Of a stretch of DNA of 64,000 nt, positions 1-64,000 are shown piece after piece. Source of the stretch: Candidatus Eiseniibacteriota bacterium (GTDB lineage: Bacteria > Eisenbacteria > RBG-16-71-46 > CAIMUX01 > VGJL01); the NCBI GenBank assembly GCA_963792585.1, contig CAWBWI010000006.1, positions 544,001-608,000 of the forward strand, given 5' to 3'. A program made the position numbers and the translations under genes. The notes under the pieces were generated by a model. That model was given only the letters and a program-made list of their open reading frames with translations, did no database searches and was not told where the DNA came from. The stretch's first letter is position 1. Each line of letters opens with the position of its first letter.

Positions 1-1144
1 GGAGTCCCATCAACCCGGCCACGAGCCCGATCTTGCGGATCACAGGACTCTTCTTGAATGCAGGGACGCTCGCGGAGTCCAGCAGCTGGACCACCGGGAC
101 ATCCTGTGTTTCCTGGATCCGTGCGCGGTAGAGCTGCTCCGTGAGAAGCTCGAAGACCGTCTCCTGGATCTTCACCTCGCGCAGGAAGCCCGCGTAGGCG
201 CGGCCCAGTTCGGGCATCTTGTCGAGCCCGACGTCGAGCGGATCCTTCGAGGCGCCCGCCTCTCTGTCGCCGAACTGGAAACCATGCAACTTCTTGCGTA
301 GCTCCATCACCTCGCTCTGGAGCGCCTGGACTTCCGGGTTGTTCGGACGCATCGACTGCAAGGCCACGCCGAGCGCGATCTCGCGGGCGAGAAGCTGCCC
401 CTGCAACGTCCCCGCCGCCTCGATTCCCGCCTTCATCTGTTCGCTGACGTCGATGGCAAGGTGGGAGGATTGGAACTCGGAGAGATCTGCGCTCGCCTTC
501 TCCATCTGGGCAGATGTCGCGGCAACCTGCTGCTCGAGGTAGATCCGGGTCTGCCGGGCGCGGCTCGTGTTCTTTTCGCGGTTGACCTTGTCGAGGCCCT
601 CGGCGAGCGCGTTGCCGATCGCCGCGACCCGACGCTGCGCCCCGGCCTTTGCCGCCTTATCGGGGAAATAGCCGGTGTGCGCCTGGACCGTGACAGTGAT
701 GAGACCGTTGTTGGCCGTGCTCACCGCGACGGCATTCTCCAGCTGGTGGAGGGCAAACGTAGTCGCCTTCAGGGAGTCCTTCTCGGTGATCCCGAAGGCG
801 GAGATCAAGTCGAGCTTGTCGATCGCGTACTTCAGGACGGAACGGCTCCGGATCATATCGGCGTAGAGATCGGAGGTCGCGATCGTCGCGAAGCCGACCT
901 GCAGCATCGCCAGCGTCGACTGGAGACCACCTCCCATGCCGCCGAGAGGGGAAGACTGATCCGGCGGCATGATCGTGAGCGTCGTCTCGTAGGTCGTCGG
1001 GATGATGAAGCCCATGATCCCCGCGATCAGGCCGGCCGCGACGGCGAGACCGATCACCATCCGCCGGCGCCGCGCGACGATCTCGAGGAACGGGACGACC
1101 GGGAGCCTGCCCGCCACGCCGCGGATTTCAGGACTCGCCGTCAT
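1..1144 (-). CDS. Polysaccharide chain-length determinant / co-polymerase (Wzz/GumC-like, GNVR-type C-terminus); runs off the window
   Basis: Not in the ORF track because there is no stop in the window. Manual translation from ATG 1144 (ATGA overlap with the upstream stop): N-terminal TM (MVIGLAVAAGLIAGIMGFIIP), YADMIRSRSV, coiled coil, REVKIQETVFELLTEQLYRARIQE, VQLLDSASVP and the start of a second TM. Confidence 0.85.
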   Translation of the reverse strand, partial: MTASPEIRGVAGRLPVVPFLEIVARRRRMVIGLAVAAGLIAGIMGFIIPTTYETTLTIMPPDQSSPLGGMGGGLQSTLAMLQVGFATIATSDLYADMIRSRSVLKYAIDKLDLISAFGITEKDSLKATTFALHQLENAVAVSTANNGLITVTVQAHTGYFPDKAAKAGAQRRVAAIGNALAEGLDKVNREKNTSRARQTRIYLEQQVAATSAQMEKASADLSEFQSSHLAIDVSEQMKAGIEAAGTLQGQLLAREIALGVALQSMRPNNPEVQALQSEVMELRKKLHGFQFGDREAGASKDPLDVGLDKMPELGRAYAGFLREVKIQETVFELLTEQLYRARIQETQDVPVVQLLDSASVPAFKKSPVIRKIGLVAGLMGL

Positions 1145-2820
1145 TGCGTGCTCGTCTTGATCACCAGGTAGACCGTGGCGACCTGGGAGAGAATCAGGAG
1201 CGTCTCCTTGAGCATCGTGTACCAGTCACGATCGGGCTTGTCCGGTACCCAGATGGTGTCGCCCGGACCGATCATGTCGGCGTCCCCCTTCTTGATCCAC
1301 TCGCCGGTCGAGGCGCGGATGAGGACCGTGCGCCCCTTCGCCGCCTTCCAGGCGTAGCCTCCCGATCGGGCGATGTAGTCGTCGACCGTCAACCCCGGTT
1401 CGTACCGGATGTTGCCGGGGATCGCGACCTGCCCGGCCAGCGTCACATAGGTCTTCTTCAGCGGGACCGTGATGATGTCGCCGTCCCGCAACAGGACGTC
1501 CTGGTCCTTGTCCCCGCTCTCGAAGAGATCGGCGAAGTTGACGGCCATGAGACCTAGCCGCTGGCGCCCTCTCATCTTGAAGTACTCGTACTCCGTGCGG
1601 CTCATATCGGCGGCTGGAACGAGACGGAGGCGCTCGTACTCGGGATCCTTGAGCGATTCGTCCACCCTGCGGACGATGGTCGCCTCACGCAGCGACGCGT
1701 CGCTGGTGAACCCGCCCGCGCGCGCGACCACCTCGCTCAGCGTCGTCTTGTCCTCGTCGACGATGTAGGTGCCGGGGAAGCGGACCTCACCTCGCATCTC
1801 CACACGGTGGCGGATGTCCCAGTTCGGGTCGGTGCGGATCTGAATCGCGTCGCGCGCTTGCAGCGGAAGGCCCAGGACGGCCGCCCTCGGGTCGAGGGAA
1901 CCGTAGAGTAACGAGATCCCCGGCACGGTGCTCCCCGGCGCGTAGCGCGCGATCTCGATCGTATCCAGAGTCGCCTTCTGCGTGAGCCCGCCCGCCAGCC
2001 GGATCATCGCGCCCAGCGAGTCGCCCTCGAGGAACTCGATCTGACCCGGCTTGTTCACCTCGCCGTTGATCATCACCCCTTCGCGGCGGAAGCCGACGAT
2101 GACGATATCGCCGTCCTCGAGGTGGGGATTTGCTTGCAGGTCGCCGGTGCGCCAGAACCCGAGGAGGTCGCACGGGAGCTTCGTTCCATCGCGGTGGATC
2201 AGAGAGATCGATCGATCCGAGGCGTTCGGAAGCGGTCCCCCAGCCTTCTGAATCCCCTCGGAAACGCGGTCGGCCTGGCTCGCCTCGTACTGCCCCGGCG
2301 CCGCGACTTGACCGAGGACGAAGACGGCGAATCGCCGCAGCCGCACGAGGTTCACGATCACCTGGACGTTTCGGAAGGACTTCGCCACCTCTTCGGCGAT
2401 CCGCGCGCGCGCCGCCTCCAATGTCATGTCGGAAACCGGTACGGAGCCGGCCCCGGGCACCAGAACGACTCCTTCGGGCGAGACGACGAGTTCATCGAAG
2501 CGGTGGATCGCTCCCTGCAGGTTCAAACCCAGAACATCCCCCGGACCGACGATGTAGAGGGCGGGATCGATGGGACCCTCGAGAAGCGGCTGCTGAAACG
2601 GTTCCGGAGTCGTTGTCGCTGCCGAGGGCAGCGGACCGAGCCCCCCTTGCGCAGCCTCCTGGGCCTGCTGCTGGAAACGCCGGAGCTCCTGAAGATCGGA
2701 GGCGGATTGCGCGGCGGCCCATCCCACCGCCGTCGAGATCAGGATGACGGCGATCGCCGGGATGATCGACATCCCCCGGGGGCTCGCGCCCCAGAACCGA
2801 CTCCGCAGCCGTCGCATCAT
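1141..2820 (-). CDS. SLBB-domain polysaccharide export protein (Wza/KpsD-like)
   Basis: Signal peptide, YIVGPGDVL Poly_export motif, repeated SLBB units (GQVAAPGQY, GEVNKPG, GEVRFPGTY, GQVAIPG). The start may be the later ATG of MSIIPAI. Confidence 0.88.
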   Translation of the reverse strand: MMRRLRSRFWGASPRGMSIIPAIAVILISTAVGWAAAQSASDLQELRRFQQQAQEAAQGGLGPLPSAATTTPEPFQQPLLEGPIDPALYIVGPGDVLGLNLQGAIHRFDELVVSPEGVVLVPGAGSVPVSDMTLEAARARIAEEVAKSFRNVQVIVNLVRLRRFAVFVLGQVAAPGQYEASQADRVSEGIQKAGGPLPNASDRSISLIHRDGTKLPCDLLGFWRTGDLQANPHLEDGDIVIVGFRREGVMINGEVNKPGQIEFLEGDSLGAMIRLAGGLTQKATLDTIEIARYAPGSTVPGISLLYGSLDPRAAVLGLPLQARDAIQIRTDPNWDIRHRVEMRGEVRFPGTYIVDEDKTTLSEVVARAGGFTSDASLREATIVRRVDESLKDPEYERLRLVPAADMSRTEYEYFKMRGRQRLGLMAVNFADLFESGDKDQDVLLRDGDIITVPLKKTYVTLAGQVAIPGNIRYEPGLTVDDYIARSGGYAWKAAKGRTVLIRASTGEWIKKGDADMIGPGDTIWVPDKPDRDWYTMLKETLLILSQVATVYLVIKTSTQ

Positions 2821-4788
2821 TGATTTCGCAGCGATTCCCCGTGCACCACCGTCAGCCAGCGGTGCGGCAGTGGATGGACTTGCCTCGCCTCCAGAACCGG
2901 CGCCGATTCCTGGCTCCCGTAGCGGCGGGAGGTCGGCTCCGCACCAATCTGCCAGGATGCCGAGGTGGGGCGCAACAGGATAAACCGGGCTCTCCCGGAG
3001 GGGACCTCGACCAGGCAGGTCAACCTCCCACGGTCTGCTTCGAGACGGGCTCCAGCGCCAGGGGCCAAGCGGAAGCGCAGGACCGACTCGATCGCGCCCG
3101 CATCGCGGCGCGGGCGCTGGACCGCAAGGGTATCCTCGATGCAGAGAAGACCGAGGCGGACATGGACCCGCCGTGTGTGGATCAGATCCTCACCGAATCC
3201 CTCGTGCCAGCCGACGATGTCCGGAGGGTCCGCTCGAAGCAGTTGCGCCCCGCACGGCACGCCGGCCGGCCCCTCGAAGGTCCTGAGGAGATCGATCGGA
3301 CTCTGCTCCCGCTCCCCCACTTGCAGGGTCGAGTGGGCGGCCGTCGCACGGAGCCGCTGGCGAAGCACGCGATCGCAGCCGTATCCCCCCGTGCCGGGAT
3401 CGATCAGGAGCGGCGCGCCATCCAGTTCGAGCACGATCGAGAGGAGATCGTTGTGGGAGTGGGTCGGCAGCCAACCTCCTCCCTTCCCGCGCACGATCAT
3501 GAGACCGCTCAGGGGCGGCGATTCGAAGCGAATGAACCCTTGGGCCAGACGCGTCGCGCCAAAGGGCGGCCTCGCTTCCCCGCGCGCGGGAGCCCCCAAC
3601 CAGAGGGCCGCCTCGACCGCCTCGGGCCGCGCGCGCAGACCGGGGATGTCGAGGAGCGCTTCAGCCGCTTGCAAGACCGCTTCCGGATCGAGCGGATCCC
3701 TGGCCTCGAACGGGCGGTAGCCGAAGGGGGGAAAGAAGGAATCGTCCCCGTCCCCCACGAAGGGCATTCCCGAACCGAGCCGCGCCGCGCTCAAGTGCAA
3801 TGCGAGCGCCCGCAACGGCGTCTCCAGATCCTCCCGCTCCTCCGGGGTCAGGACGGCAAACGCAACGAGCCCCGCCTCGAGGCAGAAGCGCTCGTAGGGC
3901 AACGAGCCCTCCGCATGCGCGCCTCCCGGGCAGCACCTGTTCGGTGAGACACGCGCGCAATCCGGCGACTCCCATGGATCGCCACCGTTCCCCGGCCACG
4001 GTCTCGCGAAACAATCGACCGAGGATGCAGAGTCCGGCGTGATCCGCGAGGGTGTGGTTCGTGGTGAAGCCGAGCGGATGGCGTTCGATGTGGTGCTCGA
4101 GGAATATCCCGTGCAGGAACAGCAGGCGGACCATCCGTTCGCGCCATTCCGGCGTCAGCGCGGGCGCGCCGCGAAAGAACTCGAGCGCGAACGTCCACGA
4201 TGCTGCGCGGATCGCAACCTCCATCCCGACCGCCCAGTGGATTGTCCGAAATGCAGGGCAGCCGCGGTTGAACGCGTCGACCTGGGCCAGAAAGGCCTCC
4301 AGGGCGTCGGGCTCGCCCGACGTCACATGAACCCGGGCGAGGCAGAGCGCGTGGTGGAAGCGCGCGGCTTCCCATTGCATCCGAACGTCTCCGGGTCGCT
4401 TGGGATCGTCGAGACGGATCTGGGCATGCCCGCGTCGCGGCCATGGAGTGTCCCGGAGCGGATCGCGGTGCCATGCGGTCGGATCGAGGAGATCGTAGTC
4501 ATGACCGAAAAGACGGATCGTTCCGCGAAGCGCCCCCGCGGCATCGCTGAGGGCGCGCTCCGTGTCCATCACATTCCGTGCGCGCTCCACGGGAGATTCC
4601 GGGAGGACGAGCGATTCGGGTCCCTGTGACGCGAGACGTTCGCCGACCAACCGCCGCTCCTCCCCCGTCAGGAGGACGCCCGCGCGAGCGCGGCGCAGCA
4701 GACGCTCGTCCGCTACCGTGTGGCGGCGGGCGCTGACCTCGCGCCGGGCGCGTCCGAGCGCGCGTTTCCAGACCGACCGCCGGCTCAC
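2817..4788 (-). CDS. Heparinase II/III family protein; one frameshift near 3925
   Basis: ORFs 3661-4788 (WEAARFHH, MEVAIRAASW, TNHTLAD) and 2817-3902 (HSHNDLLS, LIDPGTGGY, RATAAHSTL) join in register as one family member. Confidence 0.8.
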
Positions 4789-5855
4789 GCTCCCGCTCCG
4801 ATCGGCTCCAGGATCAGGGCGCAGATCTCCTCCGCCAGCCCGGCGCGCGCCATGGCGGGCTTACGCTCCGCGCTCTTGGAGATCACGATCTTCGCGAGAT
4901 CGGACTTCGGTGCGCACCTGGATGAGCCGTCCCTGGTCGATCAGCCAGCGATCGACCGAGCCCAGCGGCGCCGCGAGGACCGTATATGCGGGGGTCCCCA
5001 GAAGCGCCGCCTCGCGGTTCATCGTCCCGCCCGCGCTCACGACGAGATCGGCTCGGGAGAGCAGATCGAGCCCGCGGACGCTGCGCGCGAGGACGCGGAC
5101 ATTCGCGTCCTGCCGGGCGAGGATCTGACGATTCTGTTCTTCCGTGCGCGGCGCGACGAGCACGCGCGCCCTCGCGTCGCCGGAGAGACGGGCCACCACC
5201 TGGTCGAACAGGGCGTTCTCGAATCCGTGATAGAGAGCGAAGGTGGCCGGAGGACGCAACACGGCGAGAATGTCCCGTCGAGATCCCACGAGGCATCGGG
5301 CGCCGGCTCGATCGAGGAGCGGAGAATCGTGTCGAACCCGGGATCCCGGCGGAAGCCGGCAAGATAGACCTCTTCCTTGAGACCGGAATAGCGGCGCACG
5401 TGCCCGGGCGGGGCGCCGCAGCGCCGGAGATCGGCGTCGGGAAACGGAAACGGCACGATCACGCGTTGCGCGAGCCGGAAGCTCATGTGATTCGCCGGCT
5501 GGTGCTCGTAGTCCATCAGCGTCACCGCCGGAATTCCCAGGAGCCGCGCGGCCAGGATCTGCCCGTAGGAACCGTGGCTCACGGCACGTTCGATCCCACG
5601 GCCACGCGCGAATCGGACCAATGCAAGGGCGCGATCGCCCATCCGCAGCGCCTTCGCAATTCGGTTGCGTCCGGTGTGACCGCCGATCACCTCCGCATCC
5701 AGGTCGTATGTCCGCAGCAACGCCACCGTCTGGGCGAAATCGCGCGCGGTCAGGATGAGTTCCACCCCCCGAGCCCGCAAGAGCGGGATCAGCGGGGCGA
5801 AGAAGAGGACATGAGGAGAGTTGGCAAAGTCGATCCAGATGCGGCGTTCGCTCAT
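4785..5855 (-). CDS. DUF354 family protein (GT-B-like); two apparent frameshifts near 5285 and 4900
   Basis: IWIDFANSPHVLFF N-terminus, GGTMNREAALLGTP motif. The repaired C-terminus ends at TGA 4785, overlapping the GTG start of the next gene. Confidence 0.8.
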
Positions 5856-5880
5856 CGATCCTCCCGACCGCCCCATCCTA

Positions 5881-6230
5881 TCATTCTTCCCGCGGTTTCC
5901 GCCGCCGCAGCGCGTCCAGCCATTCCTCCGCCTCCGCGCGCGCCCCGCGCAGGGAGAGTCCCGACCGGGCAAGCGCGAGCGAACCGATCGCCCAGAACGG
6001 CGCCGTGAGGATCACGAAGGCGGCGATGGAGAATCCCGCCGCGCGGGCTTTGTCGATCCCGAAGAACGACAGCGCGACGACGCAGAAGAACTGGTAGGTG
6101 CCGACGTTCCCCGGAGCGTTCGGAATCGAGGTTCCCAGGTGGACGATCAGCAGGACGAGCAGGAATGCGGAGACGACCGCGCCACGATGATCGCCGATAC
6201 GGTCCCTACCAAGGCCATCCGTGCCCGCAT
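5881..6230 (-). CDS. Short flippase-like (UPF0104/YbhN, LPG-synthase TM) protein, C-terminal half only; frameshift near 6180
   Basis: GTSIPNAPGNVGTYQFFCVVALSFFGIDKARAAGFSI is typical of the UPF0104 C-terminus. ATG 6230 has a GGAGG SD and lies in another frame. Confidence 0.5.
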
Positions 6231-6300
6231 GCCCGACGCACCTCCGTGCTTGACCCCACCGGCCGGATCGGGTTCCTTCCAGGGGTGATCGAGTCCCAGA

Positions 6301-8263
6301 ATGAACCGATCGAAAGATAACACGGCGGCGTGCGGCCCATGGGGACGACCGGAGGCGGTCTCCTGGTGGTTGCTGCTCGTCGCGGCGGGGATCTGGAGCG
6401 CCTCGCGCGCGGTCAGCTCGGGCGACCTGTGGGTCGCTCTCGGCTGCGGCCGATACACCCTCGCCCACGGCGTGGGCCGGATCGATCCATTCTCTTTCAC
6501 CTCTCCCGCGGGAATGTGGGTCAACCAGAACTGGCTCTCTCACGTCCTTCTGACCTGGATCTACGCCGCCGCGGGCCTCGCGGGCCTGGGTCTCTGGAAA
6601 GCGATCGTCTGCGGTGCGATCGGCTGGCTCACGGCATCCACGGCGCGATCCCTCGGCGCGGGCCGCTGGATCGCGCTCCTGGCCGGGGTAGCGCTCGGCG
6701 CTGGCCGGGCGGCCCTTCTTCGACATCCGCCCAAACCTCCACTCGATCCTCCTCGGCGCGCTCCTGATCCGTTGGCTCGTGGGACTCGAGAGACGCGGGC
6801 GGCGGGACTGGATCGTTCCGGTGGGGCTGATGATCGTCTGGGCGAACACCCACGGCGGGTTCCTCTTCGGAATCCTGGCGCTCGGCGTCTCGACCGTCAC
6901 CCTCGTTGCCCTGCGCCGCGCGCCGCGTGCGCTGCTCCTGCTTCCGCTCGCCGCGTGCATCGCGAGCATCGTCTCGCCGTACGGGATCACGAATCTCACG
7001 CACCCGTGGGTCGTGACGGCGGGTCCGGCCGCGAAGCACTGGCGGGGCGTAGCCGAGTGGAGACCCCCTTACGGCCCCGGATCGCTTGCCGAGCCCGGCG
7101 TGCGGGCCTTCTGGATCCTCGCGGTTGCGGGACTCTCGGCAGTTCTGTTCGGTTTCGCCGGAGCGCGCCGTCGTCGGATGGCGCCCCTGCTCCCGCTCGC
7201 GGCGGTCGCGCTGGCGGCCTTCCTCCTGGCCCTCATGAGCCGGCGCTTCACCCCGCTCTTCGCCGTGGCCTCGCTTCCACTGATCGCCGCCGTTCTCGGG
7301 GCGGCGATCCGGCTTCCTCGCATCCCCCGCATCGTTCCGATTGCGCTCGCCGGGGTCTGCGCCGTTGTCGCGCTCGTCGAGGTGGGACAGCGCCTGTTGG
7401 TTCCGAACGACCTGTGGGGCGCGAAGGTCCCCTGGTCGCAGCGCCTGGTGCGCGCGGACGAGCAGCCGGCGGAGGCGGTCCACTTCCTTCTGGGCTCCGG
7501 CGCGCGCGGCCGGCTCTTCACCGACTGGACCTGGGGAGGCTATCTCCTCAACGCAGTTCCGTTCGACGGCGCCGAACCGCGATACCGCATCTACATCGAC
7601 GGACGCGCGCAGGCCGCCTACCCCGCCTCCGTTTCCCTCGACCTCCAGAACGTCGAGGCCGCCGCCGCGTCCCGCGACGCCGCCATGGTGCGCGCATTCC
7701 TCGATCGCCATCGGATCGAGATCGTCCTGCTCGACCGGCGCGGGCCCGGCCTGGCGCCGATCGTTCCCGATCTGCCGGGCTGGCAGGCGATCTACGGGGA
7801 TGATAAGTGCGTTCTCGTCGTGCGGGACGAGATCGTTCCAACCCTCGCGGCCGGCCCGTTTCCGGACGCGGCGACGGCCGAGGCGTGCGCCTCCCTGCGG
7901 CTGCGAACGGGGGGAGCGTTTGGATCCGCCGAGATTCGCGAAGCCTTCGACCACGCCGAGCGATCCGTCCAACTCCATCCGACCACCTTCGGCGTGACGG
8001 AGATGACCCGCGTGGCCCTTGCATCGCCGGCGTCTCCCGATTCCGATCTGCGCGCGCGCGCGGCGGCCGCCTGCGCGCGCGTCCTGGCGGCCCCCATCAT
8101 CGACACGCCCTACCTCGTTCTCACGACCCGCGCGAACACGGCCCAGTGTAGGTCGGTTCTCGCGCGAGGATCAGGCGACGCGACAACCGCCGAGCGGATG
8201 CGGGCGGAAGCGGTCGCCCTCTCGGATCGCGCCGCTGAGATTCCTCCCCGCTATCTGCGCTGA
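6301..8263 (+). CDS. Multi-pass membrane protein, probable GT-C fold glycosyltransferase; frameshift near 6710
   Basis: ORFs 6301- and 6779-8263 join: DLWVALGCGR, IDPFSFT, WVNQNWLS, WANTHGGF, EWRPP, WGGYL, IYIDGR. Confidence 0.65.
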
Positions 8264-9837
8264 GGAGCTTCGCCGGCCAATTCGACCTCGCGCACCTCGA
8301 GGCCGGGAGAGCCGTCTGCGTACGGGAACGTGGCAAGCAAGCGGCCGGCCCGCATCTCTCCCGGGGGGACGATCGCGAGCAAGCGACCCGTCAAGAGCGG
8401 GCGCGCGGCCTCCGCATCCCGGGAGTCGTGGATGTAGAGGATCCTGCCCGAGCGGTGGACGATGTGAAATGTCTCGGTCCGCGTGACGACCTTCTCCTCG
8501 GTCTGATACGCGCGGGGCGTCTGGAGTCCGTAGAGGATCGAATAGACATACGCCTGCGGATTCGACTCGGCGCTCATCACGATCGTCTCGCTCTCGACGT
8601 CGCGAGCAGCGGCGAAACGGATCGCGCGGACGTACGCGGAATGATAAAGAGGTTCGACCGCGCGCGCATAACCTCCTGTGAATGCGGTCGCGAAGACGAT
8701 CAAGTTCCCCGCTCCGACGGCGCCCAGCAGGACTGCCATGCAGATGCGCGCGCCGCGACTGCGGAGCCACCGGAACGCAGCATCGATACCGCCGCCCCCT
8801 AGAATCTCGAAGACCGGCAATCCTACGGCGGCGCGCAGCGCGTGGGGCACGTACTCGGGACGGTCGCCGAGCGAGCCTGCGGACGCGATCGGGTAGAGAA
8901 GGAACCACGCGAGGATCAGTCGATCCCACGAGTCCCGCCTGCGGGCGGCAACCCACAACCCGGCGGGGAGCGCCACGACCAACGGCCAGGCAAGCTCTCC
9001 CAGACCTGCGGGCGCATGCAGCGGATTCCCGTCTCCATGAAGAAAGAGGAAGCCCGGCAGATAGTGCGCCGCGTATTGCTTCAGGAGGAGTCCGACTCCC
9101 GCGCCGAATGGTTCTACATTGCCAAGGACGGAGGCGAATCGCGCCCGCGCGAGCAAGCGGTCCGGGTGCGCGAGCGCGGCAACGATCAGCGGCACGGCGG
9201 CAAGGACGAGGAAGAGCAGGAACCATCGCCCGGCCCGCTCCCGCTTCGGGCCGAAACCCGCCATGGCGCAGACCCCCACCATCACCGGCGCGAACAGCCG
9301 ATAGGACGGATAGGTGTACAGACCCGCTCCGAGGATCAGGCCGGCGATCCGCCATCGGCCGGAGGCGACCAGCCAGAGGGCGGTGACGAGGAAGGCGGGG
9401 GTGATCGACGCCTCGTGTCCAAACCGCGAGAGGTAGATGTGCCATGGAGAGATCGCGAGCAAGAGCGCGGCAAACGAGGCGGCGCGCTCGTTCCTGACAC
9501 GCCGGACGAACAAGAAGGTCGCGAGCACCGTCCACGCGCCCAGGAGCGCGGCGGGCAGTCTGGTCGCGGTCGTGCCGGGGCCGAAGAGCGCGGTGCCGGG
9601 AATCGCCAGAACCGCATAGAGCGAGGTCCGGTTGTCCCCGGCGCCGAAGCCCTCGAGGAAGACCGGCCAGACACGCCCCGCGCGGTCCGCGCCGGTTGTC
9701 ATCAGACTCCAGGCGTCCACGCCATTGGACGCCTCGTCCTGATGGATCGCCGGCGGCCAGCGGTCGAGTCCGGGCAGCCGCAGCATCAGCGCGAGGAGGA
9801 GGATTGCCGCGGGCGCGAGGAACGGCCTAGTGCGCAT
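8251..9837 (-). CDS. ArnT/PMT-family (GT39/GT83-like) membrane glycosyltransferase
   Basis: RLPGLDRWPPAIHQDEASNGVDAWSL loop with DE motif, RLPAALLG, SPWHIYLSR, many TMs. Confidence 0.8.
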   Translation of the reverse strand: MRTRPFLAPAAILLLALMLRLPGLDRWPPAIHQDEASNGVDAWSLMTTGADRAGRVWPVFLEGFGAGDNRTSLYAVLAIPGTALFGPGTTATRLPAALLGAWTVLATFLFVRRVRNERAASFAALLLAISPWHIYLSRFGHEASITPAFLVTALWLVASGRWRIAGLILGAGLYTYPSYRLFAPVMVGVCAMAGFGPKRERAGRWFLLFLVLAAVPLIVAALAHPDRLLARARFASVLGNVEPFGAGVGLLLKQYAAHYLPGFLFLHGDGNPLHAPAGLGELAWPLVVALPAGLWVAARRRDSWDRLILAWFLLYPIASAGSLGDRPEYVPHALRAAVGLPVFEILGGGGIDAAFRWLRSRGARICMAVLLGAVGAGNLIVFATAFTGGYARAVEPLYHSAYVRAIRFAAARDVESETIVMSAESNPQAYVYSILYGLQTPRAYQTEEKVVTRTETFHIVHRSGRILYIHDSRDAEAARPLLTGRLLAIVPPGEMRAGRLLATFPYADGSPGLEVREVELAGEAPQRR

Positions 9838-11086
9838 CCGCCCCTCCCTCCCGAACGTCCTGGCGCACGAGCAGGAAGGCGATTGCGCAGAACCCAAGGG
9901 CGACGAGGACGCCATCGAGTGTCCCCACGCGGACGATTCTGCCGATGACGGCGGTTCCGGGCACCACGTAGAGCAGATTCAGGAAGACACCGAGCGAGAG
10001 GAGCAGGTAGAGGGTCGTCGCCCGGCGATCGAGGACCGCCGCGACGGCGAAGCTCACGAGCGCCGGGGCCAGGTAACGCTCGTGGACCTGCGTCGGCAGC
10101 AGGAAGAAGGCGAGCCACTGCAGCGTGAGCAACCGCCACGCGCGCGGCCCGTCGATCCGTCCTGCACATCTCCAGACGATCCACGCGGTCGCCGCGAGGA
10201 AGAGGGCGATCCCGATCGCGTGCGGCGTGATGCCCACCGCGAGCGGGGTCGCGTCCGTCGGGAGAGGGGCGGCGTGCGCCCCGCCCGTCAGGACGGTCGC
10301 GATCCACCAGGGATTGAACGCCTTGACCGAGAGCATCGGGTAGACGCCGCCCGCGCCGGCGTAGATCTCGTAGAGCCGCCGGCCGTACCCCGCAATCAAG
10401 AAGGGCGCGCAGATCAAACCCGCCGTGCAGGCTCCGAGGGCTACGGCGCGCCCGAGACCCCGGGCGCCCGATCGCCTCGCGATCAAGACCGCCGCCGCCG
10501 GCAGAATGATCAATCCCTGCGGTTTGGTCAAGACACCGAGCGCCAGGAGGATTCCCGACACGCCCGCCGCACCCGAGAGGGCGGCGAACCATGCCGCTGC
10601 CGCCAATCCGCCGTGCAGGATATCGACCTGCCCCCAGTAGGCCGAGAGCCAGATCCACACGGGGTTGAGCGCCATCATCGCCGCGGCGCCCCGGGGACCG
10701 ATGCCGCCCGCCCTGCGGCGCGCGAGCCGCGCGAGCAAGACCGCGGCCACGAGATCCGCGAGAACCGCCGGGATCTTCACGAAGACGGTGAGCCAGGCCG
10801 AATCGACCGCCGCGGGCCAGATCCAGAGGTAGAGCCGCCCGAGCAGCCAGAGGAGGTAGAGGAAGACGGGTGGATAGGTCTGCCCCGGCAGTTCCAGGGA
10901 GTAGACGTTCGCGATGCCGTACTGCGTTGCGTAGCTGAGCCACGACTTCCAGAAGACGATGTCGGGCGTGTAACCCACCTGGGGCATGAACGCAGCGCGT
11001 ATCAGCAACCCCGCGAAGAGCACCAGGAGGATCGAGGAGCCGGACCGCGCCCCCTTCCTTCCCGCGGCGCCGCCCCCCGCTTTCAG
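9827..11086 (-). CDS. Membrane GT-C mannosyltransferase-like protein (GT87/DUF2029-like)
   Basis: YPPVFLY, KIPAVLAD, LNP..SAYWGQVD, KPQG, PTQVHERY. The start is either CTG 11086 (strong SD) or GTG 11023. Confidence 0.72.
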   Translation of the reverse strand: MKAGGGAAGRKGARSGSSILLVLFAGLLIRAAFMPQVGYTPDIVFWKSWLSYATQYGIANVYSLELPGQTYPPVFLYLLWLLGRLYLWIWPAAVDSAWLTVFVKIPAVLADLVAAVLLARLARRRAGGIGPRGAAAMMALNPVWIWLSAYWGQVDILHGGLAAAAWFAALSGAAGVSGILLALGVLTKPQGLIILPAAAVLIARRSGARGLGRAVALGACTAGLICAPFLIAGYGRRLYEIYAGAGGVYPMLSVKAFNPWWIATVLTGGAHAAPLPTDATPLAVGITPHAIGIALFLAATAWIVWRCAGRIDGPRAWRLLTLQWLAFFLLPTQVHERYLAPALVSFAVAAVLDRRATTLYLLLSLGVFLNLLYVVPGTAVIGRIVRVGTLDGVLVALGFCAIAFLLVRQDVREGGADAH

Positions 11087-12000
11087 ACCGTCTCCTCCTT
11101 CCAGTTCCGCTCGCGGCGCCTATCCTCGATTCGCATCATCGCAGCCGCCACCTCGGCGCCCAGCAGAAAGACGATCCCGGCGAAGTAGACCCATAGCAGA
11201 ACCGCGAGCGCGGATCCGAGGATCGGGTAGGCGCTCGCGTAGCGCTTCTGGATCAGATAAGCGGACAGGACCTGCCGTCCGACCTCCCACAGGGTCGCGG
11301 TGAGCCACCCACCCGTCAAAGCCGCCCGCCAGGGCACGCGCCGCGCGGGGATCCAGCGGAACAGCAGGGTCACGATCAGCCCCGAGGCGAAGAAACCAAG
11401 CCCAAGCTCGGTCAGCCGCCAGCTTGCCGCCAGATCCTCTCCCGACTTGCGCGCCACCGTGTCGATCGTCACGTCGACCACCAGCGAGATCAACGCGAGC
11501 AGGGCCACGCCCGCGACCAGGAGAAAGGAGACGAGTCGCGTGCGCAGGAATCGGAGAATATGAATCTGCAAGGGGACAGGGTCCGTCGAGACGCGGAGGT
11601 CCCAGACCACCTGCAGGGAATTCTCCAGCATCCCGAAGGCGCCGGACGCGGCGATGAGCAGCGTGACGCCGCCGAGGATCCCGAGACTCTGCCGGGCCGC
11701 CTCGGTCGCGGCGAGGGCGTCGATGGCGATCTGCGCCACCTGCGGGGAGACGGCGTTCGCGATCAGCCCCGACAGGGAGAGCTTGAACGACGCCGCGCCC
11801 GCCCACGAGTTGAGCACGAAGCCGAAGATCGACGTCAGCAGGATCAGGAGCGGGAGCAGCGAGAAGATGCTGTAGAAGGCGATCGCGGCGCCGAGTTGCG
11901 TGCACCGATGGCGGTTCCAGCCGCCCCACACCTCACGGATCAAGAGCCCTAGCCATTGCACCGGGCGATGAACGACACGCCCCGCCGATGCGTTCGCCAT
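11083..12000 (-). CDS. YihY/virulence factor BrkB family membrane protein
   Basis: GAAIAFYSIFSLLPLL, LFRWIP, ASAYPILGSALAVLLWVYFAGIVFLLGAEV. Confidence 0.88.
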   Translation of the reverse strand: MANASAGRVVHRPVQWLGLLIREVWGGWNRHRCTQLGAAIAFYSIFSLLPLLILLTSIFGFVLNSWAGAASFKLSLSGLIANAVSPQVAQIAIDALAATEAARQSLGILGGVTLLIAASGAFGMLENSLQVVWDLRVSTDPVPLQIHILRFLRTRLVSFLLVAGVALLALISLVVDVTIDTVARKSGEDLAASWRLTELGLGFFASGLIVTLLFRWIPARRVPWRAALTGGWLTATLWEVGRQVLSAYLIQKRYASAYPILGSALAVLLWVYFAGIVFLLGAEVAAAMMRIEDRRRERNWKEETV

Positions 12001-12007
12001 CAGGGCC

Positions 12008-13163
12008 TCAAGGGAGGAAGCGGTCCCTGTGGGCTAGCTTCGCCGGGAGGTACTCGTCGATCACGTAGTTCAGCCCCCATTTGGCCAGCGCCTGCTGCTC
12101 GGCGCGAACCCCCATCTGGAGCAGCTTCTCCATCGGCCTGCCGCCACGGGCGGTGCCGCTGGAAGAACGGGTCGTTCTTGATCGCGTCGCGCGCCCGCTT
12201 GATGTCGACCTCCTTCAGGGGGTGGGTCGGCAGCTTGTAGTCGACGATGTCCTGCGGCGTCACGCCGAGAAAGCTCGCCTGCGGGACGCAGAAGAACTGG
12301 TTGATGTGCGCGGCGTTCCCCGACCCGACCTTCAGGGTTCGGTAGATGTTCGAGATCCCGTACGGATCGCAGTCGACGAAGGCGTAGACCGGGATCTTCC
12401 GCTCGTCCGCCAGCCTTCGGATGAAACGTCGCGTGGCGCGCGTCGGCACGCCCCCCATCGATATCAGGATGCATTCCGCCGTCTTCCAGAACTTGTGGCT
12501 CTGGAGCCGCTGGAACATACCGCCGGTCTCGATGGCGAGGACGAATTTCGCGTCCGTCTCGAATCCGAGGTGCTCGACCGAGGAGGGAATCGAGTAGGCT
12601 CCGCTCCCGAAGCGTGTGCAGTCGATCCGCTCGACCTCGCCGGTCTCGAGATCCGGGTCGAGGACGATCAGATCGCCCGCGACCGCGCCACCGTGCTCGT
12701 CCGGGATGAAGCGGAGCTGCTCGCGGTTGATGTCGCTCTGCGAGAAGAGCGCTTCGATGTCGTCCATGACCGTGTCGGATTCGACCTGATCGTGGAACAT
12801 CGCGTCTCCCCAGTTCTTGGACTGGTAGTAGGCGTCTCTCTTCGTGGCGAAGTCGTTGTTCTCGATCAGGTCCTTCGAAAGCGACATCATGCGTAGCGTC
12901 TGCGCGAAGGTCTTCACGGTGTTGACGGTCAGCGTTCGCACCTTCCGCTGGCGTCCGATCTCGAGGAAGCCCTTCTTCTCGGAGTACGAGACGTTGCCGA
13001 GCGAGCGGACGGGGAAGCGCATCTCGGGCTTCAGCCGCCTGTTGATCTTCTTGTGGATGTCGGAGGCGGTGTCGGCGATCAAGGCGACCGTCTGCTTGTC
13101 GAGCTTCTTGTTGCGGTCCTTGACATCCTTCAGGGCCTTCGCGTCGAGTTTCTTGGTCTTCAT
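12008..13163 (-). CDS. top6A: DNA topoisomerase VI subunit A (Spo11-like); frameshift near 12135
   Basis: Catalytic TKRDAYY, Toprim IETGG and DCDPYG. The true C-terminus (MEKLLQMGVRAEQQALAKWGLNYVIDEYLPAKL) lies in the adjacent frame and ends at TGA 12008. Confidence 0.93.
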
Positions 13164-13188
13164 GGTTTCCTCATCGCCCGCGGAGGCG

Positions 13189-15012
13189 TCATTCCTCGCC
13201 GTCGGCGCGCGTGCGACTCCGCTCGAGCACATCGGTCAGCGTCGCGACGGTCTTGTCCCGATCGGGATCGCTCAGCTTCAAGATCTGTTGCAGGGCGATC
13301 CCGATGTGCGGAATGTACTTCTGTATGTAAGAGAGCTTCTTGCCTTCCTCGTGCTCGCGCCGGCGGCGATTGATGTGCAGGGCGAGCCGACGGCCGCACT
13401 CCTGCAGCGCCAACCGGATCTCCTTGAGGATCTCCGGATAGTGCGCGATCGCCTCCTTGCTCTCCGAAGTGAAAGGCACCCACGCCGAGACGATGTGCAC
13501 GAGCAGGATCGCCGGCCCGACGGGCATCGCGCCCCGCGGCTGCTGCACCTGGTAATTGCGCCACTCCACGCCGATGACCCCTTTCGTCACGGCGCAGGCC
13601 GATTGCTGGTAGAGCAGCGGGACGCGGTTGGCATAGCGGTAGAGGGTGAACGAATCGTCGGCCGGCAGGTCGCCGCCCCAGGCGATCCCCGCCTCGACCA
13701 GGAACGGGTTTCCGCGATACACCGACGGAGGACGGCTCACGACCGCGTAGTAGTCGGCCCTCAGCTCCTGCTGGAGCGCGCGCAGGAGGAGCTCCTCACC
13801 AATCGGGACGATGCAATTCGTCGGCGGCGCCATGAGCTTGATCTCGTTCATCGACTTGTGAAGGCGTTCCGCCTCGGCGAGGCCGATCTTCGCAGGTTTC
13901 ACGTTCGGATCGAGGCCCGCCTTTTCGGCGATCTCGTCGGCCACGCGTCCCGTCACGCGGGAGAACTCGTTCTGAAGGAACGTGGCCAAGGTCCGGGCTT
14001 TGCCCGGGTCCTTGAGCATCTTCATCAGGAGCCCGAGTTCCACGCCATAGGGGTGCGGCTTGATCTCCTTCGGCTCGGGCGGCAGCTCGTCGCTCACCCG
14101 CTCGAAGACCTCCGCTTCCGCCGGCCCCTCACTCGACGGGGGAATCCAGGTGATTCGGGCGTGCGGGTTCGCGATGGCGACCTGGCGCAGGTAGCCGTCG
14201 ACCGAGTGACGGCCCTTCTTGTACGTTCCGGCGAGCGTGATTTCGACGCGCGTGCCGTGATCGGGCTCCCATTCCGTTTCGCGCTCGACCAGGATTTCCG
14301 GACGGTTTCGTTGCGTGTCGATCTTCAGTTCGAAGTAGTGCGCCGGCTGTTTTGCGCCGATTCGAGAGATAATGACCATCGGCCGGCCGCTCGTGAGCAT
14401 GCCGTACATGCCCGCCGCCGAGATCCCGATCCCCTGCTGTCCCCTCGACTGGCGAAGAGTGTGAAACTTCGAACCGTACAGGAGCTGGCCGAAGATCTTC
14501 GGAATCTGCGCCCGAACGATTCCGGGGCCATTGTCCTGGACCACGATGCGGAATCGATCCTCTCCGGACGGCACGATCTCGACCTTCAAATCGGGGAGGA
14601 TTCCGGCCTCCTCGCAGGCGTCCAGAGAGTTGTCCACCGCCTCACGAACGGTCGTCAGGAGGGCCTTCGAAGGATTGTCGAAGCCGAGGAGGTGCCGGTT
14701 CTTCGCGAAGAACTCACTGACCGAGATATCGCGCTGCCGCGTCGCCAGCTCGGCCGCGGACCGGCTCGTGCGCACCTCTTTGCTGCGGCCGGCCCGAGGA
14801 ACCGCCGGGGGCGCCCCCGCGGGAGGGGCTTCCCGTTTCGGCGCCGCAGCCGGCTTCGGCTCGGCCTTCGCGGGGCGCGGGATGGCGGGCATCCGCTTGC
14901 CCGTCCCTCTGGACTCGGGCGTCTCCGCGGCGCCGAAACTCACCTCAAGCTGCTCGACCGCAAGGCGTTTGGCTGTTCTGGTCTTTCGTTCCTTGTTCTT
15001 GACCGGCACCAT
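13189..15012 (-). CDS. top6B: DNA topoisomerase VI subunit B (GHKL ATPase)
   Basis: ISVSEFFAKNRHLLGF, REAVDNSLDACEE, DNGPG, GSKF, SRGQQGIGIS, YANRVPLLY, WRNY, PFTSESKE. ATG 15012 follows a GGGAGAG SD, then a low-complexity K/P/A-rich N-terminal extension. Confidence 0.95.
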   Translation of the reverse strand: MVPVKNKERKTRTAKRLAVEQLEVSFGAAETPESRGTGKRMPAIPRPAKAEPKPAAAPKREAPPAGAPPAVPRAGRSKEVRTSRSAAELATRQRDISVSEFFAKNRHLLGFDNPSKALLTTVREAVDNSLDACEEAGILPDLKVEIVPSGEDRFRIVVQDNGPGIVRAQIPKIFGQLLYGSKFHTLRQSRGQQGIGISAAGMYGMLTSGRPMVIISRIGAKQPAHYFELKIDTQRNRPEILVERETEWEPDHGTRVEITLAGTYKKGRHSVDGYLRQVAIANPHARITWIPPSSEGPAEAEVFERVSDELPPEPKEIKPHPYGVELGLLMKMLKDPGKARTLATFLQNEFSRVTGRVADEIAEKAGLDPNVKPAKIGLAEAERLHKSMNEIKLMAPPTNCIVPIGEELLLRALQQELRADYYAVVSRPPSVYRGNPFLVEAGIAWGGDLPADDSFTLYRYANRVPLLYQQSACAVTKGVIGVEWRNYQVQQPRGAMPVGPAILLVHIVSAWVPFTSESKEAIAHYPEILKEIRLALQECGRRLALHINRRRREHEEGKKLSYIQKYIPHIGIALQQILKLSDPDRDKTVATLTDVLERSRTRADGEE

Positions 15013-15152
15013 GCTCTCCCTCGTTTGGTCATCCTGCGGGAAATCCCCAATGAGAGAAGCAGATATGATCTCCCCCTCCAAGGGGTAAAAAGGAGCCGTT
15101 CCGTGGTCTCGCTCGATGATCGAGGCCATCAAGCTGCCGGTAGACGTCGAAA

Positions 15153-15171
15153 CCCGTTTGTACAAAACGGG
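15153..15171. promoter_or_regulatory. Inverted repeat CCCGTTT-GTACA-AAACGGG, candidate operator in the divergent intergenic region
   Basis: 7-bp arms, with a nested perfect 10-bp palindrome TTTGTACAAA at 15157-15166, between top6B and the AT-hook gene. Confidence 0.45.
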
Positions 15172-15223
15172 AGCCGGCCTGCGTCGAGCGGCGATGCTCA
15201 GGCCCGAAAAGCGCACTTTTTCT

Positions 15224-15252
15224 TTGACAGGCGTGCACGACGCGCAAATACT
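15224..15252 (+). promoter_or_regulatory. Sigma70-like promoter for the AT-hook gene
   Basis: TTGACA-N17-AATACT preceded by a T-rich tract. Confidence 0.5.
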
Positions 15253-15400
15253 GCCTCTTGGTGCGTCTCGCGGGGGCGCTGTCATTGTGCGCAGACCGCG
15301 CATATGTTCGCACGGAAGCCGATCGTTCCCGCATGTTGGTGGTCCGCCCGTGCAGGATTCAACCAGGGGAACCTCCCCTGAAATGACGGGAGATGAGAAT

Positions 15401-15886
15401 ATGCCCGCTGCAAAGAAGGTTGTACGCCGGCGCCGGGCCGTGTTGGATCGTGCGCAGATGAAGCAGCGCGAGATCGGCATCATCGGCGACCTGAAGGCCG
15501 GACTGCTGAGCTATCGCAAGATCGCCGACAAGTGGAAGGTCTCCCTTCCAACGGTGAACGCCAAGGCCCGCAAGGCCAATATCCACCGTCCTCGCGGCCG
15601 CCGGCCGGTTGGCGTCAAGGTAGTCCCTGTGAAGATCGGCCGGCCCGTTGCGGCGCCGAAGCGGCGCGGCCGTCCCCCCAAGAAGGTCGCGGCTTCCGTG
15701 GCTCCGATCGCGATGAAGGCGAAGCCGCGCAAGCGCGCCCGCAAGGCAGCCAAGGCGAGGGCCGCCGTCGTCCGTCGGCCGAAGTTCATGGACGCTTTCC
15801 GTGAACTCCTGCTGCACCATTACCCGGCTATCGCGTATGTGAAGGTCAATCGCCTCGAGAAGGTGCTCGACAAGGAACTCTCCTAG
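15401..15886 (+). CDS. Highly basic HTH + AT-hook / histone H1-like putative nucleoid-associated protein (161 aa)
   Basis: About 29% K+R by manual count. HTH-like LSYRKIADKWKVSLPTVNAK, then GR motifs RPRGRRP, KIGRP and KRRGRPPK, then a K/A/P/R-rich tail. Confidence 0.8.
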   Translation: MPAAKKVVRRRRAVLDRAQMKQREIGIIGDLKAGLLSYRKIADKWKVSLPTVNAKARKANIHRPRGRRPVGVKVVPVKIGRPVAAPKRRGRPPKKVAASVAPIAMKAKPRKRARKAAKARAAVVRRPKFMDAFRELLLHHYPAIAYVKVNRLEKVLDKELS

Positions 15887-16003
15887 CTTCACAGCGATCG
15901 CGAAGAGGACCCGGGGCATCGAGCGTCTCCATGGCGCGCAGGCCCCGGGTTCGCGTTTTCCCGCCACGGGCACTCCGGAGAACCGCCGTGACTGCGATTC
16001 CCT

Positions 16004-16033
16004 TTGACACCCACGCTCCCCGCTTCCTAGACT
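16004..16033 (+). promoter_or_regulatory. Sigma70-like promoter of trpS
   Basis: TTGACA-N18-TAGACT, with an AAGGGAGG SD further downstream before the TTG start. Confidence 0.5.
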
Positions 16034-16085
16034 CGAAGCACTCAGGAGACGACAGTTCTGTTGTAATTATAAGGGAGGCCATCAG

Positions 16086-17081
16086 TTGAAGCCTTTACTC
16101 TTCAGCGGCATCCAGCCGAGCGGCGAGATCCACTTGGGGAACTACTGCGGGGCGATCCGCAACTGGATCCGGCTGATGGACACCCATGAGTCGATCTTCT
16201 GCATCGTCGACTACCACGCGATGACGCAGCCTTACGATCGCGACCTGCTCGCGCAGCGGACCTTCGACGCCGCCCTGGTCAACATGGCCGCCGGCCTCGA
16301 CCCGTCGCGGTGCCGCATCTTCGTCCAGTCGCATGTCCCGCAGCACACCGAACTGGCATGGGTCCTCAACACCGTCACCCCGATGGGCGACCTGTCCCGC
16401 ATGACCCAGTTCAAGGACAAGTCGGCCCGCGGCGAGGAGTACATCAACGCGGGCCTCTTCACCTATCCGGTCCTTCAGGCCGCCGACATCCTGTTGTACA
16501 AGGCGGTCGCCGTGCCCGTGGGAGAGGACCAGATCCAGCACATCGAGCTCACACGCGAGGTGGCGCGGAAGTTCAACGCCCGCTTCGGCGAGGTTTTCCC
16601 CGAGCCCGCGCAGATCGTGCCGAAGGAAGGGGCCCGCATCATGGGCCTCGACGGCAAGTCGAAGATGAGCAAGTCGCTGAACAACTACATCGGCCTGCTC
16701 GAGGCGCCCGAGGCGGTCTGGGAGAAGCTCCGCCCGGCGAAGACCGATCCAGCCCGCCTCCGCAGGACGGACCCGGGGAATCCGGAAGTCTGCAACATCT
16801 TCACCCTCCACAAGAACTTCTCTCCCGAATCCGACCAAGCCGAGGTCGCACAGGGCTGCCGGTCCGCGGGCATCGGCTGCATCGACTGCAAGAAAGTCCT
16901 CCTGAAGAATATGATGGCTACCCTCGACCCGATCCGGCTGAAGGCCGAGGAGCTTCGTGAGCACCCCGAGATCGTCGAGGATGCGATCGAGAAGGGCGAC
17001 GCCGGTTGTTCGGAAATCGCCACGAAGACGATGGACGAGGTCCACACGGCGGTTGGCGTCCGGAAGAAGCGGAAGGGCTGA
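16086..17081 (+). CDS. trpS: Tryptophan--tRNA ligase
   Basis: FSGIQPSG, HLGN (HIGH), YPVLQAADIL, VPVGEDQ, KMSKS, GCIDCK. Confidence 0.97.
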   Translation: MKPLLFSGIQPSGEIHLGNYCGAIRNWIRLMDTHESIFCIVDYHAMTQPYDRDLLAQRTFDAALVNMAAGLDPSRCRIFVQSHVPQHTELAWVLNTVTPMGDLSRMTQFKDKSARGEEYINAGLFTYPVLQAADILLYKAVAVPVGEDQIQHIELTREVARKFNARFGEVFPEPAQIVPKEGARIMGLDGKSKMSKSLNNYIGLLEAPEAVWEKLRPAKTDPARLRRTDPGNPEVCNIFTLHKNFSPESDQAEVAQGCRSAGIGCIDCKKVLLKNMMATLDPIRLKAEELREHPEIVEDAIEKGDAGCSEIATKTMDEVHTAVGVRKKRKG

Positions 17082-17243
17082 CCGAACCGCCGGCCGGGGG
17101 GCCAATCGGGCGACGGATAACCTCCTCGCGTCCGTCGTATAAGCGCGCAAGATTCGTCCTGGCCACCACTTGACCCGCCGCACCCTCGGGAGGATGCTCC
17201 CCTCGGATCCCCCACAGCTTCCGTGCAATCCGAGGAGGTTTCG

Positions 17244-18129
17244 ATGGATCGACGCACACTTCAGCCAGCCTTGCTCGAGCTCGTCCGCAAGACGTCGGCG
17301 GAGCTACCCGCGGATGTCTCCAAGGTCATCCTTCAGTCGCTGCGCAAGGAGGCCAAGGACACGACCGGCCGCTACGCCATGGAGGTCATCCAGGCGAACA
17401 TCGCGCTGGCCGAGGAGAAGAGCCTGCCGCTGTGCCAGGACACCGGTTCGATCCTCTTCTTCGTGCACGGCCCCGAAGGGACTCGATCAGGCCGCCTTCC
17501 GTGCGGCCGCGGAAGCGGCCGTCGTCGAGGCGACGAAGGTCGGCTACCTGCGTCAGAACTCGGTCGATTCGCTGACCGGAAAGAACTCGGGCACGAACCT
17601 GGGTCCGGGCAGTCCGACAATTCACTTCGAGCAGTCGAAGGGCGCGTCGGTCGACGTACGCCTGATCCTCAAGGGAGGAGGTTGCGAGAACGTCGGAGCC
17701 CAGTACTCCCTTCCGAACACCGCGCTTGGCGCAGGCCGCGATCTTGCCGGCGTCGAGAAGTGCATCCTCGACGCGGTCAATCAGGCGCAGGGAAAGGGGT
17801 GCGGCCCCGGTGTCCTCGGCGTCGCGATCGGCGGCGATCGCGGCTCGGGCTACGTTTATTCCAAGGAGCAGCTCCTTCGCACGCTCGACGACAAGAACCC
17901 CAGCAGGGACCTCGCGCGGCTGGAGAAGAGCGTCATGGCGAGGGCCAACTCCCTCGGGATCGGGCCGATGGGATTCGGCGGAACGACGACCCTGCTCGGC
18001 TGCAAGGTCGGCGCGCTGAACCGTCTCCCCGCCTCCTTCTTCGTCAGTATCTCGTACATGTGCTGGGCGTATCGGCGCCAGGGGGTCGTCCTCGACTCCA
18101 AGGGCCGGATCCGCGAGTGGCTCTACTGA
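17244..18129 (+). CDS. Class I fumarate hydratase, alpha subunit; frameshift near 17480
   Basis: PLCQDTG in one frame, then GYLRQNSVD, KGGGCEN, GKGCGP, GIGPMGFGG, RLPAS in the other. Confidence 0.88.
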
Positions 18130-18142
18130 GGAGGATGATGCG

Positions 18143-18730
18143 ATGAAGCTCGAAGCGCCGTTCACGGAAGCGAAGATCCGCGCCCTCAAGGTCGGAGAGA
18201 TCGTCGAGATCAGCGGGGTCGTGTTCACGGGCCGCGACGCCGTGCACAAGTACCTGCACGACGGAAACCCGCCGCCGGTCGACCTCGCGAACTCCATCAT
18301 CTACCACTGCGGGCCCGTCGTCGTGAAGGAAGCGGGGACGTGGGTGGTCAAGGCGGCCGGACCGACGACATCGATCCGGGAGGAGCCGTACCAGGGAGAT
18401 TTGATCGGCAAGTTCGGCATCCGGGGCGTGATCGGCAAGGGCGGGATGGGGCTCAAGACCCTGGCCGCCTGCAAGGAATTCGGCTGCGCCTACCTGCACG
18501 CCATCGGCGGCGCGGCGCAGGTGCTCGCCGATACGGTGACACGCGTCCGGGGGGTACACCTGATGGAGAAATTCGGGAGCCCCGAGGCGATCTGGGAATT
18601 CGAGGTGAAGGACTTTCCGGTCGTCGTCACGATGGACGCGAACGGCAACAGCCTCCACAAGGATCTGCAGGCCGAGACGACCGAAAAACTGAAGGAGATC
18701 TTCGCGGAGATCGACCGGAAGAAAGCGTAA
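18143..18730 (+). CDS. Class I fumarate hydratase, beta subunit
   Basis: TGRDAVHK, YHCGP, AAGPTTSIREE, IGKGGMG, PEAIW, MDANGNSLH. Confidence 0.93.
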   Translation: MKLEAPFTEAKIRALKVGEIVEISGVVFTGRDAVHKYLHDGNPPPVDLANSIIYHCGPVVVKEAGTWVVKAAGPTTSIREEPYQGDLIGKFGIRGVIGKGGMGLKTLAACKEFGCAYLHAIGGAAQVLADTVTRVRGVHLMEKFGSPEAIWEFEVKDFPVVVTMDANGNSLHKDLQAETTEKLKEIFAEIDRKKA

Positions 18731-18740
18731 CGCTCCCGGC

Positions 18741-19983
18741 GTGCTCGCACACCTGTACAGGACGAGCCGCGCGTTCTCCCGCAACGCGCGGCTTTACCTC
18801 GCCGGTACCTTTCTCATGGGCCTCGGGCACGGCAGCCTGTGGGTTCACATGAACCTGTACTACCGCACGCTCGGCATCGGCGAGGCGACGATCGGGCGGA
18901 TCCTGTCGATGGGAAGCCTCGGCACGGTATTGATGTCGATCCCGGCCGCCGTGTGGGTCGACCGGTTCCCCGCGCAGGGAATCTTCATGCTCGCGGCCGG
19001 CGGATTCGGCGCCGCCTTCATGCTGCAGCTGTTCATCCCCTCTGTCCCGCTGATCCATCTCGTCTCGCTCGTTGACCGGGATGCTCTTCACCGTGCACTG
19101 GGTCGCCGCGGCCCCCTTCTTCATGCGCAATGCCGGACCCGACGAGCGGACCGAGCTCTTCGGTTTCGCATCGGCGCTCGAGACGCTCGCCACGATCGCG
19201 AGCGCCTTCGGGGTCGGATTCGCCGCGCGCCGTCTCGGCGCGTATTTCGGCTCGGAGTTGCTGGGCCTCCGCTACGCCCTCGCGACCACGGCGTTCCTGA
19301 CGATCTTCGCAATCATTCCCTTCGCCCGCATCCGGAGCGCACCCCTCGCCACCGAGCGCCGCAGCTTCGTCCAGTACTTGATGGCTCGCGACTTCCGACT
19401 GCTCGGGAAGCTCACATTCCCCGGGTTCCTGGTCGGCTGCGGCGCGGGACTGACGATTCCGTTCCTGAATCTCTACTTCCGCGACCGCTTTCATCAGGAC
19501 CCGCAGCAGATCGGCGGCTTCTTCGCCGTCGCGCAGATCCTCACGATGGCGGGCTTCCTCATGGGACCGATCCTCGCGCGACGATTCTCCCACGTCCGCA
19601 CCATCGTCCTCACGGAACTGCTCTCGATTCCGTTCTTCCTACTGCTTGCGATCGCCGGACAGCTGTGGATCGCGGTCGCCGCCTTCTGGATGCGCGGCGC
19701 GCTCATGAACATGAACCAGCCGGTATCGTCCGCATTCGCGATGGAGGTCGTCCCCCCGGACCAGCAGGCTTCCACGAACAGCATGCGGATGCTCGCCTGG
19801 AATCTCTCGTGGATGGTCACGACCCCTCTCGGCGGTTGGCTGATCGAGCGGCACGGCTTCACGCCGAACATGATCGCGACGATGGGGCTCTACCTGGTCT
19901 CGGCGGCCCTCTTCTGGGTCTACTTCAGAGACACGGACATCGGTCCGCCCCGCGCCATTGCCGTCACGGATGAACGCCCCTAG
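18741..19983 (+). CDS. MFS transporter; frameshift near 19070
   Basis: ORFs 18741- and 19072-19983 give about 12 TMs, with IPFLNLYF and MRGALMNMNQP. Confidence 0.82.
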
Positions 19984-19987
19984 CGGC

Positions 19988-22264
19988 TCACCGAATCCAG
20001 ACCAGCCGTCGCGTCACGGCTCCCCCCGGTCCCGTCAAACGGCAGAGGTAGACGCCCGAGGCGACCTCTCGGCCGCGATCGTCCCGCCCGTCCCAGGAAA
20101 TCGCGCGGGCGGGGATCACGTCGTTCCATAGCCTGCGAACCCGCCGGCCGCTCAACTCAAAGATGTTGAGGGCGACCCGCGCGTCGAGGGGCCCGCGAAG
20201 GTCGAATGAAGCATACTGACGCGCGGGACTCGGCGTGATCTTGAGCGACAGGGGGCCCGGAATGGGGATGACCGTCGTATCCGGAGGCTCGGGTCGAACC
20301 TTCCAGTGCAAGAGCTGCGTGTCCGAGCCGCCGGAATGATCCGCGAGCGACGCATGGAAGATATAGAGCCCCGAATCGGGGGCCGTGCCCGAGAGAACGC
20401 CCGTGGCCGAGTCGAGCGCGAGCCCGGGAGGTGGCGCGCCTTGGGTCGACCAGACGTAAGGAGGTTGCCCTCCTCGCCCTCGCAGACTCATGTGGACCGA
20501 GTCTCCCTCCTGCGCCTCCGGCAGATCGGTCGTCGTGATGTTCAGTCCGTAGAGGCTCGATGTCGCCGTCTTCAGGATCCAGTTGTCCGGATCGACGGTC
20601 ACGCTCGTCGGAAGGTCCGGCAGATCGACCTCGAAGTCCTCGTGAGCCGGATCGTTGAAGACCCGGAGCGGCACGAAGCCGCCCCCTGCCATGTTGATCC
20701 GCAGATCCACCGGCATCGGAAAGTAGGGGAGATCCCGTTGCGTCTGTGCGAGGTGCACGGCGACGCGCGGAAGACCGGCTGCACCCACCGATAGGAACGA
20801 GACCGCGTAGGCGGGTCGCCCGTTGCCGTAGAGCCACGGCTCGAAGAAGAAGCTCAAGTCGCGGTGCGAGATCTCCTCCGCGATGGTCATGAACTCGGCC
20901 GTCGTCGTGGATCGGAACTCCGTGCGGTCGCGGTACTCGGCGAAGGTCGCCTGGTAGAGCGAGTCACCGAGGATCCCGCGCAACATGTGCAGGACCCACG
21001 CTCCCTTGTTGTAGACGACGCTCGCATCGAAGAGATTCCTCGGATCGTACACCCGCCCACTCGGTTCCCCGACGTACTGGACCTGCGTCATGTAGCTCTG
21101 GAGCCCTTCTTTGCCCTCCAGGTGCTCCGCCCACTGCGCCTCCGCATAGGAAGCGAAGCCCTCATTCAGCCAGATGTCCCGCCAGTCGGCCGGGCTGGTC
21201 ATGTCCCCCCACCACTGGTGTGCCAGCTCGTGGACGAGGATGTAGTCGTAGATGTGATCGCCGCGGACCAGACCGGCGCCGTAGCTCGTGTTGGTCTGAT
21301 GCTCCATGCCACCGCCCCAGGGGAACATCGTGTGCCCGTACTTCTCGCGCTTGAAGGGGTAGGGACCGTACAAACTCTCGAAGAGTGCGATCACCTGCGG
21401 AGTGATCTTGAAGCTCTCGCGCGCCGCGGCGAACTTCTCAGGGTAGACGAAGTGCTCGATCGGCAACGTGTCGCCTTGCGCGGAGATGTACCGGTCGTCG
21501 AGTCGGACGTAGTTCGTCGCGTTGACGCAGACGAGGTAGGTCGTGATCGGGTAGCGGTGCTTCCAGTGGAAGGCCCGCAGTTCATCTCTCCCGAGCGTGT
21601 TCGAGACGAGCACTCCGTTCGAGGTCGCCAAGAGCGACTCGGGCACGCGCACGATCACATCGACGCTGTCCGCCTTGTCGTCGGGCCGATCCTTGCAGGG
21701 CCACCATTCCCGGGCGCCGAAAGGCTCCGAGAGCGTCCAGATCGTGCTGGTGCTCTCGCGCATCCCGAATGTGAAGGCGACTTCCCCGGTCTCGACCGGA
21801 TGACCTTGATAGAAGATGCGGACCGATGCCTCGGCGCCGTCGGGGATGGGGGTGGGCGGGATGATCGCCAAGTCATACCAGTTCTGCTCGAACCCGGTCG
21901 GAGAGCCGTCGACGAAGACGGAGTCGACGGGCATGTTGTCATGGAGATCGAAGAGGAGCGTATCGAGCGCTCCGCCGTTCACGCGCACCCGTGCGGTCAG
22001 ATCGCCCCGGAGCCATTCGCTGGTGGGGTCGCGCAGCTCGAGATCGAGCCGATAGTGGATCACGTCGTAGCGATCCTGGAGGCGGCTGCGCGCGTCGGCG
22101 GGGACGCGGCGCGCCTGCGCGAACCGGAACTCCCGTTCGAGTTCGAGACCCAGCAGAGCGGATCGCTCGGCAGGGTCGGGCCTGATCATCCGCGACTGGG
22201 CCCAAGCGGCCGGGGCCGACCCGAGCAGGATCAGGACCAGGGGGAACAGGATGCGTGGACGCAT
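19988..22264 (-). CDS. Secreted M1-family aminopeptidase with Ig-like (He_PIG) and FlgD-like C-terminal domains
   Basis: Signal peptide, WWPCKD, GGMEH, HELAHQWWG...WLNEGFA, YNKGAWVLHMLR, PPGLALDSATGVLSG, WDGRDDRGREVASGVY. Confidence 0.92.
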   Translation of the reverse strand: MRPRILFPLVLILLGSAPAAWAQSRMIRPDPAERSALLGLELEREFRFAQARRVPADARSRLQDRYDVIHYRLDLELRDPTSEWLRGDLTARVRVNGGALDTLLFDLHDNMPVDSVFVDGSPTGFEQNWYDLAIIPPTPIPDGAEASVRIFYQGHPVETGEVAFTFGMRESTSTIWTLSEPFGAREWWPCKDRPDDKADSVDVIVRVPESLLATSNGVLVSNTLGRDELRAFHWKHRYPITTYLVCVNATNYVRLDDRYISAQGDTLPIEHFVYPEKFAAARESFKITPQVIALFESLYGPYPFKREKYGHTMFPWGGGMEHQTNTSYGAGLVRGDHIYDYILVHELAHQWWGDMTSPADWRDIWLNEGFASYAEAQWAEHLEGKEGLQSYMTQVQYVGEPSGRVYDPRNLFDASVVYNKGAWVLHMLRGILGDSLYQATFAEYRDRTEFRSTTTAEFMTIAEEISHRDLSFFFEPWLYGNGRPAYAVSFLSVGAAGLPRVAVHLAQTQRDLPYFPMPVDLRINMAGGGFVPLRVFNDPAHEDFEVDLPDLPTSVTVDPDNWILKTATSSLYGLNITTTDLPEAQEGDSVHMSLRGRGGQPPYVWSTQGAPPPGLALDSATGVLSGTAPDSGLYIFHASLADHSGGSDTQLLHWKVRPEPPDTTVIPIPGPLSLKITPSPARQYASFDLRGPLDARVALNIFELSGRRVRRLWNDVIPARAISWDGRDDRGREVASGVYLCRLTGPGGAVTRRLVWIR

Positions 22265-22415
22265 GATCACCTCCGCCGGCGCCCTGAGCATACCCGATCG
22301 GTCGTGAATCCGAGATTGCTGTTGGCGGCTCCGGCCGGGGCGGAATGGAGATCGGGCGCATGGGCCGCTGCGACGTTTTCCCGGGGCGCCCGCGCGCGGC
22401 CGCCCCTGCCCCGAA

Positions 22416-24701
22416 TCAGGGGGTCCGGCCGCTGCAGTAGGCCGAGAGGGCCGCGATCGCCCGGTCGATCTTGCGGAAGGTCGGGATCCCCGCCGTCTCG
22501 AGCATGGCGACGAACGGATCGTAGAGCGGACCGGAATCGACCGCCGCCACGATCGGTTTCCTCGATGCCCGGAAGATCCGGATCATGCCCGTCGGCAGCG
22601 ACCGATCCGCACGGATGTCTTCGCGGTGGGTCGAAGGATCGGGCGGCAGGACGTCCAGCGCAGGCGTCACCGGCACGGGCGAGATCACCATCGCATCGAC
22701 CGCGGGCTCGTCGAGGATCGCCTCGATCGCGGCCAGGAACTGCTCGGTCGTCGCCATCGGGGTCGCGTCGACCGGGTTGTCGTGGTGGGCGATCGACGGC
22801 AGGCAGTCGCCCAACCGGGTCTTCGTCACCTCCGAGAAGGGCGCGGGGGTGAGCGCCTGGAGCGCGTCCATCGCGCAGGAACACTCGAAGCCCGCGTTGG
22901 AGATGACGCCGACGCGGAGTCCCGCCGGCGCACGATCGTGAAGCATCGAGAAGGTCTTGATCAGATCCGCGAACTGGTCCAGGGACTCCGTGACGAGCGC
23001 CCCCGCGTGGACCATCAACTCACGCGCCACCGCGTAGTCACCCGCCAGCGATGCGGTGTGGCTCGCCGCCGCCCGCGCCCCGAAGGGCGTCTTCCCCGCC
23101 TTGAAGACGATCACCGAGCGCCCGCGCCGGCGATGTTCGGCGATCGCGCGCACGAAGCGCAGGCCGTCGAGGGGCTGGAAGCCCTCGAGGTAGCAGGCGA
23201 TCACCCGGACCTGTTGGTCGTCGAGGTAGTGATCGAGGAAGTCGGAGACGGTGAGGTCCATCTGGTTTCCGTACGAGATGGACGATTTCGGGAAGATCAC
23301 GCCGTCGAGATTGCTTCCGAGGGTCACGAGGTACGCGCCGCTCTGACTGATCGCGGCCAGGTTGTCCCCCGGCGCGTCGCGAAACGGCAGCTTGTACTTC
23401 GGCAGGAAGAAGGTGTTGTACTGCCGCTTCGAAACGATCCCGAGGCAGTTGCCTCCGACGAGAACGGGGCCTCCGTCGGGCAAGCTCCGTCCCGCCTCCA
23501 TGATCTCGATGATCTGGTCCGCGAGGCCTCGCTCGCCGGTCTCCGCGAAACCGCCGGGGATCAGGATGATCGAGTGAGCCTTCTCCTGTTCGACGAGTTC
23601 GCGGATCGCGTCGCGCGCCCCCTCCGCCGGCACGGAGACGATCGCCAGATCCACACGCTCGGGCAACGCGCCCACGCTCGGGAAACACGGGATCCCGTCG
23701 ATGGCCGTCTCCTTGGGGTGGATCGCATAGATCCGATCGCGATCGACCCCCTCGGCGCCGAGCAGGTTCTGCAGGATGATTCGACCCGGATTCATAGCCT
23801 TGCCCGAGGCGCCGATCACGGCGGCCGAGCGGGGCGCGAGGAGGTTCTTCACCTTCTCGATGCGGCGGCGGCGCGGCCGCGTCACACCGCGGTGGAAGCT
23901 CCCGATCCCGTCGAGGGCGATCGGGTCACGGCCGGGAACGGCCGCCATCGGGTTCACTTCGATCTCGTCGAGCACGAACGGGGTCGCGCCCCCCTCGATG
24001 CCGAACGTCACGGCCAGCTCCGCCATCGCGCGGAAGGTGCGCCAGAACCGGGCCGGATCGACGGGCGCGTTCTCGTGCAGCCGTGAGGGGCGGAACAGCA
24101 TGGCGAACGCGGGCCCGAGGGCCGCCAGATCGGGGGGCGTTTCCTGAGCGAGGTGGGGATCATGGGCGGAGACGATCCATGTCGTCCGTCCCGGCGCGAG
24201 CTTGCCATACCACTCCGTGAGGAGGCCGCCGATCCCCGCGACCACGACGGGCCCGAACGCGGCGTCCTGGCGCAGGGACAGAAGCAGCTCGCCGCCCGGC
24301 AGGTTCGCCGTGTACGGGACCTTCTCGCAGACGAGAATCCCATCGATCTTGGCCGAAGGGACGTTTGCGCGAACGCGCTCGAGGACCTGCCGCGCCGCAT
24401 GGGCGATGGATTCGGGATCCCCGGTCGTGAAGGCGATCCCCCCCGCCTCGGTCTTGTGGAGAATGTCCGGAGACTGGATCTTCACGACCACGCCGGAGAC
24501 GGGACCTCCGTCGCCGAGCGAACTCGCAGCCTGGCGCCAGGCGGCCGGATCCCCATCCGGCGGCAGGACGATGAACCGGGGGGTCGGGATGCCGGCCTCC
24601 CGCAGGACTTCGTAGACCTCCCCTTCGAGAAGCTGCCAACGCCCCGCGGTCTCTGCGCGCTCCAGAATCTGCTCGATCCGCCTGCGACTCCCCGCATCCA
24701 T
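22416..24701 (-). CDS. ADP-forming acyl-CoA synthetase (acetate--CoA ligase family), ATP-grasp domain first
   Basis: VVKIQSPDILHKTEAGGI, FGPVV, EIEVNPM, then CoA-binding AVIGAS, GGNCLG, SQSGA and phospho-His motif ASHTASLAG. Confidence 0.88.
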   Translation of the reverse strand: MDAGSRRRIEQILERAETAGRWQLLEGEVYEVLREAGIPTPRFIVLPPDGDPAAWRQAASSLGDGGPVSGVVVKIQSPDILHKTEAGGIAFTTGDPESIAHAARQVLERVRANVPSAKIDGILVCEKVPYTANLPGGELLLSLRQDAAFGPVVVAGIGGLLTEWYGKLAPGRTTWIVSAHDPHLAQETPPDLAALGPAFAMLFRPSRLHENAPVDPARFWRTFRAMAELAVTFGIEGGATPFVLDEIEVNPMAAVPGRDPIALDGIGSFHRGVTRPRRRRIEKVKNLLAPRSAAVIGASGKAMNPGRIILQNLLGAEGVDRDRIYAIHPKETAIDGIPCFPSVGALPERVDLAIVSVPAEGARDAIRELVEQEKAHSIILIPGGFAETGERGLADQIIEIMEAGRSLPDGGPVLVGGNCLGIVSKRQYNTFFLPKYKLPFRDAPGDNLAAISQSGAYLVTLGSNLDGVIFPKSSISYGNQMDLTVSDFLDHYLDDQQVRVIACYLEGFQPLDGLRFVRAIAEHRRRGRSVIVFKAGKTPFGARAAASHTASLAGDYAVARELMVHAGALVTESLDQFADLIKTFSMLHDRAPAGLRVGVISNAGFECSCAMDALQALTPAPFSEVTKTRLGDCLPSIAHHDNPVDATPMATTEQFLAAIEAILDEPAVDAMVISPVPVTPALDVLPPDPSTHREDIRADRSLPTGMIRIFRASRKPIVAAVDSGPLYDPFVAMLETAGIPTFRKIDRAIAALSAYCSGRTP

Positions 24702-25051
24702 CCCGCACCCCTTCCCCACGAGCCACCGTCCCTCGTTCACGACCGCAGCCAAGATACCAAACCGTCCCGGCGCCCGCCAACACCTCCTCCAACTCCGGAA
24801 GCGGGACGCGGACTCCGCTTTCGCCGGAATGCGTGCGCGCCGGCGAAGGCTCGGTCCGCGATCCCGCGATCCCTTCGGTCCTCCGCGTTCGAATTCGAGA
24901 CCATGAGGATCGGATGATGGAACCGGGACCGCCCCAGGCGGGTCTTGCGTGGAGGGACGTGCTGGGTCCATCCTCGCCCGCAGGCACCCCCCTGGCGCGA
25001 ACGGAGGTCAACTCGATGAAGTCCCCACGGGATTCTCACTTCCGAGGAAGC

Positions 25052-26152
25052 ATGGTCCGAGCGATCGCCATCACGGGGTTGGCGCTCTCGGCCGCCCTCG
25101 TCTTGAAGGCGGAACTCGTTCGCGCACGTGGCGAGACCTTCATCGACATCCTCTGGATCCATCGGCTGTCGCCCGTCCGGGCCGCGTTCAACCGAGACGA
25201 GGCGAGCCCGGTCCAGGTCGCGTTCCGAGCCGACGGCGCGATCAACCCGATTCCGATCCAGTGGTCGATCACCCAGGGGACGACGACCGTCGCCGGCCGG
25301 GACACCCTGATCGATCCTCCCCAGCGCGGGCTCGAACGAGGATTCACGGTGACCCTGCCTCCTCTGGCGCCGGGAATGTATGTCCTCCTCCTCACCGCGG
25401 ACCCCGCCAACGCCATCGACGAGAAGGACGAACAGAACAACCAGGTAGCCTTCTCGTTCCGGATCCCGAACGGTCGTCCCGTGCGCTTCCTCTGCGAGGG
25501 TCCCGAGGGCAGTTCGTGGGAGACTCGCCGCATCGAGCTGAATCGCGGGAACGGGGAGCCATTTCCGGATGCCTACGGCACGAAACCCGACACCACCCGC
25601 ACGACCGAGAAGGAAATCGTCGTCAATGGAGTCGAACCGGGTCCCTACTCGGGCGTCCTCTTCGGCCCCCCGGTCAACCGTATGCCGATCCTGGTCTCCT
25701 ACGGGACCTTCGAGATGCCGGATCCGCCCACGGAGATGACGGTGGTCTGGCCGCGCACCACGCCCTATCTGGTCGGCCGTCCGAAGGTGACCGGGCAGGG
25801 GACGAGTGCTCTCGGCAACGACGTAGCCGCGCCGCAGTGGAAGGCCGACAGCCGCGTCGTTCTGGACGGAACGATCCGCAACCCGACCGTTCATTCCGAG
25901 GACGTCCAGTGGATGCTCCGCTTCACGGATCAGGAAGGGGGCGCCTCAACGGTCCGCGACACGCTTCTGTCGCTCGGTGCGCTCGCGACCGAGAGACTGA
26001 TGGTGACGGGACGACTTCCGCGGGATCCGGGGATGTACCTGATCCAGGCCGAGGTGCGCGTTCCTTGGCCGTCGAGCTTCGAGGATCTGGGAGAAGAAGA
26101 CAGGGTGAACTCCCACGTCCTGCCTCTCGGCTGGATCGAAGTCCTCCCCTAG
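25052..26152 (+). CDS. Secreted hypothetical protein with a CARDB-like domain
   Basis: Signal peptide MVRAIAITGLALSAALVL; PGMYVLLLTADPANAIDEKDEQNN is a CARDB signature. Confidence 0.6.
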   Translation: MVRAIAITGLALSAALVLKAELVRARGETFIDILWIHRLSPVRAAFNRDEASPVQVAFRADGAINPIPIQWSITQGTTTVAGRDTLIDPPQRGLERGFTVTLPPLAPGMYVLLLTADPANAIDEKDEQNNQVAFSFRIPNGRPVRFLCEGPEGSSWETRRIELNRGNGEPFPDAYGTKPDTTRTTEKEIVVNGVEPGPYSGVLFGPPVNRMPILVSYGTFEMPDPPTEMTVVWPRTTPYLVGRPKVTGQGTSALGNDVAAPQWKADSRVVLDGTIRNPTVHSEDVQWMLRFTDQEGGASTVRDTLLSLGALATERLMVTGRLPRDPGMYLIQAEVRVPWPSSFEDLGEEDRVNSHVLPLGWIEVLP

Positions 26153-26176
26153 CGATCGATCGAGGAATCCGGAACT

Positions 26177-26198
26177 CGCAGCGGGAACCCCGCTAGCG
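26177..26198 (-). promoter_or_regulatory. Candidate bacterial SECIS downstream of the FmdB-gene UGA
   Basis: CGC-U(bulge)-AGCGGG-GUU-CCCGCU-GCG. The loop G and U fall at positions 23-24 counting UGA as 1-3. Confidence 0.55.
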
Positions 26199-26411
26199 GC
26201 TGGGCGCTCAGCCGAAGGAGTTGCCGCAGGCGGGCGCTGACGACCCGCAAGGGTTCGATCCCCTCACGCTGGTGGAGACTCGGGACAGCTCGCGTCGAGC
26301 GCCGTCGTTTCCGCAACTCGGGCAAGGGGTCGGGTTGTCCCGGTCGGCCAGCGGGCGGAACATGTCGAACATCGCCAGGCATTCGGGACACCGGTATTCG
26401 TAGAGCGGCAT
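26193..26411 (-). CDS. FmdB-family zinc-ribbon protein, probably with C-terminal selenocysteine (...CGNSFG-U-APSR)
   Basis: MPLYEYRCPEC...CPSCG. TGA at 26208-26210 is followed by 4 codons, a TAG and a SECIS-like hairpin. The family call is secure; the Sec call is inferred. Confidence 0.85.
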
Positions 26412-26422
26412 CGACTCCCCCC

Positions 26423-26755
26423 CTATCCCTTCGTTCCCAATTCATCCCAGGCCCATTGAGGTAACTTCGGCTTCCGCGAGATCGGATCGCAGAGGATTCC
26501 CAGGATTCCGGGAACCCGGCGATCCGAAACGCTGAAGATCACCTCCACCCCTTCCTTGCGCTCCTCGAGAACGCCCCCGGTGCGCAGAACGCGCAGATGC
26601 TGGGCAAGCGTGGAAACCGGCACGTCCAGATCGCGCGCAATCCGCGATAACGTCGCCGGCTCACCCAGGAGTCCACAGACGATCTTCAGGCGCAGCGGAT
26701 GACCGAGGATCTTCAGCAGTTGGGCCGACTCCTGGAAGCTCTTCACCGCGGTCAT
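26423..26755 (-). CDS. ArsR/SmtB-family regulator, BigR/SqrR-like
   Basis: LKILGHPLRLKIVC, STLAQHLRVLR, C-terminal ILGILC, own AAGGGAG SD. Confidence 0.9.
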   Translation of the reverse strand: MTAVKSFQESAQLLKILGHPLRLKIVCGLLGEPATLSRIARDLDVPVSTLAQHLRVLRTGGVLEERKEGVEVIFSVSDRRVPGILGILCDPISRKPKLPQWAWDELGTKG

Positions 26756-26813
26756 CGACCATCTCCCTTGGTTGGAGTGTCTGCATGGACCATCACCGGG
26801 CTTCGTGCTGCAT

Positions 26814-26832
26814 GCCGGTCCGCCGGACCGGC
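26814..26832 (-). promoter_or_regulatory. Candidate SECIS hairpin after the micropeptide UGA
   Basis: GCCG-GUC-CGGC (26832-26822) or the alternative 8-bp fold GCCGGUCC-GGC-GGACCGGC; the stem starts 16 nt after the UGA. Confidence 0.4.
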
Positions 26833-26848
26833 CCGTGAGCGGGGAGCC

Positions 26849-26926
26849 TCAGGTGGGAACTCCCAGCTTGGGAAGGATGACCCAGTTGAGGAGCAGATAG
26901 CCCACGATGATCAAGCCGATCCACAT
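26849..26926 (-). CDS. 25-aa single-TM micropeptide MWIGLIIVGYLLLNWVILPKLGVPT; its UGA may be Sec
   Basis: Below the ORF-track cutoff. AAGGAGG SD at 26936-26942, hydrophobic helix, first gene after a promoter. Confidence 0.7.
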   Translation of the reverse strand: MWIGLIIVGYLLLNWVILPKLGVPT

Positions 26927-26960
26927 TGCGTCGTGCCTCCTTGGCGTCCGGGTTGCGTTC

Positions 26961-26998
26961 ATTTACTAGAAAATACGTAAATTGGGTGACGGCGTCAA
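26961..26998 (-). promoter_or_regulatory. Sigma70 promoter with overlapping ArsR-type operator
   Basis: TTGACG-N17-TATTTT on the minus strand; AT-rich inverted repeat ATTTAC-N10-GTAAAT (26961-26982) covers the -10 box. Confidence 0.6.
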
Positions 26999-27035
26999 GA
27001 GGGTCGGCACGACCTCCGCCGAATCCGCCGCGGGA

Positions 27036-28127
27036 CTATCTTCTAACCTCCATCATGACAGCGCGATAGCGGTCCGCAGTCGTCTTCCAGGAAAACCCGG
27101 CCGCACGGGCGACCCCCAACGCCCCCCTCCGGGCGCGGGCCTGCGGATCGGCGAAAAGACCCTCGATCGCGGACGCAAGCGTCTCGGGATCGTCCGGCGG
27201 GACGAGGAGACCGACATCGCGGAGAACCTCGGGCGCGGCTGCCGCGTCGGCCGCGACGACGGGCAGACCGGCCGCCATCGCCTCGAGGAACACGAAGCCG
27301 AAGGTCTCGTGGCGCGAGGGCAGGCAGAACAGATCCGCCTCCCGGAAATGGCGCGCGATGGCCGCGCGATCCGCGACATCCCCGAAGAAGGCGACGGCAT
27401 CACCCAGGTCGAGTTCCCGTGCGAGGGAACGGAGGCGCGGGGCATCGACCCCTCCTCCGACGATCCGCGCCTGCAGACCTCGCACGCTGGACCGCACCCT
27501 CGCGACGGCTCGCAAGAGTGTGTCGATTCCTTTGCGCGGATAAAGCTTCGCAACCGCGAGGATGGTCGGTCGATGGTCGGTCCTGGGCGGCGCCGCCAAC
27601 AACAGGGCGTTCCATGCGTCGAGATCGAATCCGTGCGGGATCGCGAGGACCTTTTGGGGATTCACGTGATAGTGACGCACGATGGCCGCGGCCGCGAATG
27701 CGCTGGGTGCGATGACGACCGTCGCCGCTTGCACATTGCGCCCCTCCGCGACAGCTTGGGAAAGCAGCGCGGAACGCGAGGGTTCGGGTTCCGTCTCCGC
27801 CAGCTCGGCGAAGATCCCCTGGGGACAGACGATGCGCGGTGCGCCGCCCTCCGGCAGGGCGAAGCCGTCATAGTCGATCGCAAGGAGGACATCGAGGCCG
27901 CGCAGACGCGGATCGCCGACCAACGAGGCATTCCATTCGAAGCGGCGACGGACGAAGTCGGGGTCATCCGGATCGAGATCGATGGCGATCGGCGCGAGAT
28001 CGACGCCGGCCCGCGAGAGAGCGCCGGTCCACTCGATGAGGAACCGTGCCGTACCACTCCCGCGCGCGATGTCGCGGGGCCACGAACTGATGAGCCCCGC
28101 CGAGAGCCCTCCGGCGCCATGATTCAT
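27036..28127 (-). CDS. Glycosyltransferase family 4
   Basis: IPHGFD, KLYPRKGIDTLL, PSRHETFGFVFLEAMAAGLPVV. Confidence 0.92.
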   Translation of the reverse strand: MNHGAGGLSAGLISSWPRDIARGSGTARFLIEWTGALSRAGVDLAPIAIDLDPDDPDFVRRRFEWNASLVGDPRLRGLDVLLAIDYDGFALPEGGAPRIVCPQGIFAELAETEPEPSRSALLSQAVAEGRNVQAATVVIAPSAFAAAAIVRHYHVNPQKVLAIPHGFDLDAWNALLLAAPPRTDHRPTILAVAKLYPRKGIDTLLRAVARVRSSVRGLQARIVGGGVDAPRLRSLARELDLGDAVAFFGDVADRAAIARHFREADLFCLPSRHETFGFVFLEAMAAGLPVVAADAAAAPEVLRDVGLLVPPDDPETLASAIEGLFADPQARARRGALGVARAAGFSWKTTADRYRAVMMEVRR

Positions 28128-28264
28128 ATCCCGTGAACCTCCGAATCCACCGTTCCGAGCGTATCACGCCCCCCTGAACGCCGACCGTATGGGTTGACAC
28201 TTCACCAGGGGACGCCGAGAATCCGGACGAATCAGCGCCCGGACTCGGGGCAGGAGGATGAGAC

Positions 28265-28705
28265 GTGGACGCCAAGCGGGAGCGCTTCATGACGATCCCG
28301 GTCGTCGTGGGGATCTGTCTGGCAGCCGTGGCCGGATCGGGAACGGTCTTGTATCAAACACGCTTCGCCAATCCCTCCGTCCAGGAATACTTCTCCCTGA
28401 TCAACATCGGTCAACTCCTGGTCATCAGCCACGTCCACTTCTTTGGTTACGCGGCGATGGGAGTCCTGATGTACACGCTCGGGCGGCGTCAGGGGGCGGC
28501 ATCGGATCCCCGTTTTGGAACCGTGCTGGGACTGGCGATCGCCGCGGGCATCTCCGACATCCTCTCGTGGTGGGGAGTGATCTACGTGACTCCCCTCTTC
28601 CGGTTCGTCACGTACATCGCGGGAGCCGCTTTCGTCGGCGGGATTCTGCTTTCCGGATTGATGGTCCTTCTGGCCTGCCGCAAGGCGGCAGTCGCATCGA
28701 GGTGA
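28265..28705 (+). CDS. Small four-TM membrane protein with an SHxHFFG motif
   Basis: Hydrophobic helices, LLVISHVHFFG, DILSWW; GGAGG SD; first gene of the cytochrome cluster. Confidence 0.7.
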   Translation: MDAKRERFMTIPVVVGICLAAVAGSGTVLYQTRFANPSVQEYFSLINIGQLLVISHVHFFGYAAMGVLMYTLGRRQGAASDPRFGTVLGLAIAAGISDILSWWGVIYVTPLFRFVTYIAGAAFVGGILLSGLMVLLACRKAAVASR

Positions 28706-28712
28706 AAAGGGA

Positions 28713-29117
28713 ATGAGAAGACGGATTCGGTGGGCGCCGGCCTTCGCGCTCGCCCTGATGGTCGTGTGCGTGCCGGCCTACGGGCAGGGCGGTTACAACA
28801 AGGCCGCCTTCGAGACGGTCATGGAAGACGCCACGAAGCAGATGCGGGTGCTTCTGGGGACGCTCATCGGGGAAGACTGGGCAAAGGCGCAGGCCGGTTC
28901 GGCCGCGATCGCAGAACAGGCGAAGAAGATCCACGCGTTGACCCCGAAGGTCGGCGCAGACAAGATCGCGGACTTCCAGGCGCATGCCGACTCGCTCGAA
29001 GCGCGCGCGAACCGGCTCACGGCGGCCGCGAAGGCCCGCGACGCGGCCAGAGCCTCCGCCCTCTACGGCGCAACCGTCGGTACCTGCATGGACTGCCACA
29101 GGATCTTCCGCAAGTAG
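28713..29117 (+). CDS. Periplasmic class II (c'-like, four-helix) monoheme cytochrome c
   Basis: Signal peptide, helical A/K-rich body, C-terminal CMDCHRIFRK. Confidence 0.85.
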   Translation: MRRRIRWAPAFALALMVVCVPAYGQGGYNKAAFETVMEDATKQMRVLLGTLIGEDWAKAQAGSAAIAEQAKKIHALTPKVGADKIADFQAHADSLEARANRLTAAAKARDAARASALYGATVGTCMDCHRIFRK

Positions 29118-29149
29118 CGCCGCGAGCGCTTTTCAGGGGGGCACGGAAC

Positions 29150-30253
29150 ATGACCCGAAGAGTCGTCGCATTCTCGATCGCGCTGATCGCCATCGTCTCG
29201 ATCGCACCCGCGCTCCGGGCGCGACCTCTCTATGCGGCGCGCACGGGTATGGCCTGCGCGCGCTGCCACGTCGATCCGAACGGCGGCGGCATGCGCACGG
29301 GCACCGGCTTCCTCTACGCTCTGAACCTTCACACGATGGCGCCATCCGAAGAGCGCGAGGCGACCCTCGATCCGAAGATCTCCGACGGTCTGAGGCTCGG
29401 CGGCGACATGCGCACGCAGTACATGCAGGACGTCCACAACGAGCTGCGCAATCGCTCGACCTTCTTCCTGATGCAGGCGACCCTGTACCTATCCGCCAAC
29501 CTCTCCGACAACACGACGCTCTACTACGCCAACGACCAGGGACGCACGACCGAGGCGTTCGGACTGATCGGCGGCCTGCCGCTCGGCACCGTACTCAAGG
29601 TGGGCCGCTTTCTCCCCGCCTATGGGATCGAAGAGGAAGACCATACCCTCTTCACGCGCGACTCGCTCGGCTTCGGCACTTCCGCGGAGGACACCGGCAT
29701 CGAACTCACCCTCGCCCGCGGCACGAGGTCGCTCACGGTCGCGGCCGTCAATGGTACGCGCGGGATCCTCGACGACAACCCGCAGAAAGCGCTCGTTGCC
29801 CGGGCCTGCTGGTACAACGACCGCATCGGGTATGGACTGAGCGGCTTCACGAACACTCCCTACTCGGCCGAGAGGAGCCTGCGTTTCGGGGCCTTCGGTC
29901 AGTTCCACCATGGACCGTTCGTGGTACTCGCCGAGTACGACCGCGGGGAGGATACCCCCGACGAAGGCGTGTTGCGAAAGTCCGAATACCTGATGGTGGA
30001 CGGTTCCTGCACGGTCGGGGAGAGAACGACCCTTCGGGCGACCTACGATCGGGTCGACCCGAACACGGAGTACGCCGAAACCGCCCGCGATCGCGTCGGA
30101 ATCGGTCTCGACGCCGACCTGTCGCCGTTCACCCGGCTGCTCCTGCGAGCGCGGGGCACACGACAGTACGGCCATGACGATTATGGAACGCGTCTCTACG
30201 GCACCGATCGAGACACCTACGACCTGATCGCCCAGATCGCCTTCGGCTTCTGA
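29150..30253 (+). CDS. Monoheme cytochrome c-porin fusion (Cyc2-like architecture)
   Basis: Signal peptide, PLYAARTGMACARCH right after the cleavage site, amphipathic beta-strands, KVGRFLPAYG, terminal Phe (DLIAQIAFGF). Confidence 0.82.
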   Translation: MTRRVVAFSIALIAIVSIAPALRARPLYAARTGMACARCHVDPNGGGMRTGTGFLYALNLHTMAPSEEREATLDPKISDGLRLGGDMRTQYMQDVHNELRNRSTFFLMQATLYLSANLSDNTTLYYANDQGRTTEAFGLIGGLPLGTVLKVGRFLPAYGIEEEDHTLFTRDSLGFGTSAEDTGIELTLARGTRSLTVAAVNGTRGILDDNPQKALVARACWYNDRIGYGLSGFTNTPYSAERSLRFGAFGQFHHGPFVVLAEYDRGEDTPDEGVLRKSEYLMVDGSCTVGERTTLRATYDRVDPNTEYAETARDRVGIGLDADLSPFTRLLLRARGTRQYGHDDYGTRLYGTDRDTYDLIAQIAFGF

Positions 30254-30433
30254 TCCGCCATCCCGGGCCCGCGAGCAGGCGCTCCCGCTCGGACCCGCGG
30301 ACCCGGATTCGTGAACGGGCGCTCTATCGCAGCGCGAACGTCCTTGCGATGCGTTCGTATCAGCCGGCCCCCCGCCACGACACATTTGGGTTCGTTCCCA
30401 CAGCAGGGTCTCAGGAACGCAGGAGTGTAACCG

Positions 30434-30802
30434 ATGAAACCTGGCAAGAAGCACGTCGCCGTCGAACGGACGATCCTTGCGGGTGGCGTGTTGGCCGTCC
30501 TCTTCCTCGCAGGATGCGGGGGCAGCACCAAGCCAAAGGACACGAGTGGCGATCCCCCCGGTGACACGCCAACCTACACGGCGGACGTCGGCCCGATCAT
30601 CGAGGTTGGATGCACCTGCCATCAGCCCGGCGGCATCAAGTATGCCTCCGTCCCCCTGGACACCTATGCGCGCGTCTTCGCCCGAAGGGCTCTGATCAAG
30701 CAGAGGGCGGGCGTTGAGGGATCGATGCCCCCGACGGGCGCGCTCCCCCAGGCGAAGCGGGAGACGATCATCGCGTGGGTCGACGGCGGCGCGCCGGAAT
30801 GA
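30434..30802 (+). CDS. Monoheme cytochrome c lipoprotein with contracted CxCH motif
   Basis: Lipobox LAGC, TYTADVGPII..CTCH, GSMPP axial Met, IIAWVDGGAPE. Confidence 0.8.
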   Translation: MKPGKKHVAVERTILAGGVLAVLFLAGCGGSTKPKDTSGDPPGDTPTYTADVGPIIEVGCTCHQPGGIKYASVPLDTYARVFARRALIKQRAGVEGSMPPTGALPQAKRETIIAWVDGGAPE

Positions 30803-30817
30803 TCCGGCCGATCGCCG

Positions 30818-31542
30818 TCACTCGAGCTTGGTCGAGATGACCCGTTCGCTGACCAGCGCCGTGAGGTAGATGATCCCCGCCGACCAGACGCAGTCGGACA
30901 GAAAGTGCGCGCCCACCACGATCCGTTGCATGCTGAGGATCGATCCTGCGGCGAGTCCCGCGACGAGACCGAGCGCCGCCGCGCGGGGCCGACGGCCTCT
31001 CCACAGAATGTACAAGGTCAGAAAGTAGAATCCGCTCGCCGCATGACCGCTCGGAAAGCTATTGCCGCCCCCCGACGGACCAGGCTCCCCGATCGGGAGA
31101 AAGGCCCGTTGCCCCCCGAATTCCACGCAATCTCGCGGCCGGGGACGCCCCCAATGGTCCTTGAGCGCCTCGTTGACGATGAGCCCGGAACCGATCACCA
31201 GGACCGAGGCGAGCAGCAGGAAACTGCGGCGGTCCCGGCGCAAGTTCTTGCGGAAGAGCGAAACGATGAACCCGATGACCCCCACGCCGCCCGCGATGTT
31301 GGCCGGCCACGGGCCGTAGTCATAGAGGGCGTCCCAGGGCTGGCGCCCGATGCCGATCCATGCCGGCGTCTCCCCCGGCCGGTAGAAGGATCGCGCGACG
31401 CGGAGATCCAGATCCGTCGCGCGGATTGCGATGGAGGCAAGCAGGAGCGCCCCGACGATGATGGCGAACTCGAGCGCGAACCGCCGGCCGGCCCCGGAGG
31501 AACGAAAGCCGCCCCGGGTTCGATGCCCCGGGGCGGCTTCAT
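30818..31542 (-). CDS. PAP2-family phosphatase; start uncertain, probable frameshift near the 5' end
   Basis: LKDHWGRPRP, SFPSGH, RIVVGAHFLSD. Confidence 0.85.
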
Positions 31543-31554
31543 GCTGCGGATTCC

Positions 31555-32265
31555 TCAGACCCTCTCCGCCATCACCCTTCGCCGCAGCTTCACGATCGCT
31601 TCGGTCGGATTGAGCGCCTTGGGACACGCCTCGACGCAATTGAAGATCGTGTGACACCGCCAGAGGCCGTGCTTGTTGTCGAGCATCTGCGAGTCGCTCC
31701 TCGAGCCCCTCGTCCCGCGTGTCGAAGACGTAGCGATACGCCTTCAGCAAGGCCGCGGGCCCCAGGAACTGCTGGCTGCTCCAGTAGACCGGACACGACG
31801 ATGTGCATGCACCGCAGAGGATACACTCCCACGTCCCGTCGATCAGCTTCCGCTCCTCGGGCGATTGGAGGCGTTCCTTGTCGGTCGGGGACTGCTTCGA
31901 GCAGATCAGCCAGGGCTTGATCGACTCGTAGCGGGCAAAGAAGTCGCTCTGGTCGACAACCAGGTCGCGCAGCACGGGGAAGGCGCGCAGCGGCTCGACG
32001 GTGATGACGCCCCCCTTGCACGTCGAGACCTGGAGTTCGCAGGCCAGATCGTTCTTGCCGTTGATCGTCATGGCGCAGGAGCCGCAGATGCCGTGCCGGC
32101 ACGAGCGCCGGAACGCGAGGGACCCGTCCTGCCGCCACTTGATCTCGTTCAAGCGCGTCGAGGACCGTCCACGCGGGCTGCACCTCGATCTCGTACTCCT
32201 TGAAGGCGCCCGCCTTGGGATCCTCGGGAGTCGCTCCGCCAGATCCGGAAGGTTCGCTTCATCAT
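31555..32265 (-). CDS. sdhB: Succinate dehydrogenase iron-sulfur subunit; about 3 frameshifts
   Basis: FRRSCRHGICGSCAM, CILCGACTSSCP and WRCHTIFNCVEACPK are distributed over different frames. Confidence 0.9.
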
Positions 32266-32271
32266 CCCCTC

Positions 32272-34023
32272 CTAGAACTTCCGCTCTTCCGGCTGGAAGC
32301 GGTGATGACCACGGGCCGGTACGCGAGGCGGGTGTCCCCCTTGTCGTCCAGCCAGCAGAAGGTGTGCTTGAGCCACTCCTTGTCGTTGCGCCCCGGCGCG
32401 TCCTTGCGCCAGTGCGCGCCGCGGCACTCGGGTCGCGCCAGGGCACCGGTCACGATCGGCACGCTGAAGTCGAGCATGTGCCCGAGCTCGAGCGCCTCGA
32501 TCAGCTCGGTGTTGCAGTGCAGGTTCGTGTCGGCGACCCGCACGTGGCGATAGCGGTCGCGCAGAGCACGGACCTCGTTGAGCTGCGGTTCGAGGTCGCC
32601 GGCGTTGCGAAAGATCCCGCACCGCGCGGACATGCCGGCTTGCAGGATGTCACGGAGGTCCGCGGCGGCGCTCACCGCCCCCTTCCTTCGACAGCAGGCG
32701 GGCGATCTCGTCGCGCGAAGGGCCGTCGGGATCGGTCGGGCAGGTCGAGCGGGTCCGCCGGGTGCGCGCGAAGGTCGGCCAGGATCGTGAGTCCGGCCCG
32801 CCGGCCATAGACGCTGCACTCGAGCGTCGAGTTCGTGCCCAGCCGATTCGCCCCGTGGACGGAAACGCAGGCGCACTCCCCGGCCGCATAGAGGCCCGGG
32901 ACGGGAGTGCCGTTCTCGTCGGCCGCCACGCGCGTGTCGTCGTCGTCGGGATCCCGCCCATCGAGTAGTGCGCGCTCGGCTGAATCGGGATCGGCTCCTT
33001 CGTGCAGTCGAGGCCGCAGAACTTGATCGCAAGCTCGTGGATCTGCGGCAGCACCTCGTGGATCTTCTCTGCGCCGAGATGGGTGAGGTCGAGATTGATA
33101 TAAGGCTGGCCGTTCACACCACGTCCCTCGTCGATCTCGCTCTGCTCGGCGCGGGAGACGACGTCGCGGGGCGCCAGCTCCATCTTGGCCTTGGCGTACT
33201 TGTCCATGAACCTCTCGCCCTTGCCGTTGTAGAGCAGTCCGCCCTCGCCGCGGGCGGCCTCGGAGACGAGGATCCCGTGCGGGTAGATGCCCGTCGGGTG
33301 GAACTGGACGAACTCCATGTCCTCGAGCGGCAGGCCCGCGCGCAGGATCATCGAAAGGCCGTCGCCCGTGTTGGCGTGGGCGTTCGTCGTGATCTTCCAG
33401 GCACGCGCGTAGCCGCCGGTCGCGAGCAGCGTCGCCTTGGCGTGGAAGACGTGGAGCCCGCCCTTCTGGAAGTCCCACGCGACCAAACCCGACGCAGGTG
33501 CCGTTCTTCATGAGCAGCTGCGTTACGTAGAACTCGTTGTAGAAACGGACCCCGTTCTTCACGCACTGCTCGTAGAGCGTGTGCAGCTGCGCGTGCCCGG
33601 TCCGGTCGGCGGCATAGCAACTGCGCGCGACCTCCCCCTTCCCGAAGTCGGCGTAGTGGCCGCCGAAGGGGCGCTGCGCGATCTTCCCATCGGGCGTGCG
33701 CGAGAACGGCACGCCGAGGTGCTCCATCTCGTAGATCGTCGGGATCGCCTCGCGCACGAGGATCTCCTGCGCGTCCTGGTCGCCGAGGTAGTCGCTGCCC
33801 CGGACGGTGTCGTAGAGGTGCCACTCCCAGCTGTCTTCCTGCATGTTGCCGAGCGCGGCCGGCACAGCCGCCCTGGGCCGCGCCGGAGTGGGAGCGGGTC
33901 GGGTAGACCTTCGAGATCACGGCCGTGTCGAAGTGCTGGCTCGTCTTCAGGGCCGCGTAGAGCCCGGCGATGCCGGCCCCGACGACGACCACTTCATGCC
34001 GGTGTCGTTCCGATGGCCATCAT
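32272..34023 (-). CDS. sdhA: Succinate dehydrogenase flavoprotein; about 7 frameshifts
   Basis: [67 protein letters not shown]. Confidence 0.92.
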
Positions 34024-34031
34024 CCCCTCCC

Positions 34032-34425
34032 TCACCGCACCGCGGCCGTGGCCTGGAACGGCAGGATCGTCACCGTGCCAAGGATCGCCAGGAGCACGCC
34101 AAGCGCCAGAACCGCGCAATAGAGGGTCACCCGCAACCACGGCCGGTGGACCCCCTCGTTGAGCACGACCAGGACCCCGCGAAGACCGTGGAAAAGGACG
34201 ATGCCCAGGAAGAGCAGGTCGATCAGCTTCCACCATGGATTCGCGAGGCGCTGGACGACATTCGCGTAGTCGACGTCGAAGGCTCCCCTGAGGGGGTCGC
34301 CGAGGACGTAGTGGGTCACGAGCAGGTGCGCCAGTGACGACGGGAACGAGGAGCAGTCCGGTGATCCTCTGCATGAACCAGCCGAACATCCCGCCGGAGT
34401 TCAGACCGCGATCGCGCGCGCTCAT
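34032..34425 (-). CDS. sdhD: Succinate dehydrogenase membrane anchor; frameshift near 34340
   Basis: WFMQRITG, FHGLRGV; ATGA overlap with the sdhC stop. Confidence 0.8.
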
Positions 34426-34785
34426 CGTCCGCCCCCGATCACGAGCTGCAGGATCGGGTAGGCGCCGAACACGAGTCCCGCGGCGGCGATCCCCGCCATC
34501 CACCAGAAGAGTCTTCTTGTGGGTGCGCGAGCCTCCGCCCCACTCGATGATAAGGATCCGGATCCCGTTCATCGCGTGATAGAGGATGATCCCCAAGAGC
34601 CCGATCTCGAGCAGTTTGAAGATCGGATGGGAAACCACGTGCATCACCTGATTGAATCCCTGCTCACCCTGATGAAGGTGGTGGATCACCCAGATGTGGA
34701 TCGCCAGGTAGACCGTGATCGCGACCCCCGTGATCCGGTTGAGCAACCAGGCCACATACCCGAGATGCCATCGGTAGATCATCAT
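34422..34785 (-). CDS. sdhC: Succinate dehydrogenase cytochrome b556 subunit; frameshift near 34510
   Basis: WLLNRITG, YLAIHI, YHAMNGIRIL. Confidence 0.85.
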
Positions 34786-34876
34786 CCCCTCCCCTCGTCC
34801 CGCACGCGAACACCGCGTACGGCAAACGGCACCGCGATTCTTGCATCCGACTCCCTGATGCGACAAGGAGCGAATG

Positions 34877-34899
34877 TTTCAGTCATCTAATGACTGAAA
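34877..34899. promoter_or_regulatory. Perfect inverted repeat TTTCAGTCAT-CTA-ATGACTGAAA, candidate operator
   Basis: 10-bp AT-rich arms with a 3-bp spacer, about 90 bp upstream of sdhC in a divergent intergenic region. Confidence 0.6.
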
Positions 34900-35016
34900 A
34901 CGGTGGTTCTCATACGACGGCTCCGCGGCCCGGATGCTGGACTCCCTATCTTTCGTCAGTTACACTTGTAGGCGCGATAGGAAGTACAGAAAAACGAAAA
35001 CGCCGGAGTGGATCAA

Positions 35017-36825
35017 ATGAGCAAAACTTCTCGACTCTTCCACGCCATATTCTTCCTGGTCCTCCTTGCCCCCCATCCCCACCTCGCGACCGCCGGACCC
35101 ACGATCGAGGTCGGTTTCGCCCCCCACCGGCAGGTCTTGGCGACGGAGACCGTCCCCGACACCAGCCCATTGGATCCATCGAGGACCGATGCCGTGGAGC
35201 TCAGCCGACCCGATCCCAGCCTCCCCTTGAGCACTCAGGCGGCAATGGAGCGCGGATGGCCCGTCCACCTCAGCAACCCGATCGGTTCCCCCGTCTTCTT
35301 CGACCTGGACGGAGACGGGATCTCGGAGGTGATCGCCGGGGACCAAGGGCACGTATACGTCTTCGACGCTGCCGGCAATCTCCGGCCCGGCTGGCCGCGG
35401 ACGACGGCGAATATCGACAACTCGCCGGCGGTCGGTGACATCGACGGCGACGGAGCGCCCGAGATCGTCGTCGGAGCCCGCGGCGCGCCCCCGAAGCTCT
35501 GGGCCTTTCGCGCCGACGGGGTCGTGGAATCCGGCTGGCCCGTGAGCCTGCCCTACCAGACCTGGATGAACTGCAGCAACCCCGTCCTGGCGGACCTGAA
35601 CGCAGACGGAGTCCTCGACGTGGGGATCGCCGTCGAGCGCGGCGTCGCCTTCTACGACGGCCACGGCGTCCCGCTCCCCGGATGGCCTTACCTCTGGACG
35701 ACGTCCCAGAATCTCCAGTGGTCCGGCCCCGCGGTCGCCGACATCGACATGGACGATCGCCCCGAGGTCGTCGTGGGCAACAACTGCCTCTGGTCGGAAT
35801 CGGTTCACGTCATCAGCCACGATGGGAAGGTGATGCCCGGATGGCCCAAGCGGACCGCGCCCGTCTTCTCCTCGCCCGCGCTCGCGGACCTCGACGGCGA
35901 CGGAGACCTCGAGATCGTCATCCAGGACGGCGAGTGGACCTGGGTCGGACACTCGCTCTACGCGTGGCACCATGACGGAACGAACCTCGCCGGATTTCCG
36001 AAGACGATCAGCGAGGACTACGAATCGTCCCGCTCGAATCCTGCGATCGCGGACATCGACGACGACGGCACGCTCGAGATCATAACCGCGACCTCCGATG
36101 GAAACCTGCACGTCCTTCGCCCCGACGGGAGCTACCTGCCCGGCTTCCCGCAAACCATCCCCGGCGACGTGATCTCATCGGCTCAGGTCGTGGACGTGAA
36201 CGGAGATGGGATCGAGGAGGTGTTCCTGACCTACTACCTGGGCGGGAACCAGTACGTGTCAGGATGGCGGTTGAACGGCTCGGTGCTCACCGGATTCCCG
36301 AAACTGCTCCTCACGGCGACCCAGCTCGCGGCTCACGGGTCGACCCATATCGCCGACATCGACGGGGACGGGCGTCTCGAGCTCGCGGCGTGCGGCACCG
36401 ATCTCGATGACGGATCGCTCTGCGTCTTCGAGATCGACGGAAGCGTGTACGACCCGCACACGACGCGGATGGATTGGCCCAAGATCCGGCGCGATCTGCG
36501 GAACACGGGGTTCTTCCCGTGGATCGATCCCGCGGCGGTCGACGAGGGCGAGGTGAGCGGTGGACCGCTCCTGACGGTTGCGCCCAATCCGCTGGGACAG
36601 AACTCACGCGTCCTGTTACGGGACATCTCGGATCCGATCGGCACGCTGCGTGTGATCGATGCCGGCGGCCGCCTCCTGGGAGAACGCGCCGTCGTTTCGC
36701 CCGCGGAGGTTCCGATTCGGTCGATCGTCGACGACCGCCTTCCGCGCGGAGCCTACTGGCTCCACTGGCTGCCGGCAGTCGGGGGTCCGCCGAAATCCGC
36801 GCGGCTCATCGTTGTCGGTGAATAG
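35017..36825 (+). CDS. Secreted FG-GAP/VCBS-repeat beta-propeller with C-terminal sorting-like domain
   Basis: Repeated SPAxxD(L/I)DGDGxxE(I/V) and PG(W/F)P units; C-terminal VAPNP...GAYWL. Confidence 0.88.
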   Translation: MSKTSRLFHAIFFLVLLAPHPHLATAGPTIEVGFAPHRQVLATETVPDTSPLDPSRTDAVELSRPDPSLPLSTQAAMERGWPVHLSNPIGSPVFFDLDGDGISEVIAGDQGHVYVFDAAGNLRPGWPRTTANIDNSPAVGDIDGDGAPEIVVGARGAPPKLWAFRADGVVESGWPVSLPYQTWMNCSNPVLADLNADGVLDVGIAVERGVAFYDGHGVPLPGWPYLWTTSQNLQWSGPAVADIDMDDRPEVVVGNNCLWSESVHVISHDGKVMPGWPKRTAPVFSSPALADLDGDGDLEIVIQDGEWTWVGHSLYAWHHDGTNLAGFPKTISEDYESSRSNPAIADIDDDGTLEIITATSDGNLHVLRPDGSYLPGFPQTIPGDVISSAQVVDVNGDGIEEVFLTYYLGGNQYVSGWRLNGSVLTGFPKLLLTATQLAAHGSTHIADIDGDGRLELAACGTDLDDGSLCVFEIDGSVYDPHTTRMDWPKIRRDLRNTGFFPWIDPAAVDEGEVSGGPLLTVAPNPLGQNSRVLLRDISDPIGTLRVIDAGGRLLGERAVVSPAEVPIRSIVDDRLPRGAYWLHWLPAVGGPPKSARLIVVGE

Positions 36826-36956
36826 GGAGTCGCCGGCACGGATTCCCGCTGGATCCGGGTGCCGAAGGTTCGCAAACTCTCGAGAGCGGGCGCATGGGTG
36901 GGCTCGTTCACGCGTTCGGTCCGAAGGGCGTAAGCAGGGGGATTGAGGCTGGGGAC

Positions 36957-38327
36957 TTGATCGATCTCGAGAGCGCACTCGGGCTGGCGGCAGCAGCAGT
37001 CCTGCTTGGCGCGGGAGGCTACTTCCTGGGGCGTCGAACGCGCGCACGCGACCGACGCGACCGCACTCGGTTGACCTCTGCGCGCGAGCAGGGTCTCCAC
37101 ATTCCGGCATCGTTGCACCCGGTCTTCGATCCGGACCTCTGCATCGGCAGTCTGGCCTGCGTGGCCGCCTGTCCGGAAGGCGACGTGATCGGAGTCGTCA
37201 ACGGTGTCGGCACGCTGCTCGTCGGCGCGAACTGCATCGGACACGGTCGCTGCGCGGCGGAGTGTCCGATGCACGCCATCCAGCTCGTCTTCGGCACCAG
37301 CGAGCGCGGAGTCGACATCCCACGGGTGACGCCGCACTTCGAGTCGACGGTGCCGGGCATCTATGTCGCCGGCGAACTGGGCGGAATGGGACTGATCCGC
37401 AACGCCGTGCGCCAAGGGGCGGCGGCAATCCAGCATCTCGCCGAGAGTCTGCCGAAGCATCGCGAGGGTCCGGTGGACGACGTCGTGATCGTGGGGGCCG
37501 GACCGGGAGGTTTCTCGGCCGCGCTCGCCGCGCGCCGCGCCGGTCTGCGCTTCCGTGTCATCGAGCAAAACTCCTTCGGCGGGGCCCTCGCCCACTATCC
37601 GCGGCAGAAGCTCGTGCTCACCGGCCCGATCGAGCTTCCGCTCGGGGGCAAGCTCGACCGGCCCCAAGTGACCAAAGGGGAGCTGGTCCGCTGGTGGAGC
37701 ACGGCCCGCGAGGAGCACGGAATCGAGATCCAAGAGGGGGAGCGGGTAGAGACCATCGATGGCACTGACGGCGCATTCCGCGTCGTCACATCCCGCGCAA
37801 GCTACCCGACACGGAAGGTGGTCCTCGCGATCGGTCGCAGGGGCACGCCCAAGCGCCTCGGCATTCCCGGCGAGGAACTGCCGCTGGTCACGTACAACCT
37901 GATCGAGCCCGAGCAGTACGAGGGGAAGAAGGTCCTGGTCGTCGGCGGCGGCGACAGCGCCATCGAGGCGGCATGCCAGCTCGCGGGGACGGCCGCGGCC
38001 GTCACGCTCTGCTATCGGGGTGAAGTCTTTCACCGCTGCAAACAGGTAAATCGCGTCCGGATCGAAGCGCTCGAGCGGGGCGGCAGTGTGCGGATCCTGC
38101 GCTCGGTCCAGCCGGTCCGGTTCGAGCCCTCCGGAGCCGTACTCGAGCACACCAAGGAGGAGGGACACCCGATCCCCTCGCACCCCGACCTCACACGGAG
38201 TGCGGAAGGCGCCTCACTTCTCGCGATCGACTTCGCGATCATCTGCGCCGGAGGGGAGTTGCCCGCCACCCTCCTCCATCATCTCGGGCTTCAGGTCGAT
38301 TGGCACTATGGAGGGGTCGTTTCGTGA
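36957..38327 (+). CDS. Membrane-anchored ferredoxin-type Fe-S + FAD/NAD(P)H oxidoreductase (TrxB/YpdA-like)
   Basis: N-terminal TM, CIGSLACVAACP, CIGHGRCAAECP, VIVGAGPGG, LAIGRRG, VVGGGDSA, YRG. Start is TTG 36957 or ATG 36894. Confidence 0.88.
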   Translation: MIDLESALGLAAAAVLLGAGGYFLGRRTRARDRRDRTRLTSAREQGLHIPASLHPVFDPDLCIGSLACVAACPEGDVIGVVNGVGTLLVGANCIGHGRCAAECPMHAIQLVFGTSERGVDIPRVTPHFESTVPGIYVAGELGGMGLIRNAVRQGAAAIQHLAESLPKHREGPVDDVVIVGAGPGGFSAALAARRAGLRFRVIEQNSFGGALAHYPRQKLVLTGPIELPLGGKLDRPQVTKGELVRWWSTAREEHGIEIQEGERVETIDGTDGAFRVVTSRASYPTRKVVLAIGRRGTPKRLGIPGEELPLVTYNLIEPEQYEGKKVLVVGGGDSAIEAACQLAGTAAAVTLCYRGEVFHRCKQVNRVRIEALERGGSVRILRSVQPVRFEPSGAVLEHTKEEGHPIPSHPDLTRSAEGASLLAIDFAIICAGGELPATLLHHLGLQVDWHYGGVVS

Positions 38328-39277
38328 GGCCGCCGTCATTCTCGGAGGACGGTGGTCTTGCATCCGGGTTCCGCGGCGGCGCGTCCCCCCACCAGGCGGA
38401 GATCGATCGGATCATCGCGCGCAAGCGACGTCTGGGGCTCGCGCTGACCATTCTGGGCGCCATCGTCCTTGCAATCCTGATCCTGCGGGGATGGCGCTAC
38501 TATCTCCTCGCCCCCCCTGCGCGTCTCGACGACCCCCAGAATCGGCTACTGCGACCATCGGGAGGTTGGGGACACGGCGTGGGCATCGCCGCCACCCTCG
38601 TCATGCTGGCCAACTTCCTCTATCCGATGCGCAAGCGAACCCGATGGATGGCGCGGATGGGACCGGTGCCCCTCTGGCTCACGTTCCACGTCTTCGTTGG
38701 GATCATGAGTTCGATCGTGATCCTCTTCCACGCGGCCTTCCGGTTCAACAACCTGATCGCGACCCTCACATACGGCAGCCTCGTGATCGTGGTGACGACC
38801 GGGTTGATCGGGCGCTACATTTACGCCATGGTTCCGGGCGCGGGCGAACGCGACCGCGTGGCGCTGGCGGACCTGCAGCGGTCGTGGGCCGATCTGCATA
38901 TCGAGGTCAGCCGCGAGCTCGGGGAAAGGCGCCGACCACCCTGGCTGGGGGCGCTCCTTGATTCGCCTGCGATGCCCCGCGACGCGTCCGCCGCAGGCGC
39001 GCTACGCGCGGTCCTTGCTTGGCCGATCGTGACGATGCGGGCCCGATCCGGCGCGCGCCGGATCGCCTCGGTATTGTCGCCCGGATCCGCCGTCGCGCTC
39101 CGCGCGGACGTCGAGCGGATGGTGCGGCTCCGCCTGCAGATCGAGTTCTTCGGCGGGATCAAGCGCTTGCTGACCACCTGGCGGTCGGGTCACGCCCTGC
39201 TCGCCGTGTTCCTCGTCCTCGTCATCGTCATTCACGTGGCCGTTAGCATCACATTCGGGTACCGATGGATCTTCTGA
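38324..39277 (+). CDS. His-rich multi-pass membrane protein, possible b-heme electron carrier
   Basis: GTG/TGA overlap with a GGAGG SD; TM histidines in GHGVG, WLTFHVFVG, LFHAAF, WRSGHAL, VIHVAV. Confidence 0.75.
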   Translation: MRPPSFSEDGGLASGFRGGASPHQAEIDRIIARKRRLGLALTILGAIVLAILILRGWRYYLLAPPARLDDPQNRLLRPSGGWGHGVGIAATLVMLANFLYPMRKRTRWMARMGPVPLWLTFHVFVGIMSSIVILFHAAFRFNNLIATLTYGSLVIVVTTGLIGRYIYAMVPGAGERDRVALADLQRSWADLHIEVSRELGERRRPPWLGALLDSPAMPRDASAAGALRAVLAWPIVTMRARSGARRIASVLSPGSAVALRADVERMVRLRLQIEFFGGIKRLLTTWRSGHALLAVFLVLVIVIHVAVSITFGYRWIF

Positions 39278-39288
39278 CGCCAGGAGCG

Positions 39289-41838
39289 ATGCGCCCGGAT
39301 GCGCGACCCTTCTACGGGATCCTCGCTGCGGCGATTCTCTTTTGCCTCGGTCCGTGCGCATCGCGGGCACAGACCGTCTCTCCAGGCCCGCTCTCGAAGG
39401 CGCACGCCGACCTCGAGGGGGTAAGGAACTGCACGCAGTGCCATGAACTTGGCCGCCGCGAGATCTCCGCAGATCGCTGCCTTGCCTGCCACAAGCCGCT
39501 CGGCACGCGGGTGCGCGCCGGCACAGGGTATCACGCGTCGAAGGATGTGGCGGGCACGCCCTGCGAGTCCTGCCACCACGAACATGCGGGCCGGGATCTC
39601 CGCCTCATCCGCTGGGAGCCGCCGCAGTCGGCTTTCGATCACACGAAGACCGGTTACATCCTGGAGGGGGCGCACTCCAGGCTCGCCTGCCGAGACTGTC
39701 ATGATCCTCGTGCCATCCGGGAGAGCGACGTTCGCGCCTGGATCGACCGTCACACGGCCGGCGAGACCTTTCTCGGACTCGATCGAGCTTGTGCTTCCTG
39801 TCATTTCGACGAGCACCGCGGGCAGTTCACCGGGGAGTGCTCGCGCTGCCACTCCTCCACCGCCTGGAAACCCGCCGCGGGATTCGATCACGATCGAACG
39901 CAGTACCCGCTTCGGGGCGCCCATCGTCCCGTAGCGTGCGAGCGGTGCCATCCCGCGCAGAGAGACCCCGCGTACGCCGCGAATGCACTCCCGAGACCGC
40001 GCACCGCGACCTATGCCCGATTCCACGGCGTCGCGCACGCGGAGTGCTCCGACTGCCACAAGGATCCCCACGTGGGGAGGATGGGCGGAGCCTGCGCGAC
40101 CTGCCACGTGACAGACGCCTGGTCTTCGATCGTCAAGTCCTCGAAGACCGGCGGTTTCGATCACGACAAGACACGCTATCCGCTCACCGGCCGCCACCGC
40201 GCGGTGGCCTGCGAGCGGTGTCATCCCGCGGACGCCGGGGGCAAACCCGTTCTGAGCGGCTTCGCCTTCAAGAGCTGCACCGACTGCCACGCCGACGCGC
40301 ACGCGGGGCAGGTGGCCGCCGGGGAGGGCGGGAGCGACTGCGCCCGCTGCCACGATGTCGAAGGATTCGCCCCGGCGCGATTCACATCGGCCGACCATGG
40401 CAAGACGCGCTACCCGCTGACCGGGGCGCACATCGCCGTCCCCTGCGGATCCTGCCATCCCGAGGATTCAACCATCGAGCCCGCCAAGGCGCCGCCGGGA
40501 ATCCGAAGCCGAAAGGCCGACTCCACTCGCCTCGCCTACGCGTCTATCGATCTCGAAGACTGCGCGAGCTGCCACGGCGATCCGCACGCGGGCCAGTTCT
40601 CCGTCGCGGCGGAAGCTCGGCCCGCCCGCATCTGCACTGACTGCCACGTCGTCGCGTCGTTCCACGAACTGCGATTCGACCACGCGAGGGACACGTCGTT
40701 CCCCCTGCGCGGCCGGCACGCGAAGGTCGCTTGCGTGGGCTGTCACGGCCCGCTCGGCGGCGACACGAGTTGGCGGGGACCGGACGTTGCCTGGCTCCCC
40801 AAGCGCCCGCCGGCATCCGGATCGACCGCAGCGTATCGGCTCATCCCAAACGCGTGCGCCGCTTGTCACCTCGACGTGCATCTCGGGCAATTTGACACCG
40901 ACACGAAGTGCGACTGCGCGCGCTGCCACACGGACGACGCGTTCCGCCCGGCCGCTCGCTTCGACCATGCAGGGGCTCGTTTCCAGCTATCCGGCGCGCA
41001 TGCAAAGGTGAAGTGCGAAGCCTGCCACCGAATGGTCGAGGTCCTTCCGGGGCGCAAGACGAGCCTCTACCGACCCCTCCCCACGACCTGCGAGGGATGC
41101 CACGTCGATCCGCACGCAGGGGCCTTCCGGATCGGCACCGCGGCGTGCGTCTCGTGTCATATCGCGACCACATGGACGCAGGTCGTTTTCGACCACAATC
41201 GAACCCGATTCCCGCTGGGCGCATCGCACACGGGCGTCGCGTGCGCGGCGTGCCACACATCGCCGTCGACCCTCCCGTCGATGGCCTGCGCCTCCTGCCA
41301 CGCAGATCCGCACGGGGGTCTGCTCGGCGTAGAGTGCGGGCGATGCCACGCCGGCGCCGACTTCCGCGATGGGGTGGATCTCGCCTTTCACGAGCGCACG
41401 CGCCTGCCCCTTCTGGGGCGGCACGCCGCGATCCCCTGCGCGGGGTGCCATGTGGATCGTGCTGCCGCCGATCCTGCCCGCCTCGATCCGCGCTGCTCCA
41501 GCTGCCACGAGAACGACTACCGGAGGACCGAGACGACCGGGATGTCGCACCAGGCGTGGGGGTTCGGTCGCTCGTGCGAGGACTGTCACGAGACTTTCCG
41601 TTGGGACCAGGTCGGTTTCCGCCAGCACGAGGCCTGTTTCCCGATCCGAACGGGACACCACAACGTCGCCTGCGGGGATTGCCACACGTCGCTGCCAAAG
41701 GAGCCGACGTCGGGATGCAACACGCGAACGGCGTCCTGCACGCGCTGCCATGGCTGCGGGCACCCGTCCGTCTCCGGTTTCGAGTGCAAGGATCGCAAAT
41801 GCTACGAGTGTCACCCAAGCGGCGGAGGCGGCGGATGA
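39289..41838 (+). CDS. Periplasmic multiheme cytochrome c with 30 CxxCH motifs
   Basis: Signal peptide; 30 CxxCH counted manually, arranged as 10 triheme units, most with FDH..T.(F/Y)PL.G.H. Confidence 0.95.
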   Translation: MRPDARPFYGILAAAILFCLGPCASRAQTVSPGPLSKAHADLEGVRNCTQCHELGRREISADRCLACHKPLGTRVRAGTGYHASKDVAGTPCESCHHEHAGRDLRLIRWEPPQSAFDHTKTGYILEGAHSRLACRDCHDPRAIRESDVRAWIDRHTAGETFLGLDRACASCHFDEHRGQFTGECSRCHSSTAWKPAAGFDHDRTQYPLRGAHRPVACERCHPAQRDPAYAANALPRPRTATYARFHGVAHAECSDCHKDPHVGRMGGACATCHVTDAWSSIVKSSKTGGFDHDKTRYPLTGRHRAVACERCHPADAGGKPVLSGFAFKSCTDCHADAHAGQVAAGEGGSDCARCHDVEGFAPARFTSADHGKTRYPLTGAHIAVPCGSCHPEDSTIEPAKAPPGIRSRKADSTRLAYASIDLEDCASCHGDPHAGQFSVAAEARPARICTDCHVVASFHELRFDHARDTSFPLRGRHAKVACVGCHGPLGGDTSWRGPDVAWLPKRPPASGSTAAYRLIPNACAACHLDVHLGQFDTDTKCDCARCHTDDAFRPAARFDHAGARFQLSGAHAKVKCEACHRMVEVLPGRKTSLYRPLPTTCEGCHVDPHAGAFRIGTAACVSCHIATTWTQVVFDHNRTRFPLGASHTGVACAACHTSPSTLPSMACASCHADPHGGLLGVECGRCHAGADFRDGVDLAFHERTRLPLLGRHAAIPCAGCHVDRAAADPARLDPRCSSCHENDYRRTETTGMSHQAWGFGRSCEDCHETFRWDQVGFRQHEACFPIRTGHHNVACGDCHTSLPKEPTSGCNTRTASCTRCHGCGHPSVSGFECKDRKCYECHPSGGGGG

Positions 41839-43517
41839 GAAGCGCCTTCATCGCCACCGCGATCGTCTGCCTCAGCGCCCTGTGGGCCGTCGCCGCGATC
41901 GCATCGCCGCTCGAGGGCCGCGTCGTCGGGCTCGCGGCCGACGCCGTCTACCTGGACCACGGCGGCCGCGACGGCCTGACGGTCGGATCGCTGATCATGA
42001 TCTTCCGGGATTTGGGGGACACGGCGCCACAGACGCTGACCATCTCCCGGATTGCGGATCACTTCGCGGCGGCGGGTCCAGTCCCGTCCGCCGGGGCGAT
42101 CGCGGTGGGCGCCCAATGGAGTCTCGTCGGCGGGATCGACGCCGAATTGGAACTCCATGCGAAGACGCCGGTTCCCCCTGAGCCGCTCCCGGATCCCGAA
42201 CTCCTCGCCGCGCGCTGGAAAGAAGCGCTCGCGGCGCCGCCACCGCTGATCGCATTCCATGGAGAACACCCCGCGCAGGCACGCGCGCCGCGAGGCGTGC
42301 GTATCCACGCGGCCGCGCTCTCCTATCCGACGAACACGAGCGCCTCGGGAAGCTACCAAGGGGGAAGGCTGGACCTGCGCTCGGCGGGAGGGATTTCACG
42401 GCGGACGGGGGTGGCGTATCGGATCGATCTCGATCTGGCGGGATGGGCGCAACGTTCCGACTTCTCGCGCCTGCGTCCCGCCGCCGACCCGTACCTGCTT
42501 GTCCGCGACCTCGCCATGGAGATCGCTCCGCCCGGGGGCGCCGTCCGCGCGACCGCTGGAAGATTTCGCACAGCGCAGTCGTTCGCAGGACCCATGATCG
42601 ACGGATTCGCCGCATCCCTTTCGCGGGAGTCGACGGGCGACGCCGTCGCTTCCCCGCCATCGAGACCGCCCGCAAGTGAGATTGGCGTCTACGGCGGTCT
42701 CCTTCCCGACCCTCTGACCCTCCGACCCGATTCGAAACGCACGGCCCTGGGCGCGTTCGCCTCGACAACGGCGGCCGTCTCCGAAAAAACCACCGGCCGC
42801 CTCGGCGCATCGCTCGAGATGCGCCGATTCAAGGGCGCGTCCTATGAGACGGGACGGTTCCGCCTCAACCTGGACCGCGCGGCGGGGATGGGCATCGAGG
42901 CGGGCGCCGCCGCTTGGCGTGAGTCATCCACCCTGCGCTTCGGCGACGCCCACGCATCGATCCGGGGATCCAAGGCGGCGCGATCCTATTGGCTCCTCTA
43001 CCGGGAGAGCGAGACCGCGTTCGACGCGAAACAGCGCGAAGCGATCCTCGATGTCTTCGGCGCTGAGGCGAATCCCACGCACAGGGCCCGCCGCGCCGAG
43101 GCGGGGCTATCGTGGACGAGATCCGAGAAGACGCGCGTGAGCGCAGTGGCCGGTCACGCGGGAGGCGACGGCGGTCTGAATCGCTGGATCCTCGAGCCGA
43201 CGGTCGAGGTGCGCCGTGAACTGTGGGCGCTTCGCACCTGGCGCTTCGGCTACCGCGGCTCCTTCGGCTGGCAGGAGGGGCACGAGGCCGATCTCGGCGG
43301 TCTCTTCGTCTTCGGAGCGTGGAGGTTCGACCTGCGACTCGGTGGCGGCGTCCTGCACCAGGGCAAGGCGCTGCGAACCACCCCGATCGGTCGTGGCTTC
43401 TTCAACTTGCGCCGTCCGATCGGCGAAAGCGGATCGCTTTCCCTGAACGCCTCCGGCAACGGCACCCTCCACTACGTCGGCGGCGCGGCGCGGCTGGCCT
43501 TCTCGAAGAGGTTCTAA
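41835..43517 (+). CDS. Putative outer-membrane beta-barrel protein with an N-terminal periplasmic domain
   Basis: ATGA overlap with the cytochrome stop, signal peptide, alternating beta-strand pattern, terminal RLAFSKRF. Confidence 0.7.
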   Translation: MRSAFIATAIVCLSALWAVAAIASPLEGRVVGLAADAVYLDHGGRDGLTVGSLIMIFRDLGDTAPQTLTISRIADHFAAAGPVPSAGAIAVGAQWSLVGGIDAELELHAKTPVPPEPLPDPELLAARWKEALAAPPPLIAFHGEHPAQARAPRGVRIHAAALSYPTNTSASGSYQGGRLDLRSAGGISRRTGVAYRIDLDLAGWAQRSDFSRLRPAADPYLLVRDLAMEIAPPGGAVRATAGRFRTAQSFAGPMIDGFAASLSRESTGDAVASPPSRPPASEIGVYGGLLPDPLTLRPDSKRTALGAFASTTAAVSEKTTGRLGASLEMRRFKGASYETGRFRLNLDRAAGMGIEAGAAAWRESSTLRFGDAHASIRGSKAARSYWLLYRESETAFDAKQREAILDVFGAEANPTHRARRAEAGLSWTRSEKTRVSAVAGHAGGDGGLNRWILEPTVEVRRELWALRTWRFGYRGSFGWQEGHEADLGGLFVFGAWRFDLRLGGGVLHQGKALRTTPIGRGFFNLRRPIGESGSLSLNASGNGTLHYVGGAARLAFSKRF

Positions 43518-43519
43518 AG

Positions 43520-44752
43520 GTGGATCGCTTCCTTCGAATCGCACTGCGCGCGCTCCCTGCCGGCATCGTCCTGCTCTGCGCGGGATGCTGGGGCGGGGGC
43601 GATTTTCCGCCCCTCGAGCGCCACGCCATCGCCGCATCGAACCACGGTCCCTATTTCCCGATCGGCGCGACAGACGTGCACCACGGCCTGGACTGCCTGG
43701 CCTGCCACGGGGGAACGGCGAGCTTCCTCGAGTTCACCTGCATCACCTGTCATGACCACGCGCAGGAGGTTACGGATCCCCAGCATCTCGGAATCCAGGA
43801 CTACGCCTACGGTCCGTCGACGTGCTACGGCTGTCACCCCAACGGATCCATCACGGGCGTGGACCATGCGTCGTTCTTTCCCATCACGGAGGAGACGAGG
43901 CACGCCGGCATACGCTGCGTCGCCTGCCATCCGCAGCCGACGGATCGCAAGGTGTTCACCTGTACGGAGTGCCACGATCACCGAGCGGAGATCAGCGATC
44001 CGGGTCATGCCGCCGTGGCCGGTTACGAATACGCCGACTCGGCCTGCTACCGGTGCCATCCCACGGGCGAGGCCATGACCCGCGTCCTACACGAATCGTT
44101 TTTCCCGATTCTCGCCGGCGCCCACGATGCCACCGCGTGCGCCGACTGTCACACCGACCCGAACAGCTTCGGCACCTACGACTGCATCGACTGCCACGAC
44201 CATCGGCAAGAGGTCAGCGACCCGGCACACGCGAACGTCCAGGGGTACAGCTTCGTCAGCACCGAGTGCTTCCGCTGTCATCCTACCGGCGAGTCGCTGA
44301 CACGATCGCAGCACACTCCGTTCTTCCCGATTCTGACCGGGCCTCACAGCACGACCCCCTGTGCGGATTGCCACACGGTATCAGGCGACTTCCGGACATA
44401 CGCATGTATCGAGTGTCACGACCACCGGCAGGAGATCACCGACCCCGCGCACGCTGGAGTCGCGGGTTACAGCTTCGTGAGCGCGGAGTGCCTCCGCTGT
44501 CATCCTACCGGCGAGTCGCTCAGCCGCGAGGAGCACGACCCCTTCTTCCCGATCCTGACAGGCCGGCACGGAGACATCGCCTGCGCGGAGTGCCACACCA
44601 TGACGGGGACATTCCGGGCGTACGAATGCATCGAATGTCACACGCACGAGTGCACTCGATCGAATAGCGAGCACCGCGAAGTCTCGGGTTACTCCTGCGT
44701 GAGCACGGAATGCTACCGTTGCCACCCGCGAGGAACAGAGGACGACTTCTAG
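43520..44752 (+). CDS. Multiheme cytochrome c lipoprotein with 15 CxxCH motifs
   Basis: GTG start, lipobox-like LCAGC, five triheme repeats. Confidence 0.93.
   Translation: MDRFLRIALRALPAGIVLLCAGCWGGGDFPPLERHAIAASNHGPYFPIGATDVHHGLDCLACHGGTASFLEFTCITCHDHAQEVTDPQHLGIQDYAYGPSTCYGCHPNGSITGVDHASFFPITEETRHAGIRCVACHPQPTDRKVFTCTECHDHRAEISDPGHAAVAGYEYADSACYRCHPTGEAMTRVLHESFFPILAGAHDATACADCHTDPNSFGTYDCIDCHDHRQEVSDPAHANVQGYSFVSTECFRCHPTGESLTRSQHTPFFPILTGPHSTTPCADCHTVSGDFRTYACIECHDHRQEITDPAHAGVAGYSFVSAECLRCHPTGESLSREEHDPFFPILTGRHGDIACAECHTMTGTFRAYECIECHTHECTRSNSEHREVSGYSCVSTECYRCHPRGTEDDF
43640..44740 (+). repeat. Five tandem 222-nt (74-aa) coding repeats
   Basis: First Cys codon of each unit at 43694, 43916, 44138, 44360 and 44582, an exact 222-nt period. 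Confidence 0.9.
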
Positions 44753-44774
44753 TCGCGGCCCTGAGTCGCGCCCG

Positions 44775-46472
44775 TCAGCGGAGCAGAATCAGCTTCGACC
44801 GTCCCCGGCGCGCACCCTGATCCGCGATCACGTAGTAGATGCCCGCCGCCGCGGGAAGCCCCCCATGGCCCCTCGGGTCCCACGTCATCCCTGCGCGCGC
44901 GGCCACGCGTCGATCCAGCAAGACGCGGCCGCCGGGATCGACGATCCGCAATCGGACGGTTTCCGCGGTCGGCATGTTCCACTGCAACACCACGGAACCG
45001 CCTGCCGGATTGGGACTGATCGAGAGGCCCGGGATCGCCGACACGTCGTCGTCCATGACCGTCGCCGGATCCCGCTGCCCGGGTTCCGCCCAGATTGCCC
45101 ACGCATACGTCGGTCGCGTGTCCTGGCTCACGAGCACGGGATCCCCTGCCGGCATCACCGCGATGATCGGTCGGTCCGACGCAGCTCCGGTCGCGTCGTC
45201 GTCGACCCGCTGCGGAACGCTCCAGGTGAGGCCGCCGTCGGTCGATGCACGGAAGTAGGTGTTCCAATCGGATGCATATCCCGGCCACGCGGCGAGGAGA
45301 TCGTCGGCGATCCCGCCGGACAGCGTCGGGCAGACGCCCGAGCCGGTCGCGGGTTCGCTCAGGGCGACGCTGGCTCCCCAGGTCGCCCCATGATCGGTCG
45401 AGCGACTCACGCGCATCTCACTCGGCCCGACGAAGTCGTCGTTGTACCAGCCGATCGCGATTGCGCCGGTCGAGGTCGTCGCGATCACGCGCTTGGCGGC
45501 CTGCTGGTAGTAGTCGGTGAGGTCGTTGACCCGGACGTTCGGATTCGACCAGGTCACGCCGCCGTCGGTCGACCGGGCGAAGAAGACGTTCGGGTAGCGG
45601 CCCGTCGGCACGTTGCCGCGCCAATCGTTCCATACGCATAGCAGGGCGGGCGGATTCGACGCGTCGTGCGCGTCGACCGCGAGACACGGGTCTCCCGCGA
45701 CCGGCTGGTAGCCGATCCGATCGGAGATGCGCACCTCGTCGTTCCACGTCAACCCGCCGTCGGGCGAGGCGCGGAACCAAACCTGATAGAAGACCCCATC
45801 CCTCCAGTCGGTCCAGGCGACGTAAAGACGCCCGAACCGGTCCGCGGCGAGGCTCGGGTGCATGTACGACCCCGCATCGGTCGAGCCCCCCATCGTGTTG
45901 ATCCGCACCGATGCGCTCCAATCGAAACGTCCCGCGCCCGGATTCCAGATCCCGTGCGCGAAATAGACGTTCCAGTTCCAGCCGCCCGCGCGCACGTCCT
46001 CCCAGACCGCACCGATGCGATCGGGGCCGAGGGTCGCGATGCTCACGAAGCGCGCCATCGCTCCGGCGGGCGCGTCGTCGAGCCGCTGGTCCGCGGACCA
46101 GGCATGCCCGCCGTCGATCGAGTGCGATCCGTAGATGTGGTAGGTGCCGGTGCGGTCGTCCATCCAGGTCGCGTAGAGCTTGCCGTCGGGAAGGGCGACG
46201 ACGTCGGGCCAGAGCCGGTTCGCGGCATCCCCCCCGGAGACCGGGACATTGGGTCCGAAGGTCCAATCGGCGCGGTCGCCCGGCAGCCCCTCCGCCGTCG
46301 CCTCCCCCCACGAGGGTGTGTCCACGCGGAGCGCATGCCGCGTTCCGTTGCGCGTGTCGAGGTAGTAGGCCGAGGCCGGCGCCGCAGCCACGGCGAGCAA
46401 GAACAGGGCGTTTAAGCAGCGACCCGGGGCTTGGGGAAGAAATCCGATGCGCATCGGTGTCTCCTTGTTCAT
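44775..46472 (-). CDS. Secreted BNR/Asp-box (sialidase-like) repeat protein with C-terminal sorting-like domain
   Basis: Repeated SxDGGxTW boxes, WxDxR motifs, ISPNP...GIYYV tail. Confidence 0.85.
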   Translation of the reverse strand: MNKETPMRIGFLPQAPGRCLNALFLLAVAAAPASAYYLDTRNGTRHALRVDTPSWGEATAEGLPGDRADWTFGPNVPVSGGDAANRLWPDVVALPDGKLYATWMDDRTGTYHIYGSHSIDGGHAWSADQRLDDAPAGAMARFVSIATLGPDRIGAVWEDVRAGGWNWNVYFAHGIWNPGAGRFDWSASVRINTMGGSTDAGSYMHPSLAADRFGRLYVAWTDWRDGVFYQVWFRASPDGGLTWNDEVRISDRIGYQPVAGDPCLAVDAHDASNPPALLCVWNDWRGNVPTGRYPNVFFARSTDGGVTWSNPNVRVNDLTDYYQQAAKRVIATTSTGAIAIGWYNDDFVGPSEMRVSRSTDHGATWGASVALSEPATGSGVCPTLSGGIADDLLAAWPGYASDWNTYFRASTDGGLTWSVPQRVDDDATGAASDRPIIAVMPAGDPVLVSQDTRPTYAWAIWAEPGQRDPATVMDDDVSAIPGLSISPNPAGGSVVLQWNMPTAETVRLRIVDPGGRVLLDRRVAARAGMTWDPRGHGGLPAAAGIYYVIADQGARRGRSKLILLR

Positions 46473-46588
46473 ACCGCGGATGTCACGTCACTCGGCCGTT
46501 CACAAAGGGGACCGGTCGATCACCATCCTCCCCCACGGCAAGGCCGGCGAGCGAACCGTCGCCGGCCGAGCATCCGTGGCATGCGGGA

Positions 46589-47326
46589 TCAGATCCGACC
46601 CGGTTTTCTCGCACAGACATACGCGGCCTCTGTGTACTCCGATGTCCTGTATCCACTCGTGCCCATGATCCGGGCATCCACCAGACCGGCAGCTCGAAGA
46701 CCTTCCAGGTAGGACCTACCCGGCACCGCTCCGCTGATTCAGCCTGACCAAGCAAACTGGTCATCGCGGAGGTTTTCGGGCAGATCCTTGATCAGGATCA
46801 GATCCGCCGCCTGGAATCGCCCCTCGGGTCGAAGAACCCGGGCGATCTCCGCGTAGACCGGCTCCTTGCACGCGGCCAGATTCAGGACGCCGTTGGAGAT
46901 GACCAGATCGGCCCATCCGGAATCCACAGGCAGGGCCTCGGCCTGGCCCTCCACGAATGCAACGTTCGGCAGATCGCCGGCCTCGACCCCGGACCTTGCT
47001 ACATCGAGCATCTCGGGGCTCATGTCCACGCCGATCACCCGGCCTGTCGGCCCGACGTAGTGCGCCGCGACCTGGCAGTCGACGCCGCTTCCACAGCCCA
47101 CGTCCACGATGCGCCAACCCGGCTGCGGCTCCCCGAGGGAGAACGGATTGCCGACTCCCACGAAGTGCCGGGTCGCGTCCGGGGAGACGCGATCCATGAA
47201 GTCGGCGCGATAGCCGAGCCGCTCCGCACTCTCCCTACCGACCGGATACTTGAATTGCCCCACGGGTTGAGCGGCGACGGCGGCGTACCGGCGGCGGATG
47301 GCGTCCCGGATCTCATTCTCATTCAT
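46589..47326 (-). CDS. Selenocysteine-containing ArsM-like SAM-dependent methyltransferase (245 aa with read-through)
   Basis: GVGNP, VDVGCGSG, IGVDMS, ISNGVLNL. In-frame TGA at 46739-46741 gives WSG-U-ISGA, followed by 49 more sense codons ending in ARKPGRI. Confidence 0.85.
46705..46723 (-). promoter_or_regulatory. Bacterial SECIS element of the methyltransferase
   Basis: CCGGGUAG-GUC-CUACCUGG hairpin starting 15 nt after the UGA. Confidence 0.7.
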
Positions 47327-47354
47327 CGAGACCCCGTCTCCTTTGCGTCCGAGC

Positions 47355-47915
47355 CTAGCCCTCGGTCTGTTCCTTGAGACTGTCGAGCGCCGAAGCCCAG
47401 TAGGCCTTCATCTTCTTGGCGGCAGCCGCCGACGGGAGCTTCGCGTGCTGCACGACGACCATGCACTTCCCCGTGCCCTTGGCGGAGAACGCGACATTGA
47501 CATCGCTCTTGCCGTCGACCCACGTGAACCGAAGCGACTTCCCCGCGGTCGATCTGCGTATCGTAAAAGCCGTGTCCGGAAGCCACCGCTTCCTCTTGCG
47601 CGCATCGCTCCAGGCTGCGAAGAGATGCTCGACCGTGCCGGCGGCGGTTCTGCTGACGCTGATCTCGAAGCCGCCCGGCTTCTCGTGCGGCGCACGCAGG
47701 CCGCGCGCCTGCTCGTACGAGACCGCCACCATCTGACGCCACCAACCCCCGACGCCGTGATTCTCCGCCAGCCAGGCGACGATTTCGCGGTGGTTCAGCT
47801 TCGCCGCCCCGGCCTCGTCCAGGGCCGCGTACCACTCCTTCCATGATTTTCCGGTGCTCGCGCGGACCGCGTCGTCGCCGATGCGAAGTCCCGTCGCGTT
47901 CGTCCTTGTGGGCAT
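47355..47915 (-). CDS. DUF4287-like domain protein with an SRPBCC-like C-terminus
   Basis: AVRASTGKSWKEW, HREIVAWL, GWWRQMVAVSYEQARGLR, VVVQHAKL. Confidence 0.7.
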   Translation of the reverse strand: MPTRTNATGLRIGDDAVRASTGKSWKEWYAALDEAGAAKLNHREIVAWLAENHGVGGWWRQMVAVSYEQARGLRAPHEKPGGFEISVSRTAAGTVEHLFAAWSDARKRKRWLPDTAFTIRRSTAGKSLRFTWVDGKSDVNVAFSAKGTGKCMVVVQHAKLPSAAAAKKMKAYWASALDSLKEQTEG

Positions 47916-47926
47916 CTCCAAGCCCC

Positions 47927-48856
47927 CTATTTCGGCCGCTTCCTGAGAACCAGGCGGAACGAGTGCACGCCGAGTTCGTCGTCCGACAGGTTTCGGAACT
48001 CGGGCGCCAGACCGCGCCGCGCGCGCGCGATCGCGCGATCGGACAAGCGATGAATCTGCTGGTTGTCGACGACGTCCCAACCAACCTCGCGAAAACACTC
48101 CACGTAGCGGCCGCTTCTCCAGCGGTTCGGGGTGCCGGGGAAACTCAACGCCCCATAGACTCCGCCGCCGTATCGCAGAATGTTCAGCGGATCGGCGTCC
48201 CGCAGCCACGGCGTATGCGTCGCGGCGTCGACATGGTGGAGGGCGATCGCGCCGGGCGCGCACCATCCGCTCAGCGCGACGAGGAGCGGCCTCGGATCGG
48301 CGACGTGCTCGAGGGCCGCGTGCGACAGCCACAGGTCGCGCGACGGCGCCTCCTGTGGAAGACCATCAGCGATTCCCCCCTCCAGGAGGACGTATCGGAG
48401 CGCGCCGCCGGCATCGCCCCGCCGGAACGACTGGTACGCCTCGACCGCGCGCCAGACATCGGGGGCGTCGGCGAGTCTGTGGAGCAGCGCATCGTAAAAC
48501 GTATCCGGCGTCGATCCCAGCAACGGGAAACGGTCGACCGCGACATAGGAAGCAGCGCCGTTCGCGAGGAGGACGAGCCCCGTCCCCAGGTCGGGCCCGG
48601 GTCCGAGTTCGAGCACGTGGCGGCCGCGGAGCCACGGATCCAGGCCCGCGTCCCGGAAGCCGGTCTGCCAGTTCTTGAAGAGCGCGAAAACGTAATCGAC
48701 GCTTCGGTCGACATCCTTCGCGGACCAGGGGCGGGGCCGATCGTAGCGGCGGAACGTGCGGCGAACCTTGTTCGCCGCCATCATCGCCAGGCCCGCGGCG
48801 TGCAGGATCGCGCCCGGCCGCTCCTTCGGTTCGTGGATCTGCGGTTTGCTCGGCAT
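47927..48856 (-). CDS. Class I SAM-dependent methyltransferase
   Basis: VLELGPGPDLG, AVDRF, SHAALEHV, PNRWR. Confidence 0.8.
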   Translation of the reverse strand: MPSKPQIHEPKERPGAILHAAGLAMMAANKVRRTFRRYDRPRPWSAKDVDRSVDYVFALFKNWQTGFRDAGLDPWLRGRHVLELGPGPDLGTGLVLLANGAASYVAVDRFPLLGSTPDTFYDALLHRLADAPDVWRAVEAYQSFRRGDAGGALRYVLLEGGIADGLPQEAPSRDLWLSHAALEHVADPRPLLVALSGWCAPGAIALHHVDAATHTPWLRDADPLNILRYGGGVYGALSFPGTPNRWRSGRYVECFREVGWDVVDNQQIHRLSDRAIARARRGLAPEFRNLSDDELGVHSFRLVLRKRPK

Positions 48857-48954
48857 GCGCACCATTATAGCGGTTCTCGGGAGCTCGAGGGTGTCGCCTT
48901 GACGCCGGGATCGCGGATCGGCAAGTCTAGGGGGTCTACCGAAGGGAGGACCCG

Positions 48955-49986
48955 ATGCCACTGGTGCCGATGCGCGCGCTTCTCGACCATGCCGCCGAGC
49001 ATGGATACGGGGTCGCCGCGCTGAATGTCAACAACATGGAGCAGATCCAGTCGATCATGGCCGCCGCGGAGAAGACCGACTCGCCGGTCATCATCCAGGC
49101 CTCCCGCGGGGCCCGCTCCTACTCGCAGGACAACTATCTCCGCCACCTGATGCTCGCGGCCGTCGAGTTGCATCCGCGCATTCCGATCGCGATGCACCAG
49201 GATCACGGCAACAGCCCGGCCACCTGCTTCTCCGCGATCGAGCAGGGATTCACGAGCGTCATGATGGACGGCTCCCTGACCGAGGACGGGAAGACCCCGG
49301 CGACGTACGAGTACAACGTCGACGTGACCCGTCGGGTCGTGGAGCGGGCGCACAAAGCCGGCGTGACCGTAGAGGGTGAGATCGGCACTCTCGGCGGGAT
49401 CGAGGACGGCCATGGAGCCGGCCTGACCGGGGCCGAGGCGATGGCCCATCTGACCGATCCGGCGCAGGCGGAGCGCTTCGTCGCCGACACCGGCGTCGAC
49501 GCCCTCGCCGTCGCGATCGGCACGAGCCACGGCGCCTACAAGTTCAAGAAGAAGCCGACCGGTGAGGTCCTCGTGATGGACATCATCAAGGAGATCCACC
49601 GCCGTCTCCCGAACACGCACATGGTGATGCACGGCTCATCGTCGGTGCCGAAGGAACTGATCGACATCATCAACGAGTACGGCGGCGAGATCCCCGAGAC
49701 CTACGGCGTGCCGATCGAAGAGATTCAACTCGGGATCAAGCACGGCGTGCGCAAGATCAACGTCGACACCGACAACCGTCTCGCCATCACCGGCGCGATC
49801 CGCAAGGTCTTCGCGACGAAGCCCGCGGAGTTCGATCCGCGCAGCTATCTCAAGCCTTCGCGCGAGGCGATGCAGAAGGTTTGCGAAGAGCGGATGATCG
49901 CCTTCGGGCAGGCCGGAAACGCGAGCAAGATCAAGTCGGTCTCGCTCGAAGAGATGGCGCGGCGTTACCTATCGATGGCGGTTTGA
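48955..49986 (+). CDS. fba: Fructose-bisphosphate aldolase, class II
   Basis: [46 protein letters not shown]. Confidence 0.97.
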
Positions 49987-50050
49987 GCCGCGCGAGCCGC
50001 GCTCCCGATCCGGGGCCGCGGCGCCCGTCCGGGCGCCGCGGCCTCGACGT

Positions 50051-50239
50051 CTACTTGGTGCGTCCTGCGGTCGTGATATGGAAAGGCAGGTAGGCGGGGC
50101 ACCAGCCGATCAGGGCGGTCACGAGCGGCAGCAGGCCGATCGCCCCCCACCAGGTCTTCAGCACGATTCCAAGGACGATTCCCACAACGCCGAGGACGAT
50201 CCGAATCCAGCGATCCACCGATCCAATGTTCCGTGTCAT
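50051..50239 (-). CDS. DUF2892 (YgaP-like) small membrane protein
   Basis: NIGSVDRWIRIVLG...GWCPAY. Confidence 0.88.
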   Translation of the reverse strand: MTRNIGSVDRWIRIVLGVVGIVLGIVLKTWWGAIGLLPLVTALIGWCPAYLPFHITTAGRTK

Positions 50240-50317
50240 GGCCCTCCCCGCGCGGCCCGAGCCGTCGGCCGCCGTGGACCATCCTACCAGGGGCGTGACT
50301 CTCTCGCCGGAATTCGA

Positions 50318-51046
50318 TCAGCCGGGTCGTCTCAGAATTCGCACATCCGGCTCCGAGATCCGCGACCAGTTCGTGCAGCGGATCCCGTCGACAGGCTCCG
50401 ATGAGGCGACGCGGATTCCGGGTCCCCGGCCTTCCCACAGGGCATGGTAGGCGAGGAGCCCTTGGTCGAGATGACGCCTGGCAATCACGTGGATCGCTTC
50501 GGTCGATGCGAGAAATGAGTGGAGCGAGGTGTAGTCGCGGATCGGCTCGAGGCCTTGGAGGATCGACTTGCGGGGATCGGCCGGATCGTAGACGCCCAAG
50601 ATGTGGTGGAAGAGCTGCTCCGAGTCCATGTCCCCCATGGGATCGAGATCCGGCGGCGGCCGCAGTACGCTCGTATCGTTGATCACGCCGTTGTGGCAGA
50701 AGGCCCACGCCTGGCCATTGCGTTCGACGAGGAACGGGTGGGTGTTCTCCACACGAACGCTCCCCTCGCGTGAGGCGCGGCGCGCATGGAGGATTGCGAG
50801 GCCCGTGTGGACCCCGGTCAACTCGGCGACGCGGGGATCGTCGAGGCACGACCTCTCGCTCCTCGAATGACGGAGACGACCGTCCTCGACCCAGGCCGCG
50901 CCCCAACCGTCCTCGTGCCGGAACGAAGCGCCCAGGGAGCGTTTCTCGTGGGTGTGGGCGCGATTCTCGTTCGATGCCAATCGCCGCAACGCGCCCATCA
51001 GCGCACCGAGTTCGAGATCCCCTACCGCAGCGATCATCCGACACAT
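50318..51046 (-). CDS. Class II glutamine amidotransferase (YafJ-like)
   Basis: N-terminal MCRM, HEDGWG, HARRAS, NTHPF, FCHNG, DSE, ASSEP. Confidence 0.88.
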   Translation of the reverse strand: MCRMIAAVGDLELGALMGALRRLASNENRAHTHEKRSLGASFRHEDGWGAAWVEDGRLRHSRSERSCLDDPRVAELTGVHTGLAILHARRASREGSVRVENTHPFLVERNGQAWAFCHNGVINDTSVLRPPPDLDPMGDMDSEQLFHHILGVYDPADPRKSILQGLEPIRDYTSLHSFLASTEAIHVIARRHLDQGLLAYHALWEGRGPGIRVASSEPVDGIRCTNWSRISEPDVRILRRPG

Positions 51047-51200
51047 GACGGCGCCTCCCGCGGGCGGCATTCCGAGCCCACACCCGAATGCAACCATCAT
51101 ACATGCAGGAAGACGTCCCGCGCGCACCCGGTCTGCGCAGCCTCGGCTCCCGCACCCGTCCTTGTCCGGGGCGACCATCGAGGCTACTCTCGACCTCGGC

Positions 51201-52049
51201 ATGGCATCGATGCGGATCTGCTCCCTGGCCAGCGGCAGTTCGGGAAACGCGACCTACATCGCGACCGAACGGACCGCGCTACTCGTCGATTCCGGTCCCC
51301 CCGCGCGCGACGTGATCGCGCGCCTCGCGTCGATCGGCGTCGATCCCGCGCGGCTTGACGGCATCTTGATCACCCACGCCCACTCCGACCACTACCGCTC
51401 GGCCGGTACGCTGAACGCGCGCTTCAGGGTCCCGGTCTTCTGCGACCCATCCACGGCGGATGCCCTGGCGTGGCGCGGTCGCTACTCCTCCTGGAAGAGG
51501 CTCACCGAGACCCGTCCAATCCCCGAACGGATCGGGGACATCGAGGTCGAGGCGCTCGACACGCCGCACGGATTCTCGGAGGAAGGGCGTACGGTCGCCT
51601 ACCTCCTGAACCACCATCGGACCCGTGTCGCGGTCGTCACCGATCTCGGGACCGTCCCCGAGAAGATGCTCCGGCGTCTTCGGGGCGTAAATGCCATCGT
51701 CTTGGAGGCGAACTACGACGAGGCGACGATCCGCCGAAAGCTCGCCGATCCCCACCACGCCGCCGACCACCACTACCTGAGCTGGGTCTTGGGCGACCGA
51801 GGGCACCTCTCCAACCAGCAGTGCGCCGAGACGCTCGCCGGGATCCTGACCGACCGGGATGCGCACGTCTTTCTCGGACACCTGAGCGAGAACCACGAGG
51901 ACCCGCGCCAGGACAACAACGACCACAAGCTCGCGCACGACGTCGTCGCCGCCCTCCTCAAGCGCGAGCGGCTCCCCATGCCGCACATGCATCGGACGTT
52001 CCGCATCGGCCGCAGGCCGAGCGGGCCCAGCGATCTGCTCGACTTCTGA
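51201..52049 (+). CDS. MBL-fold metallo-hydrolase (YycJ/WalJ-like)
   Basis: LASGSSGNA, THAHSDH, TDLG, LEANYD, GHLSN, GHLSEN. Confidence 0.9.
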   Translation: MASMRICSLASGSSGNATYIATERTALLVDSGPPARDVIARLASIGVDPARLDGILITHAHSDHYRSAGTLNARFRVPVFCDPSTADALAWRGRYSSWKRLTETRPIPERIGDIEVEALDTPHGFSEEGRTVAYLLNHHRTRVAVVTDLGTVPEKMLRRLRGVNAIVLEANYDEATIRRKLADPHHAADHHYLSWVLGDRGHLSNQQCAETLAGILTDRDAHVFLGHLSENHEDPRQDNNDHKLAHDVVAALLKRERLPMPHMHRTFRIGRRPSGPSDLLDF

Positions 52050-52056
52050 TACCCGG

Positions 52057-52641
52057 TTAGCGGAAGTGCGCGAGGAAGATCCGCAGCACCTGCGGGTCAA
52101 GCGCGATCGTTGCGAGTACACCTCCGATCGCGCCCCCGAGATGGGCCGCATGCCCGATCCGCCCCATCCGCCGTTTCGCGCCGACAATGGAGATGGCCAC
52201 GTATCCGATAGCAAAGAGGACGGCCGGAATCCCGATCGGAATCAGGAAGATATAGATGGGCGCGAGGGGCCGATAGAGGACGAATCCGAAGATCACGCCG
52301 GTCACCGCCCCGGATGCGCCGACGGCGCGATAGCCCGGATCGCGATGGTACAGGGCAAAGGTGAGGAGGCTGCCCACAAGCAGGGAGATGAAATAGAGGG
52401 CGACGAATCCTCGCGGGCCGAGAATCTGCAACATCGGCGGGCCGAAGAAGTAGAGGCTCAGCATGTTGAAGAATAGATGGCCGATGTCCGCGTGGATGAG
52501 GCCCGAGGTGAGGAGCTGGTGGACCTTGTGATCGCGCGCGATTTCGTACGGGCACTCTCCGAGTGCGCGGATCATCCCGGGAGTCGCCCACGCAACGAAA
52601 CTCGCCAAGCAGGTGATCAGGATGATGCCGAGAACCGCCAC
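52057..52641 (-). CDS. Rhomboid-family intramembrane serine protease
   Basis: HADIGHLFFNM, GASGA, HAAHLGG; GTG start with a GAGGAGG SD. Confidence 0.92.
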   Translation of the reverse strand: MAVLGIILITCLASFVAWATPGMIRALGECPYEIARDHKVHQLLTSGLIHADIGHLFFNMLSLYFFGPPMLQILGPRGFVALYFISLLVGSLLTFALYHRDPGYRAVGASGAVTGVIFGFVLYRPLAPIYIFLIPIGIPAVLFAIGYVAISIVGAKRRMGRIGHAAHLGGAIGGVLATIALDPQVLRIFLAHFR

Positions 52642-52960
52642 GCGCGCCTCCTCCTCACTGCGTACACCCCGACCCGGCAGAACCGCCTTCGGGCCAGTGT
52701 CCGGCAGCCGACCCCCCGCATGCAAAGCGGATCTTCAGACAGACCCTCTGCGCCTGCCCATGAGGAGCGCGTTCGTACAGCGCACCGTGACTCCCCTAAA
52801 CCGTGGGGGGACGAGTATGATGTCGTAATGGATTGTTGCGCATAACGTAACAGCCTCCCATAGGTCCGGCGGTCCTCCGCAGCCGGGCCCCGCAAGCCGC
52901 AGACGAGAAGACTTCGCGGTCGGCCCCTGCCGTCAAATCGACAATACTACTGTAAACATC

Positions 52961-52990
52961 TTGAGACACTTTCGGCACTTGAGATATAAT
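52961..52990 (+). promoter_or_regulatory. Sigma70-like promoter of the PEP-CTERM gene
   Basis: TTGAGA-N18-TATAAT. Confidence 0.5.
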
Positions 52991-53080
52991 TGTCAGGCAG
53001 CGTGCCGAGGCGAATTATTCCGCTCTTGCCCCGCTTGTCTGGGGTCGGCACGATGCAGCCGATAAGAGGAGGACCTCGTT

Positions 53081-53533
53081 ATGAGATGGTCCATGCGTGT
53101 CGTTCTAATCCTGATCGTCGCCACCTTGGTGCCGGCGGTGCCCACGAAAGCCGTGATGGTCCCGCTTGCCGATATCGGGAATGGTCTCGACAGGTCCCTG
53201 CCCCCCACCGCCTGCGACATGGTCAGTGTCCCGTCCGGCTGGAGCAGCTCAACTCCGGTGCCGATCCTCGACACGGAGATCGTGGGAGACGGCCTCCCCG
53301 GCCCGGGCTGGCTGGGATCCGGGACGATCATTCCCGGTCGTGAAGGGCGAAGCTGGCAGGAGCCGCCGCACTCCATGGTGATCGATCATACGCAGCAGCA
53401 ACTCCTGCTCACGCGCAGCATCGTCGCGCAGGGATTGATCACCCCTGTTCCCGAACCGACGTCGCTCATCCTGCTGGGAGTCGGGCTTGCCGGCCTCGGC
53501 GTGGCGCGCCGGCTCAGGAGGAAGTCCGCCTAG
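53081..53533 (+). CDS. PEP-CTERM sorting-domain protein
   Basis: Signal peptide; VPEPTSLILLGVGLAGLGVARRLRRK tail; GAGGAGG SD. Confidence 0.92.
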   Translation: MRWSMRVVLILIVATLVPAVPTKAVMVPLADIGNGLDRSLPPTACDMVSVPSGWSSSTPVPILDTEIVGDGLPGPGWLGSGTIIPGREGRSWQEPPHSMVIDHTQQQLLLTRSIVAQGLITPVPEPTSLILLGVGLAGLGVARRLRRKSA

Positions 53534-53625
53534 CGATCCGCACGAACCGGCCCTTGCCGGACGCACACGAAGAAGCCGTTCCGGGCGCGACCCGAAACGG
53601 CCTCCCTCAGGGAACCTGCAGGCTC

Positions 53626-55005
53626 TTATCGAATATCCGCCACGCAGAGCCTCATCAGATCGCCGACCTTCTCGAGCTTTTCGAGCGAGAAGACCGCCTG
53701 GCGGATCTTCTCCCGGCGCTCATCGCTGAACGACGGCCCCGCGAGAGCGTCGAACTTGATCGTGAGCTCGTCCTGCGTCATCGGATCGCGCGGATCCCCC
53801 TTCGGGATGTCGATCCTGCGATCGAAGACCTTCCCGTCGGTCGTCTCGATCTCGACGCGACACGGCTGGAGCTTTGGGAAGAGCTTCTCGAACTCCTGGT
53901 TCGCCTTGACCTTGATCTTCTGCAGCTGCGCGCGCAGGCGCGGCTCCATGATCTTCGATTCGTGAAACTGCTCCGGCGTGACCTTGTGGTCAACGATTGC
54001 CGCGGCGATGCAGTAAGGCAGCGAGTGGTCGGCCGCTTCCTTGGTCCGCGGATCGTACTTCGCCGGATCGCTCAGGATGTCCGCCGCACGGGCGATCGTC
54101 TCAATCCGCACTTCCTTCACCTGCTCGGCCTGGAGCTTGTTCTCGCGAAGCAGGTAAAGGGTCGCGGTGATCGGCGTGTGGGTGAGCGCCTCGGTCGGAT
54201 AGGCCTTCATCCCGCAGTCCTTGATCTTGAAACCGTTGCCGAGCCCGCCGATCAGCTTCTCGGTGTCCCACCCCTCGTGGAGGCAGTGGAACATCCCTTC
54301 CTTCCCGTCGAGGACGTTCTCGGGACCGGTGTAGCCGTGCTGCGCCAGCAACGCCGATTCCACGCCCGCGCGGGTCGCCATCGGGTCGACCGTGTTCTTC
54401 ATCATCGAGAGTTTGCCGGCGACCGCGGAGCCGAGGGTCAGGTGGCGGCAGGCCGAGATCCCCAGCGCGTGCTGCATCCGGTCGGGATCGAGGCCAAGCA
54501 TCCGCCCTGCCACGAGCGGGGACGCGAAGGCGGTCAACGTCGCGTGATGCCAGCCGCGTTCACGGATCCCGGGAACGGCGAACTCGCACAACCGCATCTC
54601 GATCTCGTAGGCCAAGACGATCCCGAGGATCAGGTCCCGCCCGGACAGTCCGTCGCGCTCGCACAGGACACTCGCGGCCGGAATGATATCGCTCGGGTGC
54701 GACGGATCGGCCTTCCAGTAGATATCGTTGTAGTCCATCGCGCGGATCATGAGGCTGTTGAGGAACGCCGCCTCCACCGAATGGGTCTTCATCCCCGACC
54801 CGAAGACGGTGCACTCCGGCTTCGCCGCCTTCTCGGCGACATGCTTCTCGACGATTTGCGAGTCGTGAAGCCGCGCGCCGCCGAAGGCGCAGCCGAGCGA
54901 GTCATAGAGGAACGCCTTCGCGTACTCGATCGCGTCGGGCGTCAGGTGGTCATACTGCAACTGCGAGGCCCACTCGGCCAGGGTCCGGCTCAGCATCTGC
55001 GCCAT
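53626..55005 (-). CDS. prpD: MmgE/PrpD-family dehydratase (2-methylcitrate dehydratase-like)
   Basis: RAMDYND, SHPSD, GWHH, LSMMK, KAYPTE, KEAADHSLPY, PKGDPRDP. Confidence 0.88.
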   Translation of the reverse strand: MAQMLSRTLAEWASQLQYDHLTPDAIEYAKAFLYDSLGCAFGGARLHDSQIVEKHVAEKAAKPECTVFGSGMKTHSVEAAFLNSLMIRAMDYNDIYWKADPSHPSDIIPAASVLCERDGLSGRDLILGIVLAYEIEMRLCEFAVPGIRERGWHHATLTAFASPLVAGRMLGLDPDRMQHALGISACRHLTLGSAVAGKLSMMKNTVDPMATRAGVESALLAQHGYTGPENVLDGKEGMFHCLHEGWDTEKLIGGLGNGFKIKDCGMKAYPTEALTHTPITATLYLLRENKLQAEQVKEVRIETIARAADILSDPAKYDPRTKEAADHSLPYCIAAAIVDHKVTPEQFHESKIMEPRLRAQLQKIKVKANQEFEKLFPKLQPCRVEIETTDGKVFDRRIDIPKGDPRDPMTQDELTIKFDALAGPSFSDERREKIRQAVFSLEKLEKVGDLMRLCVADIR

Positions 55006-55021
55006 CTCGATCCTCCCCTCC

Positions 55022-56965
55022 CTATCCCGCTATCCGGTGCCGTAGCACCGATTCGAAACCGCCCAGGGCCACGAGTTCCTGTGCCACCCCGCGCAGCGGC
55101 GCGAACGTGTAGGTCTTGCCGCCCACGGCGATCGTGCTCGACTCGAAATCGATCCGGGCCTTCCAGTCGGTGCGGATCGTCGGGTCCTTCACGCCCGCAT
55201 AGGCGGTGCGCAGATCGGTCACGAGTCGCGGGCACTCGATCACGATGTAGGCGTTGTTGAATGCATTGCGCTTGTAGGTCTGCGAGTAGGAGCCCGCGAT
55301 CACCATGGGAATGCCACGAAACTTCAGACAGGTCGCCGCCTGCTCGCGCGAGGAGCCGCTCCCGAAGTTCCAGCCCCCGACCATGATGTCGCCTTCCCGC
55401 GCGATCTCCTGGAATTTCGGATCGTAGTTCAACATCGCGACCTTCCCCATCTCGGCCGGGGAAAGGTCGTCCTTGTAGGTGTACTCCTTGCCGTAGATCC
55501 CATCGGTGTTCAGGTTGTCCTTCGGGATCAGGATCAGCGTCCCCTCGATGGACTTCGGGAATCCCTCGCGGATCGTGATCTTCTCGGCCTTCGGCTCGGG
55601 CGGGGTGTGCTCACGGACCGTCCCCTGGAGCTTGACGCTCGACATCGGTTCCGGCGCAGCGATCACGCCGGCCGCGGCCGAGGCGGCGACGACGGCGGGC
55701 GAGGCGAGATAGGCCAGCGAATCGGCAGCCCCCATCCGCCCCTTGAAGTTCCGGTTCGTCGCGGAGATCGCCACCTCGCCGGAGGCGAGGATCCCCTCGC
55801 CGAGGCCGATACATGGGCCGCACCCGGGCGGAAGCGCGATGGCGCCCGCGCCCACGAGCGTCTGCCAGTATCCCAGGCGCTTGGCCTCGGCCTCGATGAA
55901 GGCGGAGGCGGCGGCGATGTAGAGCTTCACGCCGGGTGCGACTTTCTTGCCCTCGATCGCTTGGGCCGCATCGGCGAAGTCCTCGAGGCGCCCGTTGACG
56001 CAGGAGAGGAGATAGGCCTTGTCGATCTTGACGCGCTTCGCCTCGATCTCGGGCAGGGGCGTGATCGTCTTGACCTCGTTCGGCCCGGCCACGTGAGGCA
56101 CCACGCTCGCGAGGTCGAGGGTGAACTCCTTCAGGTAGAAGGCATCCGGATCGGGTTTCGGGTTGTCCCGCTCGAACCGCTCGATGATCTCGGGCGTCAG
56201 CCGCGGCGTCGCATCGCCGCGACGCTTCATCGCCTCCGCGCGCTTGAGCAGATAGGCGCGCGTCGTCGCATCGTACGGTATCAGCCCGACGAGGGCGCCC
56301 CACTCCGTCGTCATGTTCGCGATCGTCGTCCGCTGGTCCATCGTGAGGGAGACGATCCCGTCGCCCGCGAACTCGATCGCGCAGTTCAGGGCCTCGTCCT
56401 TGTTGAAGAATCCGATCAGCGCGATGATGACGTCCTTGCCGGTGACCCCGTGAGCGAGCTTGCCGGTAAGGTTGACCCGCACGACCGGCGGGACTTCCCA
56501 CCAGGTTTCCCCGGTCGACCAGATCGCGGCCGCATCGGTGCGGACGATCGGCGTGCCGAGCGCGCCGACGGCGCCATAGATGTTCGAGTGCGAGTCGCTG
56601 CCCACGACGAACGTTCCTGGCAGGGCGAAGCCCTCTTCGATCATCAGCTGATGTCCGATCCCGCTCTTCGACGGGAAGAAGGCCAGGCCGTGCTCGCGCG
56701 CGAACGCCTCGATCGCCGCATACTTCGCCAGGTTCTCCGGCGTCTCGTTCTGGACGTCGTGATCGAGCGCCACCATCGGCTGCGACGGGTCGAAGACCTT
56801 CGACGCACCAATCGACTTGAACTTCGGGATGACAGCGCCGGTGTTGTCGTGCGTGAGCACGTGCTTCGGCCTGACGGAAACGAAGTCGCCCGCATGCACC
56901 CGGAATCCGGGCGCCAGACCGACCGCGAACCGCTCGGCGATCTTCTCGATTAGATTCTGTCCCAT
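55022..56965 (-). CDS. lysF: Single-chain homoaconitase of fungal Lys4/LysF type
   Basis: GQNLIEKI, THDN, ALDHDVQN, GIGHQ, SDSHSN, RTDAAAIWSTGETWW, SCVN, GCGPCIG, TNRNFKGRMG, fused swivel domain NTDGIY and NFGSGSSREQAA. Confidence 0.82.
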   Translation of the reverse strand: MGQNLIEKIAERFAVGLAPGFRVHAGDFVSVRPKHVLTHDNTGAVIPKFKSIGASKVFDPSQPMVALDHDVQNETPENLAKYAAIEAFAREHGLAFFPSKSGIGHQLMIEEGFALPGTFVVGSDSHSNIYGAVGALGTPIVRTDAAAIWSTGETWWEVPPVVRVNLTGKLAHGVTGKDVIIALIGFFNKDEALNCAIEFAGDGIVSLTMDQRTTIANMTTEWGALVGLIPYDATTRAYLLKRAEAMKRRGDATPRLTPEIIERFERDNPKPDPDAFYLKEFTLDLASVVPHVAGPNEVKTITPLPEIEAKRVKIDKAYLLSCVNGRLEDFADAAQAIEGKKVAPGVKLYIAAASAFIEAEAKRLGYWQTLVGAGAIALPPGCGPCIGLGEGILASGEVAISATNRNFKGRMGAADSLAYLASPAVVAASAAAGVIAAPEPMSSVKLQGTVREHTPPEPKAEKITIREGFPKSIEGTLILIPKDNLNTDGIYGKEYTYKDDLSPAEMGKVAMLNYDPKFQEIAREGDIMVGGWNFGSGSSREQAATCLKFRGIPMVIAGSYSQTYKRNAFNNAYIVIECPRLVTDLRTAYAGVKDPTIRTDWKARIDFESSTIAVGGKTYTFAPLRGVAQELVALGGFESVLRHRIAG

Positions 56966-57090
56966 AGAGTTAGCCTCCTCCACCCTACCCTGTCGACGGG
57001 GGTCTGGCTCTTGACGCGCTCGCCGGCCGGGATTGTGTCAACCCGTGGTCGAAGTCGTCAAGGCGGGGAAACCGAGTCTGTGGGGAATTC

Positions 57091-58224
57091 CTACCCAGGC
57101 AAGGTGACGGTGAAGGTCGTGCCCACCTCGCGGCTGGAACTGAAAGTGACCCACCCGCCGAGGTAACGCTCGGTCAGCAGCTTCACGCTGTAGGCGCCGA
57201 TCCCGCGGCCGCCGCCCTCTTTCGTCGTGAAGGAGCGCTGGAACATCTGGAGCTGAACGTCCTCGGGCATGAACGCCTTGCTGTGGATATGGAAGGTGGG
57301 TGCGCCGAGGTTGACGAAGCTCACGTGGATCGAGTCCCCGCGCGAGGAGGCCTCGATGGCGTTCTTGATCAAGTTGCCGAGAATCCGGCCCAGGAGGATC
57401 TCATCCGTGCGGATCATCGTGGACCCGGAGAATCTGGGCGGCTCGACCATGCCGCCGCGCGCCATGGTCAATCGGCTGTAGAGCAGGCAGAGGCGCGTGA
57501 CCAAGGGCGCGACATCAAACTTCCGGATGTCGGGCTTGAGATCCCCACGTTCCGCGGCGACCAGATCGCGCAGCGCCTCGATCTCATCGATGACCAGGCC
57601 CGCAAGCGTTCGCGCTTGCTCGTTGATGGCGACGGCCTCTTCGCCGCCCACTTCCGACCACAATTCCAGGAGCCCGCGAAGCCCGCCCGCCGTGTTCAGG
57701 AGATCATGACAACAGATCCGCTCGAGAACTTCGCGGCGCCTCTCGTCGGTCGTGTCACGGATCGCAAAGACCGTGAAGGATTCCCCTTGGACGTCGATGG
57801 GCGTGGTGACCACGCGCATGTCCATGGCCATGGCGCCCTGCGGCGACCGGAATGTGATTCTGCATTCCTCGGATTGCGGAGTGGTGACCGTTTGCGATTC
57901 CGTGATCGCCCGGAACGCGCCGCAGCACGTGCAGAACTGGCTCGTTCCGCAGCCATGCGGCTCATCGTCGGCGTGGATGCAGCCAATCGCCTCCCCGGGG
58001 CGCTGGCCGAGGACCTCGTCCCGTTCGCAACCGAGCATCCGCGCCAGCTTGTCGTTGGCGAGAACGATCTGGCGTTGCTCGTTCAGAATCGCCGCCGGCT
58101 CGGGGAAGCAGTCGAGGAGCTTCGCCAGGTTCGCTTCGGATCGGAGGGCAGTGTTCTCGTCCTCGATCTTTCGCATGGAGGCACGTCCTGCGCACGAGAC
58201 GGGGTTGGCTTCCGGCCGATGCAT
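57091..58224 (-). CDS. Cytoplasmic PAS-domain sensor histidine kinase
   Basis: PAS with a Cys cluster, H-box HDLLN, NLIKNAIEA, FTTK, GRGIGAY. No TM segment and no adjacent response regulator. Confidence 0.88.
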   Translation of the reverse strand: MHRPEANPVSCAGRASMRKIEDENTALRSEANLAKLLDCFPEPAAILNEQRQIVLANDKLARMLGCERDEVLGQRPGEAIGCIHADDEPHGCGTSQFCTCCGAFRAITESQTVTTPQSEECRITFRSPQGAMAMDMRVVTTPIDVQGESFTVFAIRDTTDERRREVLERICCHDLLNTAGGLRGLLELWSEVGGEEAVAINEQARTLAGLVIDEIEALRDLVAAERGDLKPDIRKFDVAPLVTRLCLLYSRLTMARGGMVEPPRFSGSTMIRTDEILLGRILGNLIKNAIEASSRGDSIHVSFVNLGAPTFHIHSKAFMPEDVQLQMFQRSFTTKEGGGRGIGAYSVKLLTERYLGGWVTFSSSREVGTTFTVTLPG

Positions 58225-58305
58225 AGTCGTCCTTTCTCGGTTCACGTTCGGGGGGCCACGTTCGTGTTCGGCCTACTACGTTATCGGCCTTCAGGAGAGG
58301 AGCGA

Positions 58306-60006
58306 TTAGGGGGATCCTGTCGCCGGAGCTTCCCGCCGTTGAATTACGAGGATTTCATCACCGCCGCAGATCGTATTCCGCTCGATGTGATATTCGGCGA
58401 GACGGTCGAACATTCGCCCGCGCAGTAAGGGGATGTGCCACCCGCCGGTGATGGCCAGGTAGTCGGGTCCCGATTCCCGCCAGAATTGCTCGCGAAGCCG
58501 CGCTTCCTCGGGACCGGACCACGGGGCGCGCCCGAGCGCGCGCAAGAGCGGCAGGAGACGGTGGCTATTGAGGCCCACGAGATCGACGACGCGATGACCG
58601 CCGAAATAACGCATCGCACCCGCATCGCTGACGCCCACGCTGGCCCCCGCGGGGATATTCGCGGCGACCCACCGCGCCGCGGACACCTGGAGATCCTCGA
58701 TGTTGCGGCAATTCCACGCGTATACCGCGCGCATGCGCGCATGCCCCGCGAGTGCCGAGAGGGCCGGAAGGAGAAGGACCGCGCAGAGCAGCGCGAGGCC
58801 TGCCCTGCGCGCGGTTCCCCGGCCCGTCGCGACGCGCCGCTCCAACTCCCGGAGCCCGATCGCGAAGACGAGCAGGAGCGGCGCCAGGCCCGGCAGCAGA
58901 TAGCGCGCGAAGTAGAAGTTCCGCACCGATCCCGGCACGTCCGGGGGCCCCACCTCGCCCATGGGCGTCCCCATCGAGAGGGCGTAGAGAAAGAACCATC
59001 CGAAGAGCCCCACGAGCACGAGCGCCGGCTTTCCGGCGCGCGCGCAGCGCCATGTGCCGAGCCCGACGAGGGAGGCCCCGATAACGGCCCCGGGGACGGC
59101 CACGGTCGTGCCGAGGCTTGAGCCGAAGAACGGCTGGCTCGTGAGCAGCGCGCCGATCCTCTGGAATTGCGCCAAGCTGAAGGGACCGAACCAATGCGCC
59201 TTCGCGTAGAAGGTGGCCGGCAGCGGCCGGCCCGTGGCGACGAGACAGTAGAGGATCCACGGCGCGATCACGCCGAGCGCCGGAATGACGAACGCCGCCG
59301 CGCGCCCCGGGAGGGATGCGGATGCTCCCCCCCGCCTCCCATCGATGGCGACCGGCCAGCAGATGGCCCCGATGATCGCCCCCAGCAGGAGGAAGCCCTC
59401 CGGTCTCGCCAGGATCGCGAGTCCCGTCGCAATCCCCGCGCTCCGGAGACGGTCGCGCAACGCGAGGCCGACGGCGGTCAACGTCAAGAGGACGAAGAGG
59501 GGCACCTCGGTCCCCGACATCGCCGCGAAGGCGAAGGATGGCACGAGCGGGAGAGCGGCCGCGAAGACGACGCCCGCGCGCGGCTCCCCGATCTGCCGCG
59601 CGACGCGATAACCCGCGAGGGCGGCGAGAGCGGTCAGCAGAATGCCCAGCACCTTCGAATACGCAATCGGTGGGATCCCGAGAAGATGCGCCGGGGCGAG
59701 CAGCAAAGCCCAGAGCGGGCTCGTCGATCCGGTTTCCTGCTCGCCGGGGTTGTAGGCGAACGGATGCCCCTGCGCGATCGAGCGCGCGTAGACCTGATGG
59801 ATCCACACATCGTCCAGCGGGACGCTACGCCAGGCATAGCCGGGCCCCGCGTCGTCCGCGGCGAGGTAGAGGATCGACACGATGCCCGACAGGGCGAGGG
59901 CGAGGAGCAACACCCGGATCTCCCCGCGGTCCAACCGAATTGCCCGCATCGCGGCCATCGCGCCCTTCTCCCGCGTCCCGCGCATCGGCCCGAGGCTCCC
60001 CGTCAT
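58306..60006 (-). CDS. Multi-pass membrane protein, probable GT-C glycosyltransferase
   Basis: PLDDVWIHQVYARS, GSTSPLW, SGTEVPL, ARPEG, PATFYAK, DAGA, VDLVGL. Start uncertain. Confidence 0.7.
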   Translation of the reverse strand: MTGSLGPMRGTREKGAMAAMRAIRLDRGEIRVLLLALALSGIVSILYLAADDAGPGYAWRSVPLDDVWIHQVYARSIAQGHPFAYNPGEQETGSTSPLWALLLAPAHLLGIPPIAYSKVLGILLTALAALAGYRVARQIGEPRAGVVFAAALPLVPSFAFAAMSGTEVPLFVLLTLTAVGLALRDRLRSAGIATGLAILARPEGFLLLGAIIGAICWPVAIDGRRGGASASLPGRAAAFVIPALGVIAPWILYCLVATGRPLPATFYAKAHWFGPFSLAQFQRIGALLTSQPFFGSSLGTTVAVPGAVIGASLVGLGTWRCARAGKPALVLVGLFGWFFLYALSMGTPMGEVGPPDVPGSVRNFYFARYLLPGLAPLLLVFAIGLRELERRVATGRGTARRAGLALLCAVLLLPALSALAGHARMRAVYAWNCRNIEDLQVSAARWVAANIPAGASVGVSDAGAMRYFGGHRVVDLVGLNSHRLLPLLRALGRAPWSGPEEARLREQFWRESGPDYLAITGGWHIPLLRGRMFDRLAEYHIERNTICGGDEILVIQRREAPATGSP

Positions 60007-60010
60007 GTCG

Positions 60011-61672
60011 CTACAAGCCCACCAGAATCTGCGCGAGGATGATCTTCGCAATCAGCGCGACCGGATAGACCGCAGCGTAGGAGATGCTCGGACTCTCGCT
60101 TCCGGTGTGGTTGTTCGCGAAGGCGAGCGCGGCGGGCTGCGTGTGGATCCCCGCCATGATCCCGAACGTCGAGATCATGTCGTAGCCGAACCAGCGGTTT
60201 GCGACCAGAACGATCGTGAAGGTGGAGGCCATCGTGATCGCGGCGCCCGTCAGGAGCAGCGCGGGGCCCTGCGAGAGAAACGTTTGCACGAAGCTGTCCC
60301 CGGCGCGCGTCCCCACCCCCGCGAGGAAGAAGAGGATCCCGAGCTGGCGCAGCGTGAGGCTCGCGTTGGCCGGCATCGTCCAGACGATCGGTCCCGTCCG
60401 CCCCAGGCGCCCGAGGATCAGTCCCACGACGAGGGGGCCGCCCGCGAAGCCGAGCCGTAAGATGTGCCCGCCGAAGAAGGGAATCGGGATCATCCCGACC
60501 GCGACGCCCAGCACGAGCCCGAGGCTGAACGAGAGGAAGTCGGCTTCCGAGATGTCTCTCAGAGGGTTGCCGATCACCGTGGTCACACGATCGAGATCCC
60601 CGCGGTGGGTGACGACGCGGACCTGATCGCCGAGCTCCAGCGTTGCGCCCGGGTGCGGCGTGATGTGCACCCCTCCGCGCCGGATTCGGCTCACGATCAC
60701 CGGATGCCCCACCACGCGGCTCAGTTGATCGACCTCGATCCCGACCACCTTGCGGTTGATCACCACGAGGTCGCGGTACTCGATCTCCGGCGAGGACTGC
60801 TCGACCCGATCCTGCACCGACGGCCCGATCAGAAGCTCGGCCTTCTTCACCGCCCCCCGCGCGCCGACGCCGACCAGCACGTCGCCCTCTTGAAGGACGA
60901 CGTCGGGCTCCACCAGCTCGATCCCCTCCCCCCGCTTCAACCGTGTGAATACCATTCCGGTCAGGTCGGTCAACATCGACTCGTCGAACCGCTTGCCGAT
61001 GATCTGCGGATTCGTCACCCGGACCTCTCGGATCAGCAGATCCTCCGTCTGCAGGCCCGCGGAGCGGGTCGCCCGCTCCTCCTCCTTCGCGAAGTTGACC
61101 CGACGGAGCTTCGAGACGATTTGCATCGTGAGGATCACGCCGATCACGCCGAAGGGGTAGGCGATGGAATAGCCGACGGTCGGTCCGTTCAGGCGCAGCT
61201 TCAGGTCGACGGGATCGAGGGCGGAGTTCGCCAGGGTTCCACGCAGCGCCTCCACAGCCGCCGCCAGCGCCGGCGTATTCGTGAGGCTCCCGCAGAAGAG
61301 CCCCGAGGCGACCGGCGAGCTGATGTGCAGCAGACGCACCGCCAGCAGCGAGCCACCCGCGGCGACGAGGGTGGCGATCCCCGCCAGCACGGTGAGGCGC
61401 AGCCATTGCCTGCGGAACAGGTTGAAGAAGATCGGGCCCGATTGCAGCCCGACGGTGTAGACGAAGAGGATCAGCCCGAGGACATAGATCACCTCGGGGA
61501 TCACGAACGCCTTCGGATCGATCGCCCCGAAGACGAGGCCCACGAAGAGGACTGCGGCGATCCCGAGGGTGAAGCCGCCGACCTTCACATTCCCGAGGAA
61601 ATATCCCAGCCCGACGACGGTGAACAGCAGCGCCGGCGACGACGAGGCCAGCAGATCGAAAAAGCCGCTCAT
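60011..61672 (-). CDS. AspT/YidE/YbjL-family antiporter with TrkA-C domains
   Basis: FVYTVGLQSGP, GSLTNTPAL, YSIAYPFG, AGGPL, GIHTQPAAL, YAAVYP. Confidence 0.92.
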   Translation of the reverse strand: MSGFFDLLASSSPALLFTVVGLGYFLGNVKVGGFTLGIAAVLFVGLVFGAIDPKAFVIPEVIYVLGLILFVYTVGLQSGPIFFNLFRRQWLRLTVLAGIATLVAAGGSLLAVRLLHISSPVASGLFCGSLTNTPALAAAVEALRGTLANSALDPVDLKLRLNGPTVGYSIAYPFGVIGVILTMQIVSKLRRVNFAKEEERATRSAGLQTEDLLIREVRVTNPQIIGKRFDESMLTDLTGMVFTRLKRGEGIELVEPDVVLQEGDVLVGVGARGAVKKAELLIGPSVQDRVEQSSPEIEYRDLVVINRKVVGIEVDQLSRVVGHPVIVSRIRRGGVHITPHPGATLELGDQVRVVTHRGDLDRVTTVIGNPLRDISEADFLSFSLGLVLGVAVGMIPIPFFGGHILRLGFAGGPLVVGLILGRLGRTGPIVWTMPANASLTLRQLGILFFLAGVGTRAGDSFVQTFLSQGPALLLTGAAITMASTFTIVLVANRWFGYDMISTFGIMAGIHTQPAALAFANNHTGSESPSISYAAVYPVALIAKIILAQILVGL

Positions 61673-61808
61673 GGACCTCCCCTGGTCTCGCGCCCTCACG
61701 GTCCGACGGCAGGATACGGCAAGGTCCGGAGGCATGCCACCGGCGCGAAAAGCGTCCCCCCCGGCAGAACCGGGGGGGACGGATCGTCATCGGGAGACCG
61801 GGACCGGA

Positions 61809-62798
61809 CTAACGGGGAGAGGTCGCGGACTTCTTCTGCGGCACCGCGCCACCCTCGAGCTTGATCGCGAGCGTATCGAGGAACGCCCCTCCGACGCCGA
61901 GGGTTCGCGCCTGCCGCGCCGCCTTGGCGAAACAGGGACCGATGACCCCGTATCGATTGGCCGTCATCGCGGCGGAATACTGGAGCCGACCGGCGGAGCG
62001 CTGGGTCTCCAGGATCTTGCAGATCCATGCGGTCCACTCCTGCGTGGTCCCCAGCCGCAGCGCCGCCTTGTACGAGCCGTCCAGGGCCGCGCCCGCGCTC
62101 GAGCAGGTCGGGAAGCGGTCGAGGACGATCTTGTAGTTGTCCATCTGGAGCTTGGGGTCGACCCGGACCAGCTCGTGGTACTTCGCGATCCGCATGAGCG
62201 CCCGCTCCGCCTGGGCCGCGCGGTTCTGGGGATCGCGCTCGAGGATCCGGGCACACATCGCCTTCGCATCGGCTTCCCGCCAGCGGAAGAGGTAGCGTTC
62301 CAGGATCGGTTCCATGAGAGGCAACGAGTCGGGATGGGCCGCGAGGGCCCTCTCCATGTCGGGAAGCGGATCGATGCCGTTCTTCAGTTGACCCGCCTCG
62401 TCGAGGAACTTCGCCTTCGTCTCGTAGCCGACGACGCGGTCGATCTCCGTCCCGTCGGGACGGACGAAAACCACACAGGGAAGACCCGTGATCGGATAAC
62501 GCTTGGTCAGATCCGTTCCCGCCGGGGTCGTGCTGTCGATCTTCAGAGGGATCATGTCGGCGGCGAAGGCGGCCCCGTCGGGCGTATTCCAGAACTCCGT
62601 CTCCATGACGATGCACTGCCCGCAGTGGTTCGCCCGCACGTCGACCATGAGGATCCTCTCCGAGGAGGCGGCCTCGGCCAGCGCCTGATCGAGGGTCGCG
62701 TCGCGCCAGACGACTCCCTGCGCGCCGGTCCGCGCCGCGGGCGCCGCGAGCGCGAGCAAGAGGATCCAAACCCTTGTGATTCGCATTCTCGTCATCAT
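61809..62798 (-). CDS. Secreted thioredoxin-fold protein (CGQC) with helical/TPR-like C-terminus
   Basis: Signal peptide, ANHCGQC, ITGLPCVVF, GTEIDRVVGY; ATGA overlap with the tricorn stop. Confidence 0.8.
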   Translation of the reverse strand: MMTRMRITRVWILLLALAAPAARTGAQGVVWRDATLDQALAEAASSERILMVDVRANHCGQCIVMETEFWNTPDGAAFAADMIPLKIDSTTPAGTDLTKRYPITGLPCVVFVRPDGTEIDRVVGYETKAKFLDEAGQLKNGIDPLPDMERALAAHPDSLPLMEPILERYLFRWREADAKAMCARILERDPQNRAAQAERALMRIAKYHELVRVDPKLQMDNYKIVLDRFPTCSSAGAALDGSYKAALRLGTTQEWTAWICKILETQRSAGRLQYSAAMTANRYGVIGPCFAKAARQARTLGVGGAFLDTLAIKLEGGAVPQKKSATSPR

Positions 62799-64000
62799 CC
62801 CCTCGGAAGCTTGGGCGGCGTGCGCCTGGGCTTGTCCTTGAAATCGGGAAGCCGCGGGGGATCCTTCTTCAAGATCTTGAGAATCTCCCCGATTCCGCGA
62901 TCGAGCTGCGGATCCTGACCCGCAGCGTGATCCTGAGGCCGGATCTCGACCTCGATGTCCGGATCGGTGCCGTAGTTCTCGACTCCCCAGCCGACATCGT
63001 TGAACCAGAAGGCGAACTCCGGCTGCGTCGTGATCGCGCCGTCGACCAGCGAGTGCCGCGGCCAGATTCCCGACGACCCCACCCCAGGTGCGCTTGCCGA
63101 TCAGCGGACCGAGTCCGTAGAGCTTGAAGCAGTGGCTGAAGATATCGCCGTCGCTGCCCGCGTACTCGTTCGTGAGGGCCACCATCGCGCCCATCGGCGC
63201 GTCGCTCGGGTACGACTCCGGGGGCCCGTACCGGTTCGCGTCGTAGCCCACCCGCTTGCGCAGCAACTTCTGCAGCAGCAATTGCGAGACGTTTCCGCCG
63301 CCGTTCCAGCGAACGTCGATCACGAGGCCCTCGTGGTCGACCTCGCTCGAGAAGTAGCGGTGGAACTCCGAGAAGCCGAGCGGCCCCATGTTGGGAATGT
63401 GGATGTAGCCGACCCGACCGTTGGTCGACTCGTGGACCTTCCGCCGATTCGTCTCGACCCAGTTGCGATAGCGGAGCATGTATTCGGAGGAAAGCGTGCG
63501 CACCACGATCGAGCGCCGGCGATCGGGCGTGGCCTTGCCGCGCTTCGCGGGGACGGCCTTTCCCGAACGGACCGTGAGGCGGACATCCTGGCCGGCCAGG
63601 TTCGTCAACCGCTCGTAGGGCGAGACGTCGCGATCCACCGGCTGCCCGGCGACCTCCAGGATCTCGTCTCCCGGTGCGAGGTTCAGGCCCGGCGCCGCCA
63701 GCGGCGAGTTCGCGCGCTCCCGCCACGAGTCGCCGCGCGGAATGCGCACGATCCGCCAGGTCGCGGTGCGCGGATCGAGCTCGATGTCGGCGCCCAGGAA
63801 CCCCTGATACCAGGTCGGCTCGGGCCGGTAGTCGCCGCCCATCTCGTAGCAATGCGACGTGCCCAGTTCGCCCTGCATCTCCCACATGAGATCGGAGAAC
63901 TCCGCGCGCGTCGCGACGCGCTGGACGAGGGGCAGGTATCGATCGTGCACGCCCGGCCAGTCGATCCCCGCCATGTCCGGCGTCCAGAACTGGTCGCGCT
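62795..64000 (-). CDS. Tricorn-like S41 protease (PDZ + catalytic domain), C-terminal part; frameshift near 63070
   Basis: GELGTSH, GYIHIPNMG, IDVRWNGGG, AGSDGDIF, GKRTWGG, then VENYGTDPDIEV and DPQLDR in the next frame. Confidence 0.92.

Follow-up and report, generated by a model that had tools for sequence, protein, structure and literature searches.

A PCC3-type porin-cytochrome operon of an Eisenbacteria genome pairs its membrane protein with an iron-sulfur flavoprotein and may carry electrons from NADPH to the cell surface

The analysed window is a 64,000-nucleotide stretch of contig CAWBWI010000006.1 from Candidatus Eiseniibacteriota. Five open reading frames, designated A-E, follow each other in tight series on the same strand of the window (36957-44752, plus strand).
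36957-38327, plus strand: gene A, TTG start, 456 aa; iron-sulfur flavoprotein with an N-terminal membrane anchor, a two-[4Fe-4S] ferredoxin domain, and a thioredoxin-reductase-fold FAD/NADP(H) domain without CxxC.
38324-39277, plus strand: gene B, GTG start overlapping the stop of A, 317 aa; PCC3/PCC4-type inner-membrane protein, predicted di-heme b from invariant columns in 15 homologs.
39265-41838, plus strand: gene C, 857 aa, 13-nt overlap with the end of B; signal peptide and 30-CxxCH periplasmic cytochrome with fused 20-heme and 10-heme modules.
41835-43517, plus strand: gene D, ATG overlapping the stop of C, 560 aa, C-terminal Phe; signal peptide, small N-terminal β domain, linker, and predicted 22-strand outer-membrane β-barrel.
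43520-44752, plus strand: gene E, GTG start 2 nt past the stop of D, 410 aa; probable lipoprotein with 15 CxxCH motifs, predicted outer-surface cytochrome.

The overlaps and the 2-nt gap agree with the five coupled genes described in the earlier note on this DNA. Its count of 45 heme motifs was reproduced, with 30 CxxCH in C and 15 in E, far above the maxima of 4 and 3 reached in 2000 shuffles of each protein. No sigma-70-like promoter and no above-chance terminator was found at the operon. Among the sequencing datasets listed for this DNA, none was of RNA, and its shares in the DNA datasets were all small. At 7 kb upstream there is a Cyc2-like gene, and the host genome contains heme-copper oxidase family genes.

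Protein A exceeds the Pfam cut-offs for the Pyr_redox_3/Pyr_redox_2 and Fer4 families; a cNMP domain was not found in it with Pfam. The cluster motifs are C62-S65-C68-C72 and C93-H96-C99-C103, and H96 is conserved in 38 of 38 homologs. The flavin domain carries an NADP-type GGGDSA motif and the conserved R354 (39/40 homologs), from which we infer that A uses NADPH rather than NADH. Thioredoxin reductase was ruled out as the identity of A because the CxxC motif is missing. The best sequence and fold matches of the flavin domain, including those of a PDB sequence search, are Bdr/YpdA and thioredoxin-reductase-fold ferredoxin-NADP+ reductases, which likewise lack the redox CxxC. In the fold search, the model of an A homolog aligned with 7a76 at a Z-score of 21.3 (rmsd 4.0, 268 residues aligned). 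Unlike Bdr/YpdA-type reductases, A is membrane-anchored, contains its own ferredoxin, and is circularly permuted, with the C-terminal FAD-binding segment shifted to the N-terminal side. A profile of the permuted segment matched no second protein in the genome.

Protein B has five predicted helices of transmembrane length, and the model of a homolog likewise shows five long helices. It contains two WX3HX13H motifs (W118/H122/H136 and W286/H290/H304) and the motif T159-G160-x-x-G163, in which the family consensus begins with S. The four histidines are invariant in 15 homologs, in agreement with the transmembrane histidines reported in the earlier note, and both WX3HX13H motifs occur in 123 of 124 full-length representatives. 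To judge from these motifs, B is predicted to be a two-heme membrane protein. B had no Pfam or NCBIfam match at E<=0.01, and a PDB sequence search likewise gave no family. Ferric_reduct (PF01794) matched six of the 15 homologs weakly (best E 4e-4), none of these matches being to B of the window. An ESM Atlas search for the B and D families returned hypothetical-protein clusters only.

A and B are closely associated in other genomes. They form a single open reading frame in all 43 Myxococcota-type loci, which were chosen as the top B matches, and all 22 B-family representatives of at least 700 aa contain both parts. The model of one fusion homolog (P0009) has a pLDDT of 91.4 and a pTM of 0.84; its transmembrane domain drew no fold match, the list being filled by the flavin domain. 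A sequencing error as the cause of the A/B split was ruled out, because standalone 317-aa B homologs exist at 77-91% identity. In a profile of 206 genomes of the same phylum, whose relatedness makes the counts non-independent, B is present in 72/72 genomes with an A ortholog, A accompanies B in 72 of 76 genomes, and 130 have neither. Queried alone against the genome contigs, B identified three loci. Distant B homologs adjoin other cytoplasmic redox modules: an FNR and 2Fe-2S reductase at two loci (L077, L078), and a cNMP and 4Fe-4S protein in a PCC4-like layout at another (L023). Homologous three-gene modules without a porin are located in copper-resistance islands.

The cytochromes are built of triheme repeats. 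C contains one heme motif per 28.6 aa, and its 20-heme and 10-heme modules are separate genes in many relatives. Proteins with at least 20 CxxCH are encoded in 40/43 Myxococcota-type loci and in 26/29 loci of a second set. E is composed of five 74-residue triheme repeats with a spacing of 15/28/31 and has one motif per 27.3 aa; E-like genes are variable or missing in many relatives. The assignment of E as a lipoprotein, made in the earlier note, stands as probable, although its lipobox C-A-G-C is non-canonical at position -3. Three of the four relatives inspected have the lipoboxes AAGC, AAAC, and ATGC.

The AF2 model of D (pLDDT 76.7, pTM 0.60) has strands at residues 132-537 and a barrel without a plug-sized domain. 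Foldseek matched it to the large outer-membrane barrels FimD, PapC, AlgE, and FecA. D had no Pfam or NCBIfam match at E<=0.01 and none in the PDB sequence search, and a word-based search returned three homologous proteins. A D-family barrel is encoded in 37/43 Myxococcota-type loci and 22/29 loci of the second set; the match is missing in six and seven loci, respectively, where some stretches stop at contig or window edges. The predicted complex of D with C residues 620-857 scored 0.81, as compared with 0.00 for the best control, and passed a mark reached by 116/157 solved pairs and 2/215 mismatched pairs. The runs scored 0.89, 0.81, and 0.43 and diverged strongly in register, with contact agreement between runs down to 1%. 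For the partner, pLDDT is at least 58, and the contacts involve loops and alternating strand residues all round the barrel. The structure of a comparable complex, MtrAB, has already been solved, so the pass may stem from this likeness. The modelling supports binding of the decaheme C-terminal module of C to barrel D and is in line with the earlier expectation of a barrel able to hold a cytochrome.

Judged by published description and motifs, B-E fit PCC3, a four-gene porin-cytochrome cluster whose di-heme membrane protein was proposed to be quinone-linked (He et al. 2017, PMC5566968) and which was also reported in a Gallionellaceae survey (PMC9900912). The earlier note compared the operon with MtrCAB and Geobacter Pcc and overlooked PCC3, in print since 2017 (PMC5566968). 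The 22 predicted strands of D and its fold matches to large outer-membrane barrels agree with the PCC3 porin, predicted to have 22 strands in Leptothrix cholodnii (PMC5566968). B has 317 aa as compared with about 300 in PCC3, five helices, both WX3HX13H motifs, and TGxxG in place of SGXXG. C, with its signal peptide, repeats, and 28.6 aa per heme, falls within the published 22-39 aa per heme, and its 30 hemes exceed the median of 21 for the periplasmic cytochrome (21-27 in Gallionellaceae; PMC5566968; PMC9900912). The 15 CxxCH of E, a probable lipoprotein with a predicted surface site, lie within the 10-35 hemes published for the extracellular cytochrome. PCC3 was published with four genes and reported in Proteobacteria, whereas here the Fe-S flavoprotein A is a fifth, and the cluster occurs in two other phyla and on a Bacteroidota plasmid. 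The flavoprotein as a PCC3 part and the NAD(P)H entry are absent from the main text of the PCC3 papers examined.

Two cultured carriers lie outside these phyla. In Sideroxydans ES-1, which has the type PCC3 clusters Slit_0867-0870 and Slit_1446-1449, the former is adjoined by Slit_0866, annotated as an FAD pyridine nucleotide-disulfide oxidoreductase. This gene neighbours that of the porin rather than that of the membrane protein, and it falls outside the four-gene definition given in the published text. Its five published peptides fit A best among 43 Rossmann ORFs of A's own genome (summed score 160, next 98). The second is Emticicia oligotrophica DSM 17448, where plasmid pEMTOL02 bears the only full cluster found in plasmid searches; with a threshold of E<=1e-3, the D profile did not match the 538-aa gene that follows its cytochromes.

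We consider it fairly probable that the operon is a PCC3-type cluster in which B is paired, and often fused, with A, and that it likely conducts electrons outward from NADPH to the cell surface. In the route that we infer, in its heme, Fe-S, and flavin cofactors as in its direction, acceptor, and energetics, NADPH would reduce the FAD of A, followed by two [4Fe-4S] clusters, of which one would be His-ligated. Electrons would then pass to an inner heme b (H122/H290) and an outer heme b (H136/H304) of B. The 20-heme part of C would carry them across the periplasm to the 10-heme part within barrel D and on to lipoprotein E, which would discharge them to an acceptor outside, be it a metal, a humic quinone, an electrode, or a partner cell. 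Conserved motifs, the A-B fusion, co-occurrence, and structure models support both the trans-envelope conduit of the earlier note and its NAD(P)H-linked inner-membrane module. None of the three outcomes named there as refuting was observed, with heme binding by B predicted from its motifs. Because each electron that leaves the cytoplasm for the periplasm costs membrane potential, the wire would serve as a redox valve or as a tool for reduction and would probably not be a form of energy-conserving respiration.

B may instead be a quinone-active cytochrome b that ties the conduit to the quinone pool, with A either regulating it or providing a side entry of the NAD(P)H:quinone type. He et al. 2017 (PMC5566968) proposed the quinone link on the basis of a resemblance to the cytochromes b of bc1 and of hydrogenases, and Ni_hydr_CYTB weakly matches four of the 15 B homologs. 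The cluster Slit_1446-1449 has no adjacent A, its flanks being an HD hydrolase and an aldolase, yet it is the better detected of the two ES-1 clusters in the proteome. We nevertheless regard the quinone link as improbable, given the A-B fusion in 43/43 loci and the 72/72 co-occurrence. A quinol oxidase on the periplasmic side needs no two membrane-spanning heme pairs, and distant B homologs also adjoin cytoplasmic redox proteins.

Two further readings keep the NAD(P)H link and change the other end or the direction. Electrons could end at oxygen or at periplasmic or outer-membrane targets, with A and B acting like an NADPH oxidase and the cytochromes storing charge with little discharge to outside solids. 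A and B resemble MsrQ and Fre, which serve a periplasmic acceptor (PMC5676040), and the porin-less modules, the heme-copper oxidase family genes of the host, and the cultured carrier Emticicia are consistent with this endpoint. The co-conserved large barrel, predicted to bind the decaheme module, and the lipoprotein-like E make it quite unlikely. Least likely, with only a slight chance, is an inward wire that would make NAD(P)H directly with electrons of a donor outside the cell, for example Fe(II) minerals. By textbook potentials, transfer from Fe(II) to NADP+ is uphill; the membrane potential works against it as well, and the operon has no component that pumps protons. PCC3 is found in iron oxidisers, the Cyc2-like gene lies nearby, and in late growth the Slit_0866 protein is higher on magnetite than on Fe-citrate (differences 2.35, q 0.018, and 2.55, q 0.003); however, both ES-1 clusters are down-regulated on Fe(II) as compared with thiosulfate (PMC8788666).

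Lists of candidate systems for iron oxidation or extracellular electron transfer routinely include PCC3, whose quinone-pool link is an assumption. The NAD(P)H flavoprotein, which is conserved and in many relatives fused to B, alters the predicted donor, direction, and energetics of PCC3, and the fusion into a single 750-aa protein makes the donor question testable. If the outward reading is correct, an NADPH-tapping wire would be useful in bioelectrochemistry, and likely extracellular electron transfer would extend to heterotrophs not counted as electroactive.

Among known systems, the sister operon PCC4/ptdABCDEFG likewise encodes a 2x[4Fe-4S] protein and an oxidoreductase that binds FAD and NAD(P), together with a porin, multiheme cytochromes, and a membrane protein that resembles ferric reductases and shares the motif class of B (PMC5566968; 10.1101/2023.11.21.568154). 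The PCC4 redox genes are depicted in Supplementary Figure 4 of He et al. 2017. As far as the available text describes it, PCC4/Ptd differs in its 4-, 5-, and 10-heme cytochromes, its cNMP-binding Fe-S protein, and the absence of an extracellular cytochrome, and no NAD(P)H-entry mechanism is stated there (10.1101/2023.11.21.568154). The operon described here, with its 30- and 15-heme proteins and an A lacking the cNMP domain, does not belong to that type. A preprint on peat describes 8-13-heme systems and, in its available part, mentions neither PCC3 nor FAD (10.64898/2026.05.27.727921).

The NADPH oxidase and ferric reductase superfamily, like MsrQ with Fre (PMC5676040), combines a cytoplasmic NAD(P)H-flavin unit with a bis-His di-heme membrane domain in split or fused forms. 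The two HX13H pairs of B may correspond to this domain, and PF01794 was matched weakly in homologs only. In operation, A and B would parallel an NADPH oxidase or a yeast-type ferric reductase, the flavin domain being of another kind, with thioredoxin-reductase fold and two Fe-S clusters instead of FNR fold. B has five helices rather than six, and the output would be a c-heme wire. The FAD motif of the superfamily was not found in A and B, and a lone match to its second motif falls inside a transmembrane helix of B.

MtrCAB/MtoAB and the Geobacter conduits, such as OmbB-OmaB-OmcB, draw on quinol oxidases. They share with the operon a periplasmic cytochrome, a barrel, and an outer lipoprotein cytochrome. 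With the DmsE/MtrA model TIGR03508, C reaches 41.9 bits, below the cut-off of 192.2, and D, unlike an MtrB-family porin, matches no Pfam family. With somewhat less than even confidence, we suggest a wider reading: PCC3 would be a five-part machine with an unrecognised NADPH oxidase analogue, a quinone-independent NADPH-to-surface wire in about one third of the genomes searched and in two phyla, which would argue against an iron oxidase and set PCC3 apart from the quinol-fed Mtr and Pcc conduits.

The putative conduit operon is composed of five genes, in which consecutive reading frames overlap at their stop and start codons or are separated by a 2-nt gap:

36957-38327, forward strand, Fe-S flavoprotein (gene A)
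38324-39277, forward strand, predicted inner-membrane protein (gene B)
39265-41838, forward strand, 30-CxxCH cytochrome (gene C)
41835-43517, forward strand, predicted β-barrel (gene D)
43520-44752, forward strand, 15-CxxCH cytochrome (gene E)

The 30 and 15 CxxCH motifs of cytochromes C and E, compared with maxima of 4 and 3 in 2000 shuffles, bear out the counts given in the earlier reading, and the reading frames bear out its five tightly coupled genes. Cytochromes C and E contain 66 and 37 histidines, respectively, enough to supply the distal heme ligands. PF01578, a family of cytochrome c assembly proteins, has four above-cut-off matches in the host genome. The operon is real and well conserved.

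In the flavoprotein A, an Arg-rich stretch comes directly after a hydrophobic helix at the N-terminus, which suggests that the catalytic part is cytoplasmic; the protein also has 4Fe-4S dicluster and Pyr_redox domains (Pfam). Its matches among PDB sequences are Bdr/YpdA, thioredoxin reductases, and ferredoxin-NADP+ reductases of the thioredoxin-reductase fold. The first ferredoxin motif is C62-x2-(S20/C18)-x2-C68-x3-C72 (38-41 homologs aligned), and the second is C93-x2-H96-x2-C99-x3-C103, with H96 in 38/38 homologs. GGGDSA is conserved and R354 is present in 39/40 homologs; we take both to be marks of NADP(H) binding in the family. A sequence check found no CxxC in the flavin part, and A is therefore an electron-transferring reductase, with a disulfide reductase role ruled out. 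The segment before the first Rossmann motif corresponds to the FAD-domain-closing segment of canonical enzymes (weak match to residues 276-287, E 0.003), the structural alignment to 7a76 ends at residue 282 of 326, and a paralog family starts with the same segment. Therefore, we read the flavin domain as a circular permutation. In this common paralog family (L129:7208-9454, L130:7676-10090, L131:6478-8700), the permuted domain is N-terminal and continues into a membrane domain, with a 2x[4Fe-4S] ferredoxin at the C-terminus and no adjoining cytochromes. The family resembles a further NAD(P)H-to-membrane enzyme.

The membrane protein B has invariant residues H122, H136, H290, H304, W286, G160, and G163, and a near-invariant W118 (15 homologs aligned). 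Both WX3HX13H motifs are present in 123 of the 124 full-length homologs among the best 150 of 2199 representative matches. In the available text of He et al. 2017 (PMC5566968), the inner-membrane protein of the porin-cytochrome clusters PCC3 and PCC4 is defined by its five helices together with SGXXG and two copies of WX3HX13H; the authors propose that it is a quinone-active cytochrome b. Matches to B occur in 45 plasmid records. In copper-resistance islands on plasmids of Variovorax and Sphingobium (L077:5824-9510, L078:5974-9331), a B-family gene has an FNR/2Fe-2S reductase gene on one side and the gene of a cytochrome with 7 CxxCH on the other. The B homolog of locus L023 pairs with a cNMP/4Fe-4S protein; these distant homologs, on the plasmids and in L023, are thus paired with other cytoplasmic redox proteins.

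A and B make up one module. Of the Myxococcota-type phylum, 301 genomes (including one unpublished genome, G388) were searched and 100 matched B; in this phylum, A and B form a single ORF in 43/43 loci (40 strong-scoring fetched loci on contigs of readable length, and L024-L026). In Eisenbacteria, A adjoins B in 27 of 29 loci and is fused to it in 0/29; the locus tally excludes the short loci L003 and L016 and, because loci were picked by B score, under-samples weaker B homologs. B was matched in 76 of 206 Eisenbacteria genomes and is present in 72/72 with an A ortholog, 130 genomes having neither. Of the four genomes with B alone, two have PCC4-like loci (G039 and G044) and the other two give partial matches. 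A orthologs were counted from 69 genomes with a best E<=1e-140 and from three in which a truncated or frameshifted copy lies at the B locus or includes the ferredoxin part. Weaker matches (about 1e-60 to 1e-95) span the flavin domain only and belong to the paralog. Among the best 150 of 2199 representatives, 38 carry an A sequence, and all those of at least 700 aa (22/22) are A-B fusions. In the AlphaFold2 model of fusion P0009 (pLDDT 91.4, pTM 0.84), the B part forms five long helices. Fusion, co-occurrence, and model support the NAD(P)H-linked inner-membrane module proposed in the earlier note. Fusions P0055 and P0024 contain ~200-aa insertions; that of P0055 may be an FHA domain, judged by its sequence pattern, which would point to control through phosphorylation. 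In a quick tree built from 68 A sequences, excluding five partial ORFs, the 41 Myxococcota-type rows together form the sister group of the A of the window (SH-aLRT 99), and the other 25 Eisenbacteria rows lie elsewhere; gene order and the 30-heme C are concordant with this placement.

Cytochrome C is composed of a 20-heme and a 10-heme module, which are separate genes in many relatives. The 10-heme end (41122-41838) contains invariant cysteines outside CxxCH (columns C172 and C199 of its alignment A5), possibly forming disulfides in a part predicted to face outward. Inside the same cluster, relatives encode single cytochromes with 63-85 CxxCH (L014:9801-15977, L015, L018, L068). Cytochrome E, the most variable part of the cluster across loci, is formed by five 74-residue triheme repeats homologous to the C-terminal end of C.

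The model of D (pLDDT 76.7, pTM 0.60) has a small β domain that a linker joins to 22 strands, and it matches large outer-membrane barrels; 22 strands were also predicted for the Leptothrix PCC3 porin in the supplement text of He et al. A D-family gene is present in 37/43 Myxococcota-type and 22/29 Eisenbacteria loci, the profile having been built from most of those 37. The complex of D with C(620-857), predicted with four hemes, scored 0.81, and the best control 0.00; the mark for this score is reached by 116/157 solved complexes and 2/215 mismatches, counts that apply only roughly here. Contact agreement between runs was at least 1% and partner pLDDT at least 58. The confident contacts cover the whole barrel circumference and involve alternating strand residues and loops assigned to the outer side, a predicted pattern that fits a cytochrome inside the lumen. 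The structure of the MtrAB complex has been solved, and may have driven the score past the mark. Repeat-built cytochromes and co-occurrence of the genes in other genomes, as envisaged earlier, were found, and a barrel able to hold one of the cytochromes is predicted, with the register of the D-C complex varying between runs.

NADPH lies near -320 mV, downhill to typical bis-His hemes and outside acceptors. The membrane potential favours outward electrons and is spent by them, as in NADPH oxidases, and inward flow to NADP+ needs a donor well below -450 mV. Since these potentials favour an outward wire, we consider it fairly likely that the conduit dumps reductant or reduces metals and humics: NADPH electrons would pass over the hemes to outside acceptors at the cost of membrane potential. 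Inward electron uptake is very improbable given the donor that standard potentials demand. Furthermore, in the available text of Zhou et al. (PMC8788666), both Sideroxydans ES-1 PCC3 clusters, Slit_0867-0870 and Slit_1446-1449, are down-regulated on Fe(II). Slit_0866, which adjoins the first of these clusters, is annotated as an FAD pyridine nucleotide-disulfide oxidoreductase, and its five listed peptides fit A best (summed score 160, against 98 for the next of 43 Rossmann ORFs of the host genome). In the available ES-1 proteome data, two late-growth comparisons show more Slit_0866 protein on magnetite than on Fe-citrate, a point in favour of inward flow. The Slit_0866 tag was found neither by full-text literature search nor in the main text of the proteome study.

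A quinone-fed conduit in place of the NADPH-fed wire is unlikely, as the fusion (43/43) and co-occurrence (72/72) bind B to A; however, the second ES-1 PCC3 cluster has no adjoining A, yet is better detected, which counts against our reading. Three genomic sites of the host code for heme-copper oxidase family proteins, and it is therefore not obviously an obligate metal respirer; a reductase terminating in the periplasm or at oxygen would suit such a host, but we regard this as distinctly unlikely.

Other redox genes lie nearby. A Cyc2-like fused monoheme cytochrome-porin (29150-30253, forward strand; 367 aa, signal peptide, C-terminal Phe) has ARPLYAART preceding CARCH, which is close to but does not match AXPXFAR[QK][TY] (10.1101/228056), and the protein lacks PXL. 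Upstream, a gene for a small membrane protein and one for a cytochrome c' (PF01322) occupy 28265-28705 and 28713-29117, and downstream lies that of a small lipoprotein with CxCH (30434-30802). Unlike the five intact conduit genes, a succinate dehydrogenase-like operon (about 31700-34900, reverse strand; read from ORF pieces) is broken across frames, as is a heme-copper oxidase subunit I gene of the host genome (G000:C6:443509-444747); both breaks are probably assembly errors. In the host genome, 24 ORFs have at least 3 CxxCH, and several further multiheme cytochrome clusters lie at C2:337315-343811, C2:207942-211792, C3:860013-861872, and C6:880062-889293.

The available texts describe PCC3 as four genes, functionally unverified (PMC5566968, PMC9900912, 10.1101/2025.02.27.639646). 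The operon is PCC3-type by every feature that this analysis could test, with E as the candidate extracellular cytochrome and direct homology to the type proteins excepted. On plasmid pEMTOL02 of Emticicia oligotrophica, ccsA is accompanied by B, A, cytochromes with 23 and 40 CxxCH, and a 538-aa gene. Among the listings and open texts covered by the literature searches, no paper connects PCC3 with NAD(P)H, and the NAD(P)H-flavoprotein head is new relative to the described PCC3. A precedent for the flavoprotein is the sister system, the ptd operon, whose FAD/NAD(P) oxidoreductase is encoded, according to the available text, along with a porin, a ferric-reductase-like protein, and a cNMP/4Fe-4S protein, the operon having no assigned function (10.1101/2023.11.21.568154).
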